64,000 nt of DNA from Cyanobacteriota bacterium (GCA_046052125.1 JBJOMY010000004.1:32001-96000), one strand, 5' to 3'; numbered from the stretch's first letter, positions 1 through 64,000 are shown. The notes: a model not told the origin generated them from the sequence alone. A program made the numbers and translations.

Positions 1-4046
<4,046 letters not shown>

Positions 4047-4050
<4 letters not shown>

Positions 4051-5336
4051 GTGGCGTCGCGCTGCGGATCGAAGGCGCCGCGGGCTTCCCGCTCGCCCCA
4101 CGGCGCGATCTGAGCCAGCAGCAGGAAGGCAGGTAGCGCCGCCACCACACTGAACAGAAAGAAGCCCGGCCAGCCGGCCCGCTCGGCCACCACCCCGGCC
4201 GGTGCAGCCAGGATCGAGCGGCTCAGGGCATAGATGCCGGAGAGGAGGGCGTATTGGGTGGCAGAGAAACGCGGGTTGCAGAGGCTCATCAGCAACGCCA
4301 CGAACACCGCGCCCACCATGCCGCCGCTGATGTTCTCCAGGCTCACCGCCGTGATCAGCCCGGGCACCCCGCCGCCGAAGCGGGCCAGGGCCCAGTAGCT
4401 GAGGTTGCCGATCACACCGGTGATCGCAAACAGCCAGAGCGAACGGTTCATGCCCAGCCAGGCGAACAACGTGCCGCCGATCACGGTGCCAAGCATCGTG
4501 GCGCCAATCGCCCAGCCCCCCTGCACCAGGCCGATATCGGCCTCGCTGAAGCCCTGGAGCTTCAGAAAGGGTATGGCCATGGCATTGAGCAGGCCATCGG
4601 GCCAGCGGTAGAGCAACACCAGCAGCAGCAGCTGCCAGGTGCGATTCGGCCCGGCCCGATGCAGAAACTCCCGCGCTGGCCCGAGCACCGCTTGGCGCAG
4701 GCTGGTGACGGCGTGCTCCACCGGTTGCAGCCGCGGTGCGCTGAGGGTGAAGGGCAGCATCGCCGCCACCAGGGCAGCAGCGCTCAGGAAGGCCGCCGGC
4801 CAGCCGAAGCGATCGGCTAATAGAAAGCCGCCGGCGCCGATGGCGAGCATCGCGGCGCGGTAACCCAGCGCTGCGGCGGCTGCACCGGGGCCGCGTTCGG
4901 CCTCCGGCAGCAGATCGGTGCGATAGGCATCCACGGCGATGTCCTGGGTGGCGCTGCACACCGCCAGTACCAGGGCAGCCACGCCGATGGCAGTGAGATG
5001 GGCGGGATCGCTGCTCGGCCGCAGCAGCGCCATGGCCGCGATCACCGCCACAAGCAGCAGTTGCATCAGCAACAGCCAGCCGCGGCGCCGGTCGGGCCAG
5101 GGGATCGGCCAGCGATCCAGCAACGGCGCCCAGAACAACTTGAGCGTGTAGGGCAGCTCCGCCAGGGGGATCAGCCCGATCAGGGCGAGGGGTACACCGC
5201 TGGCCGTGAGCCAGCCCTGCAGCAGCCGACTGCCCACCATCAACGGGGCGCCACTGGCCACCCCTTCGGCCGTGACCGCCACCAGGCGCCGCAGGGTGCC
5301 GCTGGGGCGGGAAAGCCCTGGATCCGAGGCGGCCAT
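4047..5336 (-). CDS. ampG: AmpG-like muropeptide MFS permease
   Basis: [35 protein letters not shown]; multiple TM helices; start set at ATG of MAASDPG (longer track ORF overlaps other genes). Confidence 0.85.
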
Positions 5337-5411
5337 GCTGCGCGGTGGGAGCTGGCGGAACCCTAGGTGTGGCTTCCGATGGGGAGAATGGATGGACACC
5401 GGCTGTGACCC

Positions 5412-5537
5412 GTGCAGTTTTTTCGCTCCACCCTGTTGCCGGCCCTGATCGTGTTGCTGTTCGGCCTGGCTCTGTTTGCCGTGAGTGCCCGCATCTGGCT
5501 GCCGGGCGATATGTCCGCTCCGGCCCCGATTAGCTGA
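5412..5537 (+). CDS. Small single-TM protein, 41 aa (not in ORF track)
   Basis: GTG..TGA: MQFFRSTLLPALIVLLFGLALFAVSARIWLPGDMSAPAPIS; GC3-biased codons; fills gap before HEAT gene. Confidence 0.7.
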   Translation: MQFFRSTLLPALIVLLFGLALFAVSARIWLPGDMSAPAPIS

Positions 5538-5574
5538 ATGAGCCGGTTTGGCTCGGGCCCCTACGATCCCCGGC

Positions 5575-6375
5575 ATGACAGGCCCGTATCCCGAGTATTC
5601 CCAGAGTCCGGCTGAACTGTCGCTGGACCCGGAAATGCTGGCGCGCGAGCTGGCCGAGGAGCTCTTGGGCGACCCGCTCGATGAGCTGGATGATCCCGCC
5701 GCTGGCCTGGCGGACGTGGCGGCTGAGTGCGACCTGGGCCTGGAGCTGCTCAAGGGCAGTCACGACGACTGCATGCAGGGGTTGCGCATCTTCTGTGAGC
5801 ACCGCGACCCCCGCGCCCCGGCGCTGTTGGTGCCGTTGCTCGAGGCGAGCTGCCCGATCCTGCGGATGAGCGCCGTGTATGCCCTCGGTCGCAACCCCGA
5901 CCTCCAGGCCGTGAGCCCGCTGCTGGCGCTGCTTCAGAACGACAGCAACGGCTACGTGCGTAAAGCCGTGGCCTGGAGCCTCAGTAGCTATCCGGATGCG
6001 CCGGTGATGAATCCGCTGATCCGTGCGTTGCAAACGGATGTGGCCGCGGTGAGGCTCTGGGCGGCCAGCTCCCTTGCGGATGCGGGATCCACTGGCCTGG
6101 CCAAAGCCGATCAAGCCGCCGGGCAGCTTCTGCAAGCCCTGCGCATCGACAGCGAGGCCGCGGTGCGCAGCAACAGTGCCTGGTCGCTCGGTCGGCTCTA
6201 CGCCGATCTGGTGGAACCCCGCCAGCAAGAGGTGGTGGAGTCGCTGTTGGGCGCAATGCTCCACGACATGGACCTGGCGGTGCGCGATGAAGCACGTCTG
6301 GCCCTCGAGCAGCTGGAAGACCCCCTGGTGCTCGAGCGCCTGCAGACGCTGGTGGACGAAGGGCTGTTGAGTTGA
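5575..6375 (+). CDS. HEAT-repeat (PBS lyase-like) protein
   Basis: Repeated VRxxAxWxLG units (YVRKAVAWSL, AVRLWAASSL, AVRSNSAWSLG). Confidence 0.85.
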   Translation: MTGPYPEYSQSPAELSLDPEMLARELAEELLGDPLDELDDPAAGLADVAAECDLGLELLKGSHDDCMQGLRIFCEHRDPRAPALLVPLLEASCPILRMSAVYALGRNPDLQAVSPLLALLQNDSNGYVRKAVAWSLSSYPDAPVMNPLIRALQTDVAAVRLWAASSLADAGSTGLAKADQAAGQLLQALRIDSEAAVRSNSAWSLGRLYADLVEPRQQEVVESLLGAMLHDMDLAVRDEARLALEQLEDPLVLERLQTLVDEGLLS

Positions 6376-6394
6376 ACCAGGCTGTTGAGTTGAA
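6362..6394. repeat. 15-bp direct repeat spanning the HEAT gene stop codon
   Basis: GGCTGTTGAGTTGAA at 6362-6376 and 6380-6394. Confidence 0.8.
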
Positions 6395-6460
6395 GTAGGC
6401 GCTGCCCTCCAGCTTTCGTGCAACGCGGCTAGCATCCCCAAACCCACGCCCCTGCCCGGG

Positions 6461-6673
6461 ATGGCTCAACACACCATCCGCTTTCGGATTCGGCCTGATG
6501 GCCGGGTTGAAGAGCTGGTGGAAGGCATCGCGGGCAGCGGCTGCGAACAGCTCACCGAGCGCATCGAGGCCAAGCTTGGCAGCGTGCAGCAGCGCCAGGC
6601 CACCTCGGAGGCCTTCCAGGCTTCCGGTGCCGCGGTGACGCCTGAGCAGACCCTTTCCACTCCGGTCACCTGA
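6461..6673 (+). CDS. DUF2997-family small protein
   Basis: IRFRIRPDGRVEELVEGIAGSGCEQLTERIE pattern; upstream of Ycf35-like gene. Confidence 0.8.
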   Translation: MAQHTIRFRIRPDGRVEELVEGIAGSGCEQLTERIEAKLGSVQQRQATSEAFQASGAAVTPEQTLSTPVT

Positions 6674-7062
6674 TGTCGCACTTCAGCACCGTTAAAACGG
6701 AACTGCGCGATCGCGCCGCCCTGATCGAAGCGCTGCGTGATCTCGGCCATGACCCCAGCGAGGGGGAGCGCCCGGTGCGCGGCTATCGCGGCCAGACCGT
6801 TCAGGCCGACCTGGCCGTGCTCGGCGAGCAGGGCGGTGACATCGGCTTCCGCTGGAGCGAAGCCACCGGCAGCTATGAGCTGGTGACCGACCTCGACCTC
6901 TGGCGTCAGCCCATCCCGGTGGAGCGTTTCCTGGCCAAGCTCACCCAGCGCTATGCCCTGCGTAGCATTCTGGCGGCCTCCAGCGCTGAAGGCTTCCAGG
7001 TGAGCGAGCAGTCGCAAGCTGCCGATGGCTCGATCGAACTGGTGGTCACCCGCTGGGAGTGA
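6673..7062 (+). CDS. ycf35: Ycf35/DUF1257-family protein
   Basis: MSHFSTVKTELRD, YELVTDLDLW, LTQRYA; TGATG overlap with upstream gene. Confidence 0.85.
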   Translation: MSHFSTVKTELRDRAALIEALRDLGHDPSEGERPVRGYRGQTVQADLAVLGEQGGDIGFRWSEATGSYELVTDLDLWRQPIPVERFLAKLTQRYALRSILAASSAEGFQVSEQSQAADGSIELVVTRWE

Positions 7063-7451
7063 GCGTCGATCCGGCGGTTGCCTTTGCGGCCGCAGCTGCA
7101 CCAGCCGAACTCGCCTCAGGCCGTGAGCCTGTTCTCGGTGGTGTGCTGCGGCAGAAAGCGGTTTGGGTGGATGAGGCGGTGTGCATCGGCTGCCGCTACT
7201 GCACCCATGTGGCCGCCAACACCTTTTTAGTGGAAGAAGACTGGGGCCGCTCCCGCGCCATTCGCCAGGACGGCGACAGCACCGAGCGGATCCAGGAAGC
7301 GATCGATACCTGTCCCGTTGATTGCATCCACTGGGTGAGCTACGAGGAACTGCCGGCCCTCGAGGAGCAGACCCGCACCCAGGAATTGCAGCCCCTGGGC
7401 CTCCCCACCCCATCGCGGCCGCGGCGCACCCTGCCCCGCGCCCACGCCTGA
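7059..7451 (+). CDS. Bacterial-type (3Fe/4Fe-4S) ferredoxin
   Basis: CIGCRYC...AIDTCPVDCIHW. Confidence 0.88.
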   Translation: MSVDPAVAFAAAAAPAELASGREPVLGGVLRQKAVWVDEAVCIGCRYCTHVAANTFLVEEDWGRSRAIRQDGDSTERIQEAIDTCPVDCIHWVSYEELPALEEQTRTQELQPLGLPTPSRPRRTLPRAHA

Positions 7452-8647
7452 TGCTTCCGGTTCGTCGCTTCGGCCGCACGGATCTGCCGATGCCTGTGCT
7501 CTCCCTCGGCGGGATGCGCTTTCAGCAGAGCTGGAGCGATCTGCCCGCCGATCGGATCAGCGCCGAGAGCCAGGCCAATCTGCGCGCCACCCTGGAGCAC
7601 GCGGTGGATAGCGGCTTCCACCACGTGGAAACGGCGCGCTACTACGGCAGCTCAGAGCGCCAGCTGGGTTCCTTGCTGCCGCTGGTGTCTGATCCCAAGA
7701 GGATCCTGCAAACCAAGGTGCCGCCCCAGGCGGACAGCGCTGCGTTTGAAGCAGAGCTGCGCCTGAGCTTCGAGCGGCTGGCGGTGCCGCGCATTGACCT
7801 GTTGGCGATCCACGGCCTGAACCTGCCGGAGCACCTGGAGCAGACCCTCCGTCCAGGCGGCTGCCTGGAGGTGGTGCGCCGCTGGCAGGCCGAGGGCCGG
7901 GTGGGATCGGTGGGCTTCTCCACCCATGCCCCCCTGCCGCTGATCCTCGAGGCGATCGCCAGCGACGCCTTCGATTACATCAACCTGCACTGGTATTTCA
8001 TCCGTCAGGACAACCGCCCCGCCATCGACGCAGCCCTGGATCACGACATGGGTGTGTTCGTGATCAGCCCCACCGATAAGGGCGGCCACCTGCACACCCC
8101 ATCGGAGCGCCTGCTGGAGCTCTGCGCGCCCCTGCATCCGATCGTGTTCAACGATCTCTTCTGCCTCAGCGCTCCTGGGATCCACACGATCAGCGTGGGC
8201 GCAGCCCGGCCCAGCGATCTCGAGTTGCACCTGGAAGCGGTGCGGCTGCTCCCCCAGGCGGCTGAGCTGGTGCCGCCGATCGTGGCCCGCCTGGAGCAGG
8301 CGCGGCTGGAGGCACTCGGGGCCGATTGGCTGAGCAGCTGGCAGCAGGGGCTGCCCGCCTGGCAGGACACCCCCGGCGAGCTCAACTTGCCCACCCTGCT
8401 GTGGCTGCACAACCTCGTGAAGGCCTGGGGGCTGGAGGGCTATGCCCGCGCCCGCTACGGCCTGCTCGGCGCCGGCAGCCATTGGTTCCCCGGGGCCAAT
8501 GCAGACGCTCTGGATCAGAGCGTGAGCGAGGCGCAGTTGCTCGAGGCCCTGGCCGAGAGCCCCTGGGCTGCGCAGATTCCAGGCCTGCTGCGCCGGCTGC
8601 GGGAGCGGGTGGGGGGCACGGCTAGCCAGCGACTGATGGACAACTGA
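7451..8647 (+). CDS. Aldo/keto reductase-family oxidoreductase
   Basis: RRFGRT..LSLGGMR, HVETARYYGSSE, GFSTH; ATG overlaps ferredoxin stop. Confidence 0.88.
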   Translation: MLPVRRFGRTDLPMPVLSLGGMRFQQSWSDLPADRISAESQANLRATLEHAVDSGFHHVETARYYGSSERQLGSLLPLVSDPKRILQTKVPPQADSAAFEAELRLSFERLAVPRIDLLAIHGLNLPEHLEQTLRPGGCLEVVRRWQAEGRVGSVGFSTHAPLPLILEAIASDAFDYINLHWYFIRQDNRPAIDAALDHDMGVFVISPTDKGGHLHTPSERLLELCAPLHPIVFNDLFCLSAPGIHTISVGAARPSDLELHLEAVRLLPQAAELVPPIVARLEQARLEALGADWLSSWQQGLPAWQDTPGELNLPTLLWLHNLVKAWGLEGYARARYGLLGAGSHWFPGANADALDQSVSEAQLLEALAESPWAAQIPGLLRRLRERVGGTASQRLMDN

Positions 8648-8653
8648 GGCGCT

Positions 8654-9400
8654 TCAGCCGCCGCCGCTCTGGCCGAGGGGAAATTTGCTGGGCATGCCCA
8701 CCGCGCGGGGGTAGGTCTTCGGGCAGGGGGCGCTGGCGGTGACCACCAGGGCGGTGCGCTGGCCGCGGCCGGCGGGCAGCTCCCGTTGCTCGCAGCTGCG
8801 GATCTCCGCCTTGAGCAAGTGCAGGGCTCGCTCCAGCTCGCGCTGATCCGTGTCGCCCCACTGGCCGCGGTAGAGCAGGGCCTGGCCGTCGGGCTTCAGC
8901 AGTGGCACCAGGTATTCCGCCACCACCGGCGCCCCGGCCACGGCCCGGGCCATCGCCAGATCGAACTGGCCGCGGCAGTGGCGGTGACGGCCGGTGAGCT
9001 CCACCCGCTCGCAGCGCAGCTGCACCCGCTCCTGGAGTCCCAGGCTTGCCGCCATCGCCTCAACGGCCTGGGTCTTACGGCCCACCGAATCCACCAGGGT
9101 GAGCTGGGCCTGTGGCAGGGCGATCGCCACGGCCAGGCCGGGGAAGCCGCCCCCTGTACCCACATCGATGCACTGCAGTGGCGCCTCGGCCTGGCTGTTC
9201 AGCAGCCCGCGCAGGGGCCAGAGGCTGTCGAACACCTGGGCGATCCAGAAGTCATCGCCCTCCACTAGCCGGGTGAGGTTCACCTTGCTGTTCCAGCTGC
9301 GCAGCTCTATTTGCAGCTGCAGCAGCTGGTCGAGCTGCGCTGGGCTCGGCTGCCAGCCCAGCTCCTGCCAAAGGGCGGTGTCGGGTGTGGCAGCGGGCAT
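8654..9400 (-). CDS. rsmG: 16S rRNA m7G527 methyltransferase
   Basis: [32 protein letters not shown]; start approximate. Confidence 0.95.
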
Positions 9401-9458
9401 CCCCTCGGACGGCATTGACTCCTGATCTCTAGGATCCCCCACACACGGTGCCTCACTG

Positions 9459-9977
9459 GTGGCAGCTGCCAACCACTACGAGCTGCTGGAGATCGCCACC
9501 GATGCCTCCCAGCAGGAGCTCCGCCAGGCCTTCCGGCGGCTGAGCAAGCACTACCACCCGGATACCACCGCCCTGCCGGCAGCCCAGGCCGAAGAGGGCT
9601 TCCGGCAACTGCAGCTGGCCTATCTCACCCTCAGTGACCCTGAGCGGCGCCGCGCCTACGACAGCAGCCTCAAGGTGGCGGCGCCGCTGGCACCCTCCGC
9701 GCCGCAGTGGCGGGTGTCGGCCCCGAAACCTGCACCGGTGCGGCGGGCCCTCTCCGGTGGGGAGTGGTTTGCGCTGTTGCTGCTCGGCGTGGCCGTGGTG
9801 TTCAGCTTGGTGCTCGGCGTGGGGTTGGCCTGGGCCCGTGGCACCGAGTTGTTGCGCGAGCCGAGCTGGTGGGCCGGCAGCGAGCAGACTGCGGGCTCGT
9901 CGCCCTCCCCTGCTGCGGATGTCGTCCCTGCCGTCGCCCCAGGCGCCGCTGTACAGCCATCCGCTCCCGGCGCTTGA
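9459..9977 (+). CDS. J-domain membrane protein
   Basis: NHYELL...HPD motif, one TM helix. Confidence 0.88.
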
Positions 9978-10185
9978 GCAGTGGCTCAGGGAGTTGGGGG
10001 CCGTGCAGCAAGGTCCCCACTCCTGCCTGTGGAATCTGGAGCTGGCCAGCTGGAGCGCCCAGATTGAGCTGGAGGTGGAGGAGCTGAGCGTGCGCTGGCA
10101 TACGGGCGAGGCTCCCGTAGAGCGCCACTTCCCCTATGGCTTCAGCCGCGCTGATGTGGAAGCGGCGATCCTGGCCGGTCCCTGA
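9919..10185 (+). CDS. DUF3143-like conserved cyanobacterial protein
   Basis: [18 protein letters not shown]...FPYGFSRADVEAAILAGP; ATG at 9919 overlaps J-domain gene end. Confidence 0.8.
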   Translation: MSSLPSPQAPLYSHPLPALEQWLRELGAVQQGPHSCLWNLELASWSAQIELEVEELSVRWHTGEAPVERHFPYGFSRADVEAAILAGP

Positions 10186-10220
10186 GCGTTCGCCTGACAG
10201 AGCGGCGTTCTCTCGTCAGC

Positions 10221-10538
10221 ATGGGTGAACGATTGAGCCGCCCCATGGACAGCTCCTCACCCAGCACCGCCCATCGACATCTCCAGGTGTCGAATCGCTT
10301 TCTGCAGCCGGAGCAGCTGGCGTCTCCCCGGGCAGGCCGTGCCTGGAGCCCCACCGAAGTGTTCGCCGAGGGGCAGTGGCAAAGCGTGCGCGTGCATCTG
10401 GAGGCTCGGGGCTGGAATGCGCTCCAGATCGAGCAGATCCACGATCAACTGCGCCAGGGCTGGCCGCTAGCTCTGGCGGAGAACAACGTGGCGGTGATCA
10501 GCGGCCACTGCCCGATCAAGGCACGCCGGATCCACTGA
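10221..10538 (+). CDS. Hypothetical protein
   Basis: 105-aa ORF filling the gap; plausible codon usage; no family recognised. Confidence 0.55.
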   Translation: MGERLSRPMDSSSPSTAHRHLQVSNRFLQPEQLASPRAGRAWSPTEVFAEGQWQSVRVHLEARGWNALQIEQIHDQLRQGWPLALAENNVAVISGHCPIKARRIH

Positions 10539-10551
10539 TGCTCGTTTGAGC

Positions 10552-10716
10552 TCAGAGCTTGCGCTTGCACACTTCGCTTCGGTCTTCACCCTGGGTGGAG
10601 AAGGGGCCGCAGCTGAACCAGCGCACCATCGACACCTCAACGTCGGTGAACAGCACCAGGATTCCGGCGCATAGGGCCGCAACGGCGGCGCTGATCGCAA
10701 CGTGTGAGCCTTTCAT
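10552..10716 (-). CDS. Small membrane/exported protein, 54 aa (not in ORF track)
   Basis: Own translation MKGSHVAISAAVAALCAGILVLFTDVEVSMVRWFSCGPFSTQGEDRSEVCKRKL; 13 nt after bioD stop. Confidence 0.65.
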   Translation of the reverse strand: MKGSHVAISAAVAALCAGILVLFTDVEVSMVRWFSCGPFSTQGEDRSEVCKRKL

Positions 10717-10729
10717 GCACCGGGGCGCT

Positions 10730-11383
10730 TCATGCCTGGAGCTTATGGGAGAGCTCCAGTTGCTGCCATTGCTCCGCCAGGCTGGCGCTGTTGATCGCCT
10801 CCAGGGGAGGCAGGCAGCCGAGGATCGGCGCCCCCGCCAGCTGCTCGAGCGTGGTGAGGTTGTTGGCGTGGGGGGGGCCGTTCAACAGTACCCCGAGCAC
10901 AGGGATCCTGCGCTGCCGCAGCGCTTCCAGCGACAACAGCGTGTGGTTGAGGGTGCCCAGGCCACTGCGGGCCACCAGCAACACGGGCAGCTGCCAGCGC
11001 TGTAATTGCTCGATCTGGAGCAGATCCAGCCGCAGGGGCACCAGGAGGCCGCCGGCGGTTTCCACCACCAGCGCCCCTGGATGGGCCGGCAGCTGGAGCC
11101 GTTGCGGATCAATCGGCGCTCCCGGATGGAGCGGATCACCCCCCTCGAGGGCGCTGGCCCAGTGGGGCGACATCGGTGCCTCCAGCCGGTAGGCCTCCGG
11201 GATGATCCGCTCGCCCGGCAGGTCCAGCCAGCGCTGCACGCGGTCGCGGTCGCCCTCGCCGTTCTCCAGGCCGCACTGCACCGGTTTCCAGTAGTGCGCC
11301 CTGAGCCCCTGCACCAACAGGGCGCTCACCACGGTCTTGCCCACATCGGTGTCGGTGCCGCACACCACTAGGCGGTTGGTCAT
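10730..11383 (-). CDS. bioD: Dethiobiotin synthase
   Basis: GTDTDVGKT, KPVQ, ETAGG, LGTLNHTLLS. Confidence 0.97.
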   Translation of the reverse strand: MTNRLVVCGTDTDVGKTVVSALLVQGLRAHYWKPVQCGLENGEGDRDRVQRWLDLPGERIIPEAYRLEAPMSPHWASALEGGDPLHPGAPIDPQRLQLPAHPGALVVETAGGLLVPLRLDLLQIEQLQRWQLPVLLVARSGLGTLNHTLLSLEALRQRRIPVLGVLLNGPPHANNLTTLEQLAGAPILGCLPPLEAINSASLAEQWQQLELSHKLQA

Positions 11384-12156
11384 CGCTTGCGTCCGATCAG
11401 CACGAGCACGTGCCACACGATGGCTTGCTCAGGCCCCGGCCAGTGGCGGATCAGCCGTCGCATCTCGCCGGCCTGCAGACGCGGCGCGCGGCTGGCGTGG
11501 GCTCCGATCCCCTTGATCTGTTGCAGGAAGGCCAACGCCCCGGGGTTGGCGCGGCTGAAACGCAACTGCCGGCAATGCAGCAGGTCAAGCGATTGCTCGG
11601 CTTGCTGGATCAGCTCCTCCGCCTCGGGCAGGGCCAGGGCCGTGCAGGGCACGTTGGCGTTCTTCGCGCTCTGATGCCACAGCGCGAAGCTGCCCTGGCA
11701 GGGCACCGCCAGCAGCAGTGCACCGCCGGGGCTGAGGGCGCCACACCACTGGCCTAGTTGCGCCGTGGGCTGCTCCAGCCACTGCAAGGCAAAGCTGGAG
11801 GCCAGGAGCGCCGCCGCTTGGAGCTCCTGCGGCAGCCCCTGGTTGAGATCCCAGCGCAGCCTTGGCGGAGGCGTTTGGCGCGGGGTCTCCTGGGAGAGCA
11901 GGGCCTCGCAGGCATCCACTCGTAGCAGTGGCGGACCACTGATCTGGGCTTCGATCGCGCTGGCCAACAGGCCGGTGCCGGCTCCCAGATCCGCCCGGGG
12001 GCCGGCTGGTAGGTCGGTGGCGAGCAGGGCCTGGCTGAGGTGGCCGAGCCGTTGGGCCACGGCGGCCTGAAGCGTGGCGCCGCGCTCGTAAGCCGCGGCG
12101 CCGCTGCGGAAACAGCGCTCCACGCTGTCGCTAAAGCGCGGCTCAGGCCTGGCCAT
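11380..12156 (-). CDS. bioC: Malonyl-ACP O-methyltransferase BioC-like
   Basis: AYERGATLQ, DLGAGTG, SSFALQW; within bio cluster. Confidence 0.85.
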   Translation of the reverse strand: MARPEPRFSDSVERCFRSGAAAYERGATLQAAVAQRLGHLSQALLATDLPAGPRADLGAGTGLLASAIEAQISGPPLLRVDACEALLSQETPRQTPPPRLRWDLNQGLPQELQAAALLASSFALQWLEQPTAQLGQWCGALSPGGALLLAVPCQGSFALWHQSAKNANVPCTALALPEAEELIQQAEQSLDLLHCRQLRFSRANPGALAFLQQIKGIGAHASRAPRLQAGEMRRLIRHWPGPEQAIVWHVLVLIGRKR

Positions 12157-12847
12157 CAGCGATCCAGGCCAGCACCCGCGCCGGTAGGTCGGCGTTGAGC
12201 AGGCAGTGTCCTGCCCGCTCGAGCGTCCACACCTCCGCACCGGGCAGGGCGTTCCGCAGGGCGGCGCGGCTGCTCGGGTGCACGATCTGATCATCGGCCG
12301 CCTCCACGATCAGCAGCCGCGCCGCCTGCGGGAAGCCTTCTGGCAGGCCTGAGGTCTGCCCCAGCTGCACCAGATCCTGTTGCAGCCGCTCGAGCCCGGG
12401 GCCGTCGATGCCCTGCTCCAGAGGACCTGGCGGTAAGGCCGAGGGCGGGTAGGGGGCGGCGGCTTGGCGAAAGAAGTCCCGCAGCATCGCGGTGGTCTCT
12501 CCAGCGCTGAGTCGTTGCTCCATCGCCCGCAGCGCGACGCGCAAGCTCCGGCCTTCCCTGCCCTCGGGCACAAAAGCCGCGAAGCTCGCTAGCAGCACCA
12601 CGCAGCTAGCTTGAGCCCAGAGCGCGGCAGGGATCAGGTGCGGCCCCATGGAATGGCCGATCACCACCCGCTGCTCGGCTCGATCTGGCCAGGTGGGTTG
12701 GTGGGGTGGCAGCTTGCCGTAGCCGCGCTCGGCGGCGCTGAAGCTCCAGCTGCGGGCTAGGGCCTGCTCAGCCCACGGCTGCCAGGCGCGGCTGTCGCCC
12801 GCCCAGCCGTGCACGGCGATCAGGTGGGTGTGGGTTGGTGAGCTCAT
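12143..12847 (-). CDS. Pimeloyl-ACP methyl ester esterase (BioH/BioK-type alpha/beta hydrolase)
   Basis: HGW, GHSMG nucleophile elbow, DQIV and GH; between bioF and bioC. Confidence 0.8.
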   Translation of the reverse strand: MSSPTHTHLIAVHGWAGDSRAWQPWAEQALARSWSFSAAERGYGKLPPHQPTWPDRAEQRVVIGHSMGPHLIPAALWAQASCVVLLASFAAFVPEGREGRSLRVALRAMEQRLSAGETTAMLRDFFRQAAAPYPPSALPPGPLEQGIDGPGLERLQQDLVQLGQTSGLPEGFPQAARLLIVEAADDQIVHPSSRAALRNALPGAEVWTLERAGHCLLNADLPARVLAWIADGQA

Positions 12848-14034
12848 GGCGCTCCCAGGGCGCTGAGCAACGCGTTGAGGCTGCCCGCGGGCAGATCGTG
12901 GCGGAGCACCAGCCTGAGCCGTGCACAGCCCTCGGGCACGGTGGGCGGCCGGATCGCCACGCTCAGCAGGCCGGCCTGCTCGAGCTGCTGTTGCAGCGCC
13001 AGGGCACGGCCGTCGTCGCCCACCAACAGCGGCAGGATCGGCCCGTAGCCGGGTGGACGCGGCCAGCCGGCCTGCTCCAGCTGGTCGCGCCAGCGCTCAG
13101 CGCGCTGCAAGAGTTGCGCGCCACGTTCGGGTTGCTCTTGGATCTGCGCCAGAGCAGCCAGGGCCGCCGCCGCCAGGGGCGGAGCCAGCGCTGTGGTGTA
13201 GCGGTAGGGGCCGGAATGCTGCAGCAGCCATTCCCCCACCAGGGCATCCGCGGCCAGAAAAGCCCCGCCACTGCCGAAGGCCTTGCCGAAGGTGCCACTG
13301 ATCAGGCTCACCTCGTTCAAGCCATGGCCCAGGCCGCGGCCACGGGGCCCAAGCACCCCCAGGGCGTGGGCTTCATCGAGCAGCAGGGCCGCGTTGTGTC
13401 TCTGGCAGAGCGCGCTGAGCGCGGGCAGATCCGGTGAGGTGCCCTCCATCGAGAACAGGCTTTCGCTGATCACCAGTAGCCGCTGCGCAGGGCGATCCCG
13501 GCGTGCCTGCTGCAGCCGCTCCTCCAGGTCGGCGAGGTTGTTGTGGGCAAAGCGTTGCAGCCCGGCGCCGCTGGCACGCACGCCCACCAGCAAGGAGTGG
13601 TGAATCAGCCGGTCGGCCAGCACCAGGGTGTGGCGATCCGCCAGGGCCTGCACCGCCGCCAGGTTGGCCTGAAAGCCACTGGGAAACAGCAGCACCCGTT
13701 CGCGCCCGAGCCAGGCCGCCAGCTCCGCCTCCAGCTCGGCATGCACAGCCCGGCTGCCGCTCACCAAGCGCGAGGCCCCTGCCCCCACTCCTTCGCGGGC
13801 CATGCACTGGTTCGCGGCCTCCACGAGGGCCGGGTGGCAGGCCAGGCCGAGGTAATCGTTGCTCGCCAGATCCAGCAGGGGCCGGCTTCCGTTGGCTGTG
13901 CTCTGCAAGCCGGCCGCGGCGGTGGGTTGCCAGCTGCGCAGCTCGCGCCGCCGCTCGGGCGGGAGTGCTTCGAGTGCCTTCGCCAGAGGAGCACTCCAGG
14001 AAGCTTCTGAGCCGGGGGCGTGCGCCTTAACCAA
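12844..14034 (-). CDS. bioF: 8-amino-7-oxononanoate synthase
   Basis: LASNDYLGL, ESLFSMEG, DEAHA, TFGKAFG, AIRPPTVP; start uncertain. Confidence 0.96.
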   Translation of the reverse strand: MVKAHAPGSEASWSAPLAKALEALPPERRRELRSWQPTAAAGLQSTANGSRPLLDLASNDYLGLACHPALVEAANQCMAREGVGAGASRLVSGSRAVHAELEAELAAWLGRERVLLFPSGFQANLAAVQALADRHTLVLADRLIHHSLLVGVRASGAGLQRFAHNNLADLEERLQQARRDRPAQRLLVISESLFSMEGTSPDLPALSALCQRHNAALLLDEAHALGVLGPRGRGLGHGLNEVSLISGTFGKAFGSGGAFLAADALVGEWLLQHSGPYRYTTALAPPLAAAALAALAQIQEQPERGAQLLQRAERWRDQLEQAGWPRPPGYGPILPLLVGDDGRALALQQQLEQAGLLSVAIRPPTVPEGCARLRLVLRHDLPAGSLNALLSALGAP

Positions 14035-14100
14035 GCCCGCTGCTGCGCGGTGGAGATCGTCTCAGTCTGCCCGCTGGTTGATTGCCCATAGGATCTGCTA

Positions 14101-16929
14101 ATGCCCAGCAGCCCTCAGGCCTCAGCCGCCGCGCACCCCGTTGATGGTGGCGACGCCCCTGCCGCTGCCTTCGCTGCTGTGCCGCCCCTTGAGCAGCTGT
14201 TTCCCTTCCCGCTCGACGGCTTCCAGCTCGAGGCGATCGACGCCCTGAACCAGGGGCATTCGGTTGTGGTGAGTGCCCCCACCGGTTCGGGCAAAACCCT
14301 GGTGGGTGAATACGCGATTCATCGCGCCCTGGCCCACGGGCGCAAGGTGTTTTACACAACACCGCTCAAGGCGCTCTCCAACCAGAAGCTGCGCGATTTC
14401 CGCGAGCAGTTCGGCGCCGAGCGGGTGGGTCTGATGACCGGTGATCTCACGGTGAACCGTGAGGCCTCTGTGGTGGTGATGACCACCGAGATCTTCCGCA
14501 ACATGCTCTATGCGGAGGCCGATCAGGGCGAAGACCCGCTCGAGGATGTGGAGGCGGTGGTGCTCGATGAGTGCCACTACATGAACGATTCCCAGCGCGG
14601 CACGGTGTGGGAGGAATCGATCATTCACTGCCCGCCGGTGGTGCAGCTGGTGGCGCTCTCGGCCACGGTGGCCAATGCCGGGCAGCTCACCGACTGGATC
14701 GAGCGGGTGCACGGCCCCACCCAGTTGGTGATGAGCGACTTCCGGCCGGTGCCGCTGGCCTTCAGCTTCTGCAGCGCCAAGGGGCTCCATCCGCTGCTCA
14801 ATGACGAGGGCACTGGCCTTCACCCCAACTGCAAGGTATGGCGCGCCCCCAAGGGCAATAAGCGCAAGGGCCCGAAAACCCCTAAGCCACCCCAACCGGA
14901 GGCCCCGCCCCTGGGCTTTGTGGTGGCGCAGATGGCTGAGCGGGAGATGCTGCCGGCCATCTATTTCATCTTCAGCCGCCGCGGCTGCGACAAAGCGGTG
15001 CGCGATCTGGGCAAGGTGTGCCTGGTGTCGCCCGAGGAGCAGGCGCGGATCGCCGCCCGTCTCGAGGCGTTCATCGCGGCAACGCCGGAGGCCGTGCGCG
15101 ATGGCGGCCACGACGATGCCCTGCTGCGGGGGATCGCCGCCCACCACGCCGGTGTGTTGCCCGCCTGGAAGGAGCTGATCGAGGAGCTGTTCCAGCAGGG
15201 GCTGGTGAAGGTGGTGTTCGCCACCGAAACCCTGGCGGCGGGCATCAACATGCCGGCGCGGAGCACCGTGATCTCAGCGCTCTCCAAGCGCACCGAGCGG
15301 GGCCACCGGCCGCTGATGGGCAGTGAGTTTCTGCAGATGGCCGGCCGGGCCGGGCGGCGCGGGCTCGACACCCAGGGCTATGTGGTCACGGTGCAAAGCC
15401 GCTTTGAAGGGGTGCGGGAAGCGGGCCAGCTGGCCACGGCGCCCTCCGATCCGCTGGTGAGCCAGTTCACCCCCAGCTACGGCATGGTGCTCAACCTGCT
15501 GCAGCGCTACGACCTCGAGAAGGCCAAGGAGCTGGTGGAGCGCAGCTTCGGGCGCTACCTGGCCACCCTTGATCTGGCCGACGATGAGGCCCGCATCGCC
15601 GAACTGCGCGAGCAGCTCAGCCACCTCAGCGATGAGGCGGTGGAGGTGGCCTGGGACGACTTTGAGGACTACGAGAAGCAGCGCGGCCGGCTGCGGGAAG
15701 AGCGGCGCCTTTTGCGGATCCTGCAGCAGCAGGCCGAGGAGACCCTCGCCCACGAACTCACTCTGGCGCTGCGCTTTGCCAGCGAAGGTGCCCTGGTGAG
15801 CCTGAAGGCTCCGGTGCTGCGCGGCCGGGTGACGCCGGCCGTGATTGTGGAGAAGGTGGAGGGGCCGGGCCAATTCCCGTTGTTGCTCTGCCTCACCGAT
15901 GACAACGTGTGGGTGCTGGTGCCCTGCACGGCCGTGGTGAGCCTGCACGCCGAGCTCAGCTGCCTGCAGGTGAAAGAGATCACGGCGCCCGAGCTGCATC
16001 GCGCCGGTGAGCTGCGCCATGGCGATCAGGCCAGCGGCGGTCTGGCTCTGGCGGTGGCCCACATGGCCCGCCGCCACGACATGACCACCCCGCAATACGA
16101 CCTGGCGGGTGAGGTGCAGGCCCAGGCCCACCTGGTGCGTGAGCTGGAGCTGGCTCTGGAGCTGCATCCGGCCCACCACGCCGGCGACCGCAAGAAGCTG
16201 CGCAAGCAGCGGTTCCGCATCGAGGAGCTGGAAGCGGAGATCGAAGAGCGGCAGCGGATCCTGCACTACCGCGCCAACCGCCACTGGGAAACGGTGCTGG
16301 CGTTGATCGAGATCCTGCGCCATTTCGGCTGTCTGGCGGGCGATGAGGGCCTCGATCCCACGGAGATCGGCCGCACCGTGGGGGCCTTGCGCGGCGACAA
16401 CGAGCTCTGGCTTGGCCTGGCGCTGATGAGCGGGCACCTGGATGAGCTCGATCCGGCTGATCTAGCCGCAGTGCTGGAGGTGATCTCCACCGAGGTGAAC
16501 CGTCCCGACCTGTGGAGTGGCTTCCCACCCCCGCCCGCTGCTGAAGAGGCCCTGCATGATCTGCGCGGCATCCGCCGCGAGCTGCAGCGGCTGCAGGAGC
16601 GGGCCTCGGTGGTGATGCCGCTTTGGTTTGAGCCCGAGCTGATGGGCCTGGTGCACGCCTGGGCCAAGGGCGTGAGCTGGAACGACCTGATCGCCAACAC
16701 CTCGTTGGATGAAGGCGATGTGGTGCGGATCATGCGCCGCACCGTGGATCTGCTGGCCCAGATCCCCTACTGCGAAGCGATCAGCGAGCAGCTGCGCAGC
16801 AATGCCCGCACCGCCCTCAAGGCGATCAACCGCTTCCCGGTGTGCGAGCCGATCGATCTGCTGGCGGGTGGGACTGGGCCCAATCCCGCCACCGAGCGCA
16901 GCGCCACGGCGCCGACTACTTCGGCCTGA
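14101..16929 (+). CDS. helY: Ski2/HelY-family DEAD/DEAH RNA helicase
   Basis: APTGSGKT, DECH, SAT, QMAGRAGRRG, C-terminal DSHCT-like EGDVVR. Confidence 0.92.
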   Translation: MPSSPQASAAAHPVDGGDAPAAAFAAVPPLEQLFPFPLDGFQLEAIDALNQGHSVVVSAPTGSGKTLVGEYAIHRALAHGRKVFYTTPLKALSNQKLRDFREQFGAERVGLMTGDLTVNREASVVVMTTEIFRNMLYAEADQGEDPLEDVEAVVLDECHYMNDSQRGTVWEESIIHCPPVVQLVALSATVANAGQLTDWIERVHGPTQLVMSDFRPVPLAFSFCSAKGLHPLLNDEGTGLHPNCKVWRAPKGNKRKGPKTPKPPQPEAPPLGFVVAQMAEREMLPAIYFIFSRRGCDKAVRDLGKVCLVSPEEQARIAARLEAFIAATPEAVRDGGHDDALLRGIAAHHAGVLPAWKELIEELFQQGLVKVVFATETLAAGINMPARSTVISALSKRTERGHRPLMGSEFLQMAGRAGRRGLDTQGYVVTVQSRFEGVREAGQLATAPSDPLVSQFTPSYGMVLNLLQRYDLEKAKELVERSFGRYLATLDLADDEARIAELREQLSHLSDEAVEVAWDDFEDYEKQRGRLREERRLLRILQQQAEETLAHELTLALRFASEGALVSLKAPVLRGRVTPAVIVEKVEGPGQFPLLLCLTDDNVWVLVPCTAVVSLHAELSCLQVKEITAPELHRAGELRHGDQASGGLALAVAHMARRHDMTTPQYDLAGEVQAQAHLVRELELALELHPAHHAGDRKKLRKQRFRIEELEAEIEERQRILHYRANRHWETVLALIEILRHFGCLAGDEGLDPTEIGRTVGALRGDNELWLGLALMSGHLDELDPADLAAVLEVISTEVNRPDLWSGFPPPPAAEEALHDLRGIRRELQRLQERASVVMPLWFEPELMGLVHAWAKGVSWNDLIANTSLDEGDVVRIMRRTVDLLAQIPYCEAISEQLRSNARTALKAINRFPVCEPIDLLAGGTGPNPATERSATAPTTSA

Positions 16930-17044
16930 GCACCAGCCACACGATCAGCAGCAGGCCGGTGGTGCTCACCACGGTGTAGATCCAGTCGGCGTAGGGCGTG
17001 TAAAACAGCGCCAGGGGCTGTAGGGCTGCCAGCAGTGCGTTCAT
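16916..17044 (-). CDS. Small single-TM protein, 42 aa (not in ORF track)
   Basis: MNALLAALQPLALFYTPYADWIYTVVSTTGLLLIVWLVLRPK; GGAGG 4 nt before ATG. Confidence 0.6.
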   Translation of the reverse strand: MNALLAALQPLALFYTPYADWIYTVVSTTGLLLIVWLVLRPK

Positions 17045-17094
17045 GGTTCCTCCCCCAGGCCTGTGGGTAGCGTGCCAGCAGGGGCTGTGGCGCC

Positions 17095-17529
17095 GTGATC
17101 AATCCCTCCCGCATCCGCATCCTGGCGGTGGGCAAGGTGCGCAAGGGTTGGGTACTCGAGGGCATCGCCACCTACCTCAAGCGCTTGCCCGGCTTGCAGG
17201 TGGTGGAGCTCCGGGATGCCGGCAAAGCCAAGGAGGCTGAAGCTGTTCTGGCTGCCGTGCAGCCAGGGGAGCAGCTGGTGGTGATGGCTGAGGAGGGCCA
17301 AACCTTTGATTCACCAGCTTTCGCCGAGCGGCTTGAGGGCTCGGGTTCAGAACGGCTGGTGTTTGTGATTGGCGGGGCTGAAGGCATCGATCCAGCCCTC
17401 AAGGCTCGCGCCAGCTGGAAGCTCAGCCTCTCGCCGATGACCTTCCCCCACGAGCTGGCGCGGCTGCTCCTCCTGGAGCAGCTGTATCGGGCCCTCTCGA
17501 TTCAGCAGGGCGGGCCGTATCACAAATGA
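17095..17529 (+). CDS. rlmH: 23S rRNA m3psi1915 methyltransferase
   Basis: [35 protein letters not shown]. Confidence 0.96.
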
Positions 17530-17583
17530 ACTGGCCTTGACTCTGTACGGACAGTTCGGAACTCTTGGGTGTGAAGCCTGGCT

Positions 17584-17796
17584 TCAGAGCGTCACTGTTG
17601 CCACGCTGGTCCGAGTCGCCGGCGTTGGCTGTTCATCGGCTGTCAGCCCCTCAAGGTGGAAGGCGATCGCTTCACGGATTTCCTCGAGCACAGCCTCTTT
17701 ACTCGCCCCAGTGGCCACGCACCCAGGCAAGTCAGGCACGTGGGCTGAGAAGTTGCCTTCGGCCTCCTCAATCACAACGGCAAATCGTTGGCTCAT
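17584..17796 (-). CDS. hicB: HicB antitoxin (short form, no evident DNA-binding domain)
   Basis: FAVVIEE..FSAHVPDLPGCVATG...EIREAIAFHLEGL; 70 aa from ATG at 17796. Confidence 0.9.
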   Translation of the reverse strand: MSQRFAVVIEEAEGNFSAHVPDLPGCVATGASKEAVLEEIREAIAFHLEGLTADEQPTPATRTSVATVTL

Positions 17797-17842
17797 GGCA
17801 AGTGGATCGGCGCTGGGGAGATGAGGCTTGAGAACAACATGC

Positions 17843-18034
17843 TCAGAGAAAACGCAGGCCGGATTGCCGGGCAATGCTCTTCAACGTGCCGATTGCCAGA
17901 TCATCGCTGGGCTTACCAGCAACCGTAACGCGACCTGGCCGCACAGGATGCTTGAACTGGCGATGGCTGCCGCGGGTGGCCACTAGCTGCCAGCCATCGG
18001 CTTCCAGCCTTCTGATCACCTCCCTGATCTGCAC
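17843..18034 (-). CDS. hicA: HicA mRNA interferase toxin
   Basis: EVIRRLEADGW...RGSHRQFKHP...VTV..DLAIGTLKSI; catalytic GSH; start GTG 18034 or TTG 18052. Confidence 0.92.
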   Translation of the reverse strand: MQIREVIRRLEADGWQLVATRGSHRQFKHPVRPGRVTVAGKPSDDLAIGTLKSIARQSGLRFL

Positions 18035-18035
18035 C

Positions 18036-18065
18036 GGCTGAACACAGATCAACCTGTGTTCAGCC
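18036..18065. promoter_or_regulatory. 12-bp perfect inverted repeat immediately upstream of hicA
   Basis: GGCTGAACACAG-ATCAAC-CTGTGTTCAGCC. Confidence 0.7.
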
Positions 18066-18116
18066 TCCTCGCGTTGGATGCATCTGGCATCCGTGGCTCC
18101 ACCGAATCTTTTCGGC

Positions 18117-19412
18117 TTAGATCCCCAGACGCTCCCAGATCACGCCCAGGTTGGCCTGGTGCAGTTCGGTGGCGAAGCACTCGGCCAGCTGTTCGGGGCT
18201 GAGGTGTGAGGTCACCTCCGCATCGGCCTCGAGGTTGGCGCGGAAGTTACCGCCTTCGGTGTTCCAGGCGGTGTGGGCGTTGCGCTGCACGATCCGGTAA
18301 GCGTCTTCGCGGTTGATGCCGCTCTCCACCAGGGCCAGGAGCACCCGCTGGCTGAACACCACGCCGCCGTACACATTCATGTTGCGGGCCATGTTCTCGG
18401 GGTAGACCCCCAGACCCTTCACCACATCGGTCATCTCCCGCAGCATGAAGTGCAGGGTCACCGAGCAGTCGGGCAGCATCATCCGCTCCACGGAGCTGTG
18501 GCTGATGTCGCGCTCATGCCAGAGGGCGCAGTTTTCCAGCGCGGCCACCACATAGCTGCGCAGCACCCGGGCCAGGCCGCTGATGCGCTCGCTGCGGATC
18601 GGGTTGCGCTTGTGGGGCATGGCGGAGCTGCCCTTCTGCCCCTTGGCGAAGTTCTCCTCCACCTCGAGCACATCGGTGCGCTGCATGTTGCGGATCTCGG
18701 TGGAGAAGCGCTCCAGAGCAGCGCCCACCAAGGCGAGCGTTTGGATGTACTCGGCGTGGCGATCGCGGGAGATCACCTGGGTGCTGGCGGTGTCGGGCAC
18801 CAGGCCGAGCTTGGCGCAGGCGATCTCCTCCACCCGCGGATCGGTGTTGGCATAGGTGCCCATGGCGCCGGAGATCTGGCCCACGCTCACGGCCTGCTCA
18901 AGGCGCTCAAGCCGCTCCTGGTTGCGCACCACTTCGGCCAGCCAACCGGCCACCTTGAAGCCGAAGGTGATCGGCTCGCCGTGGATGGCGTGGGAGCGGC
19001 CGATCATCACGGTGCCCTTGTGGGCGCGGGCCAGTTCGCGCAGGGCGTCGGCTAGCTTGTCGAGCTCGGTGCGCAGTAGTTGCACCGAAGCCTTCATCTG
19101 CAGGGCCACGCCGGTGTCGAGCACATCCGAGCTGGTCATGCCCACGTGGATGTAGCGGCCGGCATCGCCCACGTGCTCGTTCACGTTGGTGAGGAAGGCG
19201 ATCACGTCGTGACGAACCTCGGCCTCGATCTCGAGAATGCGCTCCACGCTGAAGCTGGCCTTCTCCTTGATCGTGGCCACGGCCTCGGCGGGCACGCGGC
19301 CCAGCTCGCAGTTGGCTTCGGTGGCGGCGATCTCCACGTCGAGCCAGCTCTGGAACTTCGCCTGTTCGCTCCAGATGGCGCCCATCTCGGGCAGGGTGTA
19401 ACGCTCGATCAA
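18117..19412 (-). CDS. purB: Adenylosuccinate lyase
   Basis: MIERY, GSSAMPHKRNP, WHERDISHSS. Confidence 0.98.
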   Translation of the reverse strand: MIERYTLPEMGAIWSEQAKFQSWLDVEIAATEANCELGRVPAEAVATIKEKASFSVERILEIEAEVRHDVIAFLTNVNEHVGDAGRYIHVGMTSSDVLDTGVALQMKASVQLLRTELDKLADALRELARAHKGTVMIGRSHAIHGEPITFGFKVAGWLAEVVRNQERLERLEQAVSVGQISGAMGTYANTDPRVEEIACAKLGLVPDTASTQVISRDRHAEYIQTLALVGAALERFSTEIRNMQRTDVLEVEENFAKGQKGSSAMPHKRNPIRSERISGLARVLRSYVVAALENCALWHERDISHSSVERMMLPDCSVTLHFMLREMTDVVKGLGVYPENMARNMNVYGGVVFSQRVLLALVESGINREDAYRIVQRNAHTAWNTEGGNFRANLEADAEVTSHLSPEQLAECFATELHQANLGVIWERLGI

Positions 19413-19477
19413 GGCCGCCGCGGGCTCACATCGAGACCAATGTATGGAACGGCGTTCAAGCGGTCCTTAGACCCGCT

Positions 19478-19672
19478 TCAGGCCACGGAGGTGAGCTTGC
19501 GGTGCTCCACCTCCCACTGCACCAGCTGCCCCCAGGCCTGTTGGCGTACCCAGCAGCGGCCGCCGCGGCAGTGGATCAGCTGAAAGGGGGGCAGGTCGTC
19601 GGGCTGGTTGCGCAGTTTCACGAAGCTGCCGGGTTGGAGCAGTTCCACCACGTTGGATTGGATGCTCGCCAT
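19478..19672 (-). CDS. Small hypothetical protein, about 64 aa
   Basis: MASIQSNVVELLQPGSFVKLRNQPDDLPPFQLIHCRGGRCWVRQQAWG; coding-like codon usage in intergenic gap. Confidence 0.7.
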   Translation of the reverse strand: MASIQSNVVELLQPGSFVKLRNQPDDLPPFQLIHCRGGRCWVRQQAWGQLVQWEVEHRKLTSVA

Positions 19673-19789
19673 GGAAGGCCCTGTGTTGAACGCCATCCTC
19701 TGGAGTGTTCCCCTGATTCCGCCCGCAGCCCCCGTTTTTGTTCCGTTTCCCCTGTGCTTTTGTGACAGCACATCAGCACATCGCCGTTG

Positions 19790-20665
19790 ATGGGCCGCAA
19801 GCAACGCCTGGATCTGCAGCTGGTGGAGCTGGGCCTGGCCGCCAGCCGTCAGCAGGCGCAACAGCTGATCCGGGCCGGCAAGGTGCGCAGCGGTGATCGC
19901 GTGCTCGATAAGCCCGGTCTGGAAGTGTTGCCGGAGATGCCGTTCGAGGTGGAGCAGCCGCCCCGGTTTGTTTCGCGCGGTGGTGAAAAGCTCCTGGGTG
20001 CCCTGGAGGCCTTCCCGATCGACCCGGCCGGGCGGGTGTGCCTCGATGGCGGCATCTCCACCGGCGGCTTTAGCGATTGCCTGCTGCAACACGGGGCCAC
20101 CCGGGTCTACGGCGTGGATGTGGGCTATGGCCAAACCGCCTGGAGCCTGCGCACCGATCCGCGCTTGGTGCTCAAGGAACGCACCAACCTGCGCCATCTG
20201 CAGCCGGAGGATCTCTATGGAGAGAACGATCCCTGGCCGGATCTGGCGGTGGCGGATGTGTCGTTCATCCGCCTGGCGCTGGTGCTTCCTGCCATCGGCC
20301 GCTTGCTAAAGCCCGAGCGCCGAGAGGCGCTGCTGCTGGTGAAGCCGCAGTTTGAGGTGGGCAAAGAGCGCGTGGGTAAAGGCGGCGTGGTGCGCGACCC
20401 GGCCGCCCATGTGGATGCGATTGAGGGTGTGATTGAAGCGGCCGCGGCGGAGGGTTGGAGCGCCTGCGGGGTCACCGCCTCGCCGATCACCGGGCCGGCG
20501 GGCAACCACGAATACCTGCTCTGGTTGCGCAGCGGCGACTGGTCTGAGCTGCCGCCGGCGAGCGTGCCTGCCACCGGAGCCGCCGCGGAGCCACAAAAAA
20601 AAGCCCGGGCCGCCCCTGAAGCAGAGGCGATCCGGTGCTTGGTGGCTGAAACCCTGGGGGCTTGA
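19790..20665 (+). CDS. tlyA: TlyA-family RNA 2'-O-methyltransferase (S4 + FtsJ)
   Basis: RLDLQLV, FVSRGGEKL, STGGF, LVKPQFE, GNHEYL. Confidence 0.93.
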   Translation: MGRKQRLDLQLVELGLAASRQQAQQLIRAGKVRSGDRVLDKPGLEVLPEMPFEVEQPPRFVSRGGEKLLGALEAFPIDPAGRVCLDGGISTGGFSDCLLQHGATRVYGVDVGYGQTAWSLRTDPRLVLKERTNLRHLQPEDLYGENDPWPDLAVADVSFIRLALVLPAIGRLLKPERREALLLVKPQFEVGKERVGKGGVVRDPAAHVDAIEGVIEAAAAEGWSACGVTASPITGPAGNHEYLLWLRSGDWSELPPASVPATGAAAEPQKKARAAPEAEAIRCLVAETLGA

Positions 20666-20701
20666 ACGGCCCCCCATGTTGTGCGCCGAGGGGCGGCGGC
20701 G

Positions 20702-21064
<363 letters not shown>

Positions 21065-21159
21065 TCAGTCGGGGACAGTCTCTCAGGAATTCTGGAAAGA
21101 CAGGCGCGGTGCTGGGCTCCGCGGCAAGGCCATTAGGCCGCAGCTTTCGGGGCAGGGGT

Positions 21160-21173
21160 GTTGCGGTTGCTAC
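21160..21173 (-). promoter_or_regulatory. Possible degenerate NtcA site upstream of glnB
   Basis: Minus strand GTA-GCAACCGC-AAC (one mismatch to GTA-N8-TAC), about 120 nt before glnB. Confidence 0.35.
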
Positions 21174-21229
21174 CGCTGCGGTGGGCCGGGGGCGGCTGCC
21201 TAGCATCCGGCCTTGAACCTTCCCTGCCG

Positions 21230-21631
21230 ATGAGCGCCGATCAGACCCGCACGCCCCTCTATGGAGAGCGGGCCATTGCAGAAGCGGAGCTGATCTGCTT
21301 TGACAATCCCCGCCCCGGCCGGGCCTACGAGGTGGCCATCACACTGCCGGAGTTCACCTGCAAGTGCCCCTTCTCCGGCTACCCCGATTTCGCCACCCTG
21401 CGCCTGCTCTATCAACCCGGACCCCGGGTGATGGAGCTCAAGGCGATCAAGCTGTATGTGAACAGCTACCGCGATCGCTCCATCTCCCACGAGGAAGTGA
21501 CCAACCGCATCCTTGACGACTTCGTGGCGGCTTGCGAGCCGGTGTGGATGCAGCTGGAGGCCGACTTCAATCCCCGCGGCAACGTTCACACCGTGATTCG
21601 CACCAGCCACGGCACCCGTCAGCCCTGCTGA
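21230..21631 (+). CDS. queF: 7-cyano-7-deazaguanine (preQ0) reductase
   Basis: [31 protein letters not shown]. Confidence 0.96.
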
Positions 21632-22914
21632 AGCTCCGCAAGCAGAGCCGGCAGTTCTCTGGAAAAGGCCGCCAGGTTGCGGTTGCACAGGCCTGCCACG
21701 TGCAGTTTGTGCTGATCCGGCTCGGCGATCGCCCAGAGCTGGCGTGTGGCGATCAGGCTGAGCGCCCCGCCCGCCAGGGCGATCGCAAAGCCGGCGTACA
21801 CCAGCGGCACACCCGGATCCCGTTTCAGCAGCAGACCGCTGGCGGGCACCACGCCGGCAATGGTTAAGGGGATGCCGGCGATCTCCTCGGCGCTGCCCCC
21901 AGGCACCAGGGTGCCCAACACCTCCGCATCGGCGGAATACACCGTGACGGGCCCCTCCTCGCTGGACAGGGCCAGCAGCACCGGGTTGCTGCCATCGGGG
22001 CGGGTGGGCAGCACAATCCCCCACACCTGCTCGCCCAGCTGCGGGAAGCTCTGAAGCGGAAGCTCCAGGATGGGGCTCTTGCCCAGTTGCACCTGAATCG
22101 CCGCCAGAGCCCAGTCCGCCTGGTACACCGTCATCCCCTGGAAGCGCAGCGGATGATTCACGCTGATTTCGCGGGTGGTGGCTGCTGGGGCGTCTGGGCT
22201 GGAGGGGTCGCCCGGTTGCAAGAGCAGCTGGGATCTGAATTGCTCCGGCCGGCCGGCCGGGTCGCGCTCGATCCCAAAGGCCTCAAGCCCAACCGTGAGC
22301 TGGGTTTGGCCGCGGCGGTTGAGCAGCTCCAGTTCGTTGCCGGGGGCGAGGAAGCGCTCCAGACGCTGACCGGCCAGGGCACCCCAGGCGGCCCCCACCA
22401 TCAGCACTACCAGGCCCGCATGCACGAGCAGGGGGCCCACACGGCCGCTGGCCCCGCGGCGAGCCGCCAGGCGATGGGCCTGGGGTTGCACCTGCCAGCC
22501 CCGTTGGCTGAGCAGCTGTTGCAGCCGGTTCAGCTCTTGATCGGCATCGCTGCAGTTGAGGGTTTCCGCCAGGTTGAGCTTGCTGAGCTGGCGCGGGCTG
22601 CTGTAGTCGATCCAGCGCAACGCCGCTTGCAGGGCCGGCCACTGCCGCCGCCAGCTGCAAAGGATCAACGAGAGCCCCAGCCAGGCAAGGAGTGCCAGAA
22701 ACCAGCTGCTCGAATACACGTGATCGAGTTGCAGCATCAGCAGCGCGTCGCCATTGAACAGCCCGAGCCAGGGCTGGGCGTCGTAGACGCGGTGATACAG
22801 CTCAGCGCTCTCTTTCTGGGGCACGAGTGTGCCGAGGCCGCTGGCCACGGCAATCACGATCAACAGGCCAATGGCCAGGCGCAGGTCGGAGATCCAGGCG
22901 ATCAGGCGTTTCAT
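21619..22914 (-). CDS. ccs1: Cytochrome c biogenesis protein Ccs1/ResB
   Basis: [36 protein letters not shown]. Confidence 0.93.
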
Positions 22915-22933
22915 CAACAAGTGCGTGGATGGC

Positions 22934-23650
22934 TCAGCCCCAGCGGGCCAGAAGGGTGAGTGTGCCTGTGGCCAGGAGCACCACGCCGCTGATGGTGGGC
23001 ACCCATTGGCCCAGGGCGCGCAGGGCGAGCAGGCGGGGCACCCAAGCAGCTGCCGTGCCCGCCAGCAGAAGAGGCATCACCTGGCCGGCGGCAAAGGCGG
23101 TGAGCAGCACCACCCCCGCCAGGGGATCACCGGCTTGGGCGATCCAGGCCAGCAGCACCGCCAACACCGGCGTGGTGCAGGGAGAGGCCGCCAGGCCAAA
23201 GGCGAGCCCCGCCGCCAGCGGTGCCAGCGCCTTGGGAACCCGCTGGCGCCATTGTTCGGGGTCGGGGCCGCTGGGCAGCCGCAGGGGCAGGAGCCCGAGC
23301 AGGTTCAGCCCCATCAGCAGGGCAAGCACAGCCACCAGCGTGGGGATCAGCCCTGGCACCTGCCCGTAGATCCGCCCGAGGGCACCGCTGGCCAGGCCAA
23401 GCAGCACCAGGGAGGCCACGATCCCGCCGCAGAAGCTGAGGCTGCGTTGCCAGGGCCGTTCCTGCTGATCATCGAAACCCGCCAGATAGGCCAGGGTCAC
23501 CGGCAGCAGCGAGAGCGAGCAGGGGCCGAGGCTTGTGATCAACCCGCCGGCAAAGACCAACAGCAGCGTGAAAGCTCCCGGATGGGCCAGGGAGTTGCTG
23601 AGCAGCTGTTCACCACTGCGGGCCCAATCCGCCAGGGCCGGAGCCAGCAT
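22934..23650 (-). CDS. ccdA: Cytochrome c biogenesis thiol-disulfide transporter
   Basis: TSLGPC and ASPCTTP redox cysteines; about 6 TM. Confidence 0.93.
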
Positions 23651-23675
23651 CGCGGTGATCTGTGTTGCGGTGGCG

Positions 23676-24869
23676 TCAGCCTATCGAGAGGCTCTCGCCA
23701 GCTGAGCGCAGCCGCTCCTCGCGCCGGCGTGGCCGGCCGGGTTCAAGGCCAGCGCCCTCGAGGGCACAGCGCAACAGCAAACCAGCGGTGAGCAGGCTGG
23801 AGAGCAGGGAGTTACCGCCGTAGCTGATCATCGGCAGGGGAAGGCCAGTGGTGGGCATGGCGCCGCTGGCCACGGCGATATTCAGGATCGATTGACCCAC
23901 CAGCAAGGTGGTGCAGCCAATCGCCACGAGGCGTTGTTGATTGCTGCGGCAGCTCAATGCCACTCGCAGGCCCACAAAGCCGAACAGCAGCAGAAACAGC
24001 AACAGCAGCACCGAGCCCACGTAGCCGAATTCCTCGGCGAACACAGCAAAGATGAAATCCGTGCTCTGGATCGGCAGGTATTGCAGCTTCTGGGTGGAGA
24101 GGCCAAACCCTTCACCCCAGAGTCCGCCAGAGCCGATGGCGAGCAGGCTCTGCACCAGCTGGTAGCCATCGCCCTGGGCATCCGTCCAGGGGTTGAGGAA
24201 GGAGGTCACCCGGATGCGTTGGTACTCGTTGATCGAGATGCTGCCGATGGCCACCGTGAGGCCCAGCCCTGCGCTGCCCAACATCGCCCAGAGGGGTAGG
24301 CCGGAGGCCAACGCCATCAACCAAAGCAGCATCCCGCAGAGCGCCGCGGTGCTGAGGTTGGGCTGTTTGAGGATCAGCCCGAGCGTGACAGCAAACACGC
24401 CCATCCAGATCAACTTCTGATCGGGCGCGATGCGGCTCCAGTGGGAAAACAGCGCTGCCCCTTGCAGCACCAAAAACGGTTTGATCAGCTCCGTGGGCTG
24501 CAGCTGAATCGGGCCGATCACCAGCCAACGGCTGGCGCCGTTCACGGTGCTGCCGATCACCAGGGTGAGAGCCACCATCACCATGCCCACCAGCAGGGCG
24601 GGCCCAGCCATCCGCAGCCAGCGCCGCAGGTTGATCTTCAGGCCGAGGTAGAGCAGCCCCCAGCTGGCCACCAGCCAGATGGCCTGACGTTTGAGGTAGT
24701 AGGTGGGATCTCCCATCTCACGGGCCGCTACCCACCAGCTGGCGGAGCCCAGCACCACCAGGCCCAGGGCACACCACAGCGCCACCATGCCCAGCAGCAG
24801 CCGCGCCTCGGCGGGCCATTGCTTGAAGGGCACCGGCAACAGGCTGGGTGGGTTGGCAGGACGGGCCAA
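23676..24869 (-). CDS. ftsW: SEDS-family cell division protein
   Basis: GASRW, QPTELIK, LKQPNLST, YLPIQSTDFIF, LPMISYGG. Confidence 0.93.
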   Translation of the reverse strand: MARPANPPSLLPVPFKQWPAEARLLLGMVALWCALGLVVLGSASWWVAAREMGDPTYYLKRQAIWLVASWGLLYLGLKINLRRWLRMAGPALLVGMVMVALTLVIGSTVNGASRWLVIGPIQLQPTELIKPFLVLQGAALFSHWSRIAPDQKLIWMGVFAVTLGLILKQPNLSTAALCGMLLWLMALASGLPLWAMLGSAGLGLTVAIGSISINEYQRIRVTSFLNPWTDAQGDGYQLVQSLLAIGSGGLWGEGFGLSTQKLQYLPIQSTDFIFAVFAEEFGYVGSVLLLLFLLLFGFVGLRVALSCRSNQQRLVAIGCTTLLVGQSILNIAVASGAMPTTGLPLPMISYGGNSLLSSLLTAGLLLRCALEGAGLEPGRPRRREERLRSAGESLSIG

Positions 24870-24923
24870 AGCTGAGCCGTTAAGAGGATCCGACTATCCC
24901 GTATTTCCCAGCGGCTTGCCAAT

Positions 24924-24950
24924 AAAAAAGCCCGGCAATGCCGGGCTTTT
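24924..24950 (-). terminator. Intrinsic terminator after apcABC
   Basis: AAAAAAGCCCGGCA-A-TGCCGGGCTTTT, A/T tracts on both sides. Confidence 0.85.
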
Positions 24951-24974
24951 GAAGAATTAATGGAGCGCTGAAGA

Positions 24975-25175
24975 TCAGTTGCCGACGTTGACCTGACGGC
25001 GACCGGCCACCAGTTCAACCTTCAGGATCTTGCCGCCCTGCTTCATGATCCGCTGCTGCTCAGCGAACCAGCTTTCGTAGGGCACCCACTTGGTGAAGAA
25101 GGTGTTCTGCAGCTCGCGCTGGGAACGGGACTTCTCAGGGCAGGGAATGCAAGCTGTGACTTTGAACAGGCGCAT
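24975..25175 (-). CDS. apcC: Phycobilisome small core linker Lc7.8
   Basis: MRLFKVTACIP...RELQNTFFTK..WFAEQQRI. Confidence 0.97.
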   Translation of the reverse strand: MRLFKVTACIPCPEKSRSQRELQNTFFTKWVPYESWFAEQQRIMKQGGKILKVELVAGRRQVNVGN

Positions 25176-25207
25176 GGGGGATCCTCGAAGTGTGCCGAAG
25201 GCGTGGA

Positions 25208-25696
25208 TCAGTTACCCAGGCCGGAGCTGATGTAGTCGAAGTACACGCCCATTTCGCGGCCGGCATCGGGGCCCACCAGGGAGGCGGTCACTTCCTTCAT
25301 GGCCTGGATCGACTGCACGGTGGCGCCGATGGGCACGCCCAGGGAGTTGTAGGTCTCCTTAAGGCCGTTCAGCACACGCTCGTCGAGGATCGAGGTGTCG
25401 CCAGCCAGCATGGCGTAGGTGGCGTAACGCAGGTAGTAGTCGAGGTCGCGGATGCAGGCTGCATAGCGACGGCAGGTGTACATGTTGCCGCCGGGACGGG
25501 TGATGTCCGAGTACAGCAGCGACTTGGCCACGGCTTCCTTGATGATCGCGGAAGCGTTGGCGTTAATGGTGGCAGCGGCACGAACGCGCAGCTCACCGCT
25601 GGCGAAGTACTGCTCCAGGCGCCCCATGGAGGAGGTGTCCAGGTAGAGGCCCTGGACGTCGGCCTGGTTGATGACGTTGGTGATGGCGTCTTGCAT
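25208..25696 (-). CDS. apcB: Allophycocyanin beta
   Basis: [26 protein letters not shown]. Confidence 0.99.
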
Positions 25697-25737
25697 GGAA
25701 CCTGATGGAAGAGGCGGTGGTTAGAGAAGAAAGATCC

Positions 25738-26223
25738 TCAGGAGAGGGCGCCGACGACGTAGTCGAAGTAGAAGCCAGCCTCTTCGGCATCAGCGCCGGT
25801 GAGCAGGCTCATGGCGGCGTTCTTCATCTCGCGCACGGCTTCAGCCATGGCTTCGAGGGGGGTGCCCAGGGAGCGATACATCTCCTTGGCGCCAATGACC
25901 CCGATCTCTTCGATCGGGGTCACATCACCAGCGACGATGCCGTAGGTCACCAGGCGCAGGTAGTAGTCCATGTCGCGCAGGCAGGACGCGGTCATCTCCT
26001 CGCCGTAGGCGTTGCCGCCGGGGGAGATCACGTCGGGACGCTTCTGGAACAGAGCGCCGCCAGCGGTCTTAACAATGCGCTCGCGGCTCTCGGCCAGGAC
26101 CTGGGCCACGCGAAGACGACGCTGGCCGCCGCTCACGAAAGCCTTGATCTGGTCGAGTTCGCCAGGGCTGAGGTAGCGGGCTTCGGCGTCCGCGTTGATG
26201 ATCGAGTTGGAGACGATGCTCAT
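25738..26223 (-). CDS. apcA: Allophycocyanin alpha
   Basis: [30 protein letters not shown]. Confidence 0.99.
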
Positions 26224-26591
26224 GCAGTTCTGCCTCGAAACAAGCGGTCGCCTGAACGGTGACCGATATCCGGTGGGTAAGGGGGAGGGTCTTCAGAGGT
26301 GTGCTCCTCCCGCAGCGGACTGCGTCGGGGGCGAGCGACTGAAGGTGCGGCAGCAGTGCTGACCGCCGAGTCATTCTGTGGCAACGCCCAGCGGCCTCCC
26401 GGTGCCCGGTAACAGTTCTTCACGGCGGGCTCTGGTCTTCAAAACGCTTGCGGGGCCTGGGATCTGATCGGCTTCGTGCAACGCTGATTCTGTGTTGATT
26501 GATAACACTTCGTCGCATTTGTGCGCCTGTTTTGTTGCTTCCAGTTCGGCTTAATTGTGCCGCGCTTTGTAACAAAAATTCCCTGTACATC

Positions 26592-26621
26592 AAAAACCCC
26601 CTGCCGCGGGGCAAGGGGGTT
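26592..26621 (-). terminator. Hairpin/terminator after apcE
   Basis: AAAAACCCCCTGCC...GCAAGGGGGTT; T-tract on minus strand. Confidence 0.6.
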
Positions 26622-26654
26622 GGGGCGACTCCTTCAGGAATCAGGCCTTGAGGC

Positions 26655-29600
26655 TCAGGCCGTGGGATTGAGGGCTGCGTTGCCGCCGTACACGGCAGCT
26701 GTGCGGTTCACGGTGCTGAGGGGGATGCCGTCGCTGGTGGCCATGCCCTTCAGATAGGGCACGGTGTCGCGGCCAAAGCTGCTGGCGTACTCGGCTGAAT
26801 TGAGCACACCCTCAATGGCACTGCGCAAACCCTGATCGCAGCGGGTGGCCAGGAAGCGGCTGGTTTCAGCGGGTTGAGCCGCACGTCCAAGCAGCGCCAG
26901 GTAGGCCGCCGCCGCCGCCTTGAAGGGGGTCATGCGGTTGAGGCGGCTTACGAACAGATCGCTGCCTGCCACGCGCCCCACAAACTCCGCCACGCTCAGG
27001 CCGCCCTTGCGGAACTGGGATTCGGCATCACCCAGAGCTTCGGCTGCCAGCGGCTGGCGACCGAGCAGTTGGCGATACACCGCTTCGATGGCCTCGCCTA
27101 CTTCGGCGCTGCTGGGGCGCATCGAGAGCTTCACCACGCTGCCAAGGCTGCGGCGCTTGCTGAAGCCTTGCAGTGAGCCCGGCTTGAGGGCTTTGATCAT
27201 CGCCGCACCCGGTTGCTCGGCGCTCGCGCCGGCGCCACCGCTCGACACGGAGACGCTCCAGCTGCCACCGAGGCCCACCGAGGGTGTGCGGATGGTGCTG
27301 GGGGCCGGGGCAAAGCTGGTGGCACCAGCGCTCCAGGTGGGGGCTGCGCCGCCTCCGGGCTGCCAGCGGGGGGCGCTCCAGCTGCGGGTGGGAGCCGGTG
27401 CGGTCTGGATCGAGCCCGGGCCGCTGGTGCGGGAAGCGCTCGGCGCGAGGGTTTCACCGCCGGTGAGGGTGGCGCTCCAGCCGCCGCGGATCACCGCGGA
27501 GCGTCCAGCCAGGTTGCGCTCGGTGAGGCTGCCGGTGCCGCGGAAGTCAGCCGGAGGGGTGACTTCGGGGCGGATGCGGGGGGTGGTGTCGGCGTAGGCC
27601 GCTGCGTTGAAGGCACGCTTGAGGGCAGGGACCCGGCGCGTGTTCAGATCGGTTGGGGTGATGAAGCGCTCGTAGGGAACGGTGTCTTCCCCGAAGGCTT
27701 CCGAGTACTCCACGCTGTTGAGCATGGCGTCCACCACGCCGTAGAAACCCTTGCGGGCGGCCACGTCGAAGTAGGCATCGATCTCCCAGCGGCCGAAGGT
27801 GGGGCGGCCGAGCAGGCGGCGGTGCATCACCTCGATCGCTTTACAGATGTAAAGCCCGCTCCAGTAGCGGCGGCGGAACGCATCGCTGCGGGCCACCTGG
27901 CGCACAAACTCGCGCAGGCTCAGATCGCCGTTCTCGAGCTTGATCTCTTCAACCTTGTTCTGCTCACCGGCGTAGCCGGTGTTGCCGAGCACTTGCACGT
28001 ACACCGCCCGGATCACCGCCTGGGTGCTGGCCTCGGTGTTGCGGATGCTCGGTTGGCCTCCGCGGCGGGGCACAGAATTGCCGCCGGTGGCGATCTGCTG
28101 CAGACGCACCACCTTGGGCCCCAGCTTGCGCGGGGTGGAGGCCCGGAACTGCGGGCTGTTCATCTGGCCGGGCTGGCGCATGCCATTGCCCACCAGGATG
28201 CGGCGCGTGTCGTAGCGGATCGGCGCGGGGCGAGTGCCCACGTTCGCCGTGCCCGACGGGAAGATCGCGCCGTAGTTCAGGCCGAGGGGATCGTTGCCGC
28301 CGCCGTAGGGGTGCTGATCGGCGTAGGGCTGGCGGTAGCTGGCGTAGAGGGTGACGTATTGCGGTGCGCCCTCAAACGGTGCGCTGAAGCGGAACAGCTT
28401 GCGGTTGGAACCCCAGCCGGCGCTCTCCTGGGCTTCTTCGCCGATGTCGCGCAGGTAGGGAACGGTTTCCTCGCCGAACACCTGGGCGTATTCCATGCTG
28501 TTCACCAGCGAATCCACCAGGCCCTTCAGGCCCTGGGCGGACACGATGTCGAAGTAGCGGGTGAACTCCTCGCGGGAGCTGATGCCCCGACCGAGGAAGT
28601 GGCGGAAGGCCAGCTCCACCACGCGGCTGTTCACGAAGCGGCCGTAGAACTGCTGCTGATACTCCTTGCTGTGGCCCAGGGAGCGGATGAACTCCCGCAT
28701 CGAGATGTCGCCCTGGCGCACCTGGGTGGCTTCCACCGGGCAAGGCATCTGGCTGTAGGCCTTGGCAATGTCGCGCTCAAACACCTGGCGGTAGGCGGCG
28801 CGCACCACTTCGGCCTTCTGGGCGCCACTCATGCCCGGCTTCATGTTGAAGCGCTGGGCCTTGCCCTGGGCTGCGAGGGCGTAGATCGCCGGCAGCTGCA
28901 GACCCTGGTTTTCAGGGCTGCCCAGGCGCTGGCGCGGCGAGGGGGTGGGAACAGCGAGCTCCTCGAGCAGCACGTTGAAGCTGTCGATCAGCAGTTGGCG
29001 CGCTTCGGGAAGATCCTTGAGCAGCTCGGCCGCGCCGGCGCGCATTTCCTGCAGAGCCACGTTGGTGGCGGCCAGGGAGCAGCCCTTTTCAAGAACATCG
29101 CGCAGGCCGCGGGTGTTCACGCGCAGGATGCTCGGGTCGCCGGCCACAACGGCGTAACCCACGTAACGCAGGAACCAGGCCAGGTCGCGGATCGACTTCT
29201 TCATCCGCTCGGTGCCGTAGCGGGCCACCGAGATCGGGCTGAAACCGGTGGGCAGCACCACGCGCACATCGGCGTCGCCACCGGCGCCTTCGAGCAGGCG
29301 GCTGAAGGCATTGCCGCGCTTGCTAGCGCCGCTGGCGCCGGCAAAGGTTTGCACCGACTGCTGGAAGGCGACCTGGTCGGTGGCCAACGGTGTGGAACCG
29401 GCCGCCGCAACGGGCGTCAGCGGTGCGTCGAGATAGGAGAGCGGTGTGCCCCCGGCAAAGATGCGACTGGCCGCTCGGGCCACGATCGCCTCAGCGTTGG
29501 CGGAGACACGGCGCGCAGCCTCAACCCGCAGTTGACCGCTCTGGAAGAACGTCACCAGGGTGTTCAGCTCGCCGCCATCAAGGAAGCGGTCCTGCTGTTC

Positions 29601-29684
29601 CGCCTCGCGGACGCTGGAGAGCGGCAGGGTGTCGTAGCGCTGAGGAGCAACCCTGCTGCTGCCGCTGCTGGCGGTCACAGTCAT
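26655..29684 (-). CDS. apcE: Phycobilisome core-membrane linker LCM (about 1009 aa, 3 REP domains)
   Basis: MTVTASSGSS start, phycobiliprotein domain with chromophore Cys (EKGCS), REPs RAAYRQVFER / RAVYVQVLG / EAVYRQLLGR. Confidence 0.98.
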   Translation of the reverse strand: MTVTASSGSSRVAPQRYDTLPLSSVREAEQQDRFLDGGELNTLVTFFQSGQLRVEAARRVSANAEAIVARAASRIFAGGTPLSYLDAPLTPVAAAGSTPLATDQVAFQQSVQTFAGASGASKRGNAFSRLLEGAGGDADVRVVLPTGFSPISVARYGTERMKKSIRDLAWFLRYVGYAVVAGDPSILRVNTRGLRDVLEKGCSLAATNVALQEMRAGAAELLKDLPEARQLLIDSFNVLLEELAVPTPSPRQRLGSPENQGLQLPAIYALAAQGKAQRFNMKPGMSGAQKAEVVRAAYRQVFERDIAKAYSQMPCPVEATQVRQGDISMREFIRSLGHSKEYQQQFYGRFVNSRVVELAFRHFLGRGISSREEFTRYFDIVSAQGLKGLVDSLVNSMEYAQVFGEETVPYLRDIGEEAQESAGWGSNRKLFRFSAPFEGAPQYVTLYASYRQPYADQHPYGGGNDPLGLNYGAIFPSGTANVGTRPAPIRYDTRRILVGNGMRQPGQMNSPQFRASTPRKLGPKVVRLQQIATGGNSVPRRGGQPSIRNTEASTQAVIRAVYVQVLGNTGYAGEQNKVEEIKLENGDLSLREFVRQVARSDAFRRRYWSGLYICKAIEVMHRRLLGRPTFGRWEIDAYFDVAARKGFYGVVDAMLNSVEYSEAFGEDTVPYERFITPTDLNTRRVPALKRAFNAAAYADTTPRIRPEVTPPADFRGTGSLTERNLAGRSAVIRGGWSATLTGGETLAPSASRTSGPGSIQTAPAPTRSWSAPRWQPGGGAAPTWSAGATSFAPAPSTIRTPSVGLGGSWSVSVSSGGAGASAEQPGAAMIKALKPGSLQGFSKRRSLGSVVKLSMRPSSAEVGEAIEAVYRQLLGRQPLAAEALGDAESQFRKGGLSVAEFVGRVAGSDLFVSRLNRMTPFKAAAAAYLALLGRAAQPAETSRFLATRCDQGLRSAIEGVLNSAEYASSFGRDTVPYLKGMATSDGIPLSTVNRTAAVYGGNAALNPTA

Positions 29685-29837
29685 GGAGGAGAGCGAACCG
29701 GGCCAAGGCACGTTACGGCTGGCCCTCTGGCCTCCCGGCTGCCCATGAACAAATGTTTGCAGCCGCTTCCGGTTCGCGTCTGCAACAGGGCCTGGGCCAT
29801 GAAAAGCTCGCCCGGTTGCAGCGCTGCCCCCTGCGCC

Positions 29838-31058
29838 ATGACCCAGGCCCCGGCCGATGCCGCCACTCCAGTGGTGAGCGCCTTCTACGACCGTTTCCCC
29901 TACCCCGGCGACCCGCTTCAAGACGGCCCGCCGCCTGGATACAACTGGCGATGGTGCGTGGACGCGGCCTATGCCGCCTGCACCGGGGCCAAGGCTCCAC
30001 AGCCAGCTGATGGTGCTCCCCTGCGCATCCTCGATGCCGGCTGCGGTACGGGTGTAAGCACCGACTACTTGGCCCATCTCAATCCGGGCGCCGAGATCCT
30101 GGCGGTGGATATCTCACCGGGCACCTTGGAGGTGGCCCGCGAGCGCCTGCGCCGCTCAGGCGGCCACGAGCAGGCCAGCGTGCGCATCGAAAACCGCAGC
30201 CTCCTGGAGCTTCAGGGTGAAGGTCCGTTCGACTACATCAACTCCGTTGGGGTGCTGCACCACCTCAGGCAGCCGGAAGCTGGCCTGAAAGCCCTGGCTG
30301 AGCTGCTCAAGCCCGGTGCGCTGCTTCATCTCTTTCTGTATGCCGATGGCGGCCGCTGGGAGATCCACCGCACCCAGCGGGCCCTCACGGCCATGGGAGT
30401 GGGCACGGGGGCGGATGGCCTGCGCCTCGGCCGCCAGCTGATGGCCGAGCTGCCCGGGCACAACCGCCTGCGCCGCCACCACGAGCAGCGCTGGGCGATC
30501 GATTGCGCGGCGGATGCCAACTTCGCCGATATGTACCTCCACCCGCAGGAGACCAGCTACAACCTCGAGCGCTTGATGGCCTTTGTGGCTTCAGCTGATC
30601 TGGAGTTTGCTGGGTTTTCCAATCCGCAGGTGTGGGATCCCTCCCGGCTTCTGCAGGGTGAGCTGCTGGAGCGGGCTCAGGCTCTGCCCCCAATGCAGCA
30701 ATGGCAGCTGGTGGAAGACCTGGATCCGGACATCAGCCATTTCGAGTTTTTCCTGGCGAAGCCTCCCTTGGTTCGCAGCAACTGGGAGCACAGGGCCGAT
30801 CTGCTGCGGGCCAGCGGCGTGCGCAACCGTTGCCTCTGGGGCTGGCCCGGTACCGCGCTGCTCGATTCCGATATGGCTCCGCTTGATCTGAGCAGCGATG
30901 GCCTGGCGCTTCTGCAGGCCCTGGAGGCGGCGCCGGCCGGAACGGCGATTGGTGCCTTGCCCCTGGGCTGGTCAGAGCAGCAGATCGCAACGGTGGCAAG
31001 GGAACTGATCGATCAACGGGTGCTGCTGCTTCAACCGAGCTGTAGCGCCCCTGCGTGA
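29838..31058 (+). CDS. Class I SAM-dependent methyltransferase
   Basis: ILDAGCGTG, GVLHHL, DMYLHPQE; start MTQAPAD. Confidence 0.88.
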   Translation: MTQAPADAATPVVSAFYDRFPYPGDPLQDGPPPGYNWRWCVDAAYAACTGAKAPQPADGAPLRILDAGCGTGVSTDYLAHLNPGAEILAVDISPGTLEVARERLRRSGGHEQASVRIENRSLLELQGEGPFDYINSVGVLHHLRQPEAGLKALAELLKPGALLHLFLYADGGRWEIHRTQRALTAMGVGTGADGLRLGRQLMAELPGHNRLRRHHEQRWAIDCAADANFADMYLHPQETSYNLERLMAFVASADLEFAGFSNPQVWDPSRLLQGELLERAQALPPMQQWQLVEDLDPDISHFEFFLAKPPLVRSNWEHRADLLRASGVRNRCLWGWPGTALLDSDMAPLDLSSDGLALLQALEAAPAGTAIGALPLGWSEQQIATVARELIDQRVLLLQPSCSAPA

Positions 31059-31570
31059 TAGATTCCGCGCGAATTTTCAGAGCGTCGGCGCCTTTGCCGG
31101 TCTTCACTCCGCTCCCGGACGACAAAGACTCCTCACAAGGAGCTGATGTGGTTCTGGAACTGGATGCCGAAGCCCCAGCCGAGTCCGAGCCGTCTCTGGA
31201 ACCGTCGTCATCCGGTGGACCTCTCGAGGCTGCTGTTGACGATTACGCGCGGCTACAGCAGCGCCTCATCTTGGCCACGTTGATCGTTTCCGCTCTCGCG
31301 GTGATGATCACGGCCCTTGTTTTCGATCCATTCATCGCCGGCTCCGTGCTGGTGGGCGCCCTTGCCGGCGTGCTTTATCTGCGGCTCCTCGCTCGCAGCG
31401 TTAGCAAGCTCGGCAATGGATCGAAAAAAGTGGGCAAGTTGCAGCTGCTCGTGCCTGTGGTGCTGGTCCTGGCGGCTGCCCGTCTCCCCCAGCTGGAGCT
31501 GTTACCAGCCATCCTCGGCTTCCTGCTCTACAAGCCGGCCCTGATTCTTCAGGCAGTGCTCGACTCCTGA
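31055..31570 (+). CDS. atp1: ATP synthase protein I (Atp1/UncI)
   Basis: About 4 [16 protein letters not shown]; first gene of atp operon; start uncertain. Confidence 0.85.
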
Positions 31571-31622
31571 GCCCGCCTTTCCCCATAACCGTCGCCTTCG
31601 GCGACACCGAACGCTCAGCCCG

Positions 31623-32766
<1,144 letters not shown>

Positions 32767-32772
32767 TCGCGA

Positions 32773-32814
32773 TGAGGTGAGCAGGTTGGGGCCCCTCCAA
32801 CCCTGCTCACCTCA
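32773..32814 (+). other. Strong intercistronic stem-loop after subunit c
   Basis: TGAGGTGAGCAGG-TTGG...CCAA-C-CCTGCTCACCTCA; no U-tract. Confidence 0.75.
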
Positions 32815-32874
32815 CTGCTCCTTCAGCGCAAGACGCTTCAAGCGCCTGCTTTCACCCGCCCGCACCCCCGCTTC

Positions 32875-33336
32875 ATGACCAGCTGGCTTCTGCTTGGTGC
32901 AACGGAGGGAGGTCTGTTTGACCTCGATGCCACCCTGCCGCTGATGGCGGTTCAGGTGGTGCTCCTCACCTTCATTCTCAACGCCCTGTTCTTCAGTCCC
33001 GTGGGTCGGGTTGTGGAAGAACGCGAGGGTTACGTCACGACCAGCCGCTCTGAGGCCAAGCAGAAGCTTGCTCAGGCTGAACGGTTGGAGGCGGACCTCA
33101 AGGACCAGCTCAAGGATGCCCGCCAGGCTGCCCAAAAGCTGATTCAGGAAGCCGAACAGGATTCCGACAAGCTCTATCGCGATGCCCTGGCTGCGGCAAC
33201 GGCCGATGCCAATGCCTCCCGAGAAAAGGCCCGCCGCGAGATCGATGCTCAGCGTGAGTCGGCCATGGGCCAGCTCAAAGCTGACGCCGACAAGCTCGGT
33301 GACCTGATCGTCGAACGTCTGCTGGCCGCCCGATGA
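32875..33336 (+). CDS. atpF2: ATP synthase F0 subunit b' (cyanobacterial atpG)
   Basis: [15 protein letters not shown] + coiled coil. Confidence 0.96.
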
Positions 33337-33850
33337 CCATTTCCGCTCTGCTCGCCACCCACGGCAGCTTCGGTCTGAACCTCAATGTGTTCGAGACCAA
33401 TATCGTCAACTTGGCGATCGTTATTTTCGGCCTCTACAAATTCCTCCCCAATTTCCTGGGTGGAATTCTGGAGCGTCGTCGCGCCATCATCCTTTCTGAG
33501 CTCAAGGATGCCGAGGAGCGTTTGGCTTCAGCCAACACATCCTTGGCTCAAGCCCAGAAGGACCTGGCTGCTGCCCAGCAAAAGGCAGAACAGATCCGTG
33601 CTGACGGCAAGGCCCGTGCTCAGGCCATTCGCCTCGACAGCGAGAAGCGCACCATCGAGGAGATGGCCCGTCTTAAGCAAGGTGCAGCGGCAGATCTCGA
33701 TGCCGAGGCAGCCCGGGTGACCAACCTTCTGCGCCGTGAAGCGGCCCGTCTGGCCATTGAAAAAGCTCTGGCCACGCTTCCCGCCAAGCTCGACGCCGAT
33801 GCCCAGGCAAAGCTGCTCAGTCAATCCATCAACACCCTGGGGAACGCCTG

Positions 33851-33851
<1 letters not shown>
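33333..33851 (+). CDS. atpF: ATP synthase F0 subunit b
   Basis: [15 protein letters not shown] + coiled coil. Confidence 0.97.
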
Positions 33852-35969
<2,118 letters not shown>

Positions 35970-35999
35970 TCCTGACGGTTACCCCGGAGACCCCTTTCC

Positions 36000-36953
36000 A
36001 TGGCCAACCTCAAGGAGATCCGCGACAGGATCAGTTCGGTGAAGAACACCCGCAAGATCACCGAGGCCATGCGCCTGGTGGCCGCTGCGAAGGTGCGCCG
36101 TGCACAGGAGCAGGTGCTCCGTAGCCGTCCGTTCGCGGATCGTCTCGCCCGGATTCTGGAAAACCTCCAGACCCGCATGCAGTTCGAGTCGATGGATGCT
36201 CCCCTGCTCGAAAGCCGCGATGTGAGCACCATCACCCTGCTCGCCGTCACCGGCGATCGCGGTCTGTGCGGTGGCTACAACGCCAACATCATCAAGCGCA
36301 CCGAACAACGTCACGCTGAGCTCACCGCTCAGGGTTACAAGGTTGATCTGGTGTTGATCGGCCGCAAGGTGGCCACCTACTTCCAGAATCGCGCCAGCCA
36401 GTACAACATTCGCGCCACCTTCATGGGGCTCGAGCAGGTGCCCAATGCTTCCGAAGCGGGCAAGATCGCTGAGGAAGTGCTCGCCGAATTCCTCTCCGGC
36501 AGCACCGATCGTGTGGAGATCATCTTCACCAAGTTCATCAACCTGGTGAGCTCCAAGCCGGTGTCGCAGACCCTGCTGCCCCTGGATCCCCAGGGCATCG
36601 CCAGCCCGGATGATGAGATTTTCCGTCTCACCACCCGCGATGGTCAGCTGGGCGTGGAGAAGGGCAAGGTGGCCAACGAGCAACCGGCTCTTCCTTCCGA
36701 CCTGGTGTTCGAGCAGACCCCTGAGCAGCTGCTCAATGCTCTGCTGCCGCTGTATCTGCAAAACCAGCTGCTGCGCTCCCTTCAGGAAGCTGCCGCCTCT
36801 GAGCTGGCTAGCCGGATGACGGCCATGAACAACGCCAGCGATAACGCCAAGGCTCTCGCTAAGACCCTCACCCTCGACTACAACAAGGCCCGCCAGGCCG
36901 CCATTACCCAGGAGATCCTGGAAGTGGTTGGTGGCGCGGCGGCGATGTCCTAA
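36000..36953 (+). CDS. atpG: ATP synthase F1 gamma (cyanobacterial atpC)
   Basis: [33 protein letters not shown]. Confidence 0.99.
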
Positions 36954-36964
36954 TCGAGCGCTTC

Positions 36965-37040
36965 GCCAAACCAAAACCCCCTCGCCTTCGGCCGTTACCG
37001 CTACGCGGATACGGCCTGGTCGAGGGGGTTTTGGTTTGGC
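36965..37040. terminator. Long compound hairpin after atp gamma (terminator or small repeat element)
   Basis: 20-bp perfect arms GCCAAACCAAAACCCCCTCG / CGAGGGGGTTTTGGTTTGGC enclosing a second stem. Confidence 0.7.
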
Positions 37041-37108
37041 CGCCGTTTGGGAGATGTGTGAGTGGGCGGGGAGGATGAAGCAGGTGCTGCTGCTCTGTCG
37101 TCGTGACC

Positions 37109-37831
37109 ATGGAACTGCAGGGGTTGTTCCCGTTGGCGTTGGCGCGGGTGCAGTTGCGGCTGGATCCGTGGGATCTGGCGTTGCTGATGCAGGAGGTGTT
37201 GGCGCTGCGGGGTGAGGCGGAGGGGAACCCCGAGCCTGGTTGCGCCTGGACCGGCGACATCAATGGGATCTGGCAGCTGCATCGGCTTGAGGCCTTTGCC
37301 TCGATTACGGCCGAGGTGCAACGGCAGGCTTGGCTGTATCTGCAGGAGCTGGGCTTTCAGCCCGGCCAGGTGGCCCTGCACATCCAACGTTCTTGGCCGG
37401 TGGTGAGTGAGGCCGGTCAGTTGGTGGGGCGCCACCATCACCCCAATGCCCACCTCAGTGCCGTGCTCTATCTCAACGGCGATGGCAGCGGGCGCAGTGG
37501 TTGTCTGCGGTTGTTCCCGCCGCGGCAACTGAATGAGTTGGTGCCGGGGTTGGCGGTGGGCCATGGCGGCCCGATCGACACCACCAGTTCAGGCGGCCAG
37601 CGTTGGAATGCCCCTTGGCTTGATGTGGCCCCGCAAGCTGGATTGCTGGTGTTTTTCCCGGCTCAGACCGACCACGCCGTGACGCCAAACGACGACTGCG
37701 ACGATCTGCGCCTCTCCCTTGCCTTTGACCTGGCCCTCACAGCCCCGCTCGCCTCAGCGGATGCCGCGGCCCCGCCGGAGTATCTGGCTCCCCATCCCGC
37801 CCAGTGGAGTGAGGTGCCTGCAGACGGTTAG
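37109..37831 (+). CDS. Putative 2OG-Fe(II) oxygenase (TIGR02466-like)
   Basis: LFP start, HHHPNAHLSAVLYL, GLLVFFP..HAV, RLSLAFD. Confidence 0.8.
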   Translation: MELQGLFPLALARVQLRLDPWDLALLMQEVLALRGEAEGNPEPGCAWTGDINGIWQLHRLEAFASITAEVQRQAWLYLQELGFQPGQVALHIQRSWPVVSEAGQLVGRHHHPNAHLSAVLYLNGDGSGRSGCLRLFPPRQLNELVPGLAVGHGGPIDTTSSGGQRWNAPWLDVAPQAGLLVFFPAQTDHAVTPNDDCDDLRLSLAFDLALTAPLASADAAAPPEYLAPHPAQWSEVPADG

Positions 37832-37887
37832 CGGTTCGGCGATCCGGGACAATGAACGGCCACCAGCCCCAGCTGCCGCTGCGCCCC

Positions 37888-38211
37888 ATGAGCGACACCT
37901 TCACCGTTGTCTGTGAGATCAACGGCACCAGCCACAGCTTCAGCTGCAGCCCTGATCAGACCGTGCTGGCCGCCGCCGAAGCCGCCGGGGTGGACCTGCC
38001 CAGTTCCTGTTGCTCCGGTGTGTGCACCACCTGTGCCGCGCGCATTCACGAAGGCACCGTGCACCAGCCGGATGCCATGGGCGTGAAGGCCGAGCTGCAG
38101 GAGCAGGGCTACGCATTGCTCTGTGTGGCCTTCCCGCGCAGTGATCTCAAGCTCACCGCCGGCCAGGAAGATGCCCTCTACGAAGCTCAGTTCGGTCAGT
38201 ACCAGAAGTGA
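37888..38211 (+). CDS. 2Fe-2S ferredoxin (plant-type-like)
   Basis: LPSSCCSGVCTTCA...ALLCVAFPRSD. Confidence 0.93.
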   Translation: MSDTFTVVCEINGTSHSFSCSPDQTVLAAAEAAGVDLPSSCCSGVCTTCAARIHEGTVHQPDAMGVKAELQEQGYALLCVAFPRSDLKLTAGQEDALYEAQFGQYQK

Positions 38212-38417
38212 GCCTTGGCGAGCTGCGCCCCGTGTTGCTGCAGTTGGAGCGCCGGCCCGGTTCCCTGCGCGCACAGGTGGAGTCGGCGTTACTGCACCAC
38301 GGCCAACCTTTGCGCTGGGCGATTACGGCCGTTGATCAATCGGCTGAGGGGCGCTCCCTGCTGCAGATCGAAGCCGTCGTGATCGGCGCGATCGATCCCC
38401 AGAGCAGCGAGGCCTGA
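38208..38417 (+). CDS. Small conserved hypothetical protein
   Basis: GQPLRWAITAV..IEAVV; overlaps both neighbours. Confidence 0.7.
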   Translation: MSLGELRPVLLQLERRPGSLRAQVESALLHHGQPLRWAITAVDQSAEGRSLLQIEAVVIGAIDPQSSEA

Positions 38418-39478
38418 TGGGATCAGCTGCGCCCTTGCCCACGTTGCTGGTGATCCCCACGGGGATCGGTTGTGCCGTGGGCGGCTTTGCCGGCGATGCG
38501 CTGCCTGCTGCCCGTTTGCTTGCAGCGGCCAGTGATTGCCTGATCACCCATCCCAACGTGATGAATGGGGCAGCGCTCTATTGGAGTGATCCCCGCATTC
38601 ACTACGTGGAGGGCTCGAGCCTCGATCGCTTCGCGGCTGGGGAGCTGCTTCTCCAGCCGGTGCGGCAACAGCGGGTGGGTTTGCTGCTTGATGCCGGCAT
38701 TGAGCCCGAGTTGCGTCAGCGCCACCTACAGGTGGCGGATGGTTGCCGCGCCACGCTCGGCTTGAACATTGGCCCGGTGGTCACCACCGATATGCCCTTG
38801 GAGGTGAGCCTCAGCCTGGGTGCCAGCGGCGTGAGTTGGGGGCAGCTCAGGCGCCCTGATGCCTTGCTGCGGGCGGGGGAGCAGCTCAAGGCGGCCGGCG
38901 CCACCGCCATTGCAGTGGTGGCGCGCTTTCCCGATGACCCTGAGAGCGAAGCATTGGCTGCCTACCGGCAGGGCAGCGGTGTGGATGCCCTGGCCGGCGC
39001 GGAAGCCGTGATCAGCCATCTGCTCAGCCGAGAGCTCGGCTTGCCCTGCGCCCATGCCCCAGCCTTGAGTCCGCTGCCGTTGGATCCCGACCTTGATCCC
39101 CGGGCCGCAGGCGAGGAATTGGGCTTCACCTTCCTGCCGTGTGTGTTGGTGGGGCTGAGTCGAGCTCCTTCTCTGCTGCCGGCAGATGCCCCAGCTGTTG
39201 CAGGTGTTTCTCCCCTCGCAATCGATGCGGTCGGCGCGGTGATCGCCCCGGCTGCTGCGCTGGGGGGCGCGGCGGTGCTGGCCTGCGCTGAGCGCGGTAT
39301 CCCGGTGATTGCTGTCGATAACCCCTGCTTGCTCAACGTCACCGCTGAATCCCTGGGGCTGGAGGCGATTCCCGCCGCCAGCTACAGCGATGCGGCGGGC
39401 TTGGTGTTGGCCCTGCGGGAGGGGATTGCGCCGGCCGCCTTGCGGCGACCGTTGCCCCCGTTGTCGGCGCGGCCCTGA
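38417..39478 (+). CDS. DUF3326-family protein
   Basis: IPTGIGCAVGGFAGDA, THPNVMNGA, GAEAVISH. Confidence 0.85.
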   Translation: MGSAAPLPTLLVIPTGIGCAVGGFAGDALPAARLLAAASDCLITHPNVMNGAALYWSDPRIHYVEGSSLDRFAAGELLLQPVRQQRVGLLLDAGIEPELRQRHLQVADGCRATLGLNIGPVVTTDMPLEVSLSLGASGVSWGQLRRPDALLRAGEQLKAAGATAIAVVARFPDDPESEALAAYRQGSGVDALAGAEAVISHLLSRELGLPCAHAPALSPLPLDPDLDPRAAGEELGFTFLPCVLVGLSRAPSLLPADAPAVAGVSPLAIDAVGAVIAPAAALGGAAVLACAERGIPVIAVDNPCLLNVTAESLGLEAIPAASYSDAAGLVLALREGIAPAALRRPLPPLSARP

Positions 39479-39915
39479 TGGCGGGTTTCGCGACGGCCGG
39501 ATCGGCACAACAGCCTTGCCCTTGTGGCGGCGGCCCCTACAACCGCTGTTGCCGGCCCCTGCATCGCCAGGAGCGGTTGGCAGACACCGCGGAGCAGCTG
39601 ATGCGTTCTCGTTACAGCGCTTTTGCGCTTGGGGAGATCCAGCACCTGTTGTGCACCCAGCCCTCGGATCAACCCCTCGAGCAGCGGCGCCGCTCCCTGC
39701 AAGCCACCTGCCGCCAGCTCCGCTGGCGCGAGCTGGTGATCGTGGCTGCCGAGGCCGGCGGTGTGGGTGATCTCGAAGGCACCGTGCGCTTCGAGGCCCA
39801 CTACAGCGCCGCGGGTGAGCGAGGTGTGTTGCGGGAGTGCTCCCGGTTCGGCCGCGAGGGCGGCCGGCCCGATGGCGCCTGGCTCTACCTCGAGGCGCTC
39901 GAGCTCAATGACTAA
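39478..39915 (+). CDS. YchJ/SEC-C family protein
   Basis: CPCGGG.Y..CC.PLH, AEQLMRSRYSAF, WLY. Confidence 0.9.
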   Translation: MAGFATAGSAQQPCPCGGGPYNRCCRPLHRQERLADTAEQLMRSRYSAFALGEIQHLLCTQPSDQPLEQRRRSLQATCRQLRWRELVIVAAEAGGVGDLEGTVRFEAHYSAAGERGVLRECSRFGREGGRPDGAWLYLEALELND

Positions 39916-40207
39916 GGCTGGAGCAGATTCGCTCCAGCACAGAAGCGCAGCGGGTGCTCGAGCGGGCCATGCACTCACCACTGAGCGTTTCCAGCCACAG
40001 TTCGCCGGTGCTGGCGATGTCGCTCCAGTCGGCCCACACCCGCACGTAGTCGTTCACGCGGCGGCCGGAGCAGGGGCGCTCGATCGCCATCAGGGTGCGC
40101 TGGTCGGGCTGCTCTACCTCGAGGCCGAGCTGCTCCAGCAGCGGCCTGAGCAACTCCCCAGGGGAGCTGGAGTTGTGGAAGGGAACGAGGGCGCGGCAAT
40201 AAGCCAT
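39905..40207 (-). CDS. Hypothetical protein (Cys-containing)
   Basis: 100-aa ORF with coding-like codon usage filling the gap. Confidence 0.65.
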   Translation of the reverse strand: MAYCRALVPFHNSSSPGELLRPLLEQLGLEVEQPDQRTLMAIERPCSGRRVNDYVRVWADWSDIASTGELWLETLSGECMARSSTRCASVLERICSSLSH

Positions 40208-40297
40208 GGCGCTGGCGCGAAAAGGGCCGTGACTTCAACCTATGGATGCAGGCCAGATCGCCATGCGGGCTGCGCGGAATGATTTCCACTTCCCGCA

Positions 40298-41431
40298 TCA
40301 ATGCAGGCAGGCCATGGGATGGCGGGTGGGCAGTCCCAGGGCTTTGGCTACACCTGGATGACAGACGGCTCCGCCCACGGTGTTGAGGCCAGACACCAGT
40401 TCAGGCCTTTCCGTGACCGCCTCCACCAGACCCCTTCCGGCCACCGCCAGCACGTAGGGCAGGGTGACACTCACGAGCGCTTCGGTGGAGGTGAACGGCA
40501 CCGCGCCGGGCATGTTGCCCACGGCGTAGTGCTGCACCCCGTGGATCGTGACCACCGGATTGGTGTGGGTGGTTTCGCGGCTGGTGGCGATGCAGCCCCC
40601 TTGATCGATCGCTACATCCACGATCACCGAGCCCGGTTGCATGCGGCTCACCAGCTCCTCCTCCACCAGGGTCGGCGCTCGATCGCCAGGCAACAGCACC
40701 GCACCGATCAACAGGTCAGCGCTCGGGACCAGCCGCTCCAGCAGTCCGCGACTGCTCACCAAGCTCACGAGTCGGCCCTGCCGCTGGCTTTCCAACCGGC
40801 GGAGCCGTTCGGGGGAGAGGTCGAGCAGGAATACCTCCGCATCCATCGCCGCCGCCAGGCGGGCGGCATTCCAACCCACGCTTCCCGCTCCTAGCACTAC
40901 CACCCGTGCCGGTCGAACCCCAGTGCAACCGCCGATCAATACGCCACGGCCGCCATGGGGTTGCTCCAACAAGTGGGCGCCCACTTGAGCCGCCAAGCGC
41001 CCGGCGATCTCACTCATCGGTGCCAACAGCGGCAGACTGCCATCGGCGAGTTGCACGGTTTCGTAGGCGATCGAGGTAGTGCCGGCCTTCAGCAGCGCCT
41101 CCCCAACGGCCGGGTAGGCCGCCAGATGCAGGTAGGTGAACAGCACCAGATCTGGGCGCAAATAGCCGAACTCTTCGGCCTGCGGTTCCTTCACCTTCAC
41201 CACCAGATGAGCGGCCCAGGCATCTGAGCGGTTCACCAAGGTTGCGCCGGCGGCCTCGAAGGCGTCGTCGCTGATGCCAGCGCCCTGCCCCGCCCCCTGT
41301 TCGATCCGCACCTGTAGGCCATGGCTCACCAGCTCGCGCACCGCATCGGGCGTGAGCGCCACACGCCGCTCATCGGGCTTGATCTCCCGCGGCACGCCGA
41401 TGCTGGCGATCGGGGCGATGGAGCCGGCCAT
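40298..41431 (-). CDS. ald: Alanine dehydrogenase
   Basis: IGVPREIK, VKVKEP, FTYLHLA, DVAIDQGGC, NMPGAVP. Confidence 0.97.
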   Translation of the reverse strand: MAGSIAPIASIGVPREIKPDERRVALTPDAVRELVSHGLQVRIEQGAGQGAGISDDAFEAAGATLVNRSDAWAAHLVVKVKEPQAEEFGYLRPDLVLFTYLHLAAYPAVGEALLKAGTTSIAYETVQLADGSLPLLAPMSEIAGRLAAQVGAHLLEQPHGGRGVLIGGCTGVRPARVVVLGAGSVGWNAARLAAAMDAEVFLLDLSPERLRRLESQRQGRLVSLVSSRGLLERLVPSADLLIGAVLLPGDRAPTLVEEELVSRMQPGSVIVDVAIDQGGCIATSRETTHTNPVVTIHGVQHYAVGNMPGAVPFTSTEALVSVTLPYVLAVAGRGLVEAVTERPELVSGLNTVGGAVCHPGVAKALGLPTRHPMACLH

Positions 41432-41500
41432 GGGGCGCGAGCGGGGCTGATCAGCCTTCAGCTTGGCGCTGGCAATGGGGGTTGGCTACCTGCCGTGCGC

Positions 41501-43204
41501 TCAGCGTGCAGCGATGGGCATCCGCCAGCCGCTGCCGAAGGAGCGTTTGCTGAGCTTCAGCACCGGCGGCGCCTGGCGGCGTTTGAATTCCGCCCGCCGC
41601 AGCAGCCCCATCACCCGCTCGGCCAAGGCCGCATCCACGCCGTTGTGGATGAGGTCTTCAGGGCTTTGATGCTCCTCTAAAAGTGCCTGCAGCAGGGGAT
41701 CCAACACCGCGTAATCCGGGAGTGAATCGCTGTCGCGTTGATCCGGCCGCAGCTCAGCGCTTGGGGGTTTCTCGCGAATCGCCGCGCCCACCAGCTCCCC
41801 CTCACTCGGCAGCCCCAGGCTGCGGCGGCATGCGGCCGAAGCCGGCGCATCGATCCAGGCACACAGGCGAAACACCGTGGTCTTGTAGAGGTCGCCGATC
41901 ACGGCCAGCCCGCCGTTCATGTCGCCATAGAGGGTGCAGTAGCCGACTGCCAGCTCTGATTTGTTGCCCGTGGAGAGGAGCAGTTGGCCCTGCTCGTTGG
42001 CCACCGCCATCAGTAGCGTGCCGCGGATGCGTGATTGCAGGTTTTCGGCCGTTAATCCCGTTGGTCCGCCGTTGAGCGGAGCGGCGAGGGCGGTATCGAA
42101 GGTTGCCATCAGCGGCTCGATCGGCACCGTTTCGGTGGCGATGCCCAGCCGCTTGGCGAGGGCAAGGGAGTCGTTGATCGAGCCCTCCGAGCTCCAGGGT
42201 GACGGCATCAGCAGCGCCTGCACGTTGTTCGGCCCCAGGGCAGCCGCAGCAATCACGGCCACGAGGGCTGAATCAATGCCGCCGCTCAGCCCCAGGAGGG
42301 CTTGCTGAAAACCGCATTTGCGGGCGTAGTCGCGCACCCCCAAAACCAGGGAGCGCAGGAGCAGCTCCTCGGTGCCGGGCAGGCTCAGGTCCTTGGCAGT
42401 TGATTGCTCCGGGGCTTTGGCCGTCGTGCTGATCTCCCAGACGCCGAGATCTGCGGCGGCAAAGGCCAACTGGCAGACCACATCCCCTGCGGCGCTCGTG
42501 ATGAAGCTGCCACCGTCGAACACCAGTTCGTCGTTGCCGCCCACTTGGTTCACGTACACCACCGGGCAGTGGAGCCGTTTAGCGGCGGCGGCGGCCAACT
42601 CACGGCGCAGCTGCGCTTTGCCTTGCCCGAAGGGAGAGGCCGAGAGGTTGAGCAGCAGATCGGGTTGCAGCGCCTGCAGATCCGCCACCGGGTCGCCGCC
42701 GAGCAGCCGCTGTTCATGCAGCTCCTCTTCCACCCACAGGTCTTCGCAGAGGGTGAGGCCGAGCCGCCAAGGGCGGCCGTCGCCCTCCAGCTCCAGCAGA
42801 CAGGCTTGATCGGCAGGGCGGAAGTACCGCCGCTCATCAAACACGTCGTAGCTGGGCAGCAGGCGCTTGCGCGCCACCACACGCCACTGGCCGCCCTCCA
42901 CGAGCGCGGCGCTGTTGAACAGATCGGGTTGCTGGCCGTCGCTCACCGTTTCGCTGATGCCCAGCACCAGGGCCAGCCCTTCCGGCAGTTCAGCCGCCAG
43001 CTGATCGAGCACCTGCTGCTGGCGTTCGCGCAGGGCTGGCCGCAGCAGCAGGTCGCGGGGTGGGTATCCCCAGAGCGCCAGCTCCGGTGCCACCACCAGG
43101 CTGGCGGCCTCGGCAGCCGCACGCCGGCAGGCGTCGAGCAGCAGATCACCATTGCCTGCCAGGTCGCCCACCACGGGATTGATCTGGGCGAGGGCAAGAC
43201 GCAT
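41501..43204 (-). CDS. nadE: Glutamine-dependent NAD+ synthetase
   Basis: Nitrilase domain (PE, K, CEDLW) + LGLSGGIDSA, TGNKSE, PPSAEL. Confidence 0.97.
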   Translation of the reverse strand: MRLALAQINPVVGDLAGNGDLLLDACRRAAAEAASLVVAPELALWGYPPRDLLLRPALRERQQQVLDQLAAELPEGLALVLGISETVSDGQQPDLFNSAALVEGGQWRVVARKRLLPSYDVFDERRYFRPADQACLLELEGDGRPWRLGLTLCEDLWVEEELHEQRLLGGDPVADLQALQPDLLLNLSASPFGQGKAQLRRELAAAAAKRLHCPVVYVNQVGGNDELVFDGGSFITSAAGDVVCQLAFAAADLGVWEISTTAKAPEQSTAKDLSLPGTEELLLRSLVLGVRDYARKCGFQQALLGLSGGIDSALVAVIAAAALGPNNVQALLMPSPWSSEGSINDSLALAKRLGIATETVPIEPLMATFDTALAAPLNGGPTGLTAENLQSRIRGTLLMAVANEQGQLLLSTGNKSELAVGYCTLYGDMNGGLAVIGDLYKTTVFRLCAWIDAPASAACRRSLGLPSEGELVGAAIREKPPSAELRPDQRDSDSLPDYAVLDPLLQALLEEHQSPEDLIHNGVDAALAERVMGLLRRAEFKRRQAPPVLKLSKRSFGSGWRMPIAAR

Positions 43205-43797
43205 CAGCGGGGCGTGCGGGAGGGCTCTTGCCCCAGGCCGTAGAGATTGTGCTTGACCAGTTCGGCCCAGAGCGCGGCTGGCACCTGTTCGGGGCTCGGG
43301 TGGCGGCGGATCGCTGAACTGGCGGTGGCGGGTACCGGCAGGTGCACCAGTTCTATCTGGCCCCCCAGCGCTTCGATCGTTGCCAGGGCCTTGGGATCCA
43401 GCGGGAATCCCTGGCGGGGCACCACCGCCAGCCGGCAGTGCTGCAACAGCTCCGCCGCTCGATACCAGCTGGGCACTTGAGCGGCCAGATCACCCCCCAC
43501 CACGAACACCAACGCGTGGCCGGGCCAGAGCTCGGCGGCGCGGGTCACGGTGTCCAGGGCGCGGGGGCTGCTGAGCGCCTGGCGATGGTGGATGCGCGGA
43601 TCAGCGAGGTCTTGCACCAGCGCCTCGAGCAGCTGGGCGCGCACGGCCAGGGGAGCACCGTGCTGTTTCAAGGGGTTGTCACTGGCCCAGGTCACCACCT
43701 GGCCGTAGTGCTCTGCTAATCCCGCCAGCAGGGCGCGATGTCCTTCGGTGGGCGGATCGGCACTGGTGCCCAGCAGCGCCAGGGTGGGCTGGCTCAT
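43204..43797 (-). CDS. nadD: Nicotinate-nucleotide adenylyltransferase
   Basis: GTSADPPTEGH, NPLK, ASSAIR; coupled to nadE. Confidence 0.93.
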   Translation of the reverse strand: MSQPTLALLGTSADPPTEGHRALLAGLAEHYGQVVTWASDNPLKQHGAPLAVRAQLLEALVQDLADPRIHHRQALSSPRALDTVTRAAELWPGHALVFVVGGDLAAQVPSWYRAAELLQHCRLAVVPRQGFPLDPKALATIEALGGQIELVHLPVPATASSAIRRHPSPEQVPAALWAELVKHNLYGLGQEPSRTPR

Positions 43798-45131
43798 GGC
43801 AGCAGCGGCTTCAGGGTTTGCGGCCTGGCTTCCAGCTCCCGCCACTGCTGCAGCCAGGAGCGCGCCTGGGGATCCTGCTGCGCGAGGCGGCGCAGCAGCG
43901 AGGCCGGCCGCAACCGCCCCCGTTCAGCACTCCGCAGCAGTTCGGCTGCAGCCAGCCGGCCCGTGAGCCGGGTGGTGTGCACCGCCAGCGCCGCCTGGGC
44001 GAGGGCCACCGGTGCGGCGGGGGCCAAACTCAGCCCACCGCTGAAGGGAGCAGCCAGCGTCAGCACCTGGCGCAGCCCCCCCAGCAAGAGCTGAATCCCC
44101 AGCTGGGTGCCGCCGAGCAGAGCGTTCTGGGCCGAGAGGCGCGTGAGCAGGGCCCGGGCCCCGCCACCGCCGAGTTCCAGCCCGTAGAGATCGCAGAGCT
44201 GCACCACCAGCGCTGTATCGAGGGCCAGGCCGCCGGCCAAATCCAAGAGCAGCAAGGGATTGGCGGCTACGCCGGTGGCCTTGAGAGCGGCGTAGCGCCC
44301 GATCAGGGCCTGGGCGCCCTCGCGGCCGCGCCGCAGCCGCCACTGATGCAGCCGCTGGGCGAAGCGATCGGCTGCCCGCAGCCCGTTCAGCCCCAGGAGC
44401 AGGGCGCCGTGCTGCTCCAGCAGATCGATCAAGGCCTGGCGCAGCGGTGCCACCTGGGGGGGCATCGGTTCACTGCGCACGCGCCCGTCATCCAGCACCA
44501 AGGCGCGCCGAGGGGCTGAGGCCACCGCCAACAGTTCCAGGTGCCGTGCCGCGGCAGGAAGACGGCGGCGAATGCTGGTGATCAGCGCGTCGCGTTCGCC
44601 CTGGGGCCAGCAATCGATGCGGTTGAGCACCAGCAGCACCGGTTTGCCGGCCGCCAGCAGTTGCTCGAGGGCTTCCGCCTCTGGGGTGGTGAGATCGCTG
44701 TCGAGCACCAGCAGCACCAGATCGGCACCGATGGCCACGCGCGCGGCCAGCCGTTGCCGAGCTCGAGCCGCGATTTCATCGATGCCAGGGGTATCCACCA
44801 GGTCCACCCCCGCGAGCCCGCGGATGGCGACGTCCCAGGGCTGGCGCTGTTGGTGGCGGGTGCAGCCATGGGCCACGTCGGTGGCGAAGGCGGCTTGGCC
44901 CAGCAGGGCATTGAGCAGGCTGGATTTGCCTACGCCCACGCGGCCGAACACAGCAACCCGCAGTCGCCGCTGATGCAGCGCCAACAGCTGTTGATCGAGG
45001 GCCTGCAGCTCAGGACTCAGCGCACTGCGCTCGCGATCGCTCAGCCGCAGCCCACTGCGCCACTCGCCCAGCAGCAGCTCGCAACGCTCAGCAGTGGAGG
45101 GTTGGCGCAAGGGCGGCGGTGGGTACGCCAT
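43794..45131 (-). CDS. Era-like GTP-binding protein with DUF697-type C-terminus
   Basis: GRVGVGKSS, DTPG, NRID; hydrophobic C-terminal half; start approximate. Confidence 0.85.
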   Translation of the reverse strand: MAYPPPPLRQPSTAERCELLLGEWRSGLRLSDRERSALSPELQALDQQLLALHQRRLRVAVFGRVGVGKSSLLNALLGQAAFATDVAHGCTRHQQRQPWDVAIRGLAGVDLVDTPGIDEIAARARQRLAARVAIGADLVLLVLDSDLTTPEAEALEQLLAAGKPVLLVLNRIDCWPQGERDALITSIRRRLPAAARHLELLAVASAPRRALVLDDGRVRSEPMPPQVAPLRQALIDLLEQHGALLLGLNGLRAADRFAQRLHQWRLRRGREGAQALIGRYAALKATGVAANPLLLLDLAGGLALDTALVVQLCDLYGLELGGGGARALLTRLSAQNALLGGTQLGIQLLLGGLRQVLTLAAPFSGGLSLAPAAPVALAQAALAVHTTRLTGRLAAAELLRSAERGRLRPASLLRRLAQQDPQARSWLQQWRELEARPQTLKPLLP

Positions 45132-45178
45132 GCATTGAAGCGGTTGTGCCATCGTCGCGCTCAGCACCGCTCACCCCC

Positions 45179-46501
45179 ATGCTGACCAGCCCAGCCGTGT
45201 TTGCAGAGCGTCGCAGCCGCTTCTTTCAGGCCCTGGGTGGCGCCGCAGCCGTGATCCCCGCGGCGCCGCTGGCGGTGCACCACGCCGACTGTGAGTGGCC
45301 CTTCCGCCAGAACAGCGACTTCTGGTACCTCACCGGCTTTGATGAACCCGATGCCGTGGCGCTGTTTCTGCCGCACCGGCCCGAGGGTGAGCGATTTGTG
45401 CTGTTTGTGCAGCCCAAGGAGCCCAGTGCCGAGGTGTGGAACGGCTTCCGTTGGGGTTGTGAAGGCGCGGTGCAGCAGTTTGGGGCTGATCTGGCCCATC
45501 CCCGCTCGGAGCTGGCGCAGCGATTGCCGGAGTATCTGAGTGGGGCCGAGGGCATCGCCTTCCGGGTGGGCAAACATCCCGCCGTGGAGCCGTTGGTGCT
45601 GCAGGCCTGGGCAGGGCAGTTGGATCGTGCTCCCCGCAGTGGTGCGGCTGCTCTGGGGCTGGTTGCTCCCTGCCCGCTGCTGCATCAGCTGCGTCTGCGC
45701 AAGACGCCCGAGGAGCTGGTGCGCATGCGCGAAGCCGCCCGCATCTCGGCCGAAGCTCATGAGCTGGCCCGTCAGGTGGCCCGGCCCGGTTTGATCGAGC
45801 GCCAGGTGCAGGCGGTGATCGAGCAGCACTTCCTCGAACAGGGTGCGCGCGGGCCTGCTTACAACTCAATCGTGGCCGGCGGTGATAACGCCTGCGTGCT
45901 GCACTACACCGCCAACAACGCCCCCCTGCGGGACGGCGATCTGCTGCTGATCGACGCCGGCTGCTCCCTCGCGGACTACTACAACGGCGACATCACCCGC
46001 ACCTTCCCCATCAACGGTCGCTTCAGCGCTGAGCAGCGGGCCCTCTATGAGCTTGTGCTGGCGTCTCAGGAAGCTGCTGTGGCTGCCGTGGCTCCGGGGC
46101 AGACCGCTGAAGGGGTGCATGCCACGGCTGTGCGTGTGCTCGTTGAGGGTCTGCTGGAGCTTGGTTTGCTTGCCGGCAGCGCCGACGGAATCATCGAGCA
46201 GGGCTCCTATCGCCACCTCTACATGCATCGCACCGGGCATTGGCTCGGCCTTGATGTGCACGATGTGGGCGCTTATCGCCTGGGTGAGCACCACGTGGCC
46301 CTCGAGCCCGGCATGGTGCTCACCGTGGAGCCGGGCCTGTACGTGAGTGATCGCCTGCCCGTGCCGGAGGGGCAGCCAGCCATCGAAGAACGCTGGAAGG
46401 GCATTGGCATCCGCATCGAAGACGACGTGGCCGTGACCGACCACGGCCACGACAACCTCACCGCCGCTGCCTTGAAAGCGCCCGCTGCGATGGAGCGCTG
46501 A
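45179..46501 (+). CDS. pepP: Xaa-Pro aminopeptidase P
   Basis: FRQNSDFWYLTG, DITRT, HWLGLDVHD, EPG, RIEDD. Confidence 0.96.
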   Translation: MLTSPAVFAERRSRFFQALGGAAAVIPAAPLAVHHADCEWPFRQNSDFWYLTGFDEPDAVALFLPHRPEGERFVLFVQPKEPSAEVWNGFRWGCEGAVQQFGADLAHPRSELAQRLPEYLSGAEGIAFRVGKHPAVEPLVLQAWAGQLDRAPRSGAAALGLVAPCPLLHQLRLRKTPEELVRMREAARISAEAHELARQVARPGLIERQVQAVIEQHFLEQGARGPAYNSIVAGGDNACVLHYTANNAPLRDGDLLLIDAGCSLADYYNGDITRTFPINGRFSAEQRALYELVLASQEAAVAAVAPGQTAEGVHATAVRVLVEGLLELGLLAGSADGIIEQGSYRHLYMHRTGHWLGLDVHDVGAYRLGEHHVALEPGMVLTVEPGLYVSDRLPVPEGQPAIEERWKGIGIRIEDDVAVTDHGHDNLTAAALKAPAAMER

Positions 46502-46507
46502 GGTCGC

Positions 46508-47287
46508 TCAGCGCAACAGCAGCTCGAGGCTTTCCAGGACAGCCGTGGTGCTCGGGATCACGGCATCCGCTCCGGCCTCGAGCAGTTGTGCCTCGTAGTG
46601 GCCGCGGCGTTCCTGCGCTTCAGGGGTGTGGAGGTGCGGCGGGGCGACGGCCAGGCTCAGGAAGGGGTGCTCCGGTTGCTCCTGGCGCGCGCGCTGCACC
46701 GTGATCACATCAGCCACCGTGTCCCCCAGATAAGCCACCGGGATCGAAGGCTGTGTTCCAAACGGCGCTTGGAGCAGCTCCGCCGCAAGCCTCAGGAACC
46801 CCGTGGGGTCGGGTTTGTCGGGGGCATCGCCCATGGCGATCAGCGGAGGCTGGTGCAGCCCCAGGCGTTGCTCGAGCACGAAGCGAGCCGATGGTGGTTC
46901 GGCTCCACTCACAAACCCCCAAGCCACGCCGGCGTGGCTGAGTTGATCGAAGAAGCGGGGCTCCACCAGCAGCGGCTCACTGCCGATGAAGCCCCGCCAC
47001 TGGCCGGGGTCGCCGTTGGGATTGCCGCCGAAATAGAAGCCGTTGAACACCTCCACCAGGGCCTCAAAGGCGGGGAGCTGGCCGAGCCCGCCGCGGCGCA
47101 GCAGTTCCAGGGAGGCCTCCCAGTCGTTGTTCCAGCAGCCCTCTGCCTTGAGCGCATCAATGGCGGCCGGCTCGGGCCGCACACCGCTGTAGTGATGCAC
47201 CGTTTCCACGATGGCGCGCCTGTAGCTGCCGCCCACATCCCGGATCACGCCGTCGATGTCGAACAGCAGCAGAGCTCGCGGTATCAG
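46508..47287 (-). CDS. HAD-family hydrolase (TIGR01548-like)
   Basis: LLFDIDGVIRDV motif I lies upstream of track start; KPDP, GDTVAD; start probably CTG/ATA. Confidence 0.88.
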   Translation of the reverse strand: MIPRALLLFDIDGVIRDVGGSYRRAIVETVHHYSGVRPEPAAIDALKAEGCWNNDWEASLELLRRGGLGQLPAFEALVEVFNGFYFGGNPNGDPGQWRGFIGSEPLLVEPRFFDQLSHAGVAWGFVSGAEPPSARFVLEQRLGLHQPPLIAMGDAPDKPDPTGFLRLAAELLQAPFGTQPSIPVAYLGDTVADVITVQRARQEQPEHPFLSLAVAPPHLHTPEAQERRGHYEAQLLEAGADAVIPSTTAVLESLELLLR

Positions 47288-47329
47288 GGGGTGGCGGCAG
47301 CGGCTGGTAGGTTAGTTCTTTGTGATTAA

Positions 47330-47812
<483 letters not shown>

Positions 47813-47840
47813 TCGCGCGAGCAAGGCACATCGTCGCTCT

Positions 47841-47864
47841 GAGCTCCCTCACGGGAGCTTTTTT
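47841..47864 (+). terminator. Intrinsic terminator after ycf65
   Basis: AGCTCCC-TCAC-GGGAGCT-TTTTT. Confidence 0.85.
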
Positions 47865-47901
47865 ATTGGTCGCATAGGCTTTGTGGCACTGCGCTGCGGC
47901 G

Positions 47902-48876
47902 CTACTGCCGCCCCCGCATCACCTGGCCGAAGCTGCTGCCGGTGATCAGGGCGGGGTTGGTGGCGGTGTCAACGGTGAAGCTGCGGGATTCGCTCTGGCT
48001 GGTGCCGTCGGGGTACACAAAGGTCACCAACCCCTCCAGGGTCACAACGGAACCGTTGCGGCCCGTTTCCTGGAGTTGGTCCACGCTGACCCGTTGAAAC
48101 TGGCGGAAGAAGGCCGGATCGAACTGGTCGGCTGCTTCGCCGCTGAACCGTTGGCGAGCCGCCTGTATGTTGCCCATCGAGAGCTCGTTGTAGAGCTGCT
48201 CCACGCTGCTCACCGCTTGGGCGCCTGCCGTATCGGTGCTCCCGAGTCCGAGCTCCGGGGCTGGTGGGGTCTCTGTTCTGGGGGCCTGTGGCTCGGGTGT
48301 TGCGGTGGTGCCGTTCAGCCCAGGGAAGCCAGTGTTGCTCGGACCGGCCGTGGGTTGATTGGTTTGAAGCAGCAGCCAGGCCAGGCCGCCGCCCACGCCC
48401 ACCACCAACACACCGGCGATGAAGCTGAGCACCGCCACCAAACCGCCGCTGCCGTTTCCTTCCTGCGCCGGTTCTGAGTCGTCGTCCTGGTCTTGAGCGG
48501 GAAGAGGAGCTGCGGGCGGTTCGGGGCTTGCGGCAGCCGTGGGTGGTTGGATCCGGCTTGTTTCGCTGAGCCCGAGCAGGCCTCTCAGCACCGCATCCAT
48601 GCGTTCGCAGATTGGTGCCGCGAACACCTGGTTGAGTTCCTGCTGCAACCGCAATTGCAGCCGTTGATCGGCAGCCAAGGGTGGCTGCTGGGCCGTCGCG
48701 CTGCTGAAGGCTGGTGTCATCACCAGGTATTTGAGGGCTGGCAGCAGGGCCAGCTGGCTGTTGCCGCAGAAGTCGCCCACGAGGGCCTGCAGCCGGCGCC
48801 CATCACTCGCCAGGCCCCGCTCCAGGTCAGCCAGGATCTGCCGGCGCAGGTTGGCTCCGAGGTCGTAATCGTTCAC
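47902..48876 (-). CDS. Single-pass membrane protein: helical N-domain, Pro-rich linker, TM, exported NTF2-like(?) C-domain
   Basis: GTG start overlaps PP2C stop (GTGA); TM LVAVLSFIAGVLVVGVGGGLAWLLL; C-terminal helix + beta-strand pattern. Confidence 0.8.
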   Translation of the reverse strand: MNDYDLGANLRRQILADLERGLASDGRRLQALVGDFCGNSQLALLPALKYLVMTPAFSSATAQQPPLAADQRLQLRLQQELNQVFAAPICERMDAVLRGLLGLSETSRIQPPTAAASPEPPAAPLPAQDQDDDSEPAQEGNGSGGLVAVLSFIAGVLVVGVGGGLAWLLLQTNQPTAGPSNTGFPGLNGTTATPEPQAPRTETPPAPELGLGSTDTAGAQAVSSVEQLYNELSMGNIQAARQRFSGEAADQFDPAFFRQFQRVSVDQLQETGRNGSVVTLEGLVTFVYPDGTSQSESRSFTVDTATNPALITGSSFGQVMRGRQ

Positions 48877-50096
48877 GGCTTCACAGGCGCAGCGCCAGGC
48901 GTTGCAGGTGCAGGCATCTTGCCCTTTGTTGGCGGTTGGGGTGAGCGGGCCAGCTGCCATTGCAGGGCCAGTTCCTGGCGCAGCCTTGGGCAGCTCTTTA
49001 GCGAGTCTGATGGGCTGGCGGCAATCAGGGCCCCCAGGGGATCGATGGCCACGCGCTCGCGGAGCAGCGCCGCGGCTTGGGGCTGTTCCAGCAGTTGTCT
49101 GAACTGGGCTCGGCGTTGGCTGAGGCTTGAGCGGATCTGCTCGGGTTGGCCGCAAAGCGCCTGCACCTGAGCCTCCAGAGGTGAGGGGCGGCGCAGCACA
49201 AGCCAGCTTCCCAGGCCCAGCAGGCCGCCGAGCACCAGCAGAACGGCGATGGGGCCGGCGTGTCGCCAGCCCATCCCTGGGCGGGAGGGGCGCTCCTCAG
49301 GGCCGTTCGCCAGGGAGCAGATCGCCAGTGAGACGTCGTCGCCACTGCCGTCTCGGGTGATCTGTGCCAGTCCCCGTTCCAGCTCGGCGCTGTCCTCCAG
49401 ATCCACCACCCCGGCGCAGAGGGCCAGGAAGTCGACATCGGTGGCGCAGGATTTGCGCACCCCATCGGTGCTCAGCACCAGGGCCCGCAGCGTCTGGTTC
49501 GCCTCCAGTAGCTGCAGCTGGGCGCGCGGCTGCCAGCACTGCTGATCCGGCGCTTGGCAGAGGCTGCCAGTGGCCTCACTACCGCTGTGCTCTGTCTCCT
49601 CGCTGAGGAGCCAGGCTTGCCCCTGCCCATCCACGCCGGCGAGATCCCAGTCGCCGATGCCGCTGCAGGCCCACCAGCGCGGCGCCAGTAGGGCCAACCC
49701 CAGGGTGCTGCCGTAGCTGAGAGCGGAAAACGGTTGCACGCTGGCCTCGGGGCGCTGCTGCCAGTCGGCTTCGATCGCTTGCAGCCATTGGGCCTGGATG
49801 CGGGCTGGTAGATCGCTGTTCAGTCGTTGCCGCCAGCGCTCCGCCTGGTTCAGGGGCGTGTCCTTCAGCAGGTCGCTCACCACCTGCTGCGCCACGGCGC
49901 AGGCCAGGGCGCTGCCCCGGTGGCTCAGGTGGTAACGGCTGCCGCCGTGGCCATCGGCCACGGCCATCAGTTGCAGGCTGTCGTTCCCCGAGTGGAGGGT
50001 GATGCCGAGGCTGGCGTCCTGGCAGGGTTTGTTCTGGCGCTGGTGGGCAGCACCGATCACACTGCACACCCGCGCCGGCCGCCAGTTGCCGCTCAC
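48873..50096 (-). CDS. PP2C-family (TerY-P/YegK-like) phosphatase with TM and C-terminal extension
   Basis: SVIGAAH..PCQDA, AVADGHG, GSTL, IGD, LSTDG, GDDVS; TM IAVLLVLGGLLGLGSWLVL. Confidence 0.9.
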   Translation of the reverse strand: MSGNWRPARVCSVIGAAHQRQNKPCQDASLGITLHSGNDSLQLMAVADGHGGSRYHLSHRGSALACAVAQQVVSDLLKDTPLNQAERWRQRLNSDLPARIQAQWLQAIEADWQQRPEASVQPFSALSYGSTLGLALLAPRWWACSGIGDWDLAGVDGQGQAWLLSEETEHSGSEATGSLCQAPDQQCWQPRAQLQLLEANQTLRALVLSTDGVRKSCATDVDFLALCAGVVDLEDSAELERGLAQITRDGSGDDVSLAICSLANGPEERPSRPGMGWRHAGPIAVLLVLGGLLGLGSWLVLRRPSPLEAQVQALCGQPEQIRSSLSQRRAQFRQLLEQPQAAALLRERVAIDPLGALIAASPSDSLKSCPRLRQELALQWQLARSPQPPTKGKMPAPATPGAAPVKP

Positions 50097-50836
50097 CACA
50101 CCAGCGGGCCGACGTCATCGCTCGGATCCAGCAGGGTGGGAGGAAGATCCGGCAGGTGGATGTTGCTGCCGCTTTCTGGGCTGGGTTCTCCCGCCGGTGC
50201 CACGCGGCTGGCCGGCATGGATGCCGCACCCACCACGGCCGTGGAGGCCCACTGGATGTATTGCGCCAGGGTGGTGGCGTTACTGGCCTGCAGCGGCCGC
50301 CGTGGCGATTTGCTGCGCCCGCTTGGTTCCGGGCCGATGAACTGCTGCAGCACCTCCAGATCCGCGTCATGGCCCATGGCGATCGCCAGGCGCACCGCCT
50401 TTTGGGCCCAGGGACGGCGCATCAGGTTCGCCAGGCCCGCTTCGAAGTCGTCGGTGGGTTGGCCATCGGAGATCAGCACCAGCACCGGTGGGAGCGCCCG
50501 CTCTTCCATGGGCGGCGACTGCAGCGCCTCGGCCACGAGGTTCAGCGCATCGCCCATGGCGGTGATGCCTCCGGCCTCGAGGTCGCGCCACTGCAGCTGC
50601 TGCACTGGTGTGGGCTCCGCCAGGTGCCAGGCCGCCTGATCGGCAAAGCGCACGGCCCGCACCAGCACGCGCGCCTCAGGGTTTTCGCGGGCCACCTCAG
50701 CCATGCCCGGCAGCGACTGGCGGATGGCCTGATTCAGCGCCTGCATCTTCCCCTGGGCGGCCATCGAGCCGGAGCAGTCGCAGAGATAGATGAAGTGCAG
50801 CGGCCGGTTGCTGAGCCGAACGTTGGGGAAGGCCAT
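50093..50836 (-). CDS. terY: TerY-like vWA domain protein
   Basis: RPLHFIYLCDCSGSM (MIDAS DxSxS), GITAMGDAL, LISDGQPTD. Confidence 0.9.
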   Translation of the reverse strand: MAFPNVRLSNRPLHFIYLCDCSGSMAAQGKMQALNQAIRQSLPGMAEVARENPEARVLVRAVRFADQAAWHLAEPTPVQQLQWRDLEAGGITAMGDALNLVAEALQSPPMEERALPPVLVLISDGQPTDDFEAGLANLMRRPWAQKAVRLAIAMGHDADLEVLQQFIGPEPSGRSKSPRRPLQASNATTLAQYIQWASTAVVGAASMPASRVAPAGEPSPESGSNIHLPDLPPTLLDPSDDVGPLVW

Positions 50837-50839
50837 GGC

Positions 50840-52174
50840 TTAGGGGCGCAGCACCAGGATGGGCCCGGCGCTGCTGTTGAGCTGCTGCAGGGCCGAGAGA
50901 TTACAGGTTTTGCCTGGGGCCAGCTCGATGTGCTGCCCTGTGCGTGTCGATCCGTGCCAGGTGCTGGAGGTGAGGTTCTGCAAGCCCAGCAGGCTCGGAT
51001 CGCTGGGATGAGCCACCAGCCTGGCGAGCGGCGTTGCGATCGCCTCCCCCAGCAGCGGATCGAAGTGGTGGGGGTGCAGTTCGTTGCCGGCCGCCGCCGT
51101 GACCCGCCCGTGGGGCAGCTGCAGCTGCAGCGCTGCCGGTAGCGGAGTGCCGCAGCTCCAGCAGCTCCCTGGGCCCTCGGGGTTGGGAAAGGTTTCCTGG
51201 CCGCAGTGGCCGCACAGTTGCCGTTGATCGAGGCAGTGGCTGATCGCCTGCTTCCACTGGCCGGTGAGGGTGCGCTGCTCCGGGTTGCGCAGGCCGGGCC
51301 CGAAGCTCTGCACAAACAGCCGTTGCAGCGCTTCGGGGTAGATCGGCCAGGTGATCAGCGCTGCACTGTGCTCGATCGGATCGGGCCGGTTGGCGGGGTT
51401 GTGGGGATCGAAGATGAACAGCGCCCCTTCTCCGTAGATCCGGCGGCGGGCTGGTTCATCCAGGCAGCGAATCGCCAGTTCTCGCTGGCCGCGAAACGGA
51501 TCGTGGCGCGTCAGCAGCCGGAAGAGCAGCACCGCCAGGGAGAACAAATCGCTGCCGGTGCTCGGTCTGGCCTGGCCGAGCAGCACCTCCGGAGCCATGA
51601 ATCCAGGGGTGCCGAGCACGCTTCCCTGGCCCTGCCCGTCGATATCCACGTTGTCGTTGTCGCAGATCAGGATGCGGCCGCTGCTGTGCTCGAGGAACAG
51701 GTTGCCTAAGGAAATGTCCTTGTAGCAAAGGCCTTTGAGGTGCAGCTGGTGGAAGGCTTCCGCCAGGTGAAAGCAAGCCCGCAGCACGCTCTGCAGGCTG
51801 ATCTCCAGCTCACCGCCAGCGTGCTGATGGGCACCCACGAAGCCGCCGGGCCGCAGGCCCATCAGGTAGCCGAAGCCCGTTTGAGGGCCCTGAATGAGGC
51901 GCTGGCTGTCGGCGCTGGCTGAAAGCACCGCCAGCGGCCAGAGGAAATCGGCGTTCGGTGCCCCCAGGCGAATGCTCTGCTGCAGCCTTGAGCGCAGCTG
52001 CGGATCCCTGGCGATGCACGCCGGGAAGTACCACTTCAAGGCCAGTCGCTCGCCCGCCAGCTTCACCGCATACACCTGGCCCTGGCTGCCTCCTCCGAGG
52101 CCCTGCTCAATCAGCAGTGGCTGCTCCAGGCCTTCGAACTGCAGGCTTGAGCCTTCCGGGAGCAACCAGTTCAT
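50840..52174 (-). CDS. TerY-P-type Ser/Thr protein kinase with C-terminal Zn ribbon
   Basis: LGGGSQGQVY, ALKWY, YKDISLGN, CDNDN, GTPGFMAPE, DLFSLAV; CGHC...CWSC. Confidence 0.92.
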   Translation of the reverse strand: MNWLLPEGSSLQFEGLEQPLLIEQGLGGGSQGQVYAVKLAGERLALKWYFPACIARDPQLRSRLQQSIRLGAPNADFLWPLAVLSASADSQRLIQGPQTGFGYLMGLRPGGFVGAHQHAGGELEISLQSVLRACFHLAEAFHQLHLKGLCYKDISLGNLFLEHSSGRILICDNDNVDIDGQGQGSVLGTPGFMAPEVLLGQARPSTGSDLFSLAVLLFRLLTRHDPFRGQRELAIRCLDEPARRRIYGEGALFIFDPHNPANRPDPIEHSAALITWPIYPEALQRLFVQSFGPGLRNPEQRTLTGQWKQAISHCLDQRQLCGHCGQETFPNPEGPGSCWSCGTPLPAALQLQLPHGRVTAAAGNELHPHHFDPLLGEAIATPLARLVAHPSDPSLLGLQNLTSSTWHGSTRTGQHIELAPGKTCNLSALQQLNSSAGPILVLRP

Positions 52175-52890
52175 GCCGGGGCGGTGCTGTCCTGGCCGAT
52201 GGCCTGACGGATGCCATTGCGATGCGCGAGGGCCGTGCGGCGGTTGGCGAAGCCATGGCGGAGGGCACGGCCATCACGCAGCACCAACACCAAGTTGTGC
52301 TCCTTGCGGGAGCCCAGCAGGATCCAGCCAGCCAGGGCTCCCGCCTGTAGCGGCCAGAACAGCAGCGGGAACGGCAGTAGCAAGAGGCCACCCAGGCAGA
52401 GCAGCAGCCACCAACTGAAGATGTGGGGATGCTGAGGCAGGCTTTGCACGGCCGCCGAGCGGATCTCGGCGATGGCCACTTGGCGCTCGCCCACGCTGAT
52501 GCTGCGCGGAGCGCTGGCTGAAGGAGGCGCGCTCGCGCGGGGCGCCTGGCTTGGCTTGGGAGCAGCTGGCTCAGGGCTGGCGCTGCACTCGAACACCAGC
52601 ACCGGACCGTTGCGCCCCAGCCGAATCTCATCGCCATCCTCGAGCCGGCGGCACTGACGGACTTGCTTGCCCTCGAGGAAGGTGCCATCGCTGCTCTGCC
52701 AGTCGCACACCAGCCAGCCCTGGCTGCGCGAGAAGCGCACCACGGCGTGGTGATCGGAGACCCCCTCGAGGCTGGCCAGGCAGAGGCGGTTGGCCGCAGC
52801 GCGCCCGATCGTGAGCGGCTGAGCCGGATCCAGCGGTGCCACCTTGCGGCGATCGCTGGCCAGCAGGAGCCGGGCGCTCGGGCTGCTCAT
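52171..52890 (-). CDS. FHA-domain membrane protein
   Basis: TIGR, VSDHHA, SSDGTFL, DGDEIRLG; two C-terminal hydrophobic segments. Confidence 0.88.
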   Translation of the reverse strand: MSSPSARLLLASDRRKVAPLDPAQPLTIGRAAANRLCLASLEGVSDHHAVVRFSRSQGWLVCDWQSSDGTFLEGKQVRQCRRLEDGDEIRLGRNGPVLVFECSASPEPAAPKPSQAPRASAPPSASAPRSISVGERQVAIAEIRSAAVQSLPQHPHIFSWWLLLCLGGLLLLPFPLLFWPLQAGALAGWILLGSRKEHNLVLVLRDGRALRHGFANRRTALAHRNGIRQAIGQDSTAPA

Positions 52891-53162
52891 GGTTCACCCC
52901 GGCGGCGGCGCCACCACAGGCGCCAGTCGTCGCGGAGGTCGTTCCACCAGCCGCCATCACCCTCGCGGTAGGGCACCACACGGCCAGGAAAGAGCAGCGC
53001 TTTGCTGGCTAGGGCCAATGCAATGAGCACCATCACCAGCAGCACCCAGCCAGGGATGGCCCCCACCCAGGTGGCGGCGAAGAACGCCCGAATTGCATAC
53101 AGCCCGATCGTTAACGCCAGCCACAGCCGGAAGGGTTCCCAGGGGTCCCGCTGGCGCAGCAA
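52887..53162 (-). CDS. Small 2-TM protein with Trp/Arg-rich tail
   Basis: Two hydrophobic segments, tail WWNDLRDDWRLWWRRRR; stop overlaps FHA ATG (ATGA). Confidence 0.7.
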   Translation of the reverse strand: MLRQRDPWEPFRLWLALTIGLYAIRAFFAATWVGAIPGWVLLVMVLIALALASKALLFPGRVVPYREGDGGWWNDLRDDWRLWWRRRRGEP

Positions 53163-55483
53163 CGATCCGCTTGAAGGCTGGCCGTAGCCTATGGCCGGGC
53201 TGCAACACCCGCCTGGTTACCCCTTCTCAGCTCGAATACCTGAAGGCGCGCTTGGCCTCGGAGGAGGTGCGTCAGGCCTGGCGTGCGTTGGCCAAGGCGG
53301 CGCTGCAAGGACCCTGGCGGCAGCGGCCAGCGGCCATCACCCAGGCCTGGCAACCGCTGCGCGCCCATCAGGCCAGCGTGGAGCTCTGGGCCGGCGGCCA
53401 GAAGCTCACCGAGCTGGCGCTCGAACCCCAGCGCTACAGGCTGGGCCGCGATCCTTCCTGCGATTTGCCCCTGGCGGAAGCCGGCTTGAGCCGTGTGCAC
53501 GCCATCCTCGAGAAGCAGCGCCCGAGCGATCGCGAGTTCGCGCTCGAAGATTTCAACTCCGCCAATGGGCTGTTCCACCGTGACCGCCGGATTCGCTGGA
53601 TTCAGCTCCGCGATGGCGATGCGGTGCGACTGGGCTCTCCCCTCAAGGGCGAGGCACCGGAGCTGCGCTATCGCCACCCCCGCAGCCCGCTGGAGCAGGC
53701 GGTGCATCTATTGGGTGTTGCAGCCCTAGCTGGATCCACGCTGTTGGTGAGCGGCATGCTCGTGGCGGCGAGCATCGGCGGCGGTTCGAAGATCCGCTCC
53801 ATCTCGGGCCCGGTGAAGATCTTTTCGGCCGACCGCCGCCAGATCGATGCCAAAGAGGGATCCTCTACGGCTCTTCCCTCGCTGCAGTCGTATCCCCTGC
53901 ATCTGCGCCAGGCGCTGATGGCTTCCGAGGAAGCTCGCTTTGGCTGGAACAGCGGCATCGATCTGTTTGGCACGCTGCGCTCAGCTCTGCTGGGTACAGG
54001 CGGCGGCAGTGGCCTCACTCAACAGGTGGCCCGGATGGTGTATCCGGAGGTGGGTCGAGATCTGAGCCTCACGCGCAAGTTGCGGGAGCTTTGGGTGGCG
54101 CTGCAGCTGGAGGTGGGCTTCAGCAAAAACCGGATCCTCAAGCTTTACCTCGATCGCGCTTACCTCGGCCTGGGCAGTGAGGGGTTTGAGCAGGCCTCGC
54201 AGCTGTATTTCCGCAAATCAGCCAGCGATCTCGATGTGGGTCAGGCGGCGTTTCTCGTGGGCCTGCTGCCCAGTCCCAATGGCTACAGCCCCTGCAATCC
54301 AGAGGATCCCGGCGCCGGCCTGGAACGGCGCAATCTGGTGCTCAAGCTGATGCATGAGCAGGGTTGGCTCAGCGATCAGGCCCTGATCGATGCGCAGCGG
54401 CGCCCACTCAACATCGATCCCTCAGCCTGCCGCGAATCCACCTTCAGCAGCTATCCCTTCTTCAGTGATTACGTGCTGGGGGAGCTCGAAGGCACACGCT
54501 TTGGGCTTGATCTCAGCAGTGCTGATGCCGATGGCAATTACGCCGTGGTCAGCACGATCAACCCCCGCTTGCAGCAGCTGGCGCAGGATCAGCTCAAGCG
54601 CTTTCTCGAAGGGCCAGCCGCTGCAGCCGGGTTGAGCCAGGGAGCCCTGATCACGGTGAACACCGAAACCGGCGACATCGTGGCCTACGTGGGTGGGGGC
54701 GACTACAGCCGCTCCAGCTTTGATCGGGTGCAGGCGCTCCGCCAACCCGGCTCCACGTTCAAGCTCTTCCCCTATCTGGCGGCCTTGGCGGCCGGGGCCT
54801 CACCCGCTGATCCGATCTCCTGTGCGCCGCTGGCCTATGTCGCGGGTTGCCGTCACGGCGGCGGCAGCACCTCCATGGCGGATGGCCTGGCCTTCTCGGA
54901 AAACGTGGTGGCCTTGCGCTTGGCGGAGCGGGCCGGGTTCTCAGCGGTGCTCAAGATGGCGCGTCGCCTCGGCATCTCCACACCGCTGGACGCCGACTAC
55001 AACACCATGCTGGGTGGGCGCGAAACCTATCTCTACGAGCTGGCCCGGGCCTACGCGGTGGTGGCCAACGGCGGCCGTTCCGTGCCGATGCACGGTGTCA
55101 GCCGGATCTACGACCTGGGGATCTGTGGCTCGATCAAAAGCCTGGAGACCTGCCCGGAGCGTGGCGTAACCGTGCCGATTGGCGAGCAGTCGCGCCAGCT
55201 GATCAGCCCAGAGGTGGCGGCCAGCATGGATGAGCTGCTCGCTGGGGTGGTGCAGCGCGGCACAGGCCGTGCCGCAGCCCTGGTGCCCGATGCCCGCGGT
55301 AAGACCGGCACCACCAACAACGGCGTGGATGTGTTGTTTGTGGGCTACTCCCCAGCCAGCAAACTGCTCACGGCGATCTGGATGGGCAACGACGACAACA
55401 CTCCGGCTCAGGCCGCCAGTGGCGCTTTGGTGGCTGATTTGTGGGGGCGTTACATGCAGCAGGCCCCTACAGCAGCTCCTTGA
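53093..55483 (+). CDS. FHA-fused class A penicillin-binding protein (transglycosylase + transpeptidase)
   Basis: FHA (LGR, SRVH, NSANG), TM, GT51 motifs (SEEARF, GSGLTQQ, RKLRE), TP motifs STFK / SEN / KTG; true start probably about 53210-53270. Confidence 0.9.
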   Translation: MHTARSLTPATAGRVPRGPAGAATIRLKAGRSLWPGCNTRLVTPSQLEYLKARLASEEVRQAWRALAKAALQGPWRQRPAAITQAWQPLRAHQASVELWAGGQKLTELALEPQRYRLGRDPSCDLPLAEAGLSRVHAILEKQRPSDREFALEDFNSANGLFHRDRRIRWIQLRDGDAVRLGSPLKGEAPELRYRHPRSPLEQAVHLLGVAALAGSTLLVSGMLVAASIGGGSKIRSISGPVKIFSADRRQIDAKEGSSTALPSLQSYPLHLRQALMASEEARFGWNSGIDLFGTLRSALLGTGGGSGLTQQVARMVYPEVGRDLSLTRKLRELWVALQLEVGFSKNRILKLYLDRAYLGLGSEGFEQASQLYFRKSASDLDVGQAAFLVGLLPSPNGYSPCNPEDPGAGLERRNLVLKLMHEQGWLSDQALIDAQRRPLNIDPSACRESTFSSYPFFSDYVLGELEGTRFGLDLSSADADGNYAVVSTINPRLQQLAQDQLKRFLEGPAAAAGLSQGALITVNTETGDIVAYVGGGDYSRSSFDRVQALRQPGSTFKLFPYLAALAAGASPADPISCAPLAYVAGCRHGGGSTSMADGLAFSENVVALRLAERAGFSAVLKMARRLGISTPLDADYNTMLGGRETYLYELARAYAVVANGGRSVPMHGVSRIYDLGICGSIKSLETCPERGVTVPIGEQSRQLISPEVAASMDELLAGVVQRGTGRAAALVPDARGKTGTTNNGVDVLFVGYSPASKLLTAIWMGNDDNTPAQAASGALVADLWGRYMQQAPTAAP

Positions 55484-56582
55484 TCCTGGTGACCAGGGCC
55501 CAACCCAGTCCGAGCAGCAGACCCCACCCCCAGCAGCTGCTCAGCAGCCGTTGCCACGGGGTGGTTGGCTCCTGCGGATCGAGCCGCGGCAGTTGCCATC
55601 CCAGTTGCAGCGCCCCGTAGACCAGCAGCAGCACCCAGGCTGGGATTTCCAGCCCAACGCTCTCGAAGCTGAACGCACGCCAGTGCAGCAGGCTCAACCC
55701 CGCCGCCAGGGCGATCAAGGCGCTGATCGCTCCCGATGCACCACTCCAGACCCGCAGGACGCCCCAACGACTGGCGCCCAGGGCGGCCAGTCCAAGGCAG
55801 GCCAGGGCTGTGAGGCTGTAGCGCAGGATCACGGCGCCCAGCGGCAGGGGTGAGTTGCCCAGCAGGATGAGCAACAGCGTCAGGTTGAGGCTGGCTTCAA
55901 GCCCATTGCGGTGGATCCAGGCCTGGCTCAGCCATTGCCAGGCCTGGCGCGGCAGGCCGGCTTCATCGCTTGCCAGGGGCCAATGGCGCTTCAGTTGTTT
56001 CAGCGGCCCCAACGCCAGGGCTTGAATCAACCCCAGAACAACCACCAGCACCACCCCACCGCTCCAGCCCCAGGCGTCGAACAGGGCTCGATCCAGCTCG
56101 GTGCCGCTCCAGGCGAACACCAGAGCGCCTGCCGCCGCTAAGGCGATACCAGGTGCGAACAGCTCCAGATCCCTGCGGATGCTCCGGGAGCGCTTGGCTG
56201 CGGCACGAGCAGAAACCGCTTCAGCGGCGCTGGCCGGCTCAGGCTCTGGTTCGGTTGGAGGCTTTGAGGGTTGGGCGCCGCCGCTCTGCCCCGTGGCGGC
56301 TTGCAGCAGATCGAGGAGCTCGTGCAGTACCGCCGGGGAGTAGGTGTTGCTGAGTTGGCTCGTGAGGCTGGCCAAGGCCGATTGCTGCGTGGCTCCCTGG
56401 CTGTGGAGTGCTTGCAGCAGCAGAGGCTGAGCCGCTAGATCGCGGATGGGCCCCCGCAGGCTGTCGTTGGCCCCGAGCGCATCCATTAGCCGGTTGGTGA
56501 GGGCCCGCGATTGACGCAGGCTGCTGGCATCCGCCACCAGCCATTGGCGCACCTGTTCCCCCAGTTCGTGGCCGACGCCCAT
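55467..56582 (-). CDS. Rhomboid-fold membrane protein with soluble N-domain
   Basis: WQWLSQAWIH..N, SGASGA, IPAWVLL; about 6-7 TM; no TM6 His. Confidence 0.75.
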   Translation of the reverse strand: MGVGHELGEQVRQWLVADASSLRQSRALTNRLMDALGANDSLRGPIRDLAAQPLLLQALHSQGATQQSALASLTSQLSNTYSPAVLHELLDLLQAATGQSGGAQPSKPPTEPEPEPASAAEAVSARAAAKRSRSIRRDLELFAPGIALAAAGALVFAWSGTELDRALFDAWGWSGGVVLVVVLGLIQALALGPLKQLKRHWPLASDEAGLPRQAWQWLSQAWIHRNGLEASLNLTLLLILLGNSPLPLGAVILRYSLTALACLGLAALGASRWGVLRVWSGASGAISALIALAAGLSLLHWRAFSFESVGLEIPAWVLLLVYGALQLGWQLPRLDPQEPTTPWQRLLSSCWGWGLLLGLGWALVTRIKELL

Positions 56583-56607
56583 TCGTGCCTTCTCGCAGGC
56601 TCACACT

Positions 56608-56634
56608 AAAAAAGCGCCCCACAAGGGGCGCTTT
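56608..56634 (-). terminator. Intrinsic terminator after atp beta-epsilon
   Basis: AAAAAAGCGCCCC-ACAA-GGGGCGCTTT. Confidence 0.85.
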
Positions 56635-56655
56635 GAATCAGGAATCAGATGTGGT

Positions 56656-57060
56656 TCAGGCCTTGCTGGCTTGCACGCGAGCGCGAGCGCGGGCGAGTTC
56701 CTGCTGAGCCTTGATTTTTTCGGTGCTGGAGGGCTGACCCTCGAACTTGGCGAGAGCAGCGGTTGCGGCATCCAACTCCTTGCTGGCGGCCTCAGCGTTG
56801 ATGCTGCTGCCTAGTTCGGCAGCATTCACCAACACGGTGACTTCATCGGCGTCGACTTCAGCGAAGCCTGCCTGGAGGGCAATGGCTTTCCAGCCGTTGC
56901 CTTCACGCACCCGCAGCACACCGAAATCAAGGGCGGTGAGCAGGGAAACGTGACCGGGAAGGATCCCGAGCTGACCAGTGGTGCTGGGCAGGATCACTTC
57001 GTCGGCGGTGCCGTCGAAAACGCTCTGGTCAGGCGCCAGAACGCGAAGGGTGAGAGACAT
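56656..57060 (-). CDS. atpC: ATP synthase F1 epsilon (cyanobacterial atpE)
   Basis: LPSTTGQLGILPGH, GFAEV. Confidence 0.98.
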   Translation of the reverse strand: MSLTLRVLAPDQSVFDGTADEVILPSTTGQLGILPGHVSLLTALDFGVLRVREGNGWKAIALQAGFAEVDADEVTVLVNAAELGSSINAEAASKELDAATAALAKFEGQPSSTEKIKAQQELARARARVQASKA

Positions 57061-57076
57061 CGGTTAAGCCTCCGGA

Positions 57077-58537
<1,461 letters not shown>

Positions 58538-58703
58538 TTATGGGAGAAGTCGCTGGGGACGCAAAGCGGGAGTAGACCCGCTCCGAAGCGGCGCAACCTT
58601 ACCACTGCGTGCCATCCCCCCTGGGCGGTTCGGTTGGGTCACCGCTGCTGTTCGGTCACCCGCCCCCGCCAGCGCTTGAAGCTGCCTGGGTACGCCCAAT
58701 AGC

Positions 58704-58730
58704 TTGGCACTCACGGCAGGCGAGTGCTAA
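58704..58730 (+). promoter_or_regulatory. CIRCE element (HrcA operator)
   Basis: TTGGCACTC-N9-GAGTGCTAA upstream of groES. Confidence 0.95.
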
Positions 58731-58819
58731 CTCCCTCCGCCGGGCGTCTCGACGCCGCGACCCTGGCAGCGTCTCTGGCGCCATGCCAATGGTTTCGCCT
58801 TCTTCATTGCATTCCATCC

Positions 58820-59131
58820 ATGGCTGCTGTTTCTCTCAGCGTTTCCACCGTCAAGCCCCTCGGCGATCGCATCTTCATCAAGGTGTCGGAGTCTGAGGAA
58901 AAAACCGCCGGCGGCATCCTTCTGCCCGACACCGCCAAGGAAAAGCCCCAGGTGGGCGAAGTGGTGCAGGTGGGCCCCGGTAAGCGCAACGACGACGGCT
59001 CCCGTCAGTCCCCCGAAGTGAGCGTGGGCGACAAGGTCCTCTACAGCAAGTACGCCGGCACCGACATCAAGCTCGGCACCGATGAATACGTGCTGCTGTC
59101 CGAGAAGGACATCCTGGCTGTCGTCAACTGA
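58820..59131 (+). CDS. groES: Co-chaperonin GroES
   Basis: [29 protein letters not shown]. Confidence 0.99.
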
Positions 59132-59157
59132 GCTCAGGCTCGCCTTCAGTTCTTTAA

Positions 59158-60816
<1,659 letters not shown>

Positions 60817-60826
60817 TGAGCCCGCG

Positions 60827-60890
60827 GGGAGGGCAACCTCCCCAAAGTCATCCACGCGATCAACCGGGAGGGCGCAAGCCCTCTTTTTTT
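60827..60890 (+). terminator. Tandem GCAA-loop hairpins, second one an intrinsic terminator
   Basis: GGGAGG-GCAA-CCTCCC then GAGGGC-GCAA-GCCCTC-TTTTTTT. Confidence 0.85.
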
Positions 60891-60970
60891 GTTGCCGGTT
60901 TTTGTTGCCAGAGGCTTGCCGAGCAGGCCTGTGCCGACTGTTACGGATGACACTGAAAGCGGCCGGGACG

Positions 60971-60984
60971 GTAACTGTTGATAC
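60971..60984 (+). promoter_or_regulatory. NtcA binding site upstream of amt
   Basis: GTA-ACTGTTGA-TAC, perfect GTA-N8-TAC, 49 nt before ATG 61034. Confidence 0.88.
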
Positions 60985-61033
60985 CAAGCAGGGGGCTGCT
61001 TGGACGGCAGGGTCGCTGCCAACTGATGAGGCA

Positions 61034-62302
61034 ATGGTGCTTCTGTTTGCTGCCGATCCGGCATTGCACAGCGCCAATAACGGCTTTGTGCTGATGAGTG
61101 CGGCGCTGGTGTTGATGATGACGCCGGCCTTGGCGCTTTTCTACGCCGGCTTTGTGCGCAGCCGCAATGTGCTCAACACCATGGTGATGAGCTTCGCTGC
61201 CATGGGGCTAGTGAGCGTGCTCTGGGTGCTGTTCGGCTACAGCCTGGCGTTCTCCCCCGGCCAGGGCGCTTTGGCTCCGTTCATCGGTGGCTTGCAGTGG
61301 GCGGGGTTGAGCAATTGGTCGGCCCCCTACGGCGATGGCCAGCTCAGCCATGGCGCCGTGGCCTTCTTCCAGCTCACCTTCGCGATCATCACGCCTGCAC
61401 TGATCTCAGGGGCCGTGGTGGAGCGCATGAATTTCCGCGCTTGGCTGGCGTTCGTGATTCTTTGGAGCACCTTCATTTATCTGCCTCTGGCCCACATGGT
61501 GTGGGGGCCTGGCGGTTTCCTTGGGCCTGAGGGCCTTGGTGCCCTCGACTTCGCCGGTGGCCTGGTGGTGGAGATGGCTTCGGGTGTGGGTGCAGCCGTG
61601 ACGGCTGCGGTGGTGGGCAGCCGCCGCAACTACCCCGCCCACAACTCACCGCCGCACAACGTGCCCTTCATCCTGCTCGGGGCTGGCTTGCTGTGGTTCG
61701 GCTGGTTTGGCTTCAACGGTGGCAGTGGCCTGGTGGCGGGTAATCTCGCCTCGCTGGCCTGCCTCACCACCAACTCTGCCGGCGCGGCTGCAGCCCTGGG
61801 CTGGATGGTGATCGAAACCCTGCAGCGCGGCAAGCCCACGGCCGTGGGTGTCGCCACCGGTGCTGTGGCTGGCCTGGTAGCGATCACGCCGGCGGCAGGG
61901 TTTGTGAGCCCGATCGGCGCCTTGGTGATCGGTTTCGCCGCTGCGGTGGTCTGCAACTGGGCCCTGCAGCTCAAGAACCGCTCCAAACTCGATGACAGCC
62001 TCGACGTGCTGCCTGTGCACGGGGTGGCTGGCCTGCTCGGCATCCTGCTCACTGGCCTGTTCGCCCTGAAGGCGGTGAACCCCGCGGGTGCCGATGGTCT
62101 GCTGGCCGGCAACGCCGCTCAGTTTTGGATTCAGCTCAAGGCTGCTGGTTTCACCGCACTCTGGGTGGGGGTGGGCACCTTCGTGATCCTGCAGGTGCTG
62201 CGCATGCTGATGCCCTTGCGGGCCAGCGAAAACGACGAGCGCCAGGGGCTCGACATCAACGCCCACGGTGAGGAGGCTTACAACACCGAGTTCACGGGGT
62301 AG
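61034..62302 (+). CDS. amt: Ammonium transporter
   Basis: LMMTPALALFYAG, FQLTFA, DFAGG, WFGWFGFNGGS, DDSLDV..VHG. Confidence 0.96.
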   Translation: MVLLFAADPALHSANNGFVLMSAALVLMMTPALALFYAGFVRSRNVLNTMVMSFAAMGLVSVLWVLFGYSLAFSPGQGALAPFIGGLQWAGLSNWSAPYGDGQLSHGAVAFFQLTFAIITPALISGAVVERMNFRAWLAFVILWSTFIYLPLAHMVWGPGGFLGPEGLGALDFAGGLVVEMASGVGAAVTAAVVGSRRNYPAHNSPPHNVPFILLGAGLLWFGWFGFNGGSGLVAGNLASLACLTTNSAGAAAALGWMVIETLQRGKPTAVGVATGAVAGLVAITPAAGFVSPIGALVIGFAAAVVCNWALQLKNRSKLDDSLDVLPVHGVAGLLGILLTGLFALKAVNPAGADGLLAGNAAQFWIQLKAAGFTALWVGVGTFVILQVLRMLMPLRASENDERQGLDINAHGEEAYNTEFTG

Positions 62303-62303
62303 C

Positions 62304-62786
62304 TCAGGCCTGAGGCTTGAAGGTGAGGGCCACGCCGTTGTTGCAATAGCGCTTGCCGGTGGGTTTGGGGCCGTCGTTAAACACGTGCCCCTGATGTCCG
62401 CCGCAGCGCCGGCAGTGGTATTCCGTGCGCGGCACGATCAGCTTGAAATCCACTTGGGTGGCAATCGCTTTGGGCAACGGTTGCCAGAAGCTGGGCCAGC
62501 CGGTGCCGCTCTCGTATTTCGCCTTGGAGCTGAACAGCGGGAGATCGCAGCCGGCGCAATGGAAGGTGCCAGCCCGCTTTTCATTGTTCAGCGGGCTGCT
62601 GAAGGGCCGCTCGGTGCCTTCCTTGCGCAGCACCTGATACGCGGCGGGGCTCAGCAGTTGCTTCCACTGGGCATCAGTGAGCTGCCATTGGGGATCTGCG
62701 GCGGCGGCTGCCGCTTCGGCGGCCCGAGGCATGAGCAGCGGGCTCAGCAGGGCCGCCATCTGGGCCAGAAGCGTGCGGCGAGGCAT
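62304..62786 (-). CDS. msrB: Methionine-R-sulfoxide reductase with twin-arginine-like leader
   Basis: GTERPF, CxxC x2, SGTGWPSF, GHVF.DGP, RYCNNG; leader PRRTLL. Confidence 0.95.
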   Translation of the reverse strand: MPRRTLLAQMAALLSPLLMPRAAEAAAAAADPQWQLTDAQWKQLLSPAAYQVLRKEGTERPFSSPLNNEKRAGTFHCAGCDLPLFSSKAKYESGTGWPSFWQPLPKAIATQVDFKLIVPRTEYHCRRCGGHQGHVFNDGPKPTGKRYCNNGVALTFKPQA

Positions 62787-62805
62787 GGTCAAGGAGTGCT
62801 CCGGA

Positions 62806-63039
62806 TCAGAGCTTGAACCAGCCGGCGCTCAACGCCGTGGCCAGGCCGAGGAAGATCGCGAGCAGGGTCCAGCTGATGCGGTTGAGAGTGGCTTCAGCAC
62901 TGCGGGCACTGCTGAACATTGAGCTGCCGCTGGAGGCCAGGCCGCCCATGCCATCGCCCTTGGGGCTGTGGAGCAGCACGCTGATCATCAGCAGCACGCC
63001 GCTGACCAGCCAGATCCAGGTGAAAACAGTTTGGAGCAT
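62806..63039 (-). CDS. secG: Preprotein translocase SecG
   Basis: LLHSPKGDGMGG...SAEATLNR; 2 TM. Confidence 0.95.
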   Translation of the reverse strand: MLQTVFTWIWLVSGVLLMISVLLHSPKGDGMGGLASSGSSMFSSARSAEATLNRISWTLLAIFLGLATALSAGWFKL

Positions 63040-63061
63040 GGCTTAAGGCTAGTGGCAGGGC

Positions 63062-64000
63062 TCAGACGCCAAGGGTCTGAGGAATGCGGCTGGGCACGGC
63101 AGGACTCCCCACCGGCAGGATCAGCGAGGTGCCTGTCATGCGAGCCGGTTGGGGCAGCCCCAGGATCTCCAGCAGCGTGGGGGCCACATCCGCCAGGCCG
63201 CCGCCGCTCCGCAGTTCAACAGCGTTGCCATGGCCCGGAAGCTTGCGCTGTTCCCCTTCCACGAGGATCACGGGCACGGGGTTGGTGGTGTGAGCCGTCC
63301 AGGGGCGCCCGTCGGGGCCCTCCATCAATTCGGCATTGCCGTGATCGGCGGTCACCAGCAACGTGCCGCCCATGCGGTTGGTGGCCTCCAGCAGGCGACC
63401 GACGCTCTGATCCACGGTGGCAATGGCCTCAACGGTGGCGCCCATCTCACCGGTGTGCCCCACCATGTCGGGGTTGGCGTAATTGATCACCACCAGGGAA
63501 TAGATGCCTTTGTTGATCGCGGCGATGCAGTGATCCGTGAGCACTTCGGCCGACATGGCCGGCGCCTGGTCGTAGGTGGCCACCCTGGGGGAGGGCACCA
63601 AATGACGGTCTTCGCCTGGGTAAGGCTGCTCGATGCCACCGTTCATGAAATAGGTGACATGGGGATATTTTTCAGTTTCAGCGGTGCGGAACTGCCGCAA
63701 GCCGGCTTCTGACACCACCTGCCCGAGCAGGCCATCCAGCGATTCCGGTGGGAAGGCCACGGCCACGGGAAGGCCGGCTTCGTATTGGGTGAAGGTGACC
63801 ACCGAGAGGTCGTTGATCAGATCCCGATCGAAATCAGCGAACTCCGGCAGCACCAACGCGCGGATCAACTGCCGCACCCGATCGGGCCGGAAGTTGAAAC
63901 AGATCAAGCCGTCGCCGGCCTGAATGCTGCCCTTCTCCAGCCGGGTGGGTTCGAGGAATTCATCGCTGGTCCCAGCGGCGTAGGCGCTCTCCAGGATTTG
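63062..64000 (-). CDS. gpmI: 2,3-BPG-independent phosphoglycerate mutase (5' part outside window)
   Basis: [40 protein letters not shown]. Confidence 0.97.

Follow-up and report, generated by a model that had tools for sequence, protein, structure and literature searches.

A picocyanobacterial gene island joins a TerY-P-like triad to FHA-tagged envelope proteins and an accessory class A PBP

Do the eight genes lying between ycf65 and atpC in this cyanobacterial genome belong to one system, and what would such a system control? They occupy positions 47902-56582 (8.7 kb) of the window, the whole stretch of 64,000 nucleotides that was analyzed, and all eight ORFs were recovered at the coordinates of the initial annotation. 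Together they combine a kinase/phosphatase/vWA switch with pThr-reading (FHA) membrane proteins, a rhomboid-like protein and an additional synthase of peptidoglycan, and they form an island that is present in some picocyanobacteria only. The putative function of this island is probably to tune cell-wall synthesis. Full-text literature searches found no description of the extended arrangement.

Layout of the island

Six of the genes follow one another on the minus strand (Table 1). The junctions read ATGA between G1 and G2 and again between G2 and the kinase gene G3; a 3-nt gap separates the kinase from the vWA gene G4, which overlaps the PP2C gene G5 by 4 nt (GTGA, with an alternative GTG possible one codon upstream), and a second GTGA joins G5 to G6, whose start codon is GTG. 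All five junctions are bridged by contigs from four RNA libraries (each at least two runs), among which DNA carry-over is possible. The PBP gene G7 and the rhomboid-like gene G8 are convergent and overlap by 17 nt (55467-55483). By hydropathy, every protein of the block except the kinase and the vWA protein has at least one TM segment. The terminator scan returned 7 sites overall, against 5.5 ± 2.2 in shuffled sequences, and we therefore place weight only on the two long-stem hairpins at the edges of the island. The GC-content of the island equals that of its surroundings. The gene count, domains, overlaps and flanking terminators described in the initial annotation were confirmed by the ORFs, Pfam, the junctions and the hairpin scan, as were the tightly coupled six-gene operon by its junctions and the membrane anchoring of six proteins by the TM calls.

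Table 1. Positions of the island genes, their domains and the island edges (aa, amino acids; N-domain, N-terminal domain of G6 and G8).
Feature	Position	Strand	Description	Evidence
ycf65	47333-47812	+	PSRP-3/Ycf65, left flank	Pfam, E 1.7e-27
Hairpin 3' of ycf65	47841..47860	+	Terminator-like; 8-bp stem, 5 GC pairs, then T-run; left edge	
G6	47902..48876	-	Single-pass membrane protein, 324 aa	Hydropathy, AF2
N-domain of G6	48562..48876	-	aa 1-105; six-helix cytoplasmic domain	No Pfam family
G5	48873..50099	-	PP2C phosphatase (aa 15-245), TM 284-302, periplasmic helical tail	Pfam PP2C_2, E 5.4e-28
G4	50093..50836	-	Soluble TerY-like vWA protein	Pfam VWA, E 2e-6
G3	50840..52174	-	Soluble Ser/Thr kinase, zinc ribbon, C-terminal beta-rich domain	Pfam Pkinase, E 8.4e-16
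Zinc ribbon of G3	51152-51214	-	C321xxC324...C338xxC341	
G2	52171..52890	-	FHA domain, linker, TM segment(s) from aa 160, short tail	Pfam FHA, E 9.6e-15
FHA domain of G2	52615-52812	-		
G1	52887..53162	-	91 aa, two TM segments, Trp/Arg-rich tail; first gene of the operon	Hydropathy
G7	53093..55483	+	Class A PBP with FHA domain	Pfam Transgly 1.6e-40, Transpeptidase 1.1e-23, FHA 2.1e-13
FHA domain of G7	53435-53635	+		
G8	55467..56582	-	Rhomboid-like: N-domain, linker, 7-TM rhomboid-fold domain	AF2 pLDDT 86
N-domain of G8	56283-56582	-	aa 1-100	
Hairpin 3' of atpC	56634-56611	-	Terminator-like; 10-bp stem, 7 GC pairs, then T-run; right edge	

Distribution across the family

We analyzed the distribution of the block in 151 genomes of one family. 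The kinase was found in 37 of them, spread over 8 of 36 genera and patchily within single genera (1/9, 4/9 and 1/7 genomes). In all five kinase-negative relatives checked, ycf65 and atpC are direct neighbors, 162-541 bp apart. The genes are thus non-core, as had been proposed. The orthologous FHA-PBP was found in 36/37 kinase-positive and 0/114 kinase-negative genomes (all 36 within 2 kb of the kinase), the rhomboid-like G8 in 32/37 and 0/114, and the single-pass G6 in 25/37 and 1/114, the lone outsider matching the C-terminal domain only; these counts overstate independence because genomes of one family are related. Co-occurrence of these three genes with the triad had been named beforehand as a point on which the proposal could fail, and it was observed for each. 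No full-length homolog of G6 or G8 was found in any of the 114 kinase-negative genomes. The 12 kinase-positive genomes without a detected G6 belong mostly to one genus (g52), most of whose genomes lack it, and in one genome (G099) G8 lies 1.2 Mb from the kinase.

In most carriers the location of the block is shared and its divergence looks vertical (kinase 56-82% identity); of 19 hand-chosen family loci, 12 have the complete set of eight genes bounded by the same neighbors. Pointing to mobility, the copy of genome G108 is closer to the genus of the study genome (kinase 72%, PBP N-terminus 76%) than are the copies of other genera. Six genes (G7, G1, G2, G3, G4 and G5) also occur together at other chromosomal sites, with different flanks at loci L016, L026 and L027. 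G8 and G6 are absent from L016 and L027, and L026 keeps only the NTF2-like part of G6, fused to the PP2C. The block is a present-or-absent unit whose core is formed by these six genes, and G8 and G6 are accessory members. The self-contained circuit of the initial annotation thus stands in part. Writer, eraser, readers and PBP form one inherited unit, because they co-occur and the PBP accompanies the triad at the three relocated sites; G8 and G6, absent from relocated copies (and G6 from one genus), are accessory to it.

The kinase, vWA and PP2C proteins

Judged from conserved motifs, the catalytic residues of the kinase, the PP2C, the vWA protein and the PBP are intact. The G-loop, K47, D153, N158, D172, the APE motif, the CxxC...CxxC pattern and an HH pair of the kinase are invariant in 19/19 sequences. 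Its zinc ribbon, equally invariant, lies C-terminal to the kinase domain and matches Pfam zinc-ribbon models weakly (E 0.016-0.5); structural look-alikes of the C-terminal part occur on other kinases. Pfam and hydropathy revealed no PASTA domain, sensor domain or TM segment in the kinase. The MIDAS of the vWA protein (DxSxS, T, D) is kept in 20/20 orthologs and the metal-binding motifs of the PP2C (QD, DGHG, (T/S)DG and GSGDD) in 19/19. The periplasmic tail of the PP2C contains two conserved Cys; orthologs at L016 and L023 are devoid of TM segment and tail, and at L026 the tail continues into the NTF2-like domain of G6 (PP2C-TM-tail-NTF2).

The kinase matches 2188 plasmid records at E ≤ 1e-10. 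One such match, in the ter locus of a Klebsiella plasmid, shares 26.6% identity (E 1e-15) and adjoins PP2C, TerY-C, VWA, TerD and TerW genes; this was the one ter-locus record examined. A Prevotella plasmid kinase shares 32.5% identity (E 6e-54). The Prevotella gene order is kinase-VWA-PP2C, as in the adjacent operon genes of the block. PADLOC called no defense system in the block: the vWA protein matches TerY weakly (E 7e-4; 17.2 bits), the kinase matches the PD-T4-6 and mad6 kinase models, and the PP2C has no match. TerY-P triads are described as a TerY-like vWA protein and a PP2C together with a Ser/Thr kinase that ends in a zinc ribbon (PMC11090510, PMC7159879), and they occur in Ter loci, in restriction loci and as a stand-alone defense system (PMC11090510; PMC4978471). 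The block likewise has three adjacent genes with these domains, an intact MIDAS and a kinase zinc ribbon, and this architecture, together with the similarity to triad kinases of Ter plasmids, upholds the earlier assignment as TerY-P-like. It differs, however, by the absence of Ter genes, a TerY-C domain, a nuclease and a helicase, by a membrane-anchored PP2C with a periplasmic tail, by partners that are FHA- or N-domain-tagged envelope proteins including a PBP, and by not being called by PADLOC.

The FHA proteins and the accessory PBP

The study genome encodes only three FHA domains, two of them in the block. Among 19 orthologs of G2, 14 have R at the position of the pThr-binding Arg, 4 have K and one has C; Asp often replaces the Asn. 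The motifs GR, SR(V/I)H and SxNG of the PBP's FHA domain are kept in 19/19 orthologs, while a paralog presents SLQH at the middle motif. The PBP starts with a conserved extension of about 45 aa (the start codon lies between 53093 and about 53288), followed by the FHA domain, a TM segment, GT51 and the transpeptidase. Its orthologs keep the catalytic motifs (motif 1 Glu, RKxxE, SxxK, SxN and KTG); GT51 motif 1 has Asn in 19/19 where the paralog has His. It scores 382.5 bits against the NCBIfam model PBP_1a_fam, below the cut-off of 508.75, and is the third GT51 gene of the study genome, compared with 1-2 in five block-negative genomes. A second FHA-PBP paralog is present without the triad in many genomes, and FHA-PBPs therefore do not need this kinase. 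The small protein G1, found in 18/19 family loci (55-93% identity), has no family in Pfam, NCBIfam or PADLOC.

The rhomboid-like and single-pass proteins

G8 scores 22.1 bits against the Pfam Rhomboid family, under the gathering cut-off of 22.6. GlpG accounts for all of its top 31 Foldseek matches (TM by target 0.53-0.65; best E 4.6e-3), and GlpG is also the best match of a wide structure search (Z 11.1, rmsd 3.3, 146 aligned). The top six of that search are GlpG, iRhom1, iRhom2, Der1, a designed rhomboid fold and Derlin (Z 11.1-5.9; next best 5.6). At the GxSG Ser position of TM4 (S283), 9 of 15 orthologs have Ser, 5 have Ala and one has Thr; the study genome has Ser. No catalytic His was found in TM6 (aa 315-330, YGALQLGW, placed by the motif and the model helix) in 15/15 orthologs. 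Because the catalytic His is absent and the Ser variable, G8 is, on sequence grounds, a catalytically dead rhomboid-like pseudoprotease. The "rhomboid-fold" label given earlier holds for the fold, through the Foldseek and structure matches, but not for a protease: with the His missing throughout and the Ser replaced in 6/15 orthologs, that reading is ruled out.

The N-domain of G6 is followed by a disordered linker and a TM segment (144-162); a Pro-rich linker then leads into an NTF2-like domain in the periplasm (aa ~210-324). G6 has no family in Pfam (ARC6-like_IMS included), NCBIfam or PADLOC. In its AF2 model, pLDDT exceeds 85 in the N-domain and the C-terminal domain. The latter is an NTF2-like alpha+beta cone fold (Z 12.7, rmsd 2.3, 114 aligned; 138 chains at Z ≥ 8; best Foldseek E 8.5e-4, NTF2-like).

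Profile searches indicate that G6 and G8 have in common an undescribed N-domain of about 100 aa: the profile of each finds the same intermediates, and when the two are combined, a member outside the training set is retrieved at 1.8e-9. The study genome has only two N-domain ORFs, both in the block. N-domain proteins carry highly variable outer domains (TPR, ARC6-like IMS, FtsH_ext or rhomboid). Another N-domain protein lies beside the PBP in relocated cores (L026 4071-5480, L027 11357-12712), and such proteins also adjoin a triad relative in genome G056. The N-domains of G6 and G8 are predicted to pair: the complex scores 0.76 against 0.15 for the best control, with runs agreeing in 100% of contacts and partner pLDDT of at least 89. 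This mark was reached by 116/157 solved complexes and 2/215 mismatched pairs, counts that are only rough here because our own alignments were used. The predicted pairing may reflect only a general dimerizing tendency of homologous helical domains.

Relation to known systems

In Actinobacteria, peptidoglycan synthesis is controlled by one conserved cluster, fhaA-fhaB-pstP-rodA-pbpA-pknA-pknB. It encodes Hanks kinases and a PBP along with a membrane PP2C and two FHA proteins, each of which has a counterpart in the block. However, the actinobacterial kinases span the membrane and bear PASTA sensors, and a class B PBP without FHA fusion is paired with RodA. The cluster is core and essential-like in its hosts, whereas the block is accessory, its kinase has no TM segment or PASTA domain, its PBP is class A and RodA is missing. 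The actinobacterial cluster is not known to include a vWA protein.

Rv1747 of Mycobacterium tuberculosis is an FHA-FHA-ABC exporter under the neighboring kinase PknF. It resembles the block in having an FHA-fused membrane output protein next to a kinase, and in the G056 relative an FHA-FHA-ABC-2 transporter replaces the FHA-PBP; in the block, however, the output is a PBP and the kinase is of TerY-P type with vWA and PP2C partners. In the T6SS threonine-phosphorylation pathway, the kinase PpkA, the PP2C PppA and the FHA reader Fha1 gate assembly of a membrane machine upon envelope cues, the vWA domain sitting on PpkA. The block combines the same four elements, but without T6SS genes, with a separate cytoplasmic vWA protein and with a PBP as output.

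The fold of G8 is also close to the inactive eukaryotic iRhoms and Derlins (Z 10.5 iRhom1, 9.1 iRhom2, 7.5 Der1), with which it shares the missing catalytic dyad and an N-terminal cytoplasmic regulatory domain. G8 might bind clients. It differs in being bacterial and in having no iRhom homology domain, and GlpG, an active protease, remains closest to it in structure.

The DRA0331-DRA0334 operon of Deinococcus radiodurans is described as encoding a vWA protein, a Ser/Thr kinase, an FHA protein and a PP2C, with FHA domains that the authors view as phospho-docking switches operating between the kinase and the phosphatase (10.64898/2026.01.23.701218). Compared by description, these are the same four domain types in one operon. 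It differs in that its PP2C carries a KI-FHA domain of its own and its context is the DNA-damage response, and it is described with no PBP, membrane anchors, rhomboid-like protein or N-domain proteins (10.64898/2026.01.23.701218).

Putative function and alternatives

There is, in our view, about an even chance that the block is one inherited signaling module in which Ser/Thr phosphorylation controls an accessory class A PBP tagged with an FHA domain. The soluble TerY-P-type kinase and the MIDAS vWA protein would phosphorylate Thr on membrane-proximal partners or on the kinase itself; the FHA heads of G2 and the PBP would dock on these pThr sites, which would assemble or release a membrane complex that determines how active the extra PBP is or where it sits, and the PP2C would reset the switch. 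The periplasmic Cys-pair tail of the PP2C and the NTF2 domain of G6 might read the state of the wall or periplasm, with the dead rhomboid tied to G6 by the pairing of their N-domains and serving as a TM-helix-binding scaffold with no protease role. The substrates, the output on wall synthesis and a trigger by stress, by phage or by a predator are all inferred.

Alternatively, the module could time septal or polar peptidoglycan synthesis in the normal cell cycle, like the actinobacterial cluster and with no stress response. The cast is similar, down to a Hanks-type kinase. ARC6-like IMS is a domain of a cyanobacterial and plastid division protein family; it was found on 2/120 scanned N-domain relatives, and the C-terminal domain of G6 belongs to the same NTF2-like fold class. 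This alternative appears quite doubtful, since 114/151 family genomes divide without the module, the kinase carries neither a PASTA nor a TM sensor, the PBP belongs to class A and is a third, extra copy, and the block contains no RodA/FtsW gene. We also consider it improbable that G8 and G6 are merely co-inherited neighbors of the PBP-triad core with no functional tie. Their absence from L016 and L027, the reduction of G6 to its fused NTF2 part at L026, the lack of G6 in most g52 genomes and the unlinked G8 of G099 would fit such a view, but full-length homologs are confined to kinase-positive family genomes, other N-domain proteins adjoin relocated cores and the G056 triad, and G6 is translationally coupled to the PP2C in addition to the L026 fusion.

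A conflict role, in which the triad would sense infection and envelope effectors (the PBP, the dead rhomboid and variable periplasmic proteins) would block adsorption or injection or cause abortive lysis, is unlikely, though less so. Stand-alone anti-phage activity has been reported for TerY-P-like modules, and triads occur in restriction loci (PMC11090510; PMC4978471). The patchy, island-like spread of the block agrees with this, as do the phage-type integrase adjoining the G056 triad, a distant vWA-kinase pair of G029 that is flanked by an Abi_2 protein and an SF1 helicase, and the variable outer domains of N-domain proteins, a pattern typical of conflict systems. However, PADLOC calls no system and matches the kinase only to generic kinase models, no nuclease, NTPase or toxin-like effector was detected in the block by Pfam, PADLOC or NCBIfam, and a single, weak phage match was found. 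The shared locus, vertical-looking divergence and unchanged GC-content of most carriers further argue against it.

Several observations count against phospho-control of the PBP: the kinase without sensor or TM segment, the PP2C without TM and tail at L016 and L023, the pThr-binding Arg of G2 replaced by K or C in 5/19, the Asn of GT51 motif 1, and the kinase-positive genomes missing G6 (12/37) or G8 (5/37). Others count for it: the block is inherited as a unit, its members co-occur, its core is mobile, RNA-library contigs bridge the operon junctions, FHA domains, N-domains and GT51 genes are scarce in the study genome, and the active sites are intact. The shared N-domains and their predicted pairing favor a link between G6 and G8. 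The GTGA translational overlap and the PP2C-NTF2 fusion at L026 speak for a link between the PP2C and G6.

Gene Content of the Block

The G+C content of the window is ~67% and its composition is unbroken at the block, where eight ORFs lie between ycf65 and atpC/atpD. From the sequence reading, G1 to G6 form a minus-strand series whose successive junctions are ATGA, ATGA, a 3-nt gap, GTGA, and GTGA, and hydropathy profiles place TM segments in six proteins, all but G3 and G4. The block is bounded by two long hairpins, each with a T-run, in a terminator scan that was overall without enrichment (7 sites vs. 5.5 ± 2.2 in shuffles), and the promoter scan yielded 0 sigma-70-like sites. Pfam searches with the isolated kinase C-terminus, PP2C tail, G2 tail, G1, and G6 C-terminus returned nothing usable. 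Layout, domains, junctions, and terminators all agree with the initial annotation, the sole correction being that the start of G7 is uncertain: its longest reading frame overlaps the opposite-strand 5' end of G1 by 70 nt, and its candidate start codons are spread from 53093 to 53288. The ~45 residues ahead of the FHA domain of G7 ('AWRxLAxAALxGPWRxRPAAI') are conserved across genera at the protein level.

Locations of the block genes and of related features (window coordinates unless a contig or locus is named)
Feature	Location	Strand	Content
ycf65	47333-47812	+	Pfam PSRP-3_Ycf65, 1.7e-27
G6	47902-48876	-	single-pass protein, no family
G5	48873-50099	-	PP2C + TM
G4	50093-50836	-	vWA
G3	50840-52174	-	kinase
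G2	52171-52890	-	FHA + TM
G1	52887-53162	-	91 aa, two TM segments
G7	53093-55483	+	FHA-TM-GT51-transpeptidase; divergent from G1
Candidate G7 start codons	53093-53288
5' region of G7	53093-53300
GT51 motif 1 of G7	53927-53956		aa 279-288
G8	55467-56582	-	rhomboid-like; converges on G7, overlap 17 nt
atpC/atpD	56656-57060 and 57077-58537	both -
Flank genes	45119-47248	+ and -	460 aa (+) and 246 aa (-)
High-depth flanks	47300-47950 (ycf65) and 56780-57100 (atpC)		three freshwater RNA libraries
Paralogous FHA-PBP	C1:75679-77817	-	outside the window
Other Pkinase gene	C2:363291-365261	+	outside the window; 656 aa
G056 triad locus	L023 1423-14932
G056 N-dom protein	L023 4716-5465
G339 locus	L033 1931-11041
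G205 locus	L034 3664-11026
G486 locus	L036 4658-13678
G029 locus	L030 6990-13187

Distribution of the Island

We searched every protein against the same 151 genomes of the family, each at least 90% complete; these genomes are related, and the resulting co-occurrence counts are not independent. The kinase (G3) was found in 37 of them, from 8 of 36 genera, and was not found in the small-genome genera of this set. Its presence varies inside genera (1/9, 4/9, 1/7, and 1/2), and 21 of the 24 genomes of the window's genus carry it, the three without it being 72%, 93%, and 100% complete. In all five kinase-negative genomes that were checked, ycf65 and atpC are convergent neighbors, 162–541 bp apart. 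The block is an island that a genome has or lacks as a unit.

We cut out 19 family loci from kinase-positive genomes, picked for long contigs and genus spread and not at random. Twelve present all eight genes between the same two flanks, and two, both from one genus (g52), are without G6. Another four (L016, L024, L026, and L027) contain the six-gene core of G7 and G1–G5, in other flanks for three of them, and a single locus (L023, genome G056) has the triad of G3, G4, and G5 alone. The two flank genes upstream of ycf65 are syntenic with it in 15 of the 19 loci.

The initial annotation had grouped the PBP, rhomboid-like, and single-pass genes with the triad, and this grouping holds across the 151 genomes. 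With its N-terminal 200 aa as query, G7 has strong matches (E ≤ 2.2e-59) in 36 genomes; the next match is at 2.2e-23, and the weaker ones are to a paralogous FHA-PBP. These 36 genomes are without exception kinase-positive, and in each the match lies on the same contig as the kinase and <2 kb from it; G056 is the only kinase-positive genome without this PBP. G8 was found in 32 genomes, every one kinase-positive, although in one of them (G099) it lies 1.2 Mb from the kinase. G6 was found in 26, of which 25 are kinase-positive and one is an outsider matching the C-terminal domain alone. The copy of genome G108 (L016) lies in another chromosomal context, yet it is nearer to the window's genus (72% identity for the kinase, 76% for the PBP N-terminus) than the copies of other genera are (56–67%), which argues that the six-gene core was transferred as one piece.

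A TerY-P-Type Triad and an FHA-Fused PBP

PMC11090510 describes TerY-P systems as consisting of a TerY-like vWA protein, a PP2C, and a zinc-ribbon-fused kinase. In G3, the G-loop, K47, D153, N158, D172, and the APE motif are invariant in 19/19 sequences, and the same holds for a zinc ribbon (CxxC...CxxC), an HH pair, and a beta-rich domain at the C-terminus. This last part belongs to no Pfam family and is structurally similar to the ends of other bacterial kinases. The MIDAS of G4 is intact in 20/20 orthologs and the PP2C metal motifs of G5 are kept in 19/19. With tblastn, G3 matched 2188 plasmid records at E ≤ 1e-10, for the most part enterobacterial, two of which were opened for gene context. 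In a Klebsiella record, the match (26.6% identity, E 1e-15) adjoins PP2C, TerY-C, VWA, TerD, and TerW genes; in a Prevotella record (32.5% identity, E 6e-54), the gene order kinase-VWA-PP2C is that of the block. The triad belongs to the TerY-P type and looks active, and the assignment made initially is borne out by the zinc-ribbon kinase, the intact MIDAS, and the similarity to plasmid triad kinases.

G7 is the third GT51 gene of the genome of the window (G000), when five block-negative relatives have one or two. Its GT51 glutamates are retained, as are its SxxK, SxN, and KTG motifs. GT51 motif 1 reads SE(E/D)xRFGWNSG in 19/19 orthologs, with Asn where the paralog has His, and motif 2 is GGSGLTQQ (A for T in one ortholog) vs. 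GGSTLTQQ in the paralog. This paralog, a second FHA-fused class A PBP of G000, is 33–39% identical to the N-terminal part of G7; its FHA domain begins right at the N-terminus and a 525-aa membrane protein comes next. It carries one of only three FHA domains in G000, the other two being in the block. When the paralog is counted in, 98 of the 151 family genomes match, many of them kinase-negative or without the triad, and FHA-PBPs are therefore a general feature of these picocyanobacteria. G000 contains two Pkinase genes above the Pfam cut-off, and the one outside the block is a candidate partner of the paralogous FHA-PBP.

G8 as a Putative Rhomboid Pseudoprotease

AF2 modeled G8 with confidence (mean pLDDT 86), and the best 31 Foldseek matches of the model are all GlpG. 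In a Foldseek-independent search, the first six matches were GlpG, iRhom1, iRhom2, Der1, a designed rhomboid fold, and Derlin (Z 11.1 to 5.9), and unrelated folds never scored above Z 5.6. The rhomboid fold proposed in the initial annotation is thus recovered by two structural searches; the G8 profile gave a chance-level match against PDB sequences (E 0.33). With catalytic residues placed by motif and model helices and not by residue-level structural alignment, 9 of 15 orthologs have Ser at the GxSG position, 5 have Ala, and 1 has Thr, and the His of the TM6 segment is absent in 15/15. On sequence and model, G8 is predicted to be a rhomboid-fold pseudoprotease.

An N-terminal Domain Shared by G6 and G8

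In the model of G6, six helices make up the N-terminal domain; a TM helix follows, and then an alpha+beta domain at the C-terminus, which has an NTF2-like fold (Z 12.7, rmsd 2.3, 114 aligned). The first ~100 residues of the G8 model present nearly the same helix pattern as the N-terminal domain of G6, and we refer to this unnamed domain as N-dom. BLASTP of G6 against G8 gave no link (best E 0.68), and hhalign of their full alignments gave only 1.4% probability. The domain HMMs of G6 and G8 each find the same intermediates over full length; the G6 HMM also finds a G8 ortholog at 8.7e-4 (database of ~18,500 ORFs), and a combined profile finds an untrained member, the G056 protein, at 1.8e-9. Because these profile searches link both proteins through intermediates, the two domains appear to be homologous. 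The intermediates are single-pass proteins found beside relocated cores (L016, L026, and L027), in the block of genome G080 (L025), and beside the G056 triad. A search of G000 recovered N-dom from G6 and G8 only, even after four iterations.

A profile including five possible distant relatives retrieved 1,434 cluster representatives (E ≤ 0.001) among 1.84 billion proteins, with the domain nearly always N-terminal, and the picocyanobacterial profile alone recovers 137 of the best 150. Source names are 'hypothetical', and 104 of 120 scanned representatives are without a Pfam family; the remaining 16 carry TPR (6), RDD (2), ARC6-like IMS (2), Rhomboid (1, above cut-off), MORN, a phosphonate-type binding domain, LRR, Lcl_C, or FtsH_ext. 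Among these types, the securely linked group comprises TPR, ARC6-like IMS, FtsH_ext, and Rhomboid only. The N-dom part of the G8 whole-protein model reached Z ≤ 5.6 at best in a wide fold search. The N-terminal domains of filamentous-cyanobacterial RDD, MORN, and SBP proteins were tried as N-dom candidates, and the picocyanobacterial profile did not recruit them in four iterations; single-profile E-values were 0.14–1.2 and hhalign gave 40% probability (E 2.9e-4), and these domains may be distantly related to N-dom.

The N-doms of G6 and G8 were predicted to form a complex with a score of 0.76 (best control 0.15), a mark reached by 116 of 157 solved complexes and 2 of 215 mismatched pairs, counts that are approximate here because our own alignments were used. 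Contacts agreed at 100% across three runs, with a partner pLDDT of at least 89, and the predicted interface involves equivalent segments (G6 43–53 and 82–89; G8 41–48 and 78–86). This would fit a homotypic contact between homologs, and the same interface could equally represent self-association. In genome G170 (L026), the PP2C, its TM helix, and its periplasmic tail are fused to the G6 NTF2 domain in one 547-aa ORF; two Cys of this tail are conserved in every ortholog that has it.

Relatives of the Module Elsewhere

Among 401 genomes of the class, 22 gave a kinase match at E ≤ 1e-15, and 6 of these, from other cyanobacterial families, encode a full-length kinase at 40–45% identity. We cut out five of the relative loci (L033–L037), and the genes next to the kinase vary among them. 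In two filamentous-type cyanobacterial loci (L033 and L034), the kinase (40–45% identity) is accompanied by vWA, PP2C, FHA-TM, an FHA-PrsW intramembrane metalloprotease, and an RDD protein whose N-terminal helical domain ('WAVESWA') is conserved. A MORN protein sharing that domain and a YkuD L,D-transpeptidase are further members of L033. In L035, L036, and L037, one protein combines the RDD/MORN-type N-terminal domain with a binding-protein-like domain. The variant of L036 and L037 (genome G337) includes a second kinase fused to vWA (525 aa), a 559-aa protein with this N-terminal domain and a phosphonate-type binding domain, a TM protein of 147 aa, and two FHA proteins (178 and 676 aa).

Within the family, the G056 triad has a TM-less PP2C, is without a PBP, and is accompanied by an FHA-FHA-ABC-2 transporter (785 aa), a Zn peptidase, the N-dom protein, two trypsin-TPR proteins, a DUF2939 protein, and a phage-type integrase. 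The N-termini of the trypsin proteins are nearly identical between the G108 island and G056. The recurring theme is a TerY-P-type switch with FHA-tagged membrane or envelope proteins and a changing output domain.

Possible Function of the Module

Our results support a single inherited module with an accessory FHA-PBP as its constant output, and for this reason we favor phospho-control of peptidoglycan synthesis, to which we give an even chance; what is phosphorylated, the cue, and the effect on the wall are inference only. G5 and G6 would form the side facing the periplasm and G8 would act as a non-catalytic scaffold. Ser/Thr kinase and FHA-reader control of peptidoglycan synthases is well studied in Gram-positive bacteria and is, to our knowledge, hardly known in cyanobacteria.

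The TerY-P triad has so far been linked to tellurite resistance and DNA-targeting defense. A distant vWA-kinase pair of genome G029 (27–33% identity) has an Abi_2/HEPN-like protein on one side and a 1085-aa SF1 helicase on the other, with a DDE transposase adjacent, a setting that looks like a defense island. PADLOC called no defense system on the block, and a phage collection gave one weak kinase match and nothing else; that the block itself is a defense or conflict system seems unlikely to us. A role of the module in the cell cycle is a shade more improbable still, and we give the least credence to G6 and G8 being merely co-inherited with the core.

A more specific and rather doubtful extension of phospho-control is that N-dom acts as a homotypic-pairing adaptor, tying a dead rhomboid and interchangeable periplasmic sensors to a TerY-P-type switch that gates FHA-tagged envelope enzymes, with G8 as a bacterial counterpart of iRhom/Derlin. 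N-dom would then be cytoplasmic, the swapped periplasmic sensors would be the NTF2/ARC6-like, TPR, and FtsH_ext domains, and the dead rhomboid would gather the PBP, the PP2C, and G2 by their single TM helices into one complex under phospho-regulation.

Full-text literature searches retrieved no account in which a TerY-P triad is combined with FHA proteins and a PBP, and none of FHA-fused PBPs in cyanobacteria; FHA associations may be mentioned by Anantharaman et al. (2012), the founding TerY-P paper. The closest printed case, in a preprint (10.64898/2026.01.23.701218), is a vWA-kinase-FHA-PP2C operon in Deinococcus. The kind of module is already known, and the new elements of the block are N-dom and the predicted bacterial rhomboid pseudoprotease. 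With a reader fused directly to a class A PBP and a circuit moving as an island, the block constitutes a compact system for asking whether pThr docking switches a PBP, and the TerY-P triad is here also coupled to envelope enzymes. Leads of wider interest are a bacterial rhomboid pseudoprotease with a regulatory head and a sizeable family with an unnamed N-terminal domain. Since abundant picocyanobacteria carry it, the island may bear on their wall remodeling, grazing, or phage resistance.

Transcription of the Block

Contigs of four RNA libraries from four studies (one riverine and three freshwater metagenomes) were placed on the block. The five operon junctions are each bridged by RNA pieces in at least two runs, and the X1 pieces show 0–1 differences. 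This hints at low-level transcription, with DNA carry-over possible and a two-gene contig not equivalent to one transcript. In the three freshwater runs, depth on the block was 0–45, some bins being without cover, vs. 70–2,500 in most flank bins.
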